64,000 nt of DNA from Fistulifera solaris. Its lineage: Eukaryota. Positions 1 through 64,000 of this stretch are shown here, in pieces (the first letter of the stretch is position 1; each line of letters starts with the position of its first letter). Under the pieces are notes generated by a model. It was given only the letters and a program-made list of their open reading frames with translations, did not search any database and had not been told where the DNA came from. The DNA is taken from contig AP026133.1 of the NCBI GenBank assembly GCA_030295235.1, positions 124,001 through 188,000 of the forward strand, written 5' to 3'. Both the position numbers and the translations under genes were made by a program.

Positions 1-24
1 TCTCATATTCGGGCCGAAAAGCGA

Positions 25-2450
25 ATGTCAGAGTCAAAGTTCAACAACGACTCCGAACAGCAAGCAAATAACTACATCTGAAGTGTCTAGCGGCAGTTTT
101 AGATCGTCAAAGAGCAACAATAAAAGCTACCTGTCAACCAAATCACCCATACAAAGCCCAGCTACTCTTGGTCCTGAGTCTCCCGTTAGAAGTTTTAGTG
201 CGACACAATCTCCCAGATCGACGTCGCATCATTCTCCAAACCAATCGTTTCTTGTTTCAAATTCACCGAGCTCTAATCCATCGGCCGAAAGATATCGCAA
301 AGTTATTATTCGGAAAGCAGATGGCACTACGACTACTCGTATTTTGGAAACCAGGTGAAGAATTGCCCAAAAATGTGAAAAAGACTCCAGTCAGAACTCA
401 TCGAATACGACGACAATCACTTGGGAGCATTCCCGCTATACCACTCACCGAAGACGACATATCACCGCAACCAGTAAATGCCAAATCCGAAAGAGCGAGA
501 CAGAGCAAAGCATTAAGTACGCCAACAACGTCAAAAGCTGCAGGGAAAATGTATCGCCGTAGTTCGTTGGGTGCGATACAAAGACCATCGACCAGTGTTG
601 CTAGAGAACTACCAGTTGGATCCGAGCTAATGCCGAAATATCAGGAGGGTAATCCAAAAGTAACAAAGCCTACGGCAACGAAACCTTCATCGAAGTTTCA
701 CACTCAGCAGAGTCCCGTCCAACAGACTCCGCTCACCCCTGGTTTGACACCTCGGCAGCGTTATCGCAGAGCCACGATGTCTCACGTTACTACAGCCGGG
801 GTTCCAATCACTCCTACGATTCTTCCGAAACGCACTGTCCCCAGGTCTCCCAAAGTGCCCACTGTTCATGATATTTTCGATACGACACAATGGCCAGAAA
901 CACCTTCACTACGAGCTGCGCCTTCCGAACTTGACGGCACTCACGCAATAATGCTATCAGATACCATCGATAGTGCTACCGCGAAGCTTCCTATCACTCG
1001 CTTGTATAAGTACGCAAGGCAATGCAATTGGGAAGCTGTCGGTTGTGAATGCAAATTATACCCTCGTGACGCAAAGTGCGTCGAGCCATCCGATGGAACA
1101 ACTGCGTTGCATTTGGCAGTCATGAGCCGCATCAATCCATTTTTGCGAGAAGGCAGCATCCCAGATGTGGAAATGGCTCCACTGGAACTCATTGAGCAAT
1201 TAGTGGCCGCGTGTCCCGAAGCTGCCATCACGCGGTGCTCTGTCAAAAAGTACACTCCATTAATTTATGCTTGTCTAGTTCTTGGTCAAGATTACGACCT
1301 GCATGACGGTGTTGCTATGGTGCGCTCATTGCTGCAGCATGCACCACACAGCGTTTATGTGTTTACAGACGATGGATTCTCTGCACTCGACGTGCATATT
1401 TTGAGCTATTCTAGATTCCACCGCTGTAAGCAAGACAGCCAGGACGATAGTACGCTAGTCATGCAGGCGCTTTTAGAAGAACGACCTGATTTAGCTGAAG
1501 CTCGATCCTACAAAAACCGTGTAAGAGGGCCTTTGGAATTACTGTATCGCAGCAACCTGGAGCATTTCAAGGACAGTAGTAAAGTGAGTGATTTTGCACC
1601 GCTCTCAGCTTTGGTGGACTCGCCACAAGAATGGTGGGCCTGGAGATGGGCCGACGTGCTCCTTAGACAACACAACAACTCTTCTGAATACAAGTCGTTA
1701 CACGCCGCATGTGGACTAACGGGGTGCCCGTTGCCGATCTTGTTAATTGCGGCACAGAGCAATCCTGCACAGCTGAAAGAACCTGTCAACGAGTTAGGCA
1801 ACTTGCCTCTACATCAAGTATGTATGTGGATTTGCGATAGCGAAATGATTGCGGGCGATCCCTTTGTTTCAAGAAGAAAGACCGCCGCGATTGAGAGTTT
1901 GTTACAGCTGTACCCTGAAGCGGCACGAATGAAGAATAATATGGGTGAAACACCTTTGCAATTGGCAATTGAGTCTAAGACTCCCTTCCACGGTGGTTTG
2001 GAGGCTCTGATTCGAGCGTTCGGCGATGCTTTAAGCATTCCACGTAAACTACGCGCGGTCGATGATGAGAATGAGCAACTGTTGAGCGTAGATGTGTACG
2101 ATGATCATGATTCCGTCGATTCAGACTGGGTGGATCCCGTACTTGCAGTGGAAGGAATGTACCCTTTCATGGTTGCCGCTGTTGTATCATTTATCCCACT
2201 TTCAAAACGCAGACCATCATTTTTCCTGAACCAAACTGAGGCTCAACATCATGCCGACATAGAGAAACGCGAACTAGAACATTTGCGGACCATATATGGA
2301 CTATTACGGGCCCGTCCCAGTGTTTTCGGGCAATATAAACCCGTTTTTCGCAAGAAAAAGTCGAACCACATGGAAGAACCTGAATTGTCAGAATATACCG
2401 AGATTGTGGAGGACGATTCAGACTATACGGAAGTTACGTGTGATGACTAG
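25..2450 (+). CDS. Diatom ankyrin-like repeat protein with long Ser/Pro/Thr-rich disordered N-terminus (5' end uncertain, probable frameshifts near 68 and 348)
   Basis: ORF 168-2450 has ankyrin-like motifs (DGTTALHLAV, YTPLIYAC, GNLPLHQVC, GETPLQLAI) and a C-terminal GMYPFMVAA motif typical of this diatom family. The overlapping ORF 83-358 probably supplies the real N-terminus; there is an ATG at 25. Confidence 0.65.
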
Positions 2451-2541
2451 AGATGATTTATGAGCCGACAAGGCTTGCCGTGCTATTGAATAGTGAACTT
2501 AGATTGGGTGCTAATTGTGCAGTTAAGTCATCCGCCTGTTA

Positions 2542-2895
2542 TTAGGAGAACATCTCCATAGTCTCCTTGTACACAAAAGCGAGTTGTTCGGAAATATTGG
2601 AGGACCCTTGGCTATTGTAATAAATTTGAGCTTGTAAAACGGCATTGTATATGCAATGTCGCTTCTTCTTCATTTCATGTTTTTTCAAGAAGCATTCCAA
2701 ACCCAAAAACGTCTCCATGGAAGACTCCATGAATGAGTTTTCACGAAACTGCTTGACTGTGAAATAGTTGGCTACCGCAAAAGCATGTACATCTGTATTG
2801 CTGTACCAAAGTTGGGAGACGGAGTCCTCTTCATAGCGGTCCACCATGTACATTCTGACCATCGGACAAAAGGACACTCTTTTGCGTGGCGTCAT
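2542..2895 (-). CDS. Small diatom-type hypothetical protein (KRVSF...LWYS...GLE family)
   Basis: 117-aa ATG ORF with the RVSF / LWYS..D / LGLE motif order seen in many diatom hypothetical proteins. Confidence 0.55.
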   Translation of the reverse strand: MTPRKRVSFCPMVRMYMVDRYEEDSVSQLWYSNTDVHAFAVANYFTVKQFRENSFMESSMETFLGLECFLKKHEMKKKRHCIYNAVLQAQIYYNSQGSSNISEQLAFVYKETMEMFS

Positions 2896-3326
2896 GCTTT
2901 TCCTCTTCGAAAATGAGAATCTCTTTTGAAGAACGAAGCCGTCGAAAATGGGGACGACTCATTCTCAACTGATGTTTTACGAGCGTGGATCATGAAACTG
3001 CGAAGCATGGTAGCAGAAGAACAAATTTGTGGGGGTTTATCATCTTTGTTGCGTGAAGCAGTGCTTGCATAAAAATCGTCCGATGGTCGAAATGTGTCTT
3101 CGTTGTCCAAAAATATTCAAAAAAACCTTAGTGCACGCTGGTGCACGTCTGCAACTCGGAACCCGAAACAGTCGGTTTTTTGATCACGATCCAGTGTCGC
3201 ACCAGTACACCTGAAGTGGACCTTCACTGAGTATGATCTATGATCTTCTAAAAAGGAGGGAGACGTACCAGTACCAGTACTACGTACGAGTAAAAATTAT
3301 TTGACATGACCGTCGGAAATTGAAAC

Positions 3327-3908
3327 GTGAAATTAAAATTCTTTCGATCCTGGATGATAAATCCATTTGAAGCGCCTCGATACACCTTTTGGAGAGAAAC
3401 AATCTTAGCGACACTCATCTTACCGATGATCACTTTGTCAGGTGCAGATGACGCGGCGTTTGCGATGGTTATCGTTCTCGCTTTTCTCCTCGGTGGAATC
3501 ACTTTCCTGTGGATCTACCGATGCACGTTTCCGTACCGAACTCAAAGCAGTCGATCCCTCGACGGCACCTTCGCACATGCTCTGATGAAGTTGGTGAAAA
3601 CACATCCTGAAGTCAAAGTCGAGCTGACTGGAGACTGGCAATGTTCCAACCGCGAACTGATTATCGAAGCACTTTCCTTCAATCGATTTTATCATGGCGT
3701 TCAGTCTTGTCGGACAATCGAAAATGATTCTATTAAAGTAAAGCTCGTTTACGCCGCACTGCTACAACATAAACACGATCCATGTCGAAGTGGGGTGCTA
3801 TTATCGACTCTGACCGACATTTTTGTCTCTTCTCTTAACGATCATTGTACTCTTTCTTTTGAGGAGGAGGGTAGAGTAAATACTTGCTCTAAATCAAAAC
3901 TAGAATAG
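3327..3908 (+). CDS. Hypothetical protein with one predicted TM helix (start uncertain)
   Basis: 193-codon ORF with hydrophobic stretch AAFAMVIVLAFLLGGITFLWIY; no family recognised. Confidence 0.35.
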   Translation: MKLKFFRSWMINPFEAPRYTFWRETILATLILPMITLSGADDAAFAMVIVLAFLLGGITFLWIYRCTFPYRTQSSRSLDGTFAHALMKLVKTHPEVKVELTGDWQCSNRELIIEALSFNRFYHGVQSCRTIENDSIKVKLVYAALLQHKHDPCRSGVLLSTLTDIFVSSLNDHCTLSFEEEGRVNTCSKSKLE

Positions 3909-4672
3909 CGTTGATTGGCCTACTTCAATCCATTTGTATAGAGCCTTTAAAATCAAGAATTTGGCCTGACGAATAAACTGCGTAAAAACGCACGTTCAAA
4001 AGTAGTAGCTTTTTACCCACTGAATGACCAGGCTGCTGAAAAAGCTTCATCTCTCTCGATTTTGCGCAGCTTATCCGTTAAGCGATCCAACACTCTCGCG
4101 CTTTGTAGTTACCATGTTGTGCATATTGAGTTTGCTTGATCTGTGTCGTTTTGTATTCTGTTGCCGACAGCTGCCGATGCCATGTATAAACTCTTTTGCT
4201 AAGGCATGTCCCAGTTGTATGTCGGATTCTTACCAAACGTCCTTTTGAGCATCTCTACGGCACCAAGGAGAACTTCAGGGGTTGTTTGAAGCACTGTACG
4301 CAACAAGGCTTTTATCGTACATGCGTATCCTTTCCTTCGTACATTCGAGTGCTGTCGTCCGTCCCTCTTCGTTCGATCGCAGCAGGTATATTACCAACTT
4401 GTAATAATCCTTCTAAAGCACTCCATCGTTTTGATGTCATTGAGGCTATGGCGATGAGCGATAAGCGATGAATTCCGGCGGCGTCTGCACATTGTACGTC
4501 CGTTTGGAAGAAAATCGTCTCTCGCGTCCTTTGTCGACATCAAAAATAAGACGACCAAAAAACGCAACCATGAACCGTTTATTTGCTTGAAAGCTTAGAT
4601 TAGCGTATCGAAGAACTTGTATTGTCAAAGTCGTTCAGCATCCTACTTCGTCGAGCAGCGCGACATCCTAAA

Positions 4673-6155
4673 ATGCCGATTACCCCACGATTTCATCTTT
4701 CGCAAGACGAAAATTCCATTATTCTTCACATTTCAGTGCCTCATTTCCGTGTCTCGAGTGAAAACATTCAAGTCGTCATTACCGATGATTCAGTCTTACA
4801 CTTCTCGAGTTCTCCCTATTTGCTTGTTCTGAATTTCTCACCGCATCGTTTTGCGGAACAAGCGGATGAAGCCTGCGCTCAGTGCGAAATCGCGACAAAA
4901 GAGCTCGTGCTGCGTCTCCGGAAAGCGCAAGAACACGATATTTGGGAAAATCTTCATTTGCTGGGGCAATTAGTAGCACCAAAACCAGCTGCAGCCGAAG
5001 CGCCGTGGTTGCAAAAAGTCGTAGCGAGTACAGAGCGGACAGTAGAGGATATTCCGACCAAAGACACGACGAGTGCTTTCGATGGATATGGCTTTATGAA
5101 CATGTTTAAGAATATCTACGAAACTCTCGCCAGGGAAGAAGCTTCGTGGTTGGAAATTCCTTGGAACTCATTGGAGTCTAAAGAAGAGCGGCGGAGGAAA
5201 CGAATAGTTCTGGAAAACGATAGCTTCGACCAAGATCGCTACCTGCAAGACTTGGATGTGTCGGATGATTATATCTATCAAAACGCAGTATCTTTTGTAC
5301 CATTTTGGACTGAAACGATGGAACAGCAGCTTGCATCATTATCTCTTCAGTCGCCAGCACAACAATTTTCCAATCAGGAACAGCAGGATCTTTTGTCGAT
5401 ACCGTATCCCATCGTGCCGCACACAACAAAGTTTTCGTCTCGATCACTGCTGATGGGGCTTCTAGATATTCTCTTTGCCTACGTCTATGATCATTTGACC
5501 ACAGATGGTGAACCGACCGTGGAATCCGCTTGGACTGTTACAAAACTCAGTGCCTTGCTTTCCTGTCTCGAGGACTGGAGCCAGGACAACGTAGAAACAG
5601 TCATGATTTTCTCGTGCCGAAGGACTCTCTTGTACCCATACTTACGCAACACTGATCTGGCCTGTTTGTGTTGGCAACATGTTTCAAAGATTCTACTCAA
5701 CATCGATTACATTGTGCGTGTTCTACTCCAATTACGCAACATACTGCTGAAAACAGATCAGTATCACTACTTGTCGAATCAAATCTGGATCGATCCCTAC
5801 TTGGCCTGGATACAACGACAAAACGATGCGTTGGAGAAAGATCTAAGGTATCTGTCTTTTACTGTTCAAAAACACTGAACAATTGGAAGAGGATCCATCT
5901 GCTTTCAAAGAATCGTTGCAGCTGGGAATTCCGGAGTTGGAGCAGTCTTTGAATACGTCAGAAGAAAGTGAAGACGACGACTCTGCTGATTCCGTTAGTG
6001 CTTCGTCCGAAGAAGAAAATGATCGCAGTGGCGGAGAAGAATGTGAAGTACGTAGTGCAGGAGAGGCAGTCATTCAGCGCCAGCACGTCTCCGATGTCTT
6101 GCTCGATTCGAACATCAAAGAGTCAAAGCTAATAATAGTCAAAAATATACTTTAG
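4673..6155 (+). CDS. SHQ1: H/ACA snoRNP assembly factor SHQ1 homolog (1-bp frameshift in A-run 5868-5872)
   Basis: N-terminal CS domain MPITPRFHLSQD...PYLLVLNF, then YGF, FDQDRY, GLLDILFAYVYD...GEPTVESAWTVTKLS and RRTLLYPYLRN. Removing one A joins it to ORF 5883-6155 (acidic tail). Confidence 0.9.
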
Positions 6156-6209
6156 TAAACAATGTCACGAGGTTTCGCTACAAAATAGGAAACGATGGCT
6201 TGTTTTGAC

Positions 6210-7389
6210 CTAAGCAGCCGCTGACGTTGAGTCGTCCCGAGTATGATGACGCGGTAGCGAACAGATAACCTCCCCTAATACAGCACTCACAGTACTCCCG
6301 ACAGCGCACGCTAGACTCATCTTTTCAGCAACAATCATCGACGAGTGACTCAAATGTGCCCATAATGCATAGACGATCCAAATGTGAAGGACTATGTCAA
6401 CAAAATCGGTGATAGCTGCTACGCCAAAGAAAACCTTTGTTTTCGTCTTGTCTTCCTGGCTCATCCGTTTCAAATCTTGCTGGAATAGATACCACCCAAA
6501 GAGTGCACCTAAAGCAGGTAAGGCGAGAGATAGCGATCGACCCAATTTTGGTAACATGCGCTCCACAAAGCGCTCTTCAAATCGTAGAAAACTTCTTTCA
6601 CCGTTTCGTTCTAGCACACGCTCCGCCATGCGCTCTCCATTTCTCTCTACTATCCGTTTCGTCCCGCTTTCTGCGATTCTTTCTATTTTGTTGGTGGCAA
6701 ATTGTCGTGCTCTTCTTGGAAATAGTTTTTCCAAGCCCCTCTCTGCAACGCGTTCGGCATTCCCTTCCAAAACCCGCTCAATACCTCGTTCTGCCATTCG
6801 TTCCGCATTAATCTCGAAAGTTCTCTCGATACTTCGTTCGGCAATTCGTTCGGTCCCGCGTTCTGCGATACATTCCGCTCCCCGTTCGATGAGCCTCTCC
6901 GTGCCTCGCTCGGCAGATCTTTCGATTCCCACGTTCATAATTCTTCTTGCTCCTCTCTCGGCTACTCTTTCAGCTCCCTGCTCAGCAAAACGATTTCCAC
7001 TTTTTTCCAGCAACCGCTCTCCGCCGTGAAGTCGTTTGACCATTGCCGCAATCTGCTCAATACCTCGCTTCCACCATTGATTCGTGGATTTGCTCACTAG
7101 ATTTTCAGTGACATGCTGCGCAATCCCCATGGTTGCTTTTTTCTTGTGCTCGATGTTTAACTTGATGCAATGCGGGATGAATGTGATGATCCTCATGAAT
7201 GTTCGTTTGATTGTGGTTTGTGAATGATGATTTGTCATCGTTGGTCGATCCTTCTTTCAGAGAAAACTCCGGAGAGTAAGAATACGGAGAAATGAAGCAT
7301 TGGGGACGACCTTGGCGACGACTAGCTGCCGACGCCACGCAACACAAAAACAAAGCAAGGTTTCGAATAATCGTCGCAGAAAGCCTCAT
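6210..7389 (-). CDS. Signal-peptide protein with xxER repeat tract and three C-terminal hydrophobic helices (frameshift in run 7137-7142)
   Basis: ORF 7105-7389 has a signal-peptide-like start and joins ORF 6210-7238 across a homopolymer. AERG/TERI/AERS repeats are followed by hydrophobic segments. Confidence 0.6.
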
Positions 7390-7743
7390 CTTTTACATTC
7401 CACATTGACATTTACGGATGCCTCCTTGCATACATGGTACGATACCTTGTACGGTACTCGTAATACTTTTTTTCATGCCAGCTGCGAGATGCCTCTGTCG
7501 TTTTAGTACACTCAACACTAGCTCGATGGCAACATTTAATGCTTGAATACATTGTGCGATTGGACGACGTTTTTTAGATAAGGTCAATTTTTAAAAAAAC
7601 GATTCGTTTTTGCGGTTGCAGAATGCACAAGCTCCGAATAAACCTCGCGAGCAAGTGTTTTCCATGAACAAGATCCTGTTGGCGAACTTACAAAACTCGT
7701 CTAAAAATAATACCACGGAGTAGCTGATAAGTTGATGAGCACT

Positions 7744-8480
7744 ATGATGTTTCTGAAGCTGACCTTAACCTCCCATGACATCGAAGGGCGAGCAGAATCC
7801 ATGCAAGCCAGGCGAAACCTATTTTAATGCACGAATCAATCATTCTCACACTTCTCAGTCTTAGCCTTTACACACACTCACACATGCACCCCCCTTCAAA
7901 GACGAACGGATTGCATATGCTGACTGGAAAGACTTGAAGCCGAAACCGCCCTTCGATCAGCTTCCCTACCTCACAGGCGACAAAGAGGATGGTTCGCAGC
8001 CGGTCATTCACACTCAGAGTTTGGGTATCCTTCGAGGAATCGCTTGCGAGTACGCACCCGATCTCTACCCGACGTTTATGCCGTCGGGAAGAAGCCATCG
8101 CCATGATGGATAAAATCAATCCTTCGATTTACATGGCCATGTACCCGGAAATGTACGGACAACCTGCAAATACCGTGGGCATGGAAGAAGGAAAACAAAC
8201 CATCAAGATAATAAGAGAACGGTTTGTGAAGCATAACCTCCGGATCTACCTCAAACATCTTGAAATTTTGTTGGCTCCGAAATGGTAGCACATTTCTGGC
8301 ATATGACAAGCTCTCGATCGCTGATTGCTACGCAGTTCCTGCATTACGATCCTTTACGTGGCTATTGGAACATGCTCTTCCCAATTGCTTGGATGATCAC
8401 ACTCCACACTCTGATTATTGACTACACAAAACGTTCTGTGCTCTTCCGAAAATCCAAGGACGTTACACGACGGGCATCTT
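7744..8480 (+). pseudogene. Degenerate sigma-class-like glutathione S-transferase
   Basis: Pieces in several frames: KLTLTSHDIEGRAE (7756), FKDERIAYADWKDLKPKPPFDQLPYL (7895), TQSLGILR, FLAYDKLSIADC (~8293). There are multiple frameshifts, no GT donor for the first intron, and the catalytic-Tyr region (YF) reads SH. Confidence 0.7.
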
Positions 8481-8716
8481 CTGTGTATATACAATTTCAT
8501 AATTTGCAAGAATTAACTTACTTGCACAATGATGTTGAGTAATAAATTACTTCTGAATCTCTGATTTCCCTCTACATGGCTTCCACACTTTACACCCCTT
8601 GAAACAAAGTGTTTGCCATGTGAGCGTTTCTTGCTCGTTGCTTGTAAAACGGTCATTTAGTTCCTGCTACTTGCACCTACTTTGCAATACTTTGTATGTA
8701 AACGATTTTCCACTAT

Positions 8717-8790
8717 GGGAAGGACGTTAAAATTCTGCCTCCCAGTAAAAGATTCTACGTAGCGTCTACGACGAGGTTAACGCCGTTCCC
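8717..8790 (-). repeat. ~80-bp hairpin repeat, copy A (inverted, 8-bp deletion in one arm)
   Basis: Reverse complement of GGGAACGGCGTTAA[AATTCTGC missing]CTCGTCGTAGACGCTACGTAGAATC...GAGGCAGAATTTTAACGTCCTTCCC. Confidence 0.9.
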
Positions 8791-8798
8791 CGGAGATA

Positions 8799-8873
8799 GG
8801 GAACGGCGTTAAAATTCTGCCTCGTCGTAGACGCTACGTAGAATATTGTACTGGGAGGCAGAATTTTAACGTC
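8799..8873 (+). repeat. ~80-bp hairpin repeat, copy B
   Basis: GGGAACGGCGTTAAAATTCTGCCTC-loop-GAGGCAGAATTTTAACGTC; lies back-to-back with copy A across an 8-bp spacer. Confidence 0.9.
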
Positions 8874-8889
8874 GTTAAAAGCTCCCTGC

Positions 8890-9191
8890 ACGTTAAGACA
8901 TAAACAGTGAACGGTGAGCCTACGTAGTAGTCACGTTTCACTGTGTCACGGATATGTCGGTTTTTGGACGCACGACTTTGCGCGCCGAGTTGCTGTGTCA
9001 CTCCGGGTACGTCAACCCTCTCTGACGTTTGATACTTAACAATTGGGACAATTCCGTTGAGGGTTTACCAACTTTTTATCCTATAGTATCTTTGAAAATG
9101 ACTCAAAAGCTGCACGTAGCAATCTTGCGTAGCAGCTCGCACACGTAAGATACCCATCATTCGTTTCCATACGTCACTCAAAATCCACGTG
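8890..9191 (+). promoter_or_regulatory. ACGT-core (bZIP/aureochrome-type) motif cluster upstream of Lhcx
   Basis: Nine ACGT cores in ~300 bp (8890, 8922, 8933, 9009, 9025, 9114, 9143, 9171, 9187), including three TGACGT/ACGTCA and one CACGTG. Confidence 0.55.
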
Positions 9192-9296
9192 CATCGCGAC
9201 GACGATCGACCCACAAAAGAAGTCTTTGTTCATTCTCACAATTCCCAAAAAGTCGCTCTTGTTACCATCTATTATTAATTGCATATTAGAATCAAA

Positions 9297-10020
9297 ATGA
9301 AGTTCGCTGCCTCTATCCTCGCCCTTGCTGGATCTGCGTCCGCCTTCACCCCTCAGAAACTCGGCAAGACATCGACGGCTCTCAACTCGGGCCTTAACGG
9401 CTGGGTTCCGGACTCGTCCAAGATGGCGTACGGTCTTCCGGGTGCCGTCGCCCCTTTCGAGGATGGCTTCGACCCCCTTGGATTGTCGACTGACAAGGAC
9501 TTGGAAACTATCAAGTACTGGCGTGAGGGCTGAGCTTCAGCACGGCCGAACGGCCATGCTTGCCGTGATTGGCTTCTTGGTCACTGAGGAGCCCATCGAG
9601 ATTCACCCGCTCTTTGAGGCCAACGAAAAGGACATTGGACCCGCCATCCGTCACTTGGATGAAGTCCGTGCTGTCTCACCTTTCTTCTTTGAGATCTTCG
9701 CTGTCTTGATCGGTGCCCTCGAACTGAACCGTGCCTTGACCGGATGGAACTCTCCTTCCGCCAAGACGGTCGCCGGATCGGGCACACTCAAGGAAGACTA
9801 CTTCCCGGGTGACATTGATTTTGATCCTTTGGGACTCAAGCCAAAGAATGCCGAAGAGTTCCTTGCGCTCAACACCAAGGAACTCCAGAACGGCCGTTTG
9901 GCCATGCTTGCTGTTGCTGGCTTTGTCGCTCAGGAGCTAACGAACGGAAAGGAGATCTTTGTCAACTTGGGTCTAGCGCAGGATCGCTTCGATCCTTCTG
10001 TCTTGCCCATCCAATTCTAA
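9297..10020 (+). CDS. LHCX: Light-harvesting complex protein, Lhcx/LI818 clade (extra G in run ~9527-9529)
   Basis: Presequence MKFAASILALAGSASA-FTP; FDPLGL, REAELQHGRTAMLA, GPAIRHL, PGDIDFDPLGLKP and TKELQNGRLAMLAVAGFVAQEL. Confidence 0.92.
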
Positions 10021-10151
10021 ACACTTCCTGGTACTTGTAATTTACAGAAGCCTTAACTTACGCTAATACGCTTGTTACAATGATTATACATGTAAGATTC
10101 GTAAAATGGTCGTCTACGTGTCATGATTTTGCGACGTTGATGATGAACCTA

Positions 10152-11608
10152 TCATATTTGCATCAGATTCGACGTTGATAAACGTTGGTCGAGTTGTGGC
10201 ATTACAGGCGTTGTCTTCTTGAGTAGGTTGTCGAACACGATGTTCTTTGACAACATACTTTGCAATGAGTAGTCTCCTTGGACACCGGTCGGTGCAATTT
10301 TGATGAAGGTGCTTCTACAGTCCTCAGATATGCAGTCTCCAGTCTCTGATAGAGACGAGCCCCCGAAAAGCGGAGGGCAGCTGATTCTCTCTCCGGTGTC
10401 GTCTTCCAAATCAATATCGTAATCGTTCTCCAAGATCCACGAAGGCAATAGGACTTGAATTTTCCTTTGATTTTCTTGGCACAGAGACTTGAAGGGAGAA
10501 GTTAAAAATTTTGTAAAGTATTCTTTCTCGCATCCAAGTCCCATTGTCTCGCATTCAATCGAAAGAAGATGAGGATGTTGGGTCGCTGTCTTCAGCAGCT
10601 GTTGCCAACGATCGCCCAGTATTTGATATTCGCCCAACACCAATTTCTTCAAGGTGTTGTTCCTCTCCAAAACTCGAATCAACGCCAACGACAACCATGC
10701 GTTATCGTCTTCATCGACGGCACCGACAATATCTAGCTGCTGAAGATCGCTTCTGCCAACAGCTTCGAGCAACAACTCGTAATGCCTCTGCACTTCGAAG
10801 GAGTCGCATGAGATACCACTCAACACCAACGTGTGCTTCACGCGTCCACTTGCGACAGCCTTAATCAAATGCTGTAACGGTCGGAGGTCGTCGAAGAAGC
10901 AGCATTCCAGTGAAAGCTTTTCGACGTTCGGAATACTGGACAACGCGAACCTTCCATCGAAGGCAATATAGCGAAAACTGAGAGTCCGAACATGTTCGAC
11001 AGACCCCTCGTCCAGTAGGCGACACAGCTCATGCCATGAATCTTCGTAAAGGGTAAATCTTGCTCAAATGTGATCCTTTGATAAGCGGCGGACCTACTAG
11101 TCGAACCAACACAAAAGGATCTTCCTCCATCGACAAAACGGCATCGAAGAAAGGAGAGCTGCGTAGAGATATCTGTCGATGACAATGTCCATGCTTGCTG
11201 CTCCGTCAACTCAAAGTTTTCAAACTTGTACTCTCTTTGAGGATTTGTTTGAAGAATTGATTGTATTTGATGGCAAGAGAATGGCAGGTGCATCCTGTTA
11301 TCGTCCCTATTTTGTTCAGGAAGTAAAGTCACTGTATCGAAGATGTCATCCTGTCGATTCAGAATCATGGTGACAACCTTCGTAGCGCTTTCTTCATCTT
11401 TACCGTGCACAAATATCACGAAAGAATGTAAATAGGCATTTTCAAAAGCCAGCACAAGGACAGGATGGTAGCCAAAATGGCTGATTCGCTCGGAAGCAAG
11501 GAAAGCCGACTCCTTCACCACCCACAATGGAGACTCTTCGTCGCGCAGACGTAAAAGGATATCACTCAACGTTTCTTTTGTTTGATCCATAGAATGGTCT
11601 TTCATCAT
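10152..11608 (-). CDS. Diatom expanded-family hypothetical protein with RNI/LRR-like C-terminal half (frameshift ~11048)
   Basis: Two overlapping ORFs join to give ...PFTEDSWHELCRLLDEG...; LRR-like spacing in LERNNTLKKLVLG and HPHLLSI. Confidence 0.6.
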
Positions 11609-12063
11609 AGGTTACCGTTGAGGCTATTCAACGCACATGCCATTGTCAAGATGAGATCTCTTTTGAAGCTACGCGAGGTGCGGGGGAGAAATTATGAATG
11701 ATGTGCGTATGTTCGCGCTATACGTCAAGAAGTTCGACAGAGTCCGCCTTACAGTAGCCCACTTACGGCTTGTATCTATTGAGTCCCCGTTTCACCTCTT
11801 TGTTGACACTCCAGTCCATAGTCGCTATTCATTCTTTGAGACAACGAGGATACTTTGTATCTTTCAAGAAATTCGGAGGGGTGAAACAAACATTTTTGAA
11901 TTTCGAGGTACGGTACGGTACCGGGTTCACGGAAGATTCGCGTGACTGCGAGTGTTGCTACTTACGATAAAACCTTCTTCAGGATGATCCTCCCATGTTT
12001 GGAGCGTTGACTTTTATTGCTTTTGAGTTTCGCCTTAACCTAAAACTAATAGAACACAGATTT

Positions 12064-15000
12064 TCACTCGTTCCTGCCAAAAACGTGTGATGATGAGTAA
12101 ACGTCAGCCGATTTGCCATCTGTAGGAGTCGAGTCGAATTGATTCCTTTCTGAGTCTACACCTTCTGTTTTCTCCGCCGTTTTACCCTCGACAGCATCTT
12201 CGTCGGCATTGTCTTGCATAGTGGCTATGTCGGTTAAGAGTACTCGACGATGCCAGGGCCTTGTATTTCGTTTGCCAGCTTTTATAACAGCTAGTGCTTG
12301 TTTTTCAGAAGTAAAACCTATTTCCGACCAACCATTGTCTACGACGTCGTCTTCACTCAAGTAAATATTTGAAATGACATCCGTTCGGTCATCTAAACCT
12401 GAGCTTAACGTAGCCGAAGATCGGCGAGGCAGTGAGTCTGGCGTGTTGACGTAACCACTATCATTTGAGTATCTCCCCGATTCTTCCGCAGTTGCGAACG
12501 ACACTCGACTGCGTTCTTGAAATGCCATCGAAACAGGATTATTTGGTGGAATGTTCAATGAGCCCCCTCTTCTCGTAGAAGGTAGTGTCGACAAGCTGGC
12601 AGTATTTCGAAGCCCGTTATAGTTCTCACTGAGTTTCCAAAACTTGGGGCCAAAGATCAATCCCAAAACAGTAATATTTTGCAGGAATATGGCACTGACT
12701 CGAACAAAGTAAAATACTTCTGCATTTTCTCGCACCAAAGCACTTATCGGCACGGCCACAACAAGGACTTGAAACATAAAGAGCACTACCAAGCTGAGTT
12801 GTGAACTTTCGGCAAGGTCAGAGTTAATATCTTTTGTTTGAAAGCCCAAAATAAGTGCGTAAAACAAACACAACGCATGAAAGATCATGAGAACAAGGAA
12901 AAAGTACCAACCCTCCTTTCCGCCAGAGCAGCCGCCAACACTTGATAGAGAAAATTGCTCGCTGTCATAAAGGAGTACTTCCCGTTGCCATTGTAGTGGT
13001 GCGACAACTTGCCAAGTGACTAGTATAGCCAATTCAATGGTTAACATAAAAGCCGCAATGTAAGCAACATCCCTTAATCCAACCTTCTTGCGTAGCATTC
13101 GCATGCCTGCCTGGTAGATGAGTTTAACTCGTTGAATCTTGGCGAACAGTGCGCTGAACGTTATAACAAAGCCGAGACCATAGAACCAAGGTACCGCCAT
13201 GCAAGCGGCGTCAACTCTTTGGATGTCGGGGTTTGGAACTAAGAGGGCGCCTCCAGCTTCATCTTGTTCATAGCGATAAGCAGTTTCAAAGCCCAGAAAG
13301 ATGATAGAGAGGCTGCTGAGAAACGTGCCCCTAATACAATCATCAGAAAGAGGGGTTGTGACACTTTAACCACCCATCGTTCACGATAGTACCATGTCCA
13401 AGCAAGTGCAGCTACACACATCAGAAAAAGGACGCCAAAGAGAGTATAACCAACGGCTAGAAGGGCCGATGGGATGTAGTTCATATTTTCCTCAGGTCGG
13501 TCAGGACACACAGCGAAAAAGTTACTTTCGCAGAAAGCATACTCAGGTAGTGGAACGGATTCGACGAAATCAGGACCACTCTGGACCATATGTTCTTGAA
13601 AAGATTCTTTTGTGTAAGCCATCCAAGTTAACAAGTAGATGGGCAAATTACCCTGTAAAAACGGCTGCTGATCAATTCCGAATAGTAGCTGATTCGACTC
13701 GATTCCTGCATATACATCGTCGTTCACATCAAAAGTCCCGACAATCGTTGACGGGTGGCGCTCCAAAACAAGCCTTAGGCCAGGTATTTGGTTGGGGCCC
13801 ATACTCAACAATCCAACGCCGCTCCAGTCTTCACCCACCGTACTTTCCACTATTTGTAAATATTGCTCCTTGTTATCAGGCGGTACGGCAAAGTGCTCTA
13901 CAAAGACGACATCTGGTGAAGCCGAAGCAGCTATGGCTTCTTTGAAACCTCGACACCGCTCGATGAGTGCAGTATTCCCGAAGGCATGATCCACGCAATA
14001 AGCTCGGGTCATCCCCGCTGCAATCATTCGCTCTCCAGCACCGTAGCCACCGGCATACTCATCCATACCAATGTGATGGGGCAGCCCTAAAGCTTTCGAC
14101 GATTCCTGCCCGGAATTGATACTGATAACTGGTATCCTTAAATCCAGGCATTGCTGAACGGCAATCAGCACGTCATCACTGGGGATGGTAACAAATATTC
14201 CATCAATACCATTGTCACACAAATTCCGAATTCGAGCTGCCATTTGTCGGTACAGTAACTCTTGATCGGTGGGTTCGGGGAACCGTTCGATGTCTAACGT
14301 GATCTTCATGTCATCGGCGGCTTGTTGTGCCGAAGCAAACACCGGATCCCAGAAAATATCACGCATGTGCCCGTGTACAACACCGCCTAAACGAAGTGCC
14401 GGACGGCTGGTGCACTTGCAAACGCCGGAATTGTCGGTATTATTCGCTTGAGCAACGTCTCCCTCCTGTCCATTATCCACACAGACCGGAAATGAAGCCG
14501 CATGACACACAGTATAGGAATCTGACGGCACATTTTCTATCGTTGTTAATGTCTTGCCTGCTGTATATTGCTGCTCCACGAGCGGCAGCGTCCAGGTCTT
14601 TCTAGTTGTTGCATACAAGGCTGCATTGACGACACTAGCCGACAAGGCCAGATGCTCTTGAGAGCGCCAACCAAAAAGTAATGGATTATTCGTTGAAACC
14701 AGGCTGGCATAAACATTTTTGCTGGTAAAGGTTGCCCCAACCTGTGTATCTGACGAACAACTCGTCGCTATATTCTCCAACAATTCCTCGGTATGCAGCA
14801 GCGCATAATCATACTCAGCGCAACGTTGCAGATCCGTCAACCATTCCACGGTCATGGACGTATTCTGAGCAGCAGCTTGCAAGCCTTGAAAATGAGCTTG
14901 CGCCACCGGGCTTTTTTGGTTCGACGCCACAAAGGCCGTCTGCAACGCTGTCGTGTTTTTGTCAACCGCATGTTTCAAAAAGTGCTGCCCCGACTGCAAT

Positions 15001-15362
15001 CCAACTTGATAGTCATTATCACCAATCCAACTGATGATGGTACTATCGTCATCTTCGTTTTTGGGGTTCGAGCCGTGAATGCCAAAGACTGGCAACTTCC
15101 TCGAATTCATTGCCAGCAAAGGATGCAATTGGGCGACATTTTGTTCCGCGCTGTCTTCCGGATTTCTCACAACAATGAGCGCATCGAGAGTACCGTAGAG
15201 CTGCTCGGTATTTTCATCATTCAGTACGAACAGTTGTACATTCATGTCCTGCGCCGCTTGTTGCAAAGCGGGCCATTGACTGGGAAGACTTTGCGCCACC
15301 CCCAATCGGGTCAAGCTGCGTTCAATGCACGGATCGCATCGGACGAAAGGAGACGAACTCAT
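12064..15362 (-). CDS. Class C (GABA-B-like, 7tm_3) GPCR with tandem periplasmic sugar-binding-protein-like ectodomains (missing G at run 13328-13331)
   Basis: 7TM motifs VKVSQPLFL, ACMAVPWFYGLGFVITFSALFAKIQRV, LVTWQVVAPLQWQR and DLAESSQL. Ectodomain motifs HG..DIFW, IPVISINSG, HIGMDEYAGG, HAFGNTALIERCRGF, GTFD and LFGIDQQPFLQG. Confidence 0.88.
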
Positions 15363-16481
15363 TTTTCTGACTCGCTGCGCACCTCTTCTTCTAGTTCACA
15401 AGCTCTTAATTGAATTTTGCCACGGAAGAGCCTTACTCGAACAGGACGAGTCGCCGTCAACCGAATAACGAACTGATACGGAAGCTTTTACCTGTAGTTA
15501 CTGTACGACTGGCTACGGTGTTTCTCGTGGCAGATATTCCGCACGCCGACGGCCCATTTCCGGCACTGTTCGCCTCATTTTCCGACTTTGTGCCAGCAGC
15601 GAATGCCAGATGGTGCAAATTCCGAATTCCGTGTTTCGTCCGCTACTCTATATATGGAACGTCGTATGCCAAATGTCTGACGTCTAACGTTGTTCCTCAT
15701 TTAAGTTGTTTTCCTATGTTGTATGAAAACTACTGAAAAACTGAGGAAGCCATTCTGAATTGATGTTCTCTCTACTTTATACTTGTTTACCAGTCATCAT
15801 TCATATTAGTACTACGTAGTACAATTACGTAGTAGGTAGTAGCGAGCTTAATTTTCGGTGTTCTGTTACACTTACATTACAGTCTTAAAGTACGACTTAT
15901 TGCCGCACTTGAACAATGAAACCACCGCACTGGGAATCCGGTGCAGGTTTGTGGTTTGTCACTCTACTACTAACTGTGGTACAGCGATTCAGGAAACGGA
16001 GCTTCTGAGGACCGGAAGCCGAAGAAAAATGCAAATGAACAATGAACGTCAAATTTGCATTCTGACTGAGGAAATTAGGAATAAATATTACTCCGGCGTA
16101 CTCCGTAGTATTAAATCTATCTGACTATCTAGCGTTTTTTACTTGGCTAACTCTTAACGTCGTTCGTCTTAACGTTTAGCGTTTGAGCTTTGAGCTTGAG
16201 CTCTGTGGTCTCTAAACTCACTTAGCTACGGATTATATTTGGCCTTAGCTTTAATTGGAAAAGACACAAGAAGTACGACCTTTGCCCGCACAGGGAGCTC
16301 ACAACTCACAAGCCAACCCTTTTCTGCAGATGCGATCATGATGCCTAGTGAAGATTGCGCTAGATATTGCCTTCTATGTCTGAACTCCCTCTCTTGGAAT
16401 TTGGAACATTACAACGAGACTACTTGTGCAAATCACAATGAACTTAGGCTTACATTTTAACGGTTCTTTCACCCAGTCACT

Positions 16482-18701
16482 CTATACATCATTATTACTC
16501 ATGTGAGCTTGGGCCAAACTATGTATTTCCGCCTGGAGGGTCTCATTGACCCGCTTTACTGTCTCCAGTTGCGACTCTTTTGCTTCCACGAATTCAGTTA
16601 ACTCACCAACTAATCGTTCCAGCTCTGCATTACGCTCGAGCAGCCGAGTTACATCCAAATCTAATCCAGCCATCTTTTGAGCGTGCTTAGCTTCTTGGTA
16701 CGCTGTGCGATAGTGTTCAAGCTCTGTAAGCGCCTCTTTCTTTTGGTTACGTAGCAACGCTACTTCTTGTTGCCGGGATGCGTCATCGGCGATCAGTTTT
16801 TCCACGTGTCGAATCGTCCGGCCATTTTTACAAATGACTGCAATTTCTTTTGCAAACTTTCGTTCTTCTGTTTGAAGTGGCATCTTTCTGCTTTCAGCTT
16901 TTGTAGCTTCATGGTGAGCGACGCGTGTTCCTGTTGATGGGCTTCCACGACAACCTGCCCTTGCTGGTATTTGTCTTCTAAAGCTTTGCATTCTACTTGC
17001 AGCGTCGCAATCAATGTGTCCTTTTCTTGTAGCTCCTTTGTTAATTGTTCTACCGCTGATTGTAACTCTACAATCCTTTGCTCTTGTCGTTCACTTTCCC
17101 TCTTTTCTTGCGCTTCCAGTTCGTTTTTTAACTGTGCTATTTCCTGTTGGGCATGTTCCAATTTATTTTCCCGGGCGTCAACGGCTGCTTGTAGGACTGC
17201 CTTTTCATTTTGCCATTGCTTAATTTGCTTTTGCAGCTCGGCATTTTGACGCTGCAACTCTAGGAGTTGTTTCGTTTGCTCATTCGGGCTGTGCGCGCGG
17301 GTATCGAGGGATGTGCTTCGTTGAAATGGAATCGGTGGGATGGGCGATCGGGAAGGAGTTATAGAAAATATATTAGGTGGAATTGGTGAACGGGGAGGAG
17401 TTGTAGAACGTTTAGTCTCATCGCTTGCTGCATTCATTGTGGATGAAGGCACTCCATATGTACCGATTGCTTCGGGAAGGGGGAGGCGTCGATAATCGAA
17501 GCTCAGCCGCAACGGGATATAGTTGCATTGAGGGCTGACATGAAGAAGAATCCCCTTTGTAGTTTGCGATGCCGAGCGCAATCAAAAAACTTTCTCTACC
17601 TAACCGGTTGAGTGCTTGACAAGATAAAATTCTCTCTCGATCCGCTAACTCATACAACAATGAGTGATTGTCTTCGTCATTCGTGGATAATGGTAAGTGT
17701 AACTGAAAGTCTTTCGGTGTAGCATACGAAGCCAGCGATGCATGGGCTCCAGTTAGTTGCTCGTGGACCAATTTGGTCGAATGATCTGCTAGTACTTGCT
17801 CGACACGCAGAGCACAACCACTTTCGGTGCGAGAAATTGAGACGCGGAACATTACATCCTTCACCATACATACGCTAGTGTACCCTGTCGTTTTCTGTGT
17901 CGCTTGTCGAATACCTTGAAATAAGGTCGGCACCATTTGTATTTTGGTTTCCGTTTGACAAGTCAGAGTCGAAAAATCGGCCATGTGCACCACACACCGA
18001 AGAAAGCGACCCGCCAAATCCGCGCTCGGCTGAAAAGCCGTGTCTGTCGCCCCTGGTAATATTCTCCACTCATCGTTGTCCGCTTTTGCGTACCACTGGC
18101 ACGAATGGATAACGTCATTCCCAGCCGGTTCGGTAGCGGATTTTCGTAGAATTAGAAGCGAAGTGTTGGTAATCTCCTGTGCAGAAGATTTTTGTAATGA
18201 TAAAAAGGCTCCAGTATTGCTTTGAAGGAACAAGGAAACGATTCCGGGAGGCTGTTTGTGTTGCTGTTGGTGTTTGTATTTATTCACTTGTTTGGACGTT
18301 TCGCTGACCACCCGCTTCGTCCAGGAGGACAATTCACTCATGGGAGAAAACGGCAACGTGATACTTGTTGCTTTCGAAAGACGAGATGAGTCTTCACAGT
18401 CTTTCTTTTCCTCTCCACTTTCCTCTTCTTCCACCACTTGAATTCCATTCTTCTCTTCGAAAGATGCACTGGCGTCGTCGTCTTCCGACACATGCAATCG
18501 CAGAGGCGATTGCTGCTTTAGCAAATTCAATATTTCTTCCAGGGACCAGTCGTATACAATAGTTTCATTGATTTGATGCAGAGCGTGGGGCGAGGCCGAT
18601 CCTGGAGACGATAGCAGAGCGCCGTGTTCTTCCAAACGAGGAAGAACTACAATTTGGTGCGTTTGCACATCGGTCCAGTCGCTAAATTCCAGTCGTTTCA
18701 T
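16482..18701 (-). CDS. Large hypothetical protein with C-terminal coiled coil (split into three ORFs by probable frameshifts ~17480 and ~16850)
   Basis: Consecutive overlapping minus-strand ORFs 17418-18701, 16793-17581 and 16482-16991; heptad E/Q/K/L-rich C-terminal part. Confidence 0.65.
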
Positions 18702-19114
18702 GTTTCAAATGCAGTTCACGAAGATACTCGGTTTTCTGGTGGCTGATTGGTAAGAGCTTTGGTTAAAGTTGGAAGTAAGACACGCCAATACAAATACAGT
18801 CGATTGTTGAATTGTTGTTGTGTTGCAGGTTTGTCTTGAAACGCAGCGCGTTGGCGTTTTTCTCGGGCGCGTTCGCGTGCGAGTAGAAGTGTGCAGAAAA
18901 AGGAGCAACGTACAAAAGGACTGTGGCTCGCTTAAGTAAAAATCCGTTGAAGAAACTTAGTTCTTTCCTAGCTGGAGTTACCTTCGAGTATTTAGGGCCA
19001 AATTGGCGACTTATTGCCGATGCGAGCTTCGCGAGGCAGGCTATCATCTTTCATCGTGAATCATCATCAGTACCGCTACGAAAGAAAATTAGTTTCATGA
19101 TGAAACATGATACA

Positions 19115-19195
19115 GGGAACGGCGTTAAAATTCTGCCTCGTCGTAGACGCTACGTAGAATCTTGTACTAGGAGGCAGAATTTTAACGTCCTTCCC
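19115..19195 (+). repeat. ~80-bp hairpin repeat, copy C (full length, 25-bp arms with 2 mismatches)
   Basis: GGGAACGGCGTTAAAATTCTGCCTC ... GAGGCAGAATTTTAACGTCCTTCCC. Confidence 0.92.
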
Positions 19196-19249
19196 AGCCT
19201 TACCAGTTACCACCGTCAAAACGAAAAACCTTTATGTTTCATGCACGAT

Positions 19250-19310
19250 GTACGGTACCGTACCGGTACTGTACTTGTACCAGGTACCGGTACCGTACCG
19301 GTAGCGTACC
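19250..19310. repeat. GTACC(G)-rich self-complementary microsatellite-like tract
   Basis: gtacggtaccgtaccggtactgtacttgtaccaggtaccggtaccgtaccggtagcgtacc. Confidence 0.85.
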
Positions 19311-19311
19311 A

Positions 19312-19394
19312 GGAAACGGCGTTAAAATTCTGCCTCTTCGTGGACGCTACATAGAATCATCTTGTACTGGAGGCAGAATTTTAACGTCCTTTCC
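19312..19394 (+). repeat. ~80-bp hairpin repeat, copy D
   Basis: GGAAACGGCGTTAAAATTCTGCCTC ... GAGGCAGAATTTTAACGTCCTTTCC; loop diverged. Confidence 0.9.
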
Positions 19395-19547
19395 AACCAA
19401 CCGAAGACCGAAAAACCACTATTTTTTCTGAATCCGCGGCAAACGAAAATTCAGTGACGTTTTCCGCAGGTTCTACGTATTCTACATGAAAATTTTGGAC
19501 GGCGGACATCTGTCAGGGATTTCCGCAGAAACGACTGCCAGTGATAC

Positions 19548-20095
19548 AACTGAAAACTGAAAATACAGCTCACTATTGGCAAATTACCAAACTCCGAACT
19601 CCGAACATCATTGAAATAACTTGTCATTTCACCTTCTTTCGCGGTGTCCCTTGTTCGTTGTTAATAGCTCGCTGCTCGCTGTTTGCTGGTTCTGAGCTCG
19701 GTTTATAAAAAGTACTTTGCAACCAAGAACTGAGAATTTATCGTACTTTGATTGTATTCTTGATCGTTGATTGTTGATTGTTGATCTGATCTATGATCGT
19801 GTTACTGATCACTGATCACCACGCTACAAGCTACAACGCTTAAGAAGAACCAAGAACCAAACAACAAACTCCAATAGCCATTTACAGCCCCCAATCAAGA
19901 CTACATCAGTCACAGAAGGGCCGTAGGTCGTTGATCCAGCATCAGCAACCAGCGTCCAGCGTCCCGCGTCCAGAGACTGTGTCCGGCGTCCAGCACCAAG
20001 TAATAGCTACAAGCAACAACTGCTTTCAGTTTAGAGTCCAGACACCAGATTGATTCAGGATTCAGGCTTCACGCTCCACCACCAGCATCCAGCTT
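19548..20095. repeat. Tract of many different 7-bp tandem duplications
   Basis: AACTGAA x2, AACTCCG x2, GCTCGCT x2, TTGATYG x3-4, ACTGATC x2, GCTACAA x2, AAGAACC x2, CCAGCGT x2-3 and GATTCAG x2. Confidence 0.85.
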
Positions 20096-20463
20096 TGTAC
20101 TATTCTTGGGTCATGGTTCGTGTGACGAATGAGGAAAATACAAGTACGTCTGCGAATAGAAATCTGCTATAGTCTAGAATGTACGACCATGAGCCAAATG
20201 CCACATCATAAATCGTTAACGTTTGGCGTTTGGGATTCTTCATATTTGTCGCTATTGTCAAATGTTAGTACGCAATTGAAATAAGATGTCACCTTTCTGA
20301 TGTCCGATGTCACGATAGAAAAGAGTAGGCATTTTGCTTTTTTCTCCCTCTCGCATCCCTCGACACTTTTTGTTGGGTTCCGTTTTGCCTATCTTTCCCG
20401 TCTTCGACACAAACACAAAAAAGCAACAAGCTATTTTCAACAACAAGAAGCCTCCACGCGATT

Positions 20464-22710
20464 ATGAGCTCGCAGCAAGATGACCAACTGCTGCAACAGC
20501 TGCAAGCAGAGCTGGCGAATAAAGAAGAAGCTTTACTTCAGAAGGATAGTCTCTGCAAAGATCAGGCCAACAAGATCGATGCGTTGGTCCAGCAGATGGT
20601 AGAAATGGAGGACAATTTGAATCACAGCTACAACCAGACGTTGGAGTCTTTGTACGCCGGCATGGTGCAAATGACGGAAGAAAAAGAGCATTTGATGCAG
20701 CAAATAGAAAGCCTTGAAGCCCAAATGAAAGCTGCCAAACAAGAACTGGAAGAAGTTCATCAACGAGTGCCGCATTCAGCAAAAGATTCTCAAGAGATTG
20801 TTGACCTTCGAAAGACACTAGTCGAGATGGAGAAGCAACTTCTAGAGTCTGATCAGCAGATGCGTTTCTTGCAGACATCCGCGCAAAAATCACAGGATGA
20901 AAAGCGTCACCACAGGGAGCGGGCACACGGTTTGCAGACAGAAGTTCTCAAACTCAAGTACTTGCTCAAAGACAAAGCGAATGCTTTACTTGTGGCAAGA
21001 ATGTGTGTTGATAAGAACGCTCGAAATTTGACAGTCCCGCCGCAGTGGCCTTTCTTAAACGCAAGTGAAGAGCTTCGCACAAGAATTGCGGAGATCGAAA
21101 GTCGCTTGAGTGTATCCAACCGCCTTGTGGACTACTTGCAAAAGCAACTTCAGAAGGTAGAAGAGCAATCGGATCACTATGAAGAGCAACAATTCAAGAT
21201 GTCTACCGAGCTTGCTACCATCAAACATCAACTTTTGGAAAAGGCCGACCAGTTAGCCATGTCAAGCCAGAAGAACAAAAAGCAGGAATCTGAGATCCAG
21301 GATTTGATCAAAAAACTCCAAGACGCGGAAGTAACGCTCGACTCTAACCGGCGAGACTGCGAGCTCAAGATTCAGCGAGCTGTCGAGTCGGCTAAAACTG
21401 GACAAAGCGAATTGCTCCACAAAATTTCGCAGCTCGAGTTTCGATGCACAGAATCGCGCCGACTTGCGGAATTCGCACAAAGACGCTTCGATGAAATGAA
21501 GGTCGAAATGGAAGAAAGCGAAGCAAAATGTAATGCCACCATCGCCTATCTAGAATTTAAGCTGAAAGAGGCAAGCCGCGTCAGTGAGTTCGCCCAGAAC
21601 ACATTGCTCAAAAAGAATGACGAAATGAAGCAGCTGGAATTATTTTTGATGGGAGAAAAGAAACAATTAGAGTTCAAACTGATTGAGGCTTCTCGAATGG
21701 CCGTCTTTCTACAGAAGAAGCTTCAGGATGTGGAAAGCAAATCATCCGTCGCAAAGCTCGATCTTCAGTTCCGTCTCACGGAATCCACTCGCGTGGCACA
21801 GTTTTTGACGACAAACGCCAACCGAATTTCGGAGACCATGCAGACGCAGCGCGACGAAATCCGTTTCTTGGAAGAGCAACTCACGGTAACACGCGACGAG
21901 CTTGCAACTGCCAGGTCAGCCATCAAAGCGAAGGATGACTTACTCGACTCCCGAGGCGTTACCATCACTGAGTTGCAGCAACAAGTTCGAGAACTAGAGA
22001 GCCGACTGCTTGTGTCCCAGCAGCTGTGTGAGTTTCTCAAGACGAATCTCAGTCAGGCTGAGGAGATGAATCATATTGCAGAAATGGAGCGCGAGGGTAT
22101 TGAGAAGAAATTGAATGTTCTCACAAACCGGCTTTCGGAAAGAAAGATGTTTTCTCGTTTGATCGAAGATTCTTCTGAGGACACCACGAAAAGTATGTCG
22201 GAATCGGATCAGGACTCCTTGACGAGTTCCAATGCCGACGACATGGACATCAGTAGAGATTATGAACGCCAGATTGCAGACTTGGAATTCCGATTAACAG
22301 AGTCACAGCGCTTGTCCAAATTCGTTCAGTCGAAACTGCAAACGTTGGATACTTCGCAACAGCAGCAGATCGCCAAGTATGAAGCTGAGATTGCTCACTT
22401 GAAGTTCAAGGCAACCGAGAGTTTGCGTATTGCGACGTTCGCACAGGATGCCTTCATGAAAGCCAGTCAAGAAAAGCGAGCCATCGAAACAGACAGAGCG
22501 GCACAGAAGGTCAAAGAGATGTTTCAAATCTCCGAAGCCGACCGCATGATCCAATTCATGTCGAAAAAGCTGAAGGATACCGAGAGCCAGTATGAAGCAA
22601 AAATTAAAGACCTGGAATACAAGTTGGCCGAGGCCACCGCAAGTGCTTCGAATGGTGACAAATTCAAAGACACGAGAGAAGCGTTATCCGTCGCGTATCC
22701 CCACGCTTGA
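20464..22710 (+). CDS. Long coiled-coil protein with a recurring LEF(R/K)L.ES.R...F.Q motif
   Basis: 748-aa uninterrupted ATG ORF rich in E/Q/K/L; the motif recurs ~9 times. Confidence 0.85.
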   Translation: MSSQQDDQLLQQLQAELANKEEALLQKDSLCKDQANKIDALVQQMVEMEDNLNHSYNQTLESLYAGMVQMTEEKEHLMQQIESLEAQMKAAKQELEEVHQRVPHSAKDSQEIVDLRKTLVEMEKQLLESDQQMRFLQTSAQKSQDEKRHHRERAHGLQTEVLKLKYLLKDKANALLVARMCVDKNARNLTVPPQWPFLNASEELRTRIAEIESRLSVSNRLVDYLQKQLQKVEEQSDHYEEQQFKMSTELATIKHQLLEKADQLAMSSQKNKKQESEIQDLIKKLQDAEVTLDSNRRDCELKIQRAVESAKTGQSELLHKISQLEFRCTESRRLAEFAQRRFDEMKVEMEESEAKCNATIAYLEFKLKEASRVSEFAQNTLLKKNDEMKQLELFLMGEKKQLEFKLIEASRMAVFLQKKLQDVESKSSVAKLDLQFRLTESTRVAQFLTTNANRISETMQTQRDEIRFLEEQLTVTRDELATARSAIKAKDDLLDSRGVTITELQQQVRELESRLLVSQQLCEFLKTNLSQAEEMNHIAEMEREGIEKKLNVLTNRLSERKMFSRLIEDSSEDTTKSMSESDQDSLTSSNADDMDISRDYERQIADLEFRLTESQRLSKFVQSKLQTLDTSQQQQIAKYEAEIAHLKFKATESLRIATFAQDAFMKASQEKRAIETDRAAQKVKEMFQISEADRMIQFMSKKLKDTESQYEAKIKDLEYKLAEATASASNGDKFKDTREALSVAYPHA

Positions 22711-22876
22711 GCCGACCGAAACCATCCACGTTGTAAGCAACTTTCTAAGGATTAGTATTTTCGAACTAGGTAAATCAAATAAAGCAGTGTTTGTTTCTCG
22801 TCATCATAATGCACAAGTGCTACGTACGTAGTACCGGTTGTTTCTGAAATTTGTCCTTTTAGAGAATTACTTTCTC

Positions 22877-22923
22877 TACCAGGTACCGGTACCGGTACCG
22901 GTACCCTGGTACCGTACCAGTAC
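22877..22923. repeat. GTACC(G) tract
   Basis: taccaggtaccggtaccggtaccggtaccctggtaccgtaccagtac. Confidence 0.85.
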
Positions 22924-23200
22924 TTGTTACTTTTTAACATATCGTCTCGAAAATAATATCGAGATTCGTGATCAACTACTCGTGACCCATTTCTTTATCC
23001 TTAATCCTTAGCCGTTTTAGAATCGCCCCGTGCCGCGAGCCCTGAGCCCCGAGAACGCGACCGGAAAAACAAATGACGAAAACGCAACGATGAGCACAAA
23101 AAACCAACAATCAAACGCAAATAAGCACGCATCTTTCTTCTTGCCGCACACAACCGTCAATTAGTCTTCAACATTCTTGTCGTTTCGTTGTGTTACAAAA

Positions 23201-23544
23201 ATGTCCACCCCGTCGCCTTCGGAACCAGCCAATAAATCGAACGATTTGAACCTCATGGTCGATGATCTGTTGCAACAAATGGTACGCTCTTTTGTCACAT
23301 TTATCCCTAACTAATTGCTACGTACGGTTTCCTGAACCACCTTTTATCAAATGGCTTTTCCGCACAGCAAACACGATTTGATAGTGTTGGACGAACAATT
23401 GAAACACGATTGCAAGATATGGATCATCGCATGACGGAATTGGAGACGAGCATTCAAGAGCTCATGGATCAAGCGGGGCTGAATGGAACAACTCCGAAAA
23501 GCAATAATAATAACTCATCTGCGAAAGGAACGGCGAAAATTTGA
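23201..23544 (+). CDS. HSBP1: Heat shock factor-binding protein 1 (2 exons, intron 23282-23367); absent from ORF track
   Basis: Spliced product MSTPSPSEPANKSNDLNLMVDDLLQQM|QTRFDSVGRTIETRLQDMDHRMTELETSIQELMDQAG... matches the HSBP1 pattern; the GT-AG intron keeps the frame. Confidence 0.88.
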
Positions 23545-23945
23545 AAAAAGGCGATTGAAAACGAAAAATGCGCCGTTGAGTGTCTTTCGTCTCGGGGTCA
23601 CATCGTCCTGATTAGTTCACCACACTAAATAGTTTGAAATAAGTCATTCATTTTAATAGATTAGTTACATGCTACCTGGCCTACATCTGCACAATAAACG
23701 CGTCGTCTTGCCCTTACTATCGAGCCTGAATAAAACGGGAGAGAAAAAGAAATACAGTGTCTCGGAACGTACTTGATTATCTGTTAAAAGAAACACGGTC
23801 TTGATAGTCCTGTCTTGTCCTGAACAAAAAAGGAAGGGCAAATGGTTACCTTGTATCATCGCATCATAGAAACAACACGATTCGAGAATGCATCATAAGA
23901 TAATATCTCACCAAAAGAGACTTCCTCCCCGAATTCAATCTTGCT

Positions 23946-25694
23946 TTATAAGGCGTGCTGTTCGAATTCTTCCCAGGTCACAAATTCCACTTGCAACAGA
24001 CGACGATCAAACCATCGTCCCGCCAAAGCTTGAGCACACGCTGTGGCTTCGTTCACCGTGGCAAATTGACAATAGATTTGACCACCGGGTTGATCGGCCA
24101 GGACCTTGACCTTTGCAAAGTACCAAATTTGCGTGATTCGTCTTCAAAATCCAGTTGAATTTCGTGAGCCCAATTGGGTTCTGTTTCTTGATCTTTGTCA
24201 AACATGTTCGAGACGTGCAAGTACGGTGTTGGGTGATCGGCGTTTCCGATCACCTTCGGGTCGGAAGCCATAGTCGTAGACGGACTCGCGACCGTCGGCA
24301 CGATAGACGCAATCGGAAGATTTGAGCGACTTGCCGCGACTGCCGCTAAACTAGCTCGGGCTTCGGCTACAGTGCCGCTGGGAGGCTGGGTTGCGGGCAA
24401 AGAAGAACCGTTGTATACGTTTGTGCCCAAAGTTGGCATCAATCCTAGGTTGATTTGGCCCAGTCGCTGGTACGCTTGTTGGGCTTTTTTGAGACGCGTT
24501 GGCCGGAAATTCATCCGACTGTTCCCCAACGCGCTGTGCCCAACCTGTTTTCATGCTACGTCCTAGCAACGTCTGCCCCGACATGGTTTGAATGGCGAGA
24601 TATGCCGCGGAAGCATCTCCAAACGACAAGAACGCAAATCCTTTCGAAATACCACTCGACGTCTGCAGCGCCACTTTTTGCAACGATCCAAATGGTTCAA
24701 AGAGTGCCATTAACTGCTCTTGTGTCACGGCCGGATCCAAATTACCAATGTACACGCGCTGCACGTTGGCACTATTGACCGCCGCATCCACAATTAACGG
24801 CTTCGGCGCACTGTAATTCTTTTCTGCTTCACTCGCCTTGACGAGAATAGGAAATCGCTGAAAATCGGGCGGTTGACCCGACAACGCTACTGCCTTGGGG
24901 ACATCTTCCAGATGACGCAACTCGACGTAAGCACAGCCTTTGTGTCGACCGGTCTTTTTGTCGCGCAGCATACTGATATCGATGATGCGGATTCCTTGCT
25001 GTTTCAAATAGTGTTTAATGTCACGTTCGGTCGTGCGCATGATGAGTTGATTGATGAAAATTGTGCGCTGATCCTTGGTGAATTCGCTGTTGGCTTCTAA
25101 AGAACCCGAAGAGAGTACGGAGGAGCGAGACGAAGTAGAGGACGCCCTCGACGATCCCGACGACGAGCGGGACGATCGACTCGAGGAAGAGTGGCTACGA
25201 CTCGACGACGATGAGCTCGTCGAAGAAGCATCACTGGACTCTACCGACGAACGAGAACGACTTCGCGACCGACGTGTTCGTCCAAACGGATCAATGTCGC
25301 CGGGTGGAGGGTAAGCCGGTCTGCGGTTGTATGGAGGCGGATCATGCGAGTAGGGAGGGCCGTAACGAGGATCGTACGCAGGCGGTCCTCGTGGAGAATG
25401 GCGATCCTCGTGTCGCGAATAGGGTCGATCATCTTCAAATCGTCTCCTGTCGTCACGATGACGATGATAATCGCGATCATAACGATGATGATGACGACGA
25501 TCTGGACGTCGCGAATCATGATGACGACTGCTATTACGGGACGGTTTTTTATGCGAATCGTCTGGGTCGGTGGATAGACTGCGACGACGTTCCTCCTGCC
25601 GCGTTTTCAATCGATTGCGTAACTGGTGCTCCTGCTTCCTCGACGTCAATCGATCCCGCAATTGCTGCTCTTTTTCTTTCAGTTCCTCTGACAT
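23946..25694 (-). CDS. RBM39: RBM39/CAPER-like SR splicing factor (RS region, 2 RRMs, UHM); frameshifts at 24485-24490 and 24112-24114
   Basis: KDQRTIFINQL, HKGCAYVEL, PILVKASEAEKN, VYIGNL, SKGFAFLSF and SNMFD...ETEPNW. The corrected C-terminus reads ALAGRWFDRR (UHM). Confidence 0.88.
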
Positions 25695-26326
25695 GATTGA
25701 GTTCTTTGTTTATCTTTTCAAATACACGCACAAGGTATTATTAAAGTACTACGTAAAACCTTGGTCGCGTTCTGAGAGTTTGTCGCAAATGCAAAATGCA
25801 GACGGCGTGTGCGGACGGCTTGCGAAAAAAAACACGAACGACTTGCTCTGTGCGGCTGAAGTACAGACGATATTCTGACTCGTGACCCGATTAAATAAAT
25901 TAAAAACTGAGAATTTACTTTAGCATGTCCTATAGCTATGACAGGACCAAAACTATCCATCACTAATTGTTGCCTAGATCACGAAGTAGTAAACAAGGGG
26001 ACTGTTATCTGATTCAGGCTGGGGGTGTTTGGCCTGGTCCGTCGGCCAAGTACCCATTGCTATGAGCTACTCCGTAGAACTTCAACCTCTCTTTAATTAT
26101 AGAAGCCTCAGACCCCTGAATTTTTTCTTTTTTGCTAGAATGGCTTTTAATATTATTTTTGAATTTGATTTTCTCTTGTCCAACCCTTTTAATTGTGTCA
26201 GACAAGTGACAAAAGACAATGAAGCACTTCGGAAAACGCGGCAAAGCCAACCCTGCCAAAAGATTGCGCCGAGAAAAAAGTCAAAACGAAATTGTTTCAT
26301 ATGATCTTACCATGTACATCATCCAA

Positions 26327-26949
26327 TCAATAGGGATGATATCCACGTCCTCGACCTCGTCCACGACCTCGAAAGCCACCCCGACCTCGACCTCGACCCC
26401 GTCCTCCGCCCAACTGAAAGGCTGGTACATTCACGCGTTTGTGTGTCACTTTCAATTGACGTCCTTTGAATTCCGATCCATCCATTTTAACCGCGTTTTC
26501 GACGGCGGCTTCATTTTGAAATTCCAAGTACGCAAAACCTGCACATCAAACATAAAATCAGTATTATGTGTTTCTTTTCTCCAATCATCCTAACCTTTAA
26601 TCGTACCTTTGGGTCGCCCCGTATACTTATCACACACAATCGTCACTCGTTCTACCGTTCCACACGCATCAAAGTGTTTTAGCAATTCTTCCGGTGTCGC
26701 GGAATAATCGACTTGACCGACGTAGATACTGCAATTGTCACGTGCGGGTTTGTTGTCGGCAGATTTGGCTACGGTCTTATTGTTTTTATTATTGTCTTCT
26801 TGTTCGAGTGCTTCCGTTTCTTTGGTGATACGAGCGGCTTCTTCTTCCATGCGAGCAATTTCGGCTTGTAGTTTTTCCAAGTCTTCTTCGTCATCTTCCT
26901 CGTCTTCATCCAGGTTGTTAGTAGGGTCTTCTTCTATGTCTTGCGGCAT
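26327..26949 (-). CDS. PABPN1: Nuclear poly(A)-binding protein (2 exons, intron 26539-26606)
   Basis: Acidic coiled-coil N-terminus, SIYVGQVDY, spliced RNP1 PKGFAYLEF, KRVNVP and an RGG tail ending YHPY. Confidence 0.92.
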
Positions 26950-27230
26950 TATTGTGTTTGTTGGCTAGTTTGTTTTTGGAAGTAAAAGAAGACTGCGATG
27001 AAAAACTCGTGCAACGATTGTTTGATTGGTCACGATGACAACATCTCATGCGTTCACTTCTCGGCATTTTATTTTTGCTGCGGCTTCTGTTGCGGCTCGG
27101 GGACGCGCAGCTAGCGTGATAGCGACAACCGAACCGGTCGACGGTTGTATCAAAAAGACAGATACACTAAGACAATAACACGTTTGCCATCAGGCATACA
27201 TTTTTATACGTCCTTAATCAGGCAAGGCAT

Positions 27231-28202
27231 GAAATCTGTATTGGAAGACCAGAGGAAAGGAGAAGAATTCTTCGAATAAAATCGACAGGAATATGGCTCT
27301 CGGTGCGTCCACAAACATTCACGGACACCGAACTCTCAAAAGACGAATTCCGTGACAGTCTGAATTTCGGGACTCCCAATTCTTGATCTCCCCAAGAAGT
27401 GTGATGGATGCAATAAACCGTTTACAGTCGAACATGCACAACAATGCAAAAACGGTGGACTTGTTATCCAGAGACACGACGATCTGAAAGCGAATTCATG
27501 TCTCTTTGCACGCAAGCCTTTGGACCCAAATCTGTTCGCTGATGAGCCTACCATTCACACATTTGGCAACAGCAACAACAGTACACAGGTTCAAGAACTT
27601 GAGGGAGATGTTTCAGCCTATGGCTTTTGGAATGAGAGACGAACGACCATTTTCGATGTCCGAGTTACTGACACCGACGCACCGTCATACAGAAACCGTG
27701 ACCCGATTAAGGTTCTGGCTTCTCAAGAGCGTGAAAAGCGTAGCATGTACGGACCCCCTTGCCACGAACTCAGGACGAGACTTCACTCCCCTGGTCTTTT
27801 CCATTGACGGAATGATGGGACAACAGGCTATTTCAGCATCGAGACAGCTTGCAAGAAAACTTCAGCGGAAGTGGAACAAGCCATACTCCGAGATCTGTGG
27901 CTTCATCCGGGCGCGCATGAGTCTTTCCCTGGTCAGGTCAGTTAGTATGCTTCTGCGAAATCCAAGAGAAGGAATGCCAAAACGGAATCCCCCCTCATTG
28001 GGAAATGGGCTCGGGACTGGCCCTCTACTAGCGCACTAAGGCTAGAGAGTTAGAACCAAAGCTTACTCAGAGAAGTGTCAGACTGAAATATATGTGAATG
28101 AAAAATGGAAAATTCAGTCGAATGTCAAGATTAGATTCTGACGATTAAAAAATTAGGAATAATAATTGGTTATAGCAAAAAAAAAAAATTATAAAAAAAA
28201 AA
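27231..28202 (+). mobile_element. 5'-truncated CRE-clade-like non-LTR retrotransposon (zinc finger + restriction-like endonuclease), poly(A) tail, 15-bp TSD
   Basis: TGIWLSVRP...LSKDEFRDSL, CDGC...EHAQQCKNGG...RHD, EGDV...FDVRVTD...EREKR and FTPLVFSIDG across frameshifts. Poly(A) at 28177-28204; direct repeat AATCAGGCAAGGCAT at 27216-27230 and 28203-28217. Confidence 0.9.
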
Positions 28203-28486
28203 AATCAGGCAAGGCATTCCACTTGGACACTCCACAGCTAAAACGCGAGGAGGACAGACGCTCGGCCGACAACTTCAACTTCATTTCGGTTTCCTTGATC
28301 CGCGGCGATTTTGGTTTCGGTGTTTTGTTGTTGATGGATGTCGTTGCCATTGATGAAAGGAACCTATTACTTCATTCTTCCATCGGATATTTCGTCGTTC
28401 TACAACAGAAAACAGCTTTCGTCTGACGTATCATTTGCTCTTCGATTGGAAACTCGAGACGAGAGACAAAATCTAATTGTAAAAAC

Positions 28487-29886
28487 ATGAGAACGATTCC
28501 CCGCATCGCTCTCGGCATACTCCTTGCCGGAAATACTCACGCATGGGTGACACCGCGCGTCACGGTATCGCCAGTCAAATCATCCTCGGCCACAAAACTA
28601 TCCATGGATCCCAATGAATTCATGTCCGCCTTGGCAGATGCCGCAACGACGACATCCGCAATGCAGGACTATTTTTCGTCGTCCACCGTCTTTCTCGCCG
28701 ATGGTGAAGCGACGGGATGGTGGGGCAGTTTCATCAATATTTTCAAAATTGGTCTAGAAGCCGTTCATTCGGCTATCAATCCACCGTTGCAAAGCATGGG
28801 TGTCGAATACACATGGGGTATTTCGATTGCCGTGTTTACATTCTGTACGTACTGGTTTGTGCGGTGTCGATGATTCATCGAAGCTTCTACTTTGTTGCTC
28901 ACCTTTGCATTACCAATATCATTGTCTCTTCTTTAGTGTGTCGCTTGGCTCTTGTTCCGCTCTCCATTCAACAGTCCCAAAGTGCCGAATACATGAAATT
29001 GTTGCGTCCGTACACGGCACAGATCAAAGAACGACTCAAGGACAATCAAGACGCACAAAATCGAGCCATTGGAAAACTGTACGAGGATGCGAAACAAAAT
29101 CCGTTAGCCGGATGCTTTGTATCTTTGGCGCAATTACCGATTTTCTTGGGACTATATCGTGGTGTGCGGATGTTGGCGGTCGAAGGAGAATTGCAAGAAC
29201 CCTTTCTGTGGATTCCTTCCTTGGAAGGACCCGTAAGTGCACCCGATTTCCGTGGCCTCGATTGGTTGTTGAAAGGATGGGACTTTTCGGCAAATGGACC
29301 AGTTCCACCTTTGGGTTGGGAAACGACGCTGGCCTTTTTGCTCATGCCCGTGATATTGGTCGTCTTGCAAGGCTTGACCATGCGTGTTTTGACACCGGCA
29401 CCCGACAGCAACATGTCCGATGAAGAGAAGCAAACGTTTGAACAAACACAGAACATTATGAAATTCTTACCGCTAATGATTGGTTTCTTCTCGACACAAG
29501 TGCCGGCGGGTTTGACGATTTATTGGTTCATGTCCAACTTGTTTACGCTCAGTCAGTCTCTCGCCGTCCGAGCGTACTTTGCAGCCAATCCACCGAAAAT
29601 TGAATTACCGGAATATTGGGAGAATCTGGACAGCCAAAAGGACTTCAAAGACATGACGCCGGAGGAGCGAAAACAAGCTATGGAAGCCGGCATTCGAGTG
29701 GGACCGACCATGGATGAATTGGCCGATGAAGCTCGATTTCATGTGCGCATTGAGCGACGTCCGTTTCGTGAAGAAACCAGAGCATGGAAAGAGCGGGCTG
29801 CTACTGCACAAATACCCAGAGAGCTGGCCAGCTGGGCTGCAGCTTCATCGAGTAATGTGCTAGTGGACTCGAAGGTGCAACAATAG
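28487..29886 (+). CDS. ALB3: Plastid YidC/Oxa1/Alb3 membrane insertase (intron 28845-28936)
   Basis: Signal + THA-WVTP presequence; WGISIAVFT, PLSIQQ, NPLAGCFVSLAQLPIFLGLY, FLWIPSLEGP and KFLPLMIGFFS.QVPAGLTIYW. Confidence 0.93.
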
Positions 29887-30567
29887 GCAAGCTGAATGGC
29901 CAAACGACTGAATGAATTAAAGAATTAACGTCATTGATGAGCTTGATAGTGAAGATTCCATTTTCTCTAATAATGAAGCACGTTCAGTAACTATGTCTCT
30001 GACGGCTTATGGCTCACACGTCGCTCGTCGTATCTTGTACAGTACATCTACGAGGTATTTAGAGTTCGCAGTTCGCATTTGAGCTCTTAAGCCATTTGAC
30101 CCCGTAAGAATGCACTCTACTTTGTACTCTCTAAACAAGAAAACGAATATGAAGCTTCTGCCTAATGCACTAAAGCAACAGAGCAACACAGAAGACAAGA
30201 GGTAAAACAGTACTGGGAACTCTGCATTCTTCATTCCCATTCCCGACTTGGGTGACATCTCCGTGACTTCATTCTTCATTCCTGGGCAGTGGCGGTAAAA
30301 ATAACTCAGGACTGCAAAGTCGCAAGGTTGATGCTTGTCCCTTCTTCATGACTGCAAGTGCACCCCCGCGTTGTTCGAATTTGTCATTCCTCAATTTTCC
30401 TTGATAGTGCGCTGCAATATATTTGAAGATCGTTGTTATGATGAGATCACGAAGAGCTTTTTCTCATTCTCATCAACAATGAAAAACATATGATAATTTC
30501 TTAAACAAAAAATGTATTATATTTACTAAAATAGCATAAATTTTCTTGTAGCATCGTCGTTTGGAGG

Positions 30568-31260
30568 CTAAGCAAACATGTCAGGGTTGCTGTTTCTTTG
30601 ATTGATGTATGAGTATCCGAAGGGGGTAATTTCGCACTTCCCTTCGAGACATCGTTGCATATGACTGAAAAATTCAACGCCGAGAAGCGCCTCCAATTCT
30701 GTTTCAATGACGTTCTTGAGGGGCACAAACCGTCCATCACCTTGGCGGTTGTTTTGAACGCATCGTTGAATGACATGCTTAGTCTTGTAGAGAAGATCGA
30801 TATTGCATGAGCGTTCTAAGTACAGCAAGATCATCTTGATCAAGAGAAGAAATTTTTCACGCTCGGTAATCATTCGTCTTCTGCGCTGATGATGCCCAAT
30901 ACGAGTCCGCATCGACAACGTTGGGTCCCGGAAGGTCGACTGTACAATCGGCGGTGTGGCCATCGATTGGGGAGGAAAACGAAGCTGAGGGTCCATTGTC
31001 ATGAATGATAAGTTGGGAAGGGTTGAATACATTGGAACAGATTGCTCAATGGTGCTGCGTATGGGTGTTATTCGGCACATGGGTGAAAGGGTCAAGTTCT
31101 GATGGAATGGAATTGTGAGGGGAGGCTTGCCGAGAGAAAATTGGCCGTAATCCGAAGTCGGTCCACCTATAATTTGCTCGTTTTTTTCAAGAGAAAAGGT
31201 ACCAAAATACTGTGATCTAGAAAGTGAAGTGCTTGTCAACGAATTCGGATTTCGGTACAA
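30568..31260 (-). CDS. Diatom-type hypothetical protein with C-terminal helical domain (start uncertain)
   Basis: EREKFLLLIKMILLYL...VIQRC...N.QGD..F.PL...L..LLG motif common in diatom hypothetical proteins; low-complexity N-terminus. Confidence 0.55.
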   Translation of the reverse strand: MYRNPNSLTSTSLSRSQYFGTFSLEKNEQIIGGPTSDYGQFSLGKPPLTIPFHQNLTLSPMCRITPIRSTIEQSVPMYSTLPNLSFMTMDPQLRFPPQSMATPPIVQSTFRDPTLSMRTRIGHHQRRRRMITEREKFLLLIKMILLYLERSCNIDLLYKTKHVIQRCVQNNRQGDGRFVPLKNVIETELEALLGVEFFSHMQRCLEGKCEITPFGYSYINQRNSNPDMFA

Positions 31261-31634
31261 ACGAGAAGTGAAGAGTGTAGAGTCCCTTTCCGAACCACAT
31301 CAGTTAGTTTTTCTATGCAAGTACTGTCATGTCACATTCGGATCCCAGTTTCGTTTATGGACAAGTTGTTCGCATTTTAGTAGTGTTCTTCATACGACTC
31401 AAAGGTTTATGAGTCCCGTCCACTTTATGACACAGCATGGGAGTCATGAATTGAATCTTCGACGAGACGGCGCTTTGACTGTTGACTTCGAAGCTGGAAA
31501 GTGGTAGAAAGTAGAAACAACGGATCAGGGAGACGACCAAATTGTTCAGCCCTCTTGCAAAAATTGTTGCTGCGTTGTCGACGCTACGTTGTCGATTTTA
31601 GCGAGCTTAAATTGACGGGGAAGAGGCTCTCAGA

Positions 31635-32365
31635 ATGGCAAAGCGAACGTTGTTGATCTTTTTGCTGTTGGTGGCATCATCGATGCAAACGACCAATGCA
31701 CTCAACGACGACGCAGATTTTGTGGGTTATATGGAGAACTTAGAGAAAATGGAAAGAGATCGGGAACGTATAAATAAAATGCTGGAAGAGCATGAGGTAC
31801 GTTCGAAGTTTTCAAACAAGCTACGCTGTCGTCCTAAAGCCCTGTGGATCACACTTACGCTCTTTACCATTAACGAAAAACTTAGCTATGGCGACAAACT
31901 ACATGGGGAGGATATGCCGTGCGCCAAGTTCAAGCCCTAGGGAAGCACTTTGAACCCTTCTTTCTCGCAGTGAGTGATGCCTTGAATGATGGAGGTTCGG
32001 AACCAACTCGACTTTTGATCCTGATTACCATTCGAATCATTGTGATTTCCATATGCATTGGGATGATTTATGCGGTCGGCTCAATCATTAACATGATTAC
32101 TGGGAAGGAAATCATAATCGAAGAAACAGTCGTAGTAGATGATGCTCCATCCAAATCGAATGAAACGCACAAAAAGGAGGACAAGCGTAGAGGAGCCCGT
32201 GAAAAGAAAAAAAGCAAACTAAAAAGAATGCTTCAAATTGCATTGGATGAGAACTGCACACGATTCCCTGCTTCAGAGGCTTCCGTCGTTATAAATTATT
32301 ATCTTGAATGTTCACTCATCAACATACTTGTTTACGGAGTCGATCTCACGCAGCAGAATATTTAA
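31635..32365 (+). CDS. Signal-peptide, single-TM hypothetical protein (intron 31797-31885; true stop may be ~32222 if an A-run frameshift exists)
   Basis: Signal peptide; a GT-AG intron joins ORF 31635 in frame to ORF 31919; TM stretch LLILITIRIIVISICIGMIYAVG. Confidence 0.6.
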
Positions 32366-33304
32366 ACCATTGCTTCGTCAATCCACTAATCCTTGTAATC
32401 CCTTGTCCTTTTTAGTTGCTCCAATTTCCAACCGGTAATTGAACTGGGCTTTACCCTGCTGAAATTTAATCATCGTCGAAGGTGTTGAGTTCCAGCCTAT
32501 GACATTTTTCAAAGCTAAATTGCGCTCAAAACGTGTACCAAAATGACGTGCTTCGCTGTTTTCAATAAACGCAATCACTTTCGCAAGCCTCGGACGACGT
32601 CTGTAGTGTAGCGGAGCTGTCATTCATTTCCAGTCAAATTCTCGTCGATATTGACGCAACGCTTCTTGCGAACGACTACGAAGTTCCCATTCGGACGACG
32701 ATTGAGGCCAGCTCAATGAGACTTGCGACTGGTGCAAACGTTACTACTTGCGTTCTCTCTGCAACGCAATTTAAAACTGCGGATTTCGTCGCCAGCGTCG
32801 TAAGCTATATAGTGCGGATAGTGATAGCTAGGATAGCGATAACGAAATCTTGGGTGCTCAGCTCCTCGCACATTGCGCAGGAAAAATCGCGGCTCTTTCC
32901 ATCCGCACCAGCCTGCTTGCCGAACGGCCATGGGAGCAGCGACGTGCCATTTGGAGTTTGTTACAAGCTCTTCACGTTGATCGACGCTAATGCATATTGC
33001 ATATATCCCTAGAAAAAGCTTTTACAGCTTATCGTTCACGCAGAGACCATTTCATCTTTCATAGTTGAACGTTCTATTGCACCTTCTTAATCTTGCTGGT
33101 GGAGTGTGGCGTGTCTGGGCTGCGTAGTAAACAAGATACATCTGGGACTGGTTAGCATGACGTCATACGTGACTGAACAGGTCCTGAGCTCAATTGAAAC
33201 CGAAGGAGCCATTCAAAAAAGAATGCTCGTTGTTATTTTTCTTCTTCGAGAAGCAAATGCATTACAACGAATGAATTTACCTTTCGGAATAGATAGCAAC
33301 AACT

Positions 33305-36300
33305 ATGGTCCGCAAACGTTTAGATGATCGCCTTCGGAATCTCTTGGAGCGCTCTATGGTCACCCGCCAAAGATCCATGCTGGTTTTGGTAGGAGACTAT
33401 GGCAAAGATCAAATTCCCAATTTACATCGCATTCTATCACAAAGCAGCATGCAAAATCCGAGTGTTCTGTGGTGTTACAAGAAAGATTTAGGATTCAGTA
33501 CGCACCAACAAAAGCGTATGAAAAAATTGAAGAAACAAGCGCAGCGCGGCCTTTTGAATGATACCGAACAAGCCTTTGATCTCTTTGTCAAGCAAGCACC
33601 GATTACGTGGTGTTACTACAAAGACAGCCATCGCGTACTGGGAACGACCGTCAAATTGCTCGTTCTACAGGATTTCGAGGCGCTTACACCGAATCTTATG
33701 GCCCGAACCATTGAAACTGTCAGCGGTGGAGGTCTCGTAGTCTTTTTATTGAAAACGGTCAACAGTTTGAAGCAATTGTATCAGATGTCGATGGATGTGC
33801 ACAGCCGCTACCGAACCGAGTCACAAGCTGATTTACAGCCGCGCTTTAATGAGCGTTTTCTTCTCAGTCTGGCGGACAATCCCGCATGCATGGTGTGTGA
33901 TGACGAATTGAACGTCTTGCCGTTGAGTGGTAAAACCCTGAAGCAATTGAGTGAAAAATCGTACGCAAAGGGCGATGCTGGACAGGTTATTCTGGAAGAT
34001 ACAGCAGACGACGTAGAGTTGCGAAGCTTGCAAGAGTCACTCGTCGATACACCGCACATTGGTGTGCTAGTAGGACAGACCAAAACAATTGACCAAGCAC
34101 AGGCCGTCTTGCAGTTTTTGGACGCTTGTACAGAAAAGCAATTGCGAAGAACTTTAGCTATGACAGCTGCTCGAGGACGTGGTAAATCAGCGGCGATGGG
34201 ACTGAGTTTGGCAGGGGCTTTGGCGCTGGGGTACTCTACGATTGCGGTAACTGCACCAGAGCCCGAAAATCTTGTTGCCGTTTTCAACTTTGTTATTCAA
34301 GGCTTGAATGAGCTGAAGTACCAAGAACATATTGATTACAACGTTGTCTACAATCAAGCATTGGGCCGCGATGAAATCAAATGCGTTTTATCGATACAGC
34401 TCCACAGGACCCATCGCCAGATGATTCAGTACGTACCACCGTCCGCCGTTGACCAATTTAAAACTGCGGAGATCATTGCTATTGACGAGGCGGCAGCCAT
34501 CCCTCTACCAATTGTTAAGTCTCTGCTTCAGTTGAAGGATGAGCGACTGGTGTGGTTGAGTTCAACTATTAATGGGTACGAGGGTACGGGGCGAGCCCTC
34601 AGCTTGAAGCTAATACATGAATTGAGGGAGCAAAGCAAAAGCAATGCGGCGCAAGCTGCAGCAAACGCCATTGTCGGGCCGAAAAGAGGCAAAGGCGAAG
34701 CTAAGGTACATGAACAACGATGGGCTGCTGCGGCACAGGCTGCCTCGGATCAACCCACAGGTTCGCTCGTTGAGATTGAACTGACAACTCCCATTCGATA
34801 CGCACCAGGAGATTTTGTAGAAAAGTGGTTGAATAAGTTGCTGTGTCTAGAATCGACAGCTGGAAGCCTAAAACTGAGTGGCGGGGCGCCAGCACCAGAT
34901 CATTGTGAGCTGTATAGTGTAGATCGAGATGCACTTTTCTCGTATCACAAACTGTCCGAAGCTTTTCTGCAAAAGATCATGGGCCTTTACACAAGTGCTC
35001 ATTACAAGAACACGCCGAATGATTTGCAACTGCTCAGTGATGCTCCTGCTCATGCGCTCTTTGTGCTCCTCTCTCCAAATGCGGAAAAGGATTCCGACTC
35101 GCTTCCCGATGTCCTTGCTGTTATTCAAGTGGCTATGGAGGGACAGATCTCACGCAAGGCGGTCGAGGCGCAATTGGCTCGTGGGCACCGCAGTGCTGGT
35201 GACTTGATTCCCTGGACTCTTGCACAACAGTTTGGAGATTCTAAGTTTGCTCAGTTGAGTGGTGCACGAATAGTGCGCATCGCCACTCATCCTTCGGTGC
35301 AAGGAATGGGGTATGGAACGCATGCCATGAACCTGCTGTATCGCTTTTACAATGGTGAAATGATTTCATTGGCAAATCATGTGGAAGATGATAGTGAGGA
35401 TGGCGTCGATGATGCTTCGATGAACGAAGAAGAAAGCGACGACGAAGCAGAAGCGGGTGCGGCAAGTAGCTTACAGAAAGAACGGCTAAAGCCTCGTAAG
35501 GAAATTCCACCTCTACTTCTTCCCCCTGACTGAGATTGATGCACCGCGATTGGACTGGATCGGCACTTCGTTTGGCCTGACTTTACAGCTTCATAAGTTC
35601 TGGACTAGGGCGGGCATGCGATTGCTGTATTTGCGTCAAACTCAAAACGAGCTTACTGGCGAGCACTCCGCAATTATGCTTCGAACGCTTTCCCACCGCA
35701 CTGGTTTCGACGATTCCTGGCTCGACGCATTTTCCAGTGACACTCGGCGTCGTATGATCTCATTGCTGGGAGGATCCTTCCGCGATATTGAAGTTCGACT
35801 GGCACTTTCTTTGCTGGAAAACTTTGGCCGTGCACAAGGGACGAAGAAATCGATTCAAGACCGAGCGGGTGCCTTTGGTGGGAAAATCTCTATCCAAGAA
35901 TTAGACTTACTTTTGACTCCACACGATTTGAAACGTTTGGAGCTTTATGGAAGAAACTTATGCGATCATCACTTGGTAACTGATTTGCTACCTACTCTCG
36001 CTCGTCTCTACTTCTCTGAGCGATTTGGATCCGATTTTTCACTTTCGGGAGTGCAGGCGGCTCTGCTTTGTGGCACAGGTCTTCAGGCCAAGTCAGTCGA
36101 ACACTTAAGTGGTGAGCTTGGTCTACCGGTGAACCAAGCATTGGCCATGTTCAACAAGGCTATCCGAAAACTCTCCATTGCTTTAAACGGCATTGCACTA
36201 GAACAAGAGAAAATTGATATTTTGAAGAAGCAAGAGGTGGCTGCTGGAACGACCGAGCGACTACGTGATGTGGCACGGCAAACGCTCGAGGAAGACTTGT

Positions 36301-36605
36301 CAGATGGCGCGGACGAAGCTCTGGATGCTCTCAACGCTACAAACAATCTTCCTCCTGAGATTTCGCAAGATCCCGAATTGATGCAATATGCGATTAAGGG
36401 TTCAACGAAACAGTGGGAGAAAGCTTTGGATGGCAAAGACGTTAAGGATGGAACAGTGGCAATTCAATCAGTTCGCGAAAAACGCAAGATATCCGATGAT
36501 GACATTGAAAAGGAGGCGTCGAAGGACAAGCTGTCGAAAGACAAGGGCAAGAAGAAAGATTCAGGTAGCAAGGCCAAGAGGAAGAAAAAGAGGGCTAAAA
36601 ACTAA
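33305..36605 (+). CDS. NAT10: RNA cytidine acetyltransferase NAT10/Kre33 (extra C in run 35522-35526)
   Basis: VLWCYKKDLGFS, LQDFEALTPNLMARTIETV.GGG, TAARGRGKSAA, IDEAAAIP, STINGYEGTGR, SAHYKNTPNDLQ, GARIVRIATHP and DWIGTSFGLT. Confidence 0.96.
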
Positions 36606-37055
36606 GGAAAATCGATTTCACATTTTTTCGGGTTAAGATGGAAGAAAATAAAATTATTGGCATCGTCGCGATTTGATGAGTGAAACACTGACTCTAAGTT
36701 TTATGTCACCGAACTTAGAACTATCGACTAGTCATGTAGCTAGAGGTAATTTATCCGGTGAGTCGTTAGTCGTTACTGCCGAAGGAGTATACTTTGTAGT
36801 CACTCCCGCGCTCACGTGGTTCTTACCGATATTCAGATATAGTACTACCTGAAGAAGAGTGCTTGCAATTTGACGTCACGGTGTCACGTTCGCACCGAAA
36901 CAGAACAAAACGCAGACCGAATAAGCTTGATGCGAGGCATTCTCATAAAACTCGAAATCGATGGTGAAAGATTCTATATGTTGATCTAGTTGACTTCATC
37001 GTCAACGTTTTTTCGAGCACGATCTTCAAAGCACCCTTCCATTATTGTGACCAAA

Positions 37056-37992
37056 ATGATTGCAGTCGAGGATGTATTGAAGAGTGAAAGCCAGGAGCTC
37101 ATCGTGCGATTCTTCAAGGATCGTCGCGTAGAAGACGTTCGCGTATGTGGTTACAGCCATCTCCTTTTATTTGCGGCTCGAGAAGGGTTATACCAACTCG
37201 CCTTTGTTTTGGTCAACAATGGAGCCGATGTCGATGTCTGCGACATGGCCGGCAGCACGCCTCTCTGTCATGCCGTCTTTCGCAAGAACAAGGCCCTTGC
37301 CGAATTGCTTCTCCGTCACGGAGCCGATGTCGATTATGCCAACTGGAAAGGCAAATCGCCCTTATACTTGGCAACTCTCAACAATGATCCCGAAATGGTC
37401 GAATTACTTTTGCGCTACAACGCTAACATCAATCGAACCGTGAGTTGGTGGTTGGGAAAATGCCAAGTCAATGATGTGGAGGGTCCATTGATCTTTTTCG
37501 CACTCGATAGTCGACGGAGCAAGGCAGCCCGAGCAATGCTACAAAAGTCCTACACTGGATGTCACAACTCGGGACTCTTTGGATCGCACGCTATTAATGC
37601 GAGCCATGGGGTCAGCGATTCCTCTGGATGTGTTTGAATTGATATTACGTAACCCAAAGACCGATGTGGAAGCACTGGACATGGACAACGAGTTTCCCTT
37701 GCAGACTGCAGTGTATCGCAATCAAGTTGACCGTGTGCGATTACTTCTCGATCGAGGAGCGAATCCGTTTCGGAGCCTAGGAGGAATTTCGGTGTTTGAA
37801 TTCACCTGTCAGCAATCCAATTTGTCGCTGGTGTACGAAATGGTACGATCGAGGCCGCAGCAATGGGTATTAGACGAGACACACAAGGTAGAATCATCGA
37901 AGCTGCGTACGACGTGCTTTCACCCAATAACAGTCGTCAGTGTTGCTCTCGTCGGTGCGGGCTTGACAATTGTGCAACGATTTCGGGAGTGA
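37056..37992 (+). CDS. Ankyrin-repeat protein with C-terminal hydrophobic anchor (extra A at 37543-37546)
   Basis: GSTPLCHAV, GKSPLYLAT, FPLQTAV...LLLDRGANP. Confidence 0.82.
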
Positions 37993-38991
37993 ACTTGGAG
38001 GGTGCCTTTGCCCACAGATGTCAGGGTAATGGCTTGCGGTACCGGTTCGCGTATGCCCCGGTATGCTCGTGAGACTGGTTTCAAAGAAACGAACTTATCA
38101 TGAACTCCACCTCAACACCCAAACAGGTGCACCCTGTGGTACCAGTCTCCCGCATTTTACGATTGAAACATTTAATGATTCTTGTCGTTTTTCTTTCTCT
38201 TGAAGAATGGTTAATGAGCGCGAAGCCGAGCCCGCTAGTAGCTTACTGTCATTTATTTCTTCCATCCATTGCAAGCTTGAGCAAGTGGTTAGTTGGGATG
38301 GTTGGGCAGGAGTATCGCCCAATGTAGGATTTGTCTTGAACCATTTAGACGTTAGGAGTTTGATAAGTGCCGTCACGGCGTTGCAATCTTGTGAAGTAGA
38401 GACTGCTGATTAAAGCGCATGTCAACTCATCTAGAACCGTATGTCAACTCGTACAATGCGCAAAAATGGATGATAAGAATAGAACATGTTTTCCTTCGTA
38501 GCCTTGTCAGAGCGACAATCCGAAACGGACACGGGATATTAAGTCTCCTCATGCTGCGAAACGAAATGCAAGAAAAGAAAGAATCCGCTTTCGCCTGAAT
38601 TTAGCTTGAGAGTTGCTTTAAGGGATAATTTAGAGTACTAAGATAAAAGAAGAGAGGTAACGACCCTTAACAGGCGTCGTTTCGTAGTTTCGCTGCACGA
38701 ACTATTTGCACTGTTGAGCTGGCTCTGGTGAAGCGTTCACACGGTTTACGGGTGGCTGGCTTCATGCGTAACACCCTAGAAGAGCGACAAAACACAATCG
38801 TTTCGATTGAGAAGCTTTAATTCAACTGCTACGAAAGCCCAATTCAGACAATCCGTGAGACTACTCCCCTTGGCGAAATTCATAGCCCACAATTCTGATA
38901 TGCTCGACGACTATGGTGACCGCATTTTGGTATATTGCCGAATCGCATACTATGATACTCCAATCATGCTTCGCTTCAGATGCACTGTTTA

Positions 38992-39771
38992 TCACAGTCC
39001 CATTTGCCACGAAATGTCCGTTCCAATTTGTGAAATCGACAAGACCGTCCCTCGTGGTAAAATCCCTTCACATGCAACTCGTACTTGCTCCACCAGCGAG
39101 CCTGAGTTGGATGACGAACGCCACTGAAGAAGAATGTCGGCACTGTGCTTCCCAATCGCCGCCAGTTGTTGATGAGGATCCGGTAATTTAATGACACCCG
39201 ACGGCTCTAACGAACAGAGCTGCTTGTGTTCAATGATAATACTTTGCACACCCAGCGGACGCCCCCATCGCTCCAACTCGAGCCCTCGCGTATGTTGCCA
39301 TTGATTGATTTCGTCGGGAATACCCCAGAACACTGCACGATACAAGGAAGACAAGCGCTGCGCCCATCCGGCGCCCGAGGATCCGTACCGCACTTGCATC
39401 TGCTGGTGCAGTTCCCTCAATTTGTCAATCAACCACCGCGCATCGGCTTGAACGCCACTGCACAACAAGAATGTATTCGGGGTAATGGTATGGACTATTG
39501 CCAGAGGACGTTGACGTCGATGCGGTGATGTGGTGGTCACGGAAATGATGTGAATGGTTTCGTTCGTGTGTTTCACTGCCAATATCAAAGTTCCGTGTTG
39601 CAAAGCCGCTTGATTCGCGTGCTGTAACTGTTTCGACTGCCCATTTTCGTCAAGTGCACGAATCGATTCGTACCGGGATGGCGCCGTCGTAGTACTCGAT
39701 GATGCCGATGCTGAGGCGAAGAGGAGCAGAAGGCATTGCAGAAGAAAGAAATAGGCGTGTGATATTTTCAT
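38992..39771 (-). CDS. Divergent 20S proteasome alpha-type subunit with N-terminal signal peptide
   Basis: Signal MKISHAYFFLLQCLLLLFASASA; RY...LDENG..KQLQHA..A...G, SGVQADAR.L, RPLGV, EPSG and AAIG. Confidence 0.7.
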   Translation of the reverse strand: MKISHAYFFLLQCLLLLFASASASSSTTTAPSRYESIRALDENGQSKQLQHANQAALQHGTLILAVKHTNETIHIISVTTTSPHRRQRPLAIVHTITPNTFLLCSGVQADARWLIDKLRELHQQMQVRYGSSGAGWAQRLSSLYRAVFWGIPDEINQWQHTRGLELERWGRPLGVQSIIIEHKQLCSLEPSGVIKLPDPHQQLAAIGKHSADILLQWRSSSNSGSLVEQVRVACEGILPRGTVLSISQIGTDISWQMGL

Positions 39772-40099
39772 GGTCTTTTCTCGGTGTATACTTTCGTCGC
39801 TGAACGATTTTCTCGATATTCTAATCAATCAAAGAAACAAATCAATTTCAAATTTTATCTTTGCTTTATTGATGGTGTTATAATAATGAATTTGTTGTGA
39901 TTATTCCATGTGAGAATCGTTTTACTGCGATGATGCAATACAACAAGACGGCAGCAGGCTGGTTGCGCTGCGTCAATACGTTTCATTTTTTATAGTAGGC
40001 ACAATCCATAGCGGTACCTAAATAAAATTTTACCGAACGTGTCAGACGTTTCGTATCAGGCCTGCGTTATTTTTATTACGGAGTATTATTTCTTGTTGC

Positions 40100-40790
40100 A
40101 AGGGGCAGTTTTGCTTCTTCACACTGAGTGCCGAACCGTCTATTGCTTTAGCCAAAAGACCGCATACCCTACGAGATGGGATTTTGTCGGTGTGTTTGAT
40201 GACCAGGGCGATGAAATTTGTGGATACGCTGAAGAGCCATCGATCTTTGTTCGATTCGTTGGATATCAAGGACAATGATTTGCTGAGTGACAACAACTTA
40301 TAGCGCCTTCTGCAAACTGACGTGCTGAATCGTTTGCGCTTAGCAAGCTTGGTGAACGAACTTGTTTTTCTTCCTTTGTCGGCACGAGTGGTTTCTCTTC
40401 AGTATGGGATATCTACAGTGTCCCAGAAAGAAGTCGATTTTCAGTATGTATTGACTGCAGTAAATAAGCGATCACTGCTTATTAACCATGACAAGCAACA
40501 CTTTCCGACGGAAGCCGTGATATCCTTTCTGCAGCGTGTGGCTGCTTTGGGTCATTTTGTTACGCTGCAATTCATAGTCATTTTTCCAGGTCCTTCCAAT
40601 CTGTATTGCACACAAACTGATACACGCTACCCGCTCAAATCCGAACTTGGAGGCCCTTCCTTGATTTGTCTTACGGTGGTTGGGACTGGGAACTACACTT
40701 CGACACACTTTTCGAGGGTATTAAAGATCACAAAAAACTACGCTGTTAGAAGTATATGCTTCCGAATCAGCGACTTCGTTCGGACCTAAT
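40100..40790 (+). pseudogene. Degenerate fragment of a diatom expanded-family gene
   Basis: Protein-like stretches (FDDQGDE...FVRF; LSDNNL*RLLQTDVLNRL..LVFLPLSARV; ISFLQRVAALGHF) interrupted by stops, with no start codon. Confidence 0.35.
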
Positions 40791-41464
40791 TTTCGTCATC
40801 TTCGTAAATTGCTATCTGACAACAGACAAATCACTGTTTGTGATGAGAACGAAAAACCCTTCTCAGATGGTTCGTCGCTTTTAGAGCGGTTCGGCGGGTC
40901 TTTTAATTGACTCTTTACCCGAACGACAATGGTTGGTAGTGACCGTTTTGATGGAGAGCGCCGCCGACAATTTTCCACGCTCTGCATTTTTTTTATCCGA
41001 TCACATGGATGTGTTGTTCGATCTACTGCAGTTTGCGCAGTGGGACTATCTGTTCGGAGACAATTTTCGTTTGTAGCGCGATTCTTTCGAAAGTGAGAGC
41101 AAACGCACGTACTGCATTTTTATTCAAGTGAAAGATATGAAGATCTTGGTGTCTATGCGCCTTGGAGGTAGCTTGCTAACTAATGCAGAGGACTGAGATA
41201 CCTTCAGTTTTTCAGATTATCCGATACCCTAAACGACAAACATGGCTCGACGTAGCGGTATACGCTGTCCTATCTATGATTATTGAAGGACATTTCATGC
41301 TATTTCAATGATGATTTCCATGGTAAGACATTAACACGACATGGTTTTCGGTGCAAGCTTCATTTTGTTGCTTTCGTAAATACAAAGTATTGAATTATTG
41401 CAGTCTGTTGCTTCGTATTGACTTGTCTTATTTCGTGCACTACCAATCAAGCAAGCAAGCCGCA

Positions 41465-42411
41465 ATGTTTTCTCGCACTCAAACCCGTATTCTCAACAAT
41501 ATAAGCCGCACGAGAATGCTCTCAACATCCGCAACACGTCATCCTCTCGTCGTTCCTATCGAACTCGTCAGTGACACCATGTGACCCAACGGTATGTATC
41601 GTGAAAGCTCTCAATTTTCTCCTGTTGTCTTACGCTCACTTTCTCTTCTGTTGCTTCAGGCTACATTGGCAAGAAACACTTGCAAACGGCCATTCAAACC
41701 GTCTTGGACGCACCTCTCCATCCGGACCGTCCTTTGGCGTTTGCGGTCCTCCGCGTCCCCTTTTTCCTCGAACCGCAATACGATGAAACGAAGCCCTTTA
41801 TTGAGACCAATCGCGAACGCCTCTTAACAAAATGGGGAGCTCAGTGGCCCCGACAAAAGCAAACCCACAATCTTAAAGGCCGCGGCATCGAAGCCGGGAT
41901 TCCGCATTTCAATTTGGATCGCTTGGCCTCGAATACCATGTCTTCGCATCGTTTGATTCAATATTTGGGAAAGACGTACGGATTAGATGTTTCCGAAGCG
42001 ATTTATGATGTTTTGAATGTGTATTACTTCGTCGATGGACATTCGTTGAACGATCATCCGCGTGTGGCGCAAGTCGTTGCCGACGCCTTGTCGGATTTAT
42101 TTGCAAAACGCGCCATGTCAGCTCCTACGACACAAAACTTGCTGGATTTCTTGTCGAGTCAACAGGGCCGCAAGGAAATCCAAGCGGCGACGGCAGCCTT
42201 GCAGCAACTGGGAATTCATAGTATTCCCAAATTTATCATTGAAGGGCAAACCGTTGTGGATGGTGCCGCTCTGCCAGATGTCTTTGTACAAGTGTTTCGA
42301 GAAATTGAGGAGCGAGGAACGGTCGTGGGGGGTCCCTTGTTTCGAAAGATATTAGGTGTCTCGACCGAGACCATTGCCCGGGCCAGTCATCATCGTCATT
42401 GTGATGTTTAG
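41465..42411 (+). CDS. DsbA/FrnE-like thioredoxin-fold protein, probable selenoprotein (in-frame TGA 41582-41584; intron 41592-41659)
   Basis: Spliced product ...IELVSDTM-U-PNG-YIGKKHLQTAI...RVPFFLEP...SNTMSSHRL...YFVDG...GIHSIPKFII...VDGA matches the FrnE pattern SDxxCPWCxIGK ... GV.GVP.F. The N-terminus is Arg/Ser/Thr-rich with no acidic residues. Confidence 0.85.
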
Positions 42412-43110
42412 TCCAGTTCGAGAAGGAGTACGAGCGACAAATGCTATCGCTTTTTTAAAAAGAATTTACGGATGACGAAGGACAGCGATGAGATCTATTC
42501 GACCGTGATGAAGATTCTTCCTGAGAATGATGAAGCTCAGCTACGTCCTGTGTAAAGGAGCTCTGATAGTCAGGCAATCCAAATTTGCTGTCGGATCAAA
42601 GATTCGTCCACACCAGCTAAATATAGAAAGACAAGGAGCAATAACTTTGTTAAGCTGAATGCGTCTCTCTAGTCTAACTTCTAGTACCTATGGTATTATT
42701 TGGTCTTGACAAGTTTTTACGCCGAGCACGAATCATTTAGTCCCGGTCAGAATTTGGCCATTTACTCTTTGGTTATACTCGTAAACAGAACGGAAGTCGT
42801 CTGTGCGTACGTACCTCGCGTACGAAAACATAGAGGAGGAGAAAATTCGGGCGCGTCAACGAGATTCCACTGCAACGAATATTCATCGGAACAGTGAATC
42901 ATCAACATCCTTTCAACAATAATTCAATCATTTATTAATAGGAAAATTCATTACACATAGAAGAAGCGTGTGTCGTGTGAAACATTGATTTGAGAACGAT
43001 TTGCTGCTTTATAAAAAAGCAAACAAGGAAAAGCTCTTCAAACACGACGTTCAAAACCGTCTCAGACGCACACTTAGTCGCACTTTCACAAGAATCATCA
43101 TTCCGCAAAC

Positions 43111-46100
43111 ATGCCTTCCCGCAAACGTTCACCCTCCTTCGCCGAAGAATCGAAAGAAGCAGAAACTCCGGCACAACGACTACTAGCAGCTCTTTTGTGG
43201 CAGCATTTCCAACGCACGGGTAAGTGATGCCCTCCGTCGTATTTTTTTAAAAATACAAAACGAAATCTTATGGATGCTATTTTCAAGGTCAATCGGCATT
43301 GCATACGGCAATTGCGAAAGGAGACTTGGCCTTGGCGGCGACTTTGCTGGAACGATGTCAAACTTGGAAAAAGGAGATACTTATCACACCCGATTCGGAG
43401 TCGTTGTACACACCCTTGCAGGAAGCCATTTACCAACGACAATTGAACTTCATTTTGCTGCTCTTACGGACACCCACGAAAATACGACGACCCATGGCAT
43501 TGTTGCAAAATGATGAAACGAATGATATGGGATATATGACGATGGCGGTGGATGCCGAAGGGCACAGGCCCGCTTCTCTTCTCAAACAACTGCAACGCAC
43601 CGAATTGCGGGCGTGCCGTCGACAACTACTCTATGAACCGCGGATTGTAGGATCGACTGTATTGGGAGGGCGACGATTCCGGAGTTCCAGTTTCGATTCG
43701 TTACAAGCGGAACAAGATGAATTGCATGACCTGGGACAACATTTAGACGCTTTGCACACGCATGACGACGAAAAGGAGGGGCTTGTTGCAAGATACGGTT
43801 GTGAAGTGTTGACATTCGGGAGAGCTCATCACTGTGCGCTAGGTACGGATTCGTCAGTCGATGGTCGTCCCCAGCGCGTGCAGTATTTTGCACAAGATTG
43901 TGTCGAGCATCACGGAGGAGCGGTGGGTGTCAGTGGTGCTCCTCATCACACGGTGGTTGTTACGGCGTCGGGGCATTTGTATGCCTTTGGCTTGGGTAAA
44001 GGAGGACGTTTGGGAACCGGAGATGAAGCACCGTGTTCCGTTCCCACGCGTGTCATGGGGGCCTTGTCGCAACGACACGTTATAGCCGCCGCGGCGGCCG
44101 ACAATCATACAGTGGCGGTGTGCCGGGATGGGAGTGTCTTTGCTTGGGGCTCGAACCGATTCGGACAAATTGGTTACGTCGGCGATAGCAGTCCGCGGTG
44201 TTCCCCACGGCGTGTGGATGATTTGAAAGGAATCGTGTGTGTAAGTGTAGCGGCAGGTGAGAAGCATTCGGTAGCGCTGTCACAGCGTGGGGAAGTCTAT
44301 GTATGGGGTGATAATACCAACGGTCAATTGGGGATCAGCCGCCGGAACGGCACGCATCGTGTGCAACGCGTTGACGCTTTATGGAATTCCAAAAGATTGC
44401 AATTTCAATTGCGGCGTCGTCTCATGCTACACTAGTTTTGACGAAACCAACCGGAACGAATCTTCCTGTCAATACAGTGTTTTCGTGGGGTCACGGCAGT
44501 CACGTCCCTAGCAAGGTGCATTTCGAACAGTGCAACGAGAGTCGCGCCAAAATAGTACAGCCTGTCGCTATTGCCTGCGCGCGCTATCACAATGTTGTGA
44601 TCACGGCGGATGGTCTTGTTTATACATGGGGACTACACGCCGACCCCTTGGGCAAGCGGTCAAATTCACACACAATACAGCCTAGTCTCGTCACTGGAAT
44701 GTTACCACGGAACGGTGGAGGGGTGGCGGTAGCCGTGTCCGCGTCCGAGAATCATACGGCCATTGTTACCGATACGGGTGATCTATTTACATGGGGTGCA
44801 ACGTATGGCAAGAATATTCTTGGTCATGAAGGTGTCAACTGGCAACCCGATCCGAAGCGCGTGCCCGGCGTCTGTCGAGCGGTTGCGGTAGCGGCTGCCA
44901 AAGAGCACACAATCCTGCTTATGGGGGCATCCTTCCCAACGATCAAGTCGGTGCCGACTCTTGGCTCTCTCGGAAGTTTAGCCGCAAAGCGACTTGCGGA
45001 GCACGTTGATTTGTTCAATGTTCTACCAGTTCTGATTGTTGCTGGTCGGATTCAGGATGACTATCTCCGCGAGTATTGCTTGAAATTCATTCATCAAAAT
45101 CTTGATGGAGTCCTCAATGTTTGCCAAAAGCGGGTTGCAGATCAGTATCTTACGGAAGAATTACAATGCGCTGCCATTGAACTTTGTGACGATGGATCTT
45201 TTCATCCCTTGCTGCTTTCGGCACTGAGTGGCTTTTACGTAAAGGGAACGCGCTCTGTACGGCGCGATTCGTTTTCAGCAACAGACGAGTGGGTTGTTTT
45301 TTCTGAGAAAATGCTGAACACTGATCCATATGCGGCCCGAATTGTTGCGAAATACGAAGTCACGAAACAAACGAAAGCTATCAGACCAAGAGAAGAATTA
45401 CAAAAAGTAAAGGAGGAATGTTCTTCGGCTTCAGAGAGGTGCCTTGAGCTCGTCAGCAATATGGACCTTTCCACTAAATGGCAGGCGGAAGTTACCATGA
45501 ACTCTTTATCACGAGAAGCGCGACTAATAAAAAAGCGTCTCGGTCAGATAGCCAAACTAGAGATGAAAATTGATAGTTCCCTGACGGAGGAAGAGCGAGA
45601 GAAGGTATCACGAAAGTTGCAGCTGAAGTCGGACCTCCTAGCTGTGGAACCTGCTATGGAAACCGTTCGTATCACTCTTGAACGAATGATAATCGAGCAG
45701 CAACGAGAGGATAAAGTGAAGGTAGAGAAACAGTGCGAAGAAGTTGCTGAAACGATTCAATCAGAGGCTCCGATGAAAACGGCGAGCAGCTATAGATGCG
45801 AAGTATGCCAGATCAACTGCTCGGATGTAGTTAATTATGAACTGCATTTGAACGGTCGAAAGCATCGAAACAAAATAGCACAGAAGGCGGAGGATGAACA
45901 AAGAGAAACCGCGGAAGCTGTCATGAAACAGAGTTTGATCCAGAAAATACGAGATCCGACGACTAAAGAGCCTATTATTGAGCCCCCCTCGACGAGGATC
46001 TCCAGATTCATGGAACTCGAAGAAACCAAACTCTTTGCCGAAGTTCAATTTACCTCCTCCGCCGCACGCTGTACCAAACACGATTACTCCATTGAACTCT

Positions 46101-46713
46101 CAGCTCCGTCCAGTGCGACTTCTCCGCCTAAATCGTCTCCATCACTTCGCGATATTATGGCGGAGGAGCAAAAATTGCTGCCAAGAAGGCACTAACTGCT
46201 GCAAGAATGAAAACGCCCGAGAAATTGCCCGATTTCCAGCCGCCGTGGGCCTCAGCTCATGTCGTTCAAGTTCAGCCACCCCGAATGATTGTTGCTGCTT
46301 CGACCTCCAGTCCTTATTCTCTAGGTGACTTCATGACACCCGCTAAGCCAACGCAAACAACTAAGCCTGCAACTTGGGTTTCTCCTAATCCGATGTCAGC
46401 GAAGTCGGATGCTTGCGTCAGTTTTCGAGACATACAGCAGCAAGAAGAGGCATTGAAAGCAAATGCTGTTCAAACGGTTGGGTCAGCAGGGAAATGGTTT
46501 GTGCAACACCGTGATCGAGCTGGATCCTTTCGTGAGATTGAAGAAGCCGAAGCGAGGGAAAAGGAACACCGGCAACTCGTCGAAGAGCAACTCGAAATAG
46601 AACGGCAAATTAAAGAAGAGCAACTGCGACTGCAAAAGAAGAAGCAAGTCGACGGTAGGAGACGAGGAAAAGGAGCGTCGAAATCGAAGAAAGGCAATCA
46701 GAAGCAGAAATGA
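43111..46713 (+). CDS. IBTK-like protein: ankyrin + RCC1 repeats + helical region + U1/matrin-type Zn finger (intron 43220-43287; frameshifts ~44391, ~45985, ~46100 and ~46170)
   Basis: Spliced TGQSALHTAI; RCC1 repeats (FGLGKGGRLGTG, WGSNRFGQIG, WGDNTNGQLG); CEVC...HLNGRKHR; SLRDIMAEEQ and SFRDIQQQE motifs. Confidence 0.85.
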
Positions 46714-47100
46714 ATATTGAATACTGTGCTTTATGTAATTTTGTACCTTAGAAAGGATGGGCATAAAGCCATTGTGTAGAAAGACGCCAACATTTCACTT
46801 TTGTTTGTGTTTTCTCGACAAAGAGTCGCTCTTGACGACTTCTCATTCGCTTTCTTGCCGTCGTACTTGTTCATGGAAATCTCATCTATAATTATCAGTT
46901 GCTTTTCGGCACCCAGATTTCCTTTCACTAGCTGTATCATGTCCTTAGGACTGACAACGAGGTAGTTACTTCTCCGGAAAAGTCAGCAAATAACTCTCGC
47001 TCAGTACACCAAAACTGGTGCCACATGACCTCAGCCCATCCTCCTGTAAACGGAACACTTGAAACGGACAACTGATCGCACACTTGTACCCCATGACTCT

Positions 47101-48224
47101 CTAGAGAGCCCACAGTGTTCCTCGGTATTCACGACATATCCCAATCGTAGACTTGCGAGCTACCATATCGTTCTCTGAGCATCTCAACTGCGCCTGGTAT
47201 GTAATGATAGCAATTGAACAATCTATTAAAATCCTCCATGCTTCGGTGGCGTCACCCAGGGCGGAGCGCGGGGGCGGAGGCTGCTTCATAAGGGGCGACG
47301 GATTGATCAGAGACGGTAGCACGGAAGGATTCAAGTGATCGATAACGTCCAAAAACTGACGAATATGTTCTTGTTGACATTCGAAATCAATATTTTGACG
47401 AAAGAGTATTTCTATATTTAACGGTTCAACTTGTTGAATACGCTGGCCAGCTTTTCCTGTCAGCGCGAGCTCCGCCGACCGCACGGCAGCGTCATGAATC
47501 GCAACAATTTTTAGTTTAATAGTGAGAAAAGATACAACGAGTGGCAATAAAATGACATTGGGGTTGACGTTTGCACAATATGGAAGCGGATCCGAGTATC
47601 TGCAATCCGTTTCAAACGGATAGACCCATCCACCCTCATAACTGTAGTCGTGCGTACTGTAAACGGTCTCCGGATCCGTATCGCAACGTTCATCCATCTG
47701 CAACCAGTACTGGCTGAACGCAAAAGCATCATCATCACGGTTGAGAGCAATCAAAAGAAACACTACTCGGTATCGTGCACCCCTGTGATTGGTAGCCCCC
47801 ATTCGGAAAAGCTCGGAGAAATGATAAAGTACCTTTTTCCCATGCTTCTTTGGCATAACAGGTATAGGTGGCCGAATAATACGCTTCCGCCAACTCTTTC
47901 GTCAATACCATAAAATCTTGTGTGGTTTCCACGTCCCAAAAGTACCCCATTGCACTTTTAAACGTCGTTACGACCAGGACTTGTTCCTCTCGTTGTACCC
48001 TTTTCAGTTTGTCAGCAATATCCCTACAGTCAACATAATGCTCTCGATAATGCTCGTTTCACATTACAATACCAAGCAACTTGACGTGAGCATCGCAAAA
48101 GTTTAGGGGGTCGTTTGCTGCAATTCATACAAATGGGCTCGTCCAGAAATTTCGTATTCTTGCCTTCGTACATGGGGTCCTTATCGGTCTATTGTCTGAT
48201 GGCAATTCGACGAGACATAGCCAT
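47101..48224 (-). pseudogene. Degenerate MYND-finger protein gene
   Basis: CMNC...LLRCSR-QVAWYCN (one Cys lost), in-frame stops and frameshifts, then ...RYRVVFLLIALNRDDDAFAFSQYW. Confidence 0.55.
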
Positions 48225-48662
48225 GCTTCTTTCTTCCTTTTGTAGAGAAATTACTAGTTATTTTCTTTTGTCCTTTCGAGTTTTTGCTACAAGTTGTTGT
48301 CGCCATCGTCGTCGTTCTGCTGCAGACATCTTTGGCAAAAAAAAGCCGAAAGCAAAACGTTTCGTCGTTTCCAGCAGCAGTACCCGGTACCCCTAAGCAC
48401 AAAACATAAAACTCTCCGTTGGGAATAATTATCTCAACTACTGCGACTTACGTCACATAGGTGCAAATACAGTACCGGTACAAGTCACAAGCCTCTCATA
48501 AACGCACACCTCATAGAAGTACACTAACAAACTCACAAAACTCAAAAACTCACATCCGACGAGGAAACACGGACTCTCACAACATCGTCAGCGACCCTCC
48601 CAACTTTTGCGAAACATCTTCACTTGGGTAAAAAACTTCAGTAGCGGAAACCATTTTCTTCA

Positions 48663-49679
48663 ATGATGAGAAATCACTGGCTTCTTTTCTTGATTCTTCG
48701 GCATGTTCCGTTTGTATCGGGCTTTTCGCCTGTCGGAACAACAGTCTGCACGCCCTGCGACGTCAAAACTTGCTCGAGCAGACTTTACGCGTACGAAACG
48801 GAAATCGGATGTGCGACGATTGCCTTTGCCTCGTCACACATTGCCATGTCAGCTATCCGCAACGATTTGATCGATCGTATCGGGGACGCGGCCTACCAAC
48901 TCAATTGGGTAGAGACTGGATTGAAATTACCCGACATATGGCCCGGTGATGAAGCCGGACAAGAAATCTTTCCAACCAAAAAGATTGCGGGTCGTCAACT
49001 GTACCGAATTATGTACACAATCGTATCCTTCTCGACATTGGGAACAGGGTTTGCTTATTACTTGAATGCTCTGGCGGAAGATCCGCTAACGACGCTTCCG
49101 AATTACGAAGATGTTGCAATACATTATGCGATTGCTTCACTGGCGTCGGGGATTTCTCTCGCGTCTCTTATTAACCCATCTCCTCTATCGTTGGTCCCCG
49201 TTTACGAACCATACAACAACGCGAAAGTCGACCGTCATTCAGCACCCATTCGCCGCAATGACTCTAGGAAGTTGCAAGCATACGGTCTCACACGAATTAC
49301 ACGTCATCCTCTGATCCTCCCCGTCGTCCCGTGGGGTTTCACCACGGCCATCATAATGGGAGGACACGTTCGAGATTTTTTGCTGTTTGGTATCTTGTCT
49401 CTTTACGCGCTTGCGGGTTGTGCCGCCCAAGACTTGCGTGTCATTCGCCAAGAAGGTTCCGTGGGAACCGTCTTTAATCCCGAGCAATCTTTCTTGCAAG
49501 ACTTTTTTCAACAAACGTCCTTTATCCCCTTTCAAGCTGTTCTAGAGTCGCGCCAGTCGATGGATGACATTGTGAAGGAAGTACCGTGGTGGGCACTGGT
49601 AGTTGGAACCGTCGTTGGCTATCAAATTCAGCAAGCTTTTGTATCCTTTTTGGTGGAAAATGTGGGTAGGGCGTTGTAG
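48663..49679 (+). CDS. NnrU/Z-ISO-family membrane protein, probably plastid-targeted
   Basis: Signal + VSG-FSP; FASSHIAMSAIR, GRQLYRIMYTIVS, GLTRITRHP, QDLR and QTSFIPFQAVLESRQ. Confidence 0.8.
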   Translation: MMRNHWLLFLILRHVPFVSGFSPVGTTVCTPCDVKTCSSRLYAYETEIGCATIAFASSHIAMSAIRNDLIDRIGDAAYQLNWVETGLKLPDIWPGDEAGQEIFPTKKIAGRQLYRIMYTIVSFSTLGTGFAYYLNALAEDPLTTLPNYEDVAIHYAIASLASGISLASLINPSPLSLVPVYEPYNNAKVDRHSAPIRRNDSRKLQAYGLTRITRHPLILPVVPWGFTTAIIMGGHVRDFLLFGILSLYALAGCAAQDLRVIRQEGSVGTVFNPEQSFLQDFFQQTSFIPFQAVLESRQSMDDIVKEVPWWALVVGTVVGYQIQQAFVSFLVENVGRAL

Positions 49680-50244
49680 AGAGCATGGTTGGTGGATTGG
49701 TTTTGAGCTCATTGTTGCGAGATGCGGAGTAATAACTGTAGAGTCTGCACAATCGAGATTGTAGAACACAAATGATTTGTGAGCGAAACAATTTCAAAAG
49801 CAATCTCAGTTAGGTTGGCTACTATTGGGGAGTTCTGTAGAGTTTCGAGCATTGACCATGGTGTTGGAGCATTTGCGATTTGTGATACTTTTAACTTAAT
49901 CGATGGTGCTGTCAAAATATAAGGAATGAAGCTTCGATCTTTTTGATTATAATTGGTTGGTGTTTGACGACAAAGCCGCAAGGTGTAAGTAAGCATACCT
50001 GGTACCAACACGAATTCTATTGGAAAACCTAGTCCATGCGAGTGACTCGGAGCGACAGGTGGTTGGTTTCTACTTATTGAAGGCCCTTTTCGTTTTTCGT
50101 TTACTAGTGAGTACTTTCTTCCCACATTGACAAAAACATCACGACAACATTCTAAACAATAATCTAGTTCCTTGTGTTTTCAGTTACATCTATTATCAAT
50201 TATATTTTGTTGTAATTTGCACTTTATTCTCAACGAAATTCATC

Positions 50245-52200
50245 ATGACAGTTGCAGTGGAAGCGCGCGAATTTGTTGACCAATTCAATGCCGATTACGA
50301 AACGCGGCATCGCGCCTTTGAGGAGCAATTCTGGGGCACCAAAATGAACTTGCAGGATGCTCGATATTCAGCGGAAGAACTGACGCGCACCAAGACAGAA
50401 ATGGAGTCGTTGCTGCAAGATAAGGCAGTCTTGGAAAAGGCTCAGCAGCTTCGTTCCCAGTGCACAGACGACGATCGTTTGATTAAAACACTCGATATTA
50501 TTATTCGAACGTGTCAGTGTTATCAAATGAACGACGAAGCAGCGGCGATTCGACGTGAAACGAGTCAACTTGAAAGCTCTTTAGAAATGGCTCGCAATGC
50601 CATGAAATTGGGATATTCTCTGGACGATGAGACGTTTGTAGAGGCATCTTCCGTGAAATTGCGGAACCTTTTGCGAACGGCCGACGAGGAATCGGTTCGT
50701 CGGGCTGCCTATGAAGGTCTGCGTTCGATCGGGCCGTATGTACTTTCTCATGGGTTTGTAGAAATCATCAAACTGCGCAATCGTCTTGCCAAAAGTTTGG
50801 GGTTTGTTGATTGTTATGGTACGTGTGACGTGTGTCAGATCAACCACTGAAGTTGACATTCATGCTCACACTAATATGACACATTTTTAATAAAAGACTA
50901 CAAGGTAACGAATGCAGAGGGTTTTGGCAAAGATCGTCTCTTTGAAATCTTGGACACTCTGGAACAAGGTACCAGGTCTATTTTGGAAAAAGCACGTAAA
51001 TATTTGGTGGAGAAATACGGACCCGACGCCGCGGAACCGTGGAATATGAGCTACAAGATGGCAGGCAGTGTCGTAGCAAAGATGGATCCCTATTTCCCGT
51101 TTGCTGCGAGTGTGGAGCGTTACGTCAAATCCTATGCAGCTCTCGGTATTTCGTACAAAGGAGCGACCATAAATTTAGATCTCTTAGATCGGCCGCAGAA
51201 ATACAGCAACGGATTTTGTCATTGGCCTCAGCCAGCGTGGGAAAAGAGTGATGGTACTTGGCAACCCAGTGTGGCTAATTTCACGTCGTTGGCCGACCCG
51301 ACGGCCGTGGGAAGTGGTCATACCGCTTTGAAAACGCTTTTGCACGAAGCGGGACACGCGGCGCATTTTGCCAACGTGGTCCAGCCGAGTCCTCTCTTCA
51401 GTCAAGAACGAGCTCCTACCAGTGTTGCGTACGCTGAAACACAGTCAATGTTCTTAGATAGTCTACTCGAAGACGCCGCCTGGAATGCGAAATACGCGAA
51501 ACATTCGAAAACGTCCGAAGTGATCCCTTTTGATATTCTGAAAGAAAATATCGAAGCGACACATCCCTTCGCTGTCTTCCCATTGAGAGCTATGTTGGCC
51601 GTTTCATACTTTGAAAAGGCGCTTTATGAGCTCCCCGAGGAAGCCATTACAGTTGAGAAAATAGAAAAACTAGCGGATCAAATTGAGACGACGATTCAGG
51701 GAGGTCTCAGCCCTCGGCCATTGTTGAGTGTCCCCCATCTTGTCAGCGATGAAGCCAGTTGCTACTATCACGGATACACCATGGCAGAGATGGCAGTATA
51801 CCAAACTCGGGACTATTTCTTGGGGAAATACGGTTACATTGTAGATAATCCTGAGGTTGGACCAACGTTGACGACTGCTTATTGGAGTGCCGGTAACTCG
51901 AAACCATTCCTGGATCTGGTGCTCGAGTTAACAGGGAAACCGTTGACAGGAGATGCATGGATCAAGAAGTTGAATGAGCCACTCGAGGATAAAATTGTGA
52001 AAGAGAAAGCCAACTACAATCGCGCCATAGAAGAAGGCTCGCGTCGCCACGAGCAGCCGTTAGAATCATTGCTAGACATGACCGTTCGGTTCGTTCATGG
52101 AGATGAGCTTATTGCCGACTCGTCTAAATCAGGCATCATCGGGGCATGTGAAGAGTTTGAATCCTATATCTACGCACGTGTAGCTGAAGCAACTTCATAA
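50245..52200 (+). CDS. M3-family zinc oligopeptidase (intron 50819-50896)
   Basis: HEAGH zinc motif, DLLDRPQKYSNGFCHWP, AETQSMF and YYHGY; the splice gives GFVDCYDYKV. Confidence 0.9.
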
Positions 52201-52272
52201 ACTTTGGTATTGGTTGCTAACTTAGTGAAAGGCTCTTTAAAGTAGAACATCTCTAGATTTCTTGTCGATGTG

Positions 52273-53052
52273 CTATCTACATATCAAGTGAGGATGCACA
52301 GAAAGTATATCAAATATTACTCCGATGTCGGCTCTTTTTGTAGCAAGCGATAGAGGATATTCACCAGAGGTGTTAGCGAATTCAACATCCGTCGTGGTTC
52401 GTAGTATGGCTTTCACAAGACCGTTGCAAAGTTTGTTAGAAATAGCTAATAGCAAAGCAGAGTTTCCTCTGGAGTCCAGTGCATTGACATCAAATTTGCC
52501 GCACTCAATCAGCAGGTTGGCGGATAAGCTACTTCCTTCTGCCAACGCAAGATGCAAGTAAGATCCTCGAACGAGTTCACCTTCTGCATCGTGCCATGAT
52601 GTCTCGAGATCTACATCCGACGCGACGTTCAACAACGTCTTAAGCGCAGTCGTACCACATTCAAATACTTTCTCGTTACGAATCACGTAGTTCATTATCG
52701 AGTGAATGCTTACTCCGTGATCGATCAGCAGTCGCACAGCGTCCACATTTCCGGATTCTGCTGCCGCAAATAGTGGTGAGCCTCCATCGAAATCTACCCA
52801 TCCCTCGTTTACATTTGCACCGAGTTCTAACAGGATCTTGGCCAGGCAAATGTTATTGGATTGACAGGCATAAAATAAGGGAGTGAACTGCATGGAAGTC
52901 CGATGGACGCAGTCGGGGTGATCTTTCAAAAACCGTCGGATGGTGTCTTCCATGTGTTCACCAGTTCGGTCGGAATACAGCAGTCTTACGAATTTTGCCC
53001 ATTCTTCGGGAGATACAAGTGGTCGTTTCATCTCTTGGGACTGTTGTGTCAT
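52273..53052 (-). CDS. Ankyrin-repeat protein (start uncertain)
   Basis: TPLFYAC...LLELGANVN, GGSPLFAAA, YLHLAL, GNSALLLA and GEYPLSLA. Confidence 0.82.
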   Translation of the reverse strand: MTQQSQEMKRPLVSPEEWAKFVRLLYSDRTGEHMEDTIRRFLKDHPDCVHRTSMQFTPLFYACQSNNICLAKILLELGANVNEGWVDFDGGSPLFAAAESGNVDAVRLLIDHGVSIHSIMNYVIRNEKVFECGTTALKTLLNVASDVDLETSWHDAEGELVRGSYLHLALAEGSSLSANLLIECGKFDVNALDSRGNSALLLAISNKLCNGLVKAILRTTTDVEFANTSGEYPLSLATKRADIGVIFDILSVHPHLICR

Positions 53053-54732
53053 ACTCCGTAGCAATTTGTGGTCGGTTCGAGAATAGTTGTGAGAAAAGAG
53101 AAAAAGAGGGTCCGAAAACTCAATCCTCGCCAAATCATGCCGGCTTGCGTGCAACATTAAAGATACATACCAACCTTGTTCATAGTACGACATAATAACT
53201 TAATATACTTACAAATCAGGTGATTTGAACGTAAGCTAAGAAGTTAAATGACTACCAGTTGTTGTAGCAGTGCCATAATTGAGAAGCAGCCAATAACAAG
53301 CCTCGTTTGTCGACAAGGAAAAGCCCTGACGTTCATAACAAATGAATAATGTCATTGTTGATCATTGCTTTACCGTTTTGGGCAAGTAACATGGATCTGC
53401 ACCAGTGTTCAACTGCGCTTGCCAGGGTCGCCGTGGTCATCTTAGCCTGCAGGCATTCGTCTCCAAGTTGATCGTATTGGGGAAAACAAAGAAAATATCA
53501 GAAAAACAAGAACTAGGACGTCGCATGACAAGATCTGATCCGGCGATTACGTGTGAGAGACAAAGATTATTGATGGGAATCGCGCAAGATCCTAGAGTCG
53601 GTATTTCGATGTTGTCGATCACGCGACCACCGGGTGCGTTTCGATGAAGGTATTTGTCAGCTCGAGAACGAAAAACATTTGAAATTACTTACGCGGCTGA
53701 TACTTACAATTGATGGAGGAGTGTTTCAGCGAGAAACAAATTGCTAATTTTCGGCTTCGCAATTGCGCTAGCCGTCAATGCTCGCAAAGGCGTGTGATCG
53801 GAGAGTCCTCCGCGTGTACAGTTGCCAATATCGTGTAATCGAACCGTCTCGACGATGTGCTGCTTTAATCTCTAGAGCTTTATATAGCCATTCGACACGC
53901 GGCAGGCGTTGGGGTATTCGACATAAGTCTTTTTTCGTTAGCGCCCATCCCTCGAGTCGAAGGTTGAATGCTGGATGACGTGCTTGTCCGTCTTGAGACC
54001 ACTTGATATCTCGTCAATGACCTTGTTAATGGTAAATGATTGTTCCATCCACGGCACGAATGTCATTACTCTTCAAACCATACAATCCTGCCGTGCACTT
54101 CATTCTGTACCAAATTACTTGAATCGACTAGATGAAGCGCTCCCCGTTGTGATTTGATGGGCAAGGAAACCATCGCTAACTGAAGACGGAGTACGCAATT
54201 TTCATAACAACTTAAGAAATGGCCGTATGGAGGTACGAGTTTTAGTTGAAAGTATGGCTTTGATACCACGGCGTATTACCTTTTCTTATCTTGTTCTACT
54301 TCGCAATTTGCACCAACATTGGCTTTCCGACCTCTCCAAGGCACGGCAATAACATGTCCAGATCAACTTGCTCGTTGTCCAAGCTCAACATCGATTAGTT
54401 CATACTCATCATCACTGTCCAAATCGTAGCCAGGAATGAACGGAACGGTGTTCCCCGCCGCCGTGTCGGAACGGTCAAGTGAACCATCCTATTCAAAAGA
54501 CGATACTTTCCTCGAGGACCTCGTTTCAACTTCTTTTCTCGCCATTGTACACGATCAGGCCCTATTGTAGCGGAGCGAGACTACCAGCAAATTGAATTTC
54601 ATGATTTAAAGTTTCATGCTTTCTCCGGATGACCTATCATTCAAATGGGCCAAGTTCTGAGTCAATTTACCGTACTGCGGGAAAACGAGTCACTAGTTAT
54701 TGAATTATAGTCGTCATTGCGTCTCGGATGCG

Positions 54733-55608
54733 TCATGCAGTTTCTCCGTGTTCCATTTTAGCGTCAACTGCTGACTGCTTCAAAGCGACCAAGGAATAAA
54801 TTTGAACACTCCCAAAATTCAAATGCCTGATTTCGTCTAACCGAAAGGCTTTCTCTCCTGCACACGCGAGCGATTCCAAAATGTGACCGAATTCTTTCGG
54901 CGACGGAAATTGTTGAATGGAATTTTGTAAATGCCAATATTCACGTGGAGCCCCCGACAAAATTGCGCCAACGGTGGGTACGGCATTGCGAATGAACCAA
55001 CGGGCCATCTGTCCCATAATGCCGAATGAATCATCCGGTTCGGAAAATTCCAGAATACAAAAGCGGGCCTGGTCTTTGAGGACTTGATGGATTTCACACA
55101 ATGCTTTGTTGCGATCCGGGACATTGCGAATACCAAAAGCCATGGTGGCCCCATCAAAATGATTCGGACCAAACAGCTTAGCAAATTGTTGTGCATCGGC
55201 TTGTTGCAAGTGAATGTGGTCGGTATGCGCCGTTTTGGTTCGTCCGACGTCTAACATATTGTTGCTGGGATCTAAGCCGACAATTTGAGCCTGAGGCATT
55301 TGTTTATGCAGAAGAAGAGCGACATCGGCCGTACCCGTGGCCATGTCGAGCAAGCGAGCATCGGGCTGGACCGACGACTCTATAATTTCGACCATGACCT
55401 GACGCCACCGTACATCCATTCCGACAGCCAATACACGATTAATGAAATCATAGCGTGTCGCAATTAAATCAAACATGAAGCCGCTTCCGAAATCAGAGGA
55501 TGGCGGCGGTACGCCGGCAAAAAGGACGTATTGATAAACTCCGATGGACAGTAGAAGAGGCAGCGCCAACCACCAGCAGATCCGGCTCGGAGAACTCTTT
55601 GAGACCAT
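54733..55608 (-). CDS. ubiE: UbiE/MenG/COQ5-family C-methyltransferase with N-terminal hydrophobic segment
   Basis: MFDLIATRYDFINRVL, LLDMATGTADVA, GLDPSNNML, MAFGIRNV, ILEFSEP and Y..LQNSI..FP. Confidence 0.88.
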   Translation of the reverse strand: MVSKSSPSRICWWLALPLLLSIGVYQYVLFAGVPPPSSDFGSGFMFDLIATRYDFINRVLAVGMDVRWRQVMVEIIESSVQPDARLLDMATGTADVALLLHKQMPQAQIVGLDPSNNMLDVGRTKTAHTDHIHLQQADAQQFAKLFGPNHFDGATMAFGIRNVPDRNKALCEIHQVLKDQARFCILEFSEPDDSFGIMGQMARWFIRNAVPTVGAILSGAPREYWHLQNSIQQFPSPKEFGHILESLACAGEKAFRLDEIRHLNFGSVQIYSLVALKQSAVDAKMEHGETA

Positions 55609-55986
55609 GGCGGTAATTCAATGGATCCAACGTTGACTTTTTTTGCTTTTGAAAATACTATAAAGCCTGTCCTTGTTCAGGCGGGACGTTTTTACTTTCA
55701 AAGGCAAAAGACGACTCTCAATAATTCATCGATCATCAACATCAACATCAACTTTTCCCAGTGTGTCGGCCGCCGCGTACTTCGACCGACGCTGCTGACG
55801 CAGGAAGAACGACGATTCGGTACCGATACGACTTCGAGCAATAGCTTGCCGAACATTCGATTGTCTTCTTGAAGTCGAAAACGAAAGAAACGCAATCGAC
55901 GTTCTACGAAACAATGAGGGTAAAATGGCTGTTCTCTCCTATTTTCTTTTGCATCATAAAACTACACGACAAACTGAACAAAGAGC

Positions 55987-56532
55987 ATGATTGACCAAGC
56001 AAAAGACAAGATCGAGGCCTACGCTCAAACGGCGGGTCAGAAGGCGGATGAAGTCACCGACGCGGTATGTGAGAACGAAAAAGTTCAGGCGGCCAGTCAA
56101 AAGGTGCGAGAAGTGGTGGAAGCGGTAGCACAGAATCCTACTGTACAAGCCGCGGGTCAGAAAGTCCAACATGCGGCCGAAACCGTGGCCAAGAGTGATT
56201 TCATTCAGCGTGCTGCTGACAATGAATTGATTCAAGCTGCTAGTCGCAAAGTGCAGGAAGCAGCGCAAGCAATTACCGAAAACGAATTGGTGAAAACGAC
56301 AGCTCAGAATATTCAAGACAAAGCGAATAAACTCGGTGGAATTGCGGAGAATGAAGAGGAATATAAGGAATTATTTGAGAAAACTAACTTGGTCCCGACC
56401 GAAAAGAAAAAAGAGCTTGGTGCTATCAATTTACAAGGTGACCCTAAAGTGGTAACAGGAGAAACGCAACCCGAAACTAATAAGGATTTAGAAAAGGAGA
56501 TCATGAAAATGAAGGATATGACGAAGGGATGA
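55987..56532 (+). CDS. LEA-like hydrophilic helical repeat protein
   Basis: Repeats ENEKVQAASQKV / QNPTVQAAGQKV / DNELIQAASRKV; rich in A/Q/E/K, no Trp. Confidence 0.65.
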   Translation: MIDQAKDKIEAYAQTAGQKADEVTDAVCENEKVQAASQKVREVVEAVAQNPTVQAAGQKVQHAAETVAKSDFIQRAADNELIQAASRKVQEAAQAITENELVKTTAQNIQDKANKLGGIAENEEEYKELFEKTNLVPTEKKKELGAINLQGDPKVVTGETQPETNKDLEKEIMKMKDMTKG

Positions 56533-56825
56533 CGTAGATCGATTCTTTAGTTACTTTTAAATAGAAACAATCATTTATACTTTCATCGTCAAAAGATTGA
56601 TTTCACGTAGGGACCGAGTACTACATTACGTCTCTGCTCATAGACCACATCATGGAAGAAATCTGACCCAATGATTTGCATAGTCTATAGCCGAACTAAA
56701 TCACTCGTCGAGATGGAATAGGTCGTCGAGAGGGAATAGATGAGTCGGCAGGAAAAGATGTGTGTCTTTTGCCATCCAAGATTTTCTGACACGACTCATT
56801 TGCGAACCCCAACACACCGAACGAC

Positions 56826-56832
56826 TATAAAA
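56826..56832 (+). promoter_or_regulatory. Putative TATA box
   Basis: TATAAAA ~100 bp upstream of ATG 56927. Confidence 0.4.
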
Positions 56833-56926
56833 ACCTTTCGTCCCTCAGCAATATCATCTCATAAAACGTTGTTTCGAGAGGCTTCCATACATTTGTAGAA
56901 TTAGAAACATTAAAATTAACCTCACC

Positions 56927-57343
56927 ATGGCACGACCTGATGAAGATACGACGACTAACAAACCAAGCATGGTGGACAAAGTCAAAAACAAGGTTCACGA
57001 CATGTTCAGCGGCGATAGCAAAGGAAACAGTGGATCAACGCAAGGTCAGCCGAACATGATGGATCAAGTCAAAGAAAAGGTTCAACATGTCATGGGCGGA
57101 GAAGATCGACAAGACCATGGGCACACTGGCACGACCATAGCATCGACGCAGGAGAAGTTGTCGACTGGCGCCGGCGCCACCCCATACGACAAGAATGATC
57201 CTGTGAAAAGCTCTAAAACAGGCACGAAAGTCGGCGAGCGAAGCAATAGACGACGGAATTACATATACATAATTACACTGTTAAACGCATTGCCTATCTT
57301 TCAATGCAGCGCGCTCACACAATTATCCGGACATGCGGGCTAG
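56927..57343 (+). CDS. Short hydrophilin, paralog of the 59230 LEA gene (3' end uncertain)
   Basis: MARPDE...KPSMVDKVKNKVHDMFSGD matches MARPDQDKPKPSIVDQVRETVSHVFGGD; the motif is duplicated internally. Confidence 0.7.
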   Translation: MARPDEDTTTNKPSMVDKVKNKVHDMFSGDSKGNSGSTQGQPNMMDQVKEKVQHVMGGEDRQDHGHTGTTIASTQEKLSTGAGATPYDKNDPVKSSKTGTKVGERSNRRRNYIYIITLLNALPIFQCSALTQLSGHAG

Positions 57344-57700
57344 TTGCTCATGTGTGGAACTATCGTTAGCATGTTTTTCCAGTGTACTTGGCTACGTACC
57401 TCTGCTTGCAACTAATACTTAAGCACCGTTGAGAAAACATGTCAGTAGTTCTCCGCTGCAATCTCTACTAGTGCAATTTCACAAAAGCACGTTATAACCT
57501 TGTCTCTCTTGCCAACAACACTTCGTTTTCATCAGTAAAGGTATCTGGATGATTGGTAAGTGACGGCGAAAGAGCTCCGCGTTTGTCGGGTGATTTTGCC
57601 ACAATCTTCGCAGGGTCTAAATTTTTAATTGTCGCACCGGTGGTGACCCGTCGTGTTTGAAATTAACTTCAACATTTCGTAGAAGGTTCTAGAGAGAGAC

Positions 57701-57780
57701 GGAACCGGCGTTAAAATTCTGCCTCGTCGTGGCCGCTACGTAGAATCTTGTAATGGGAGGCAGAATTTTAACGTTCTTCC
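57701..57780 (+). repeat. ~80-bp hairpin repeat, copy E
   Basis: GGAACCGGCGTTAAAATTCTGCCTC ... GAGGCAGAATTTTAACGTTCTTCC. Confidence 0.9.
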
Positions 57781-57831
57781 ACGGAAGACATGGCGCAGTG
57801 CACGATCGAGCCAGAAGCCCCCCCCAACCAA

Positions 57832-58916
57832 GGGCCTGTACTAACGGCAGGGTTTTGAGCCTGGGATCCCAGGTTTTATGGCCTCCAACCGGCACTCAAC
57901 AGGCTTAATGTTACATGGGATCCTCGATTAGTGTTAACGGCATTTTGGAGAGTTGGGAGTTGGGACGAGGGACGAGGGACAAAGAAATGCCGATGGGTGA
58001 AAGGCAGACGAAGACTACGGTTTATTGCCAATTTGATTTGACCAAGTTTTGCATGCTATGAAAACGTTTAAATTCAAGTGAATACATAATTCAATAGAAT
58101 GTGATAAGAATCATCGGCCGGAGAAAAAATCGTGTGGATTGGAGCAGTTGTGGAGGAGATATGGCGTTTCGAAGTTCGATGCACAAAAGTTGGCCGCTGG
58201 ATACAATAAGAATAGCCAGCATTGATAAGTTAACAACTCTTCTAGTACATTGATAAAACTATTTTTTATATATCTTGTTGAGAGAAGAAAAGCGTGAAGA
58301 AAACTCCGATTAGGACTTATTTCAGAGCCTCTGCAGTCGCTCAAAATTTCTACAAACTTGCAGCATCCAATTATTTCATCGAATCAATCGTAGAACAAGT
58401 GAAAAAAGTATGTGAAAACACAACATTTAAATCATACAATATATTGCCAATTTGTAGCTGTATAGCCTCATCTGACTTGAACCTCATCTGACTTGAACTT
58501 AAGCACTTTCCACCGACGCGTCATTTTTTCTTAGCCCCTCTGAATCACTGTTATTTGCTCCGGCCTCGACATCTTTTTGCTGCGCGCCTTCTGTAAGAAC
58601 TCTTCATTATCAACCAAAGATCATTATAACCAAAGCTCTCTAAAATTTAACAAGAGGATTAAAAAGAACTTTAATAGATGATGTTTGGTGTAATAAAAAA
58701 ATGTGTCGAGAGAACAGGCAGTCGGCGGTCCCAGCCGATCCCAGCCGATCCCAGCTAACTTGGGATGCCCAGAAAAAAAGGGAACCAAAAAAAAACCTGG
58801 GCAAGCCCAGATTTTTTTGGCCTGTTGGGACCGACCGTCTGTCGTGTCATCGTAAAGCCTGTTAGGCCATAAAACCTGGGATCCCATGCTCAAAACCCTG
58901 CCGTTAGTACAGGCCC
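57832..58916. mobile_element. Non-autonomous DNA transposon, PIF/Harbinger-like (53-bp TIRs, 3-bp TSD)
   Basis: 57832-57884 is the reverse complement of 58864-58916 at 52/53 identity. CAA flanks both ends (57829-57831 and 58917-58919). The termini are GGGC, and the AT-rich interior has no recognisable transposase. Confidence 0.88.
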
Positions 58917-59229
58917 CAAGATACCGGTACGAAACTATTGAAAAGCACTTGCGCAGTTGCAACAAACGGACCCAAAGCGGTGCAGAAGAAACACGATTCG
59001 TATTGCCTAAGTGATCCATACATCACCGAGAAAAACAGAATCCAGCGAAATTCCACGAAATCGAAACACCACGAAAAGAGAACCATCTTTTTGATTCCAC
59101 ACGGGTTGATTGTTGAGAACTGCAAAAATGATCCCATTTCCCTCCTTTCCTACACTCTCACAATATTGGATAGCATCCAGATACCATAACAAACCGTAAC
59201 AGAAACCAGGTAACAAACAAACCTTAAAA

Positions 59230-60624
59230 ATGGCGCGACCTGATCAAGATAAACCGAAACCGAGCATTGTCGACCAAGTCCGGGAAACAGTTTCGCATGT
59301 ATTTGGCGGAGATAACCAAGGCGATAAAACCGTAACGGAAAGGACGGATGAAACCAAGGGAATGATGCAAGACAAAATGTCATCGGGCAACACCAACGAG
59401 AAAACGATTGGCGACGCTACACGCGAAAAGTACGAAGAGCTGATGCAGAACGTTCAGAGCACCTTGTCCGGCAACACCAACAAGGATCTTGGTGACAAGA
59501 CGGCGGACAAGTACCACGAGGGAAAGGGTGCGATTAAAGATACGTTCTCGTCCGGGGACAACAAGGATTTCGGCGACAAAGTTGCGGACAAGTACCACGA
59601 AGGCAAGGGAGCCGTTCAGGATATGGGTGATCAGGCCGCGGACAAGTACCAGCAAGGGAAAGAGTCCGTTCAGGAAACATACCAGCAAGGGAAAGACAAA
59701 TTCTCTGGTGAGCAAGACCTCGGCGACAAGGCCGCTGACAAGTACCACCAGGGCAAAGGCTTCATCAAAGATACCTTACTCTCTGACGAAGGCAAGGATC
59801 TAGGTGACCGCACCGCCGACGCGTACCACGGCACCAAGGGTATGGCTCAAGCCGCGGGTGACAAGATCATCGGTGTCAAGGACTCGATCCAGGACAAGTT
59901 GCATCAGGGCATCGAAACCGTCCAAGACAAGCTGCACCAAAGCAAAGAGACCATTGTTGACAAGTACCAGCAGAGTAAAGAAGCTGCCGAGCAGAAGTAT
60001 GAGCAGAGCAAGCAAGCTGCTCAAGAAACCTACAAGCAGGGAAAGGAAAAGGCTATGGAAGGCAAGGACATGGCTCAGGACAAGTTGCAGCAGGGGAAAG
60101 AAATGGCCCAAGACAAGATGCAGCAGGGCAAAGAAATAGCTCAAGACAAGTGGCAGCAAGGCAAGGACATGGCGCAACAAGGAAAAGAGACTGCTCAGGA
60201 TAAGATGCAGCAGGGAAAGGAAGCGACCCAGGATACATGGCAGCAGGGGAAGGACCTGGCGCAACAAGGAAAAGAAACTGCCCAGGACAAGATGCAGCAA
60301 GGCAAGGAAACGGTGCAGGACAAGTATCAACAAGGAAAAGAGACTACCAAGGAAAAAATGTCTTCCATGGGCGATAAAGCCAAGGATACGTACCAGCAGG
60401 GCAAAGAAACGGCCCAAGACAAGCTTTCGTCTCCTTCCGGTGGATCCAGCGGCAGTCAGGACAAAGTCCCCGAGACCAGTGGCGTGACCGTCAAGATCAT
60501 TGCCAATGACGACAAGAATTTAGGTGACCAGGCCGGTGCGAAATTCAATGAACTGAAAGGCAAAACCCATGCCGAGGACAAATTCTCTACTTACAAGGGA
60601 AACAACCCCGACAAGAAGTATTAA
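59230..60624 (+). CDS. Group 3 LEA-like protein with 11-mer repeats
   Basis: 464 aa; repeated QGKEMAQDKMQ-type 11-mers and GDK.ADKYH.GKG repeats; highly hydrophilic, no Cys. Confidence 0.88.
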   Translation: MARPDQDKPKPSIVDQVRETVSHVFGGDNQGDKTVTERTDETKGMMQDKMSSGNTNEKTIGDATREKYEELMQNVQSTLSGNTNKDLGDKTADKYHEGKGAIKDTFSSGDNKDFGDKVADKYHEGKGAVQDMGDQAADKYQQGKESVQETYQQGKDKFSGEQDLGDKAADKYHQGKGFIKDTLLSDEGKDLGDRTADAYHGTKGMAQAAGDKIIGVKDSIQDKLHQGIETVQDKLHQSKETIVDKYQQSKEAAEQKYEQSKQAAQETYKQGKEKAMEGKDMAQDKLQQGKEMAQDKMQQGKEIAQDKWQQGKDMAQQGKETAQDKMQQGKEATQDTWQQGKDLAQQGKETAQDKMQQGKETVQDKYQQGKETTKEKMSSMGDKAKDTYQQGKETAQDKLSSPSGGSSGSQDKVPETSGVTVKIIANDDKNLGDQAGAKFNELKGKTHAEDKFSTYKGNNPDKKY

Positions 60625-61444
60625 ACGTCTTCTGCATTTTATTGATAGAGCCTCTGAAGATTTGTCTGTCGTCAAAAGGATAAGGAACGAGGCGGGTGGC
60701 CAGTGCCATTAAGCACAGACAAAATGAAAACAGCCGGTTAATAAAAATGCATATTTGTACATGAACATGGTTTACATTTGTAGCGCAATAAATACTTACC
60801 ATTTGATCGCGAAAACGATAAACGCGGCCTTTGTTTGTCTCACGAGCGAGTGCTTCGGCTACCACACCATAAAAACATTTATCAGCCTAAAGCATCTCTT
60901 GCTCAAGGAAGAACAAGGTATTTGTGAATGCATGGCAATTCTTTTCATGCTTCTGCATCCATTCATCTCATGGTCGAACAGAAAAATTGCTCCAGTCTTT
61001 GGCCGCCAAGTTTCATCTTGCGGCCGCCGCGTCTCTGTGTCGCTGTCGCCCTGTGTGTATTGTGTATGCGAAGTAGTCGTGAGTCACGAGTCGCGAGCAT
61101 TACGGAGTACTCCGCATTAGGGAGTATTTAATAAATGTCAGTACCGTCACGACGTGTAACTTGTTTTCTGAACCTAAAAGACGGCCTTTCGTTCGCTCGT
61201 CGCTCGTGCCCGGTCGCACACACACAACGTTTTTTGATTTGTGATGTTTCTTTTTGATTGCGGATTTTGCGACTGACATTTTATTGTGAGTTTGTACGCG
61301 ATAACTCGTTTACTTTTATCTGAGACCCGAACCTTTTCTTGTTTCATCCTAAAGAAATCAGGAGCTTTCGTGTAAACCGCAAGCGATAGGGATCTTATTA
61401 TCGACAGCACTTTCGGTCTTTTTCAATCTTTCAAGAACGAGGGC

Positions 61445-63624
61445 ATGAGGCGTTTATTACGGTGCGGCTTCTGCCCGCTCGTGCTTTTCTTCTTGCTGAC
61501 AGCCGTAAGCTGCTTTACAGAAATACGTTACAGGCAGCACCGAATCGTTGAATTGAAAGTAGCCGAGCAGCACGAGGCTTCATCCGCAGCAACTGCGTCG
61601 ATTCCATCTGACACAATCGTGACTCGGACAGGGGGAGGGGGGTCCGAGGAAGCAACAGTCGAAAAAGTAACGAAGAGTCCGAAACAACAACCAAAAACTT
61701 TGATTTCTGATCATCCTATATTGTCATTAGATCCCTCAAAAGGCTACAATGTCGTCTTGACCCATTCGACGGCCGATTTTGATTCACTCGCTTCCGCGGT
61801 CGGCTTGGCTAAACTATGGTCGGCCGAAGCTGTTCCTACTTCATCGGACGTCAAATCCTTTGACAGTGCTAGCCATGTACCCACCTACGTCGTTCTACCC
61901 CGTGGTGCTCATCCCTCCGTGCAACGCTTCCTTTCGCTGCACAAGCATTTGTTTCCCATTCGATCCTTAAAAGTCTCCCATCCCCCGCAGGTCGTCTCAA
62001 TCGGTTGGCATTGGTCGACGCTCAACGCAAAGAACGATTAATACCGGCCGAAGGCTTGTTGGAACACGCCAAGCGTATTACCGTCGTCGATCATCATGTC
62101 GATCAAGATTCCGATATCGCGGCCGATGATTATGTCGTCGACAAGGTTGGGAGTGTGACCACATTAATAGCCGAACGCTTGCAACAGCAACAAGTCTTAC
62201 TGACGGAAGCGGAAGCGACACTGCTGGCTTTGGGGATTCATGCCGATACGGGCAATTTGTGTTTTGACAATACGACACCCCGGGACGCCTACTCGTTGGC
62301 GTGGTGTTTGTCGCAGGGGGCGAGTCAAACGGCGATTGCCGAACACGTCAATTCACCGCTCAGTCCTGAGCAACAGAGTGTTTTGACGCGGGCGCTGTTG
62401 CACGTTAATACGACCGTTGTCAATGGCGTCACGATATCGACGGTACTGTTGCAAGCGGATGCTTTTATACAGGGCCTGGCGGCGGTGACACAAGATGCGT
62501 TGGAATTGAGCAGCAGTGATATTTTCTTGATGGGGTTAGTGTATGGATCCTCGAAGAGAAAAGATGATTTCTCTGTCTCGGTACAGGCTCTACTACCCTC
62601 CTTGTCACCACCCAATAAGGATGTTGCTCAAACGGAACAATTTTTACGTGATGCTTTTCGTGAGCGAGATTTAGACCAGTCTGGAGATTTGGATGCCAGG
62701 GAAATAAGTCGCGCCTTGAACCAAGCTGGAGTAGTGACCACTCCGTCACAAATTCAAAAGCTGGTCCGTGCTATGGATACCGATGGCGACGGCCAAGTAG
62801 ATTGTCAGGAATTCGTGGATTTTGTCATGGCGCAGCAGCAAAAGCAACAGCAGCAGACCAAGAAGAATCACATGATTGTGATTGGTCGTGTGAAAGCCAG
62901 TGCCAACTTGAAGGACGTGAAATTGAATCATCTGCTAGAACCGTTTGGAGGGGGCGGACACCCGAAAGCAGCCTCGGCCACGTTACGAGTCTTTGAGGAA
63001 ACCCAGGCCGCCGAGATTTTGCAATCGCTGGTCGACCAACTGGTGGAACACGCATTACCTGAACAAGCCACGGTAGCTGATTTCATGATGAGTCCAGTGT
63101 TGTCGGTGACCCCCGACATGACCGAAGTACAGGTAGAGCGCCTCTTTACACGCTTGGATGTCCGGGCCCTGCCGGTGGTCAATCCGACCGACAACACTGT
63201 CATTGGATTAGTCACTTACAAAGAAGTGGCTGCCGCGAAGCAACGGTTGTGGAATAAAGAACAGAAGCGTCAGCAACAAGAACAACAGGCTTTAGCAAAG
63301 GGTGCCTCACTTCCCGTGACGGATGAAAAGCAATTGCACACGACTGTCAAAGCATGGATGAAACAGCATTTTCAGACCGTCGAAGCGAGTGCGACGATGC
63401 AAGATGTGGAATTGATTTTGTTGGAAAACGACATCGGCTGTATACCGGTAGTTGAGACGGGGACTCAAACGTTGGTAGGAATGGTAACACGGACGGATTT
63501 GTTACGCCAACATCGCTATTACCCGTCTCTCCCGTACCACAACAAAGGCATGGCCGATTCGATTGCCGCCCGAAAACCCATAATTGAATTGCGGAAACGA
63601 CTGAAACAGTTCGATATTGAATGA
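61445..63624 (+). CDS. DHH/DHHA1 phosphoesterase with inserted EF-hand pair and C-terminal CBS pair, putatively plastid-targeted (missing A at 61969-61972)
   Basis: Signal + VSC-FTE; LTHSTADFDS, LVD, VVDHH (62089), GIHADTG and GGGGH (62947). EF loops DLDQSGDLDARE and DTDGDGQVDCQE. CBS motifs ALPVV...GLVT and CIPVV...GMVTRTDLL. Confidence 0.88.
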
Positions 63625-64000
63625 TAGAATTTTTCTCCGACCGATATGCGCCATGATCCCATCACTTAGTCTATTCCTGCAATTTACCAGCCATACTCCT
63701 GAAACGCTTGCTACGCGATGACCTTGATTCGAATAAGACTGCAGTAAAAACTATGCTAACACCGAAATCCAATGTCCACTAAAATAATGAAGCATAGATT
63801 ATTCTTGACGACCCGGATCATATGTCATCTTGCCAAGTTGATGACTCTAGAATTCCAGCAGGGTAATGGGTATCATGATACTGTAATCTTTTGTTATAAT
63901 TATTCTGCTTCTTTACTGTGCACCGTAATCACATTGATATTCCGATTGTGACAGAATTAAGGCCGCAATTAATCCATACAATCCCAAGTTGGACGCAAAT

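Follow-up and report, generated by a model that had tools for sequence, protein, structure and literature searches.

Gene organization at the locus

The window analyzed here, a stretch of 64,000 nucleotides from contig AP026133.1 of the diatom Fistulifera solaris, carries at positions 61445–63624 a gene in which a DHH/DHHA1 core is combined with an EF-hand pair and a CBS pair. Its features are as follows (plus strand throughout).

61445–63624, +: whole gene (motifs read from the sequence, domains checked with Pfam)
61445–61972, +: coding part in frame a, residues 1–176, with a poorly conserved presequence and linker followed by the N-terminal half of the DHH domain with motif I (176/176 residues identical to P0272)
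61445–61513, +: start codon and predicted ER signal peptide, MRRLLRCGFCPLVLFFLLTAVSC (sequence, hydrophobic-window heuristic)
61969–61972, +: A4 run, one base short for the intact reading (tta aaa agt, L K S)
61972–63624, +: coding part in frame b, residues 177–726 and TGA stop, with TAG directly after
62017–62253, +: DHH catalytic motifs II–IV (sequence, Pfam)
62407–62547, +: first part of DHHA1, two strands, a helix and a strand ending ...SSDIFLMGLVY (AlphaFold2, alignment with EF-less relatives)
62548–62865, +: EF insert, about 106 residues long, within the DHHA1 hairpin (Pfam EF-hand_7, calmodulin matches)
62866–63054, +: second part of DHHA1, the strand HMIVIGRVKA (G-R-x-K/R conserved), GGGGH and a helix towards the CBS pair
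63064–63510, +: CBS pair, CBS1 at about 63064–63228 and CBS2 at about 63346–63510 (Pfam CBS)
within 63064–63510, +: diatom-specific helical insert between CBS1 and CBS2, AAAKQRLWNKEQKR... (alignment)
63511–63621, +: C-terminal tail, RYYPSLPYHNKG...RKPIIELRKRLKQFDIE, conserved and predicted helical (alignment)

The frame break that the first-pass annotation flagged at 61969–61972 is present in the window, where ORF-A (61445–62041) and ORF-B (62005–63624) are offset from each other by one base. P0272, a public protein of 726 aa from the same locus, named Fistulifera solaris, runs uninterrupted across the break, and the 539-aa frame-b ORF is identical to it at 538 of 539 positions, the sole mismatch being a TTG start, mechanically read as M where P0272 has L. 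At the A-run, P0272, P0270, P0002 and P0001, an intact relative that is 96% identical, all read ...PIRSLKSLPSPAGRLNR...; the public run contigs have an extra base behind 61968 (A in run X1, G in run X4), and the homeologue is in frame (ttG aaa agt). The break is a one-base discrepancy in the A-run and not an intron. The intron candidates across the two frames, pairing GT at 61951 or 61973 with AG at 61989–61990, were rejected, as they would span 40 or 18 nt, too short and in the wrong phase, and the run contigs are without joints. A programmed –1 slip on A-AAA-G would yield the right protein, yet it is unnecessary because the public protein and the run contigs have the extra base and the homeologue is in frame. 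Assembly errors are most commonly of this kind, a single base in a homopolymer. Allowing for the A-run base, the locus reads as 726 codons in a single exon of a diatom nuclear gene.

The same break could mark the window copy as a true pseudogene or null allele of one homeologue, with only the other copy functional: the A4 run leads to a stop 23 codons past the shift, and in run X1 the depth without the inserted base is 39.6 of a summed 74.9. This is improbable, however, given that the public protein of the very same locus is intact and otherwise identical, that one X1 contig (depth 35.3) carries the extra A, and that no further defects occur in 2.2 kb. Of the 40 differences listed between the two sequence versions of the runs, 31 affect a third codon position, and therefore both copies evolve as coding sequence.

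The DHH/DHHA1 catalytic core

DHH motifs I–IV and GGGGH are intact, as had been proposed from the letters alone; their coordinates were read from the sequence and checked with Pfam, with scores far beyond chance. Motif I (D-F-D) lies in frame a at 61775–61783, the Asp of motif II (LVD) at 62017–62019, motif III (DHH) at 62089–62097, motif IV (DTG) at 62245–62253 and GGGGH at 62947–62961. Pfam detects DHHA1 (6.6e-06) and DHH (2.3e-4) in the 539-aa frame-b ORF, the latter as a partial match only, because the N-terminal half of the DHH domain lies in frame a; the intact relative P0001 matches DHH at 5.7e-10 over profile positions 3–125. In P0001 numbering, the motif I residues D166 and D168 and the residues D247, D271, H272, H273, D323, T324 and G325 are invariant in 48/48 orthologues, and G536, R537, G558–H561, K563 and A564 are likewise invariant across the 48.

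The AlphaFold2 model of P0001 contains the two-lobe DHH and DHHA1 fold, with the first part of DHHA1 formed by strands 377–381 and 384–393, helix 400–411 and strand 415–423. At a pTM of 0.44, the placement of the domains in this model is tentative, and so is any communication of the EF pair with the active site. Foldseek matches the model to GdpP, NrnA, DhhP and Rv2837c with probability 1.00 and E values of 1e-15 to 1e-12. The best matches are the GdpP catalytic domain (1.2e-15), a RecJ-like protein of D. radiodurans (8ioo) and DhhP, followed by mycobacterial NrnA, TM1595, Rv2837c and Bacillus NrnA; family II pyrophosphatases come further down the list. A family profile search returned Rv2837c/NrnA (2.6e-20), TmPDE (1.5e-18) and GdpP (6.5e-18).

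NrnA, Rv2837c/CnpB, TM1595, DhhP/Pde2 and the GdpP catalytic domain share the two-lobe fold, motifs I–IV and GGGH with the diatom protein, at 13–16% identity to NrnA/GdpP-type enzymes in structural alignments, and carry neither a CBS pair nor an EF pair. From sequence and model we infer a two-metal DHH/DHHA1 phosphoesterase of the NrnA/GdpP/DhhP type; the shared fold and motifs suggest that the chemistry is probably also the same, acting on short 5'-phosphorylated nucleotides. The structural matches do not tell a nanoRNase from a pAp phosphatase or a cyclic-dinucleotide phosphodiesterase.

A calmodulin-like EF-hand pair inside DHHA1

The EF insert comprises a calmodulin-like EF-hand pair (Pfam boundaries 62638–62826) and a Gln-rich tail. 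The pair matches Pfam EF-hand_7 at 4.8e-12 in the 539-aa frame-b ORF and calmodulins at about 1e-14, and it appears as four helices in the AlphaFold2 model of P0001. A canonical EF loop was taken to span 12 residues, with D first, D/N/S at positions 3 and 5, G at position 6, a hydrophobic residue at position 8 and E last, the helix-flanked loops lying about 36 residues apart. Both loops of the window, DLDQSGDLDARE at 62668–62703 and DTDGDGQVDCQE at 62776–62811, follow the canonical 12-residue pattern, and the two canonical loops originally read at these positions thus stand, with support from Pfam.

The insert occupies the hairpin between the third and fourth DHHA1 strands, directly before the G-R-x-K strand and about 25 residues upstream of GGGH. 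The first-pass annotation had located the EF pair between DTG and GGGGH, which is right; in the model and the alignment the insert sits inside DHHA1 rather than between domains, and Pfam DHHA1 profile positions 44–98 match only downstream of it. By comparison, EF-less relatives have a turn of about 8–10 residues at this position in the alignment. The DHH-to-GGGH spacing is 287–387 in the 21 EF rows of the tree set and 175–190 in most others.

The loop pair is found in 130 of 138 long-spacing proteins, among which the spacing reaches 624 in pair-bearing members. Loop 1 is strictly canonical in 124 and loop 2 in 126 of these 130. The EF-bearing gene is universal among the sampled diatoms, pennate and centric alike, and the EF rows form a single clade (21/21 at a support of 99; 10/10 at 100 in a second tree). 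The earlier suggestion of a gain is borne out by this clade: the pair was gained once, at the base of the diatom clade, in the substrate-binding DHHA1 domain.

The EF pair might nevertheless be a structural or dimerization element unresponsive to Ca2+. The same hairpin carries unrelated low-complexity inserts in the red alga Pyropia and in other algae, and therefore tolerates filler. Yet the Ca2+-ligand positions 1, 3, 5 and 12, together with Gly6, are kept in 124–126 of the 130 proteins, which would not be required of filler. We see little chance that this explanation, or the related one that the protein acts outside the plastid stroma, holds.

The CBS pair and the C-terminal tail

Two CBS domains follow GGGGH, as first annotated, and are matched by Pfam CBS in two stretches of the 539-aa frame-b ORF (1.4e-21). 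Foldseek relates the pair to AcuB with AMP/ADP bound (E about 1e-9). The ribose-phosphate binding motif of CBS domains reads G-h-h-T/S-x-x-D/N. The CBS2 sequence GMVTRTD, invariant across 48 orthologues, fits this motif, whereas CBS1 reads GLVTYKE, with Glu at the last position in place of the canonical Asp/Asn. The C-terminal tail is common to Ectocarpus and Chattonella and absent from cyanobacteria in the alignment, and it stands where bacterial relatives run on into the nucleotidyltransferase. Its residues Y747, Y748, L751, Y753 and R765 (P0001 numbering) are invariant across 48 orthologues, and AlphaFold2 places a helix at 756–780.

CBS domains also occur in a DHH-superfamily enzyme, the CBS-PPase, whose activity is set by adenine nucleotides through the CBS pair. 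That enzyme has a DHHA2 lobe at its C-terminus and carries the CBS pair as an insertion within the DHH domain; the diatom protein, by comparison, has a DHHA1 lobe with GGGH and a C-terminal CBS pair. The NCBIfam matches to CBS-PPase are weak (at most 66 bits against cut-offs of 335–753), and pyrophosphatases rank below NrnA-type chains in Foldseek. An identity as a CBS-domain family II pyrophosphatase was rejected on the DHHA1 lobe, the C-terminal CBS pair and these scores far under the cut-offs.

Descent from the N-terminal module of A-adding enzymes

The best NCBIfam match is NF041569, the A-adding tRNA nucleotidyltransferase (E 1.9e-40, profile positions 44–231 of 880), at 139 bits against a cut-off of 1440. 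Enzymes of this family carry an N-terminal DHH-DHHA1-CBS-CBS module with the same domain order, 31–41% identical to the diatom protein, and in the tree the eukaryotic proteins and the cyanobacterial fused forms lie on the same side of a split with support 100. The closest bacterial family is therefore the one named in the first-pass annotation. A structure search of a protein atlas added a cyanobacterial cluster as a lead only (TM 0.57). Compared with the NF041569 enzymes, the diatom protein lacks the PolyA_pol head and the RNA-binding body, and has an EF insert, a bipartite presequence, an inter-CBS insert and a conserved C-terminal tail of its own. PolyA_pol (PF01743) is absent from the window ORFs and from P0001, and from both the 120 near-length relatives listed and the 58 longer EF-bearing relatives. 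On these sequence comparisons, the protein descends from the cyanobacterial N-terminal DHH-DHHA1-CBS-CBS module but has no nucleotidyltransferase part. With PF01743 missing and the NF041569 score far below the cut-off, 'tRNA nucleotidyltransferase' is a misnomer as a public name.

A continuation into a nucleotidyltransferase domain is countered by the ending of the ORF in TGA TAG and the lack of PolyA_pol in the relatives. The stand-alone state proposed at first is thus correct, but it is not special to this gene: EF-less stand-alone forms occur across red-lineage algae and in bacteria. Among algae they are found in brown algae, raphidophytes, eustigmatophytes and one red alga, with a haptophyte as a lead; examples are Ectocarpus CBN77425.1 ('Phosphoesterase, RecJ-like protein'), Nannochloropsis EWM29703.1, Chattonella, Chrysoparadoxa and Pyropia KAK1864722.1. 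These orthologues have an N-terminal extension and a CBS pair, as in diatoms, and the family forms a eukaryotic clade (44 rows at 100; 50 rows at 99 in the second tree). Further leads from the protein atlas, with feature scores of at most 0.85, were a cluster of haptophytes and, among bacteria, stand-alone clusters of about 440 aa.

Four DHH matches were counted in each of two cyanobacterial genomes, among them an open frame of about 440 aa. On these counts, cyanobacteria have other NrnA-like DHH proteins besides the fused module.

The nearest family being the N-terminal module of A-adding enzymes, the diatom protein might repair or clean up RNA 3' ends in trans with the CCA-adding machinery of the plastid. 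It could, for instance, trim or dephosphorylate tRNA ends that are damaged, a task that the fused ancestor may have had in cis. The fusion is retained across cyanobacteria (among the best 80 genome loci, 79 are cyanobacterial by title and one is titled Tatlockia), which suggests a functional link to tRNA 3' ends. The function of the Nrn-CBS module in bacterial A-adding enzymes is described as unclear in passages of PMC7947759 and PMC13514080, and published accounts call the module dispensable for CCA or A addition. This last statement, the stand-alone forms in bacteria and the lack of an evident tRNA-binding element make such a role unlikely.

Predicted plastid targeting

Plastid proteins of diatoms carry an ER signal peptide with an aromatic residue (Phe) directly after it, at position +1 of an ASAFAP-type cleavage motif. 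The predicted signal peptide of the window gene is followed by Phe at +1 of the predicted cleavage site (61514–61516, ...LLTAVSC|FTE), which makes the plastid location first proposed plausible. Among 108 EF-type orthologues starting with M, a home-made hydrophobic-window heuristic recognizes a signal-peptide-like N-terminus in 50; a small-x-small-F pattern is present in 28 of these and finds no motif in 18, more being visible by eye. The other 58 N-termini have no signal-peptide-like stretch by the heuristic and possibly represent incomplete gene calls. The +1 Phe contexts in orthologues include AYAF, TSAF, GSAF, SHAF, TDAF and similar. The protein is probably targeted to the plastid, judging from its presequence.

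Work in the ER lumen, in the periplastidial space or after secretion is a further conceivable fate, raised by the heuristic nature of the targeting call and by several acidic residues after the predicted cleavage site. The recurrence of the +1 Phe after a signal peptide across orthologues, and the restriction of the family to plastid-bearing lineages grouping with cyanobacteria, speak against it, and we hold a non-stromal location, or an EF pair without response to Ca2+, to be very doubtful.

Function and regulation

On balance we lean, with modest confidence, towards a plastid phosphoesterase of the NrnA/GdpP/DhhP type that descends from the cyanobacterial module, carries a diatom EF insert and is putatively controlled by adenylates and Ca2+. 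Substrate, Ca2+ control and adenylate control are each inferred. The ER signal peptide and subsequent Phe would send the protein into the plastid, where it would hydrolyze short 5'-phosphorylated nucleotides, the likeliest being nanoRNA or pApA to NMPs, or pAp to AMP. The CBS pair would bind an adenosine ligand and the EF pair Ca2+, and each ligand might move the DHHA1 and DHH lobes against each other, so that turnover would track plastid energy charge and Ca2+ transients.

Alternatively, the enzyme could be a phosphodiesterase that was kept from the cyanobacterial ancestor and cleaves c-di-AMP to pApA or AMP, forming a Ca2+-gated plastid signaling node. The best Foldseek match is the GdpP catalytic domain, with DhhP and a cyclic-di-AMP phosphodiesterase (9n0l) also matched, and the cyclase domain DAC occurs in 2/2 cyanobacterial genomes carrying the fused relative. 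However, the structural scores favor GdpP over NrnA-type enzymes by no meaningful margin, and none of the papers listed by a literature search pairs diadenylate cyclase with diatoms; c-di-AMP is accordingly a poor candidate for the main substrate.

Lineage-specific EF hands on plastid proteins of cyanobacterial or red-algal descent have been described. For KEA3, Ca2+ binding and loss of function upon EF-hand deletion were shown according to PMC9306478; Tic20-EF is an ochrophyte plastid protein with an acquired EF hand, reported in PMC5462543, which covers 770 conserved ochrophyte plastid proteins. KEA3 is a precedent for control of a plastid protein by a diatom-specific EF hand. In KEA3 and Tic20-EF the EF hands are terminal and belong to membrane transport proteins, whereas the diatom DHH protein is a soluble enzyme with the EF pair inserted into a hairpin of a catalytic lobe.

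In a bolder and rather doubtful version of the preferred reading, diatoms wired a cyanobacterium-derived plastid phosphodiesterase to cytosol-style Ca2+ signaling, such that stromal Ca2+ and adenylate state gate the decay of signaling nucleotides. Light–dark transitions or stress might trigger the stromal Ca2+ transient, and pAp, pApA or c-di-AMP would be the candidate nucleotides switched. If true, this would be a plastid nucleotide-signaling step found only in diatoms.

The gene is real, conserved in diatoms and apparently unstudied: our literature search found no paper describing the DHH-DHHA1-EF-CBS architecture and none on DHHA1 in Phaeodactylum, in line with the first-pass suggestion that it could be undescribed. 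The public family names 'tRNA nucleotidyltransferase', 'polyA polymerase' and 'Calmodulin' are misleading and need correction. Diatoms carry out a large share of marine photosynthesis, and sensing and signal relay in their plastids are poorly known. This gene joins a putative nucleotide- or nanoRNA-degrading enzyme to two sensor modules. Of these, the EF pair arose in diatoms and is canonical throughout the group. If the regulation proposed here is true, it would link Ca2+ signaling to plastid RNA turnover or to signaling nucleotides such as pAp, and would offer a way to approach the Nrn-CBS module of bacterial A-adding enzymes, which is itself unexplained.

Domain architecture of the gene

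The gene at 61445–63624 (+) is carried by two open reading frames, of which the second overlaps the first with a one-base offset; frame b is open upstream as far as about 61873. The DHH motifs, two EF-hand loops, GGGGH motif and two CBS domains reported in the first-pass annotation were all found by sequence reading and Pfam, which confirms the architecture described there. In the 539-aa ORF, Pfam matched CBS in two stretches (1.4e-21), EF-hand_7 (4.8e-12), and DHHA1 (6.6e-06) together with a partial DHH domain.

Features of the gene (window positions; motifs from sequence reading)
61445–62041, +, ORF-A (frame a), 198 aa
61775–61783, +, motif I, D-F-D
62005–63624, +, ORF-B (frame b), 539 aa
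62017–62019, +, motif II Asp
62089–62097, +, DHH
62245–62253, +, DTG
62668–62703, +, EF loop DLDQSGDLDARE
62776–62811, +, EF loop DTDGDGQVDCQE
62947–62961, +, GGGGH

Alignments reveal further features of the diatom proteins, namely an extra DHH-domain segment (...FDSASHVPT...) and a diatom-specific helical insert, KQRLWNKEQKR, with several invariant residues between CBS1 and CBS2 (63229–63345). A conserved C-terminal tail (63511–63621) is common to diatoms, the brown alga Ectocarpus and the raphidophyte Chattonella, whereas the bacterial relatives run on into the nucleotidyltransferase at this position. Upstream of the gene, an ORF of 464 aa (59230–60624, +) encodes a Gln/Lys/Gly-rich repeat protein with QQGKE... 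units and tandem repeats of 33 and 87 nt at 60061–60360; its match to LEA_4 is weak (E 9.7e-06) and under the cut-off.

The frame break and two gene copies

The nearest proteins, P0001 (96% identity) and P0002 (90%), read ...HKHLFPIRSLK-SLPSPAGRLNRLALVDAQ... across the break, that is, frame a to the Lys codon at 61970–72 and frame b from AGT; this reading needs five A, and the window has four (61969–61972). P0272, a 726-aa public protein clustered with P0001 and named ‘tRNA nucleotidyltransferase [Fistulifera solaris]’, is identical to ORF-A over residues 1–176 and to ORF-B at 538 of 539 residues, the sole exception being the mechanical TTG start, with 11 bridging residues between the two matches. 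The public record of the same locus is thus intact.

The gene was also found in four public runs (X1–X4), all from one study, whose contigs were compared with 61300–63800. These contigs carry no joints over this range, which rules out an intron as the cause of the break. One X1 contig has an A inserted behind 61968 (depth 35.3 of a summed 74.9), and the sole X4 contig at the break, which represents the divergent one of two gene versions, has a G inserted there (10.6 of 10.6), its reading ttG aaa agt likewise bringing the frame back. An assembly or homopolymer discrepancy is thus the most probable cause of the break; that the four-A sequence is a real null allele is improbable, given the intact public record and the restored frames in the runs.

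Two versions of the gene occur in X1–X4, one identical to the window and the other about 5–8% different (for example, 21 of 265 and 27 of 319 letters). As 31 of the 40 listed differences fall at third codon positions of frame b, both versions evolve as coding sequence. These patterns fit a pair of homeologues, each under purifying selection, in an organism that we take to be allodiploid; P0270 (95%) was taken as the other homeologue.

A stand-alone family found across diatoms

A near-length search gave 621 relatives among 8000 candidates scored, with source names including the diatoms Epithemia, Mayamaea, Cylindrotheca and Bacillariaceae as well as MMETSP transcripts marked complete. EF-hand, DHH and/or DHHA1, and CBS families were present in all 120 relatives listed of the 621. 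A search for longer relatives returned 65 proteins, 58 of them EF-bearing and named among others Seminavis, Nitzschia, Thalassiosira, Cyclotella, Stephanodiscus, Skeletonema, Odontella and Pseudo-nitzschia; five others had the nucleotidyltransferase domain PolyA_pol with DHH and/or CBS and without EF hands (the two source-named ones being cyanobacterial), and two were unrelated multi-EF proteins. PolyA_pol was found in none of the 120 listed near-length relatives and in none of the 58 EF-bearing longer ones, in agreement with the proposed stand-alone form lacking the nucleotidyltransferase.

An exhaustive representative search yielded 7148 matches with E<=1e-3, of which 331 had E<=1e-30, and Pfam was run on 42 of the best 150. 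EF hands occurred in one of these (P0124) and PolyA_pol in eight; all eight are 570–965 aa long, and their module begins near residue 3–12. The remaining 33 had neither and were mostly DHH plus CBS, with DHHA1 in some; most were 500–680 aa with N-terminal extensions. By source name, such EF-less stand-alone forms come from Ectocarpus and Cladosiphon (brown algae), Chattonella, Nannochloropsis, Chrysoparadoxa and the red alga Pyropia, and fused forms from cyanobacteria, Candidatus Schekmanbacteria and Heliophilum. Further candidates, as leads only, came from the Protein Atlas: a cluster of haptophyte proteins and clusters of bacterial stand-alone proteins about 440 aa long. When genomes were scanned with a cyanobacterial profile, 79 of the best 80 loci had cyanobacterial titles and the other was titled Tatlockia. 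Two cyanobacterial genomes behind these loci (G001 and G002, for L023 and L008) each have four DHH-domain matches, two in long open frames (690–833 aa) of the fused A-adding type and one in an open frame of about 440 aa, and one diadenylate cyclase (DAC) gene.

The EF-hand pair in the DHHA1 domain

DHH and GGGH are 287–387 residues apart in the tree set's 21 EF rows, compared to 175–190 in most others, and up to 624 apart among 130 pair-bearing proteins. Alignment with EF-less relatives shows the EF pair, which is similar to the lobes of calmodulin (about 1e-14 to 1e-17), in place of a turn of about 8–10 residues flanked by the strands ...SSDIFLMGLVY and HMIVIGRVKA. The Pfam DHHA1 profile matched the gene's ORF only at positions 44–98, after the insert, and EF-less P0133 continuously. 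In an AlphaFold2 model of P0001 (mean pLDDT 74, pTM 0.44), strands 415–423 and 530–538 enclose helices 449–463, 473–482, 489–499 and 509–525, with GGGH at 558–561. The EF pair thus lies inside the substrate-binding lobe, directly ahead of a conserved G-R-x-K/R strand, which we take to be the counterpart of NrnA's arginine-rich substrate motif; the cyanobacterial relatives have G/A-R-S-R at this strand.

The loop pair is present in 130 of 138 proteins with a spacing of at least 250 (one loop in two, none in six). Of these 130, loop 1 is strictly canonical in 124 and loop 2 in 126. The six loop-less proteins are the Pyropia pair P0185/P0297, with a different low-complexity insert, and P0144, P0159, P0178 and P0308, EF-less rows of the eukaryotic clade. 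At the hairpin that holds the diatom EF pair (62548–62865), P0297, P0144, P0159 and P0178 have unrelated, EF-loop-free inserts, which suggests a hot spot for insertions.

Phylogeny

The first tree was built by IQ-TREE quick with SH-aLRT from 462 columns of 74 core sequences; for it, the first 120 near-identical diatom matches were cut down to 17, and fragments without either motif were dropped. All 21 EF rows form one clade (support 99), nested with EF-less ochrophytes in a 33-row clade (99), itself within a eukaryotic clade of 44 rows (100); the opposite side holds 30 rows, of which 27 are fused and three short. Only one event of gain is needed for the EF insert. The second tree (100 rows), with bacterial stand-alone forms of about 440 aa added, splits with support 100 into 30 rows, comprising Heliophilum-type fused forms and the bacterial stand-alone forms, and 70 rows, comprising cyanobacterial fused forms and all eukaryotes, the latter a 50-row clade (99). 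For this unrooted tree, in which the branching within the 70 rows is without resolution, the simplest but unproven reading is that the eukaryotic forms came from cyanobacteria by endosymbiosis and lost the transferase.

Likely chemistry

Across the 48 orthologues aligned, neither GGGH nor any catalytic residue varies. The top Foldseek match is the GdpP catalytic domain (1.2e-15), followed by a D. radiodurans RecJ-like protein, DhhP, mycobacterial NrnA, TM1595, Rv2837c and Bacillus NrnA, with family II pyrophosphatases below the NrnA-type matches; for the CBS part, the match is AcuB in complex with AMP/ADP. A profile built from 15 family members without EF hands matches Rv2837c/NrnA (2.6e-20), TmPDE (1.5e-18) and GdpP (6.5e-18), with no pyrophosphatase among its best 60 matches, and the top NCBIfam match, the A-adding enzyme model, scores 139 bits against a cut-off of 1440. 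These matches place the protein, as judged from sequence and fold similarity, in the DHH/DHHA1 superfamily and the Nrn-CBS module family; it is not a nucleotidyltransferase. By analogy, short 5'-phosphorylated nucleotides (nanoRNA, pApA, pAp) would be the most likely substrates. Passages in PMC7947759, PMC8208693 and PMC13514080 describe the Nrn/DHH plus CBS extension of bacterial A-adding/CCA-adding enzymes as dispensable for nucleotide addition and call its function unclear.

Location and regulation

The N-terminus, MRRLLRCGFCPLVLFFLLTAVSC/FTE, has the look of a signal peptide with Phe at +1, a hallmark of diatom plastid import, which suggests a plastid location. With our own heuristic, 50 of 108 EF-type sequences starting with M have a signal-peptide-like stretch; 28 of these match small-x-small-F (AYAF, TSAF, GSAF, SHAF, TDAF and others), three have L, one has W, and 18 show no pattern match, among them the window's own protein P0272, whose VSC/F falls outside the pattern. 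The other 58 lack such a stretch, perhaps through incomplete gene calls. Regulation by Ca2+ and adenylates is putative. A precedent comes from KEA3, a plastid protein in which, according to passages of PMC9306478, a diatom-specific EF hand binds Ca2+ and is required for function; an ochrophyte EF-Tic20 fusion is mentioned in a passage of PMC5462543.

Precomputed database annotation already shows the architecture, and the public names given to the protein and its family are inconsistent, partly wrong and misleading (P0272, P0270, P0343, P0366 and P0282: ‘tRNA nucleotidyltransferase’, ‘polyA polymerase’, ‘Calmodulin’, ‘Phosphoesterase, RecJ-like’, ‘nanoRNase/pAp phosphatase’). Full-text literature searches turned up no diatom protein of the DHH-EF-CBS type, though one may be mentioned in a table. 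What is new is the reading, not the sequence. The family, the stand-alone form and the EF pair proposed in the first-pass annotation are borne out, and its plastid nucleotide-signalling node is possible but rather unlikely. The gene product represents an uncharacterised, diatom-wide, EF-hand-bearing form of a red-plastid-lineage Nrn-CBS phosphoesterase, with predicted activity.
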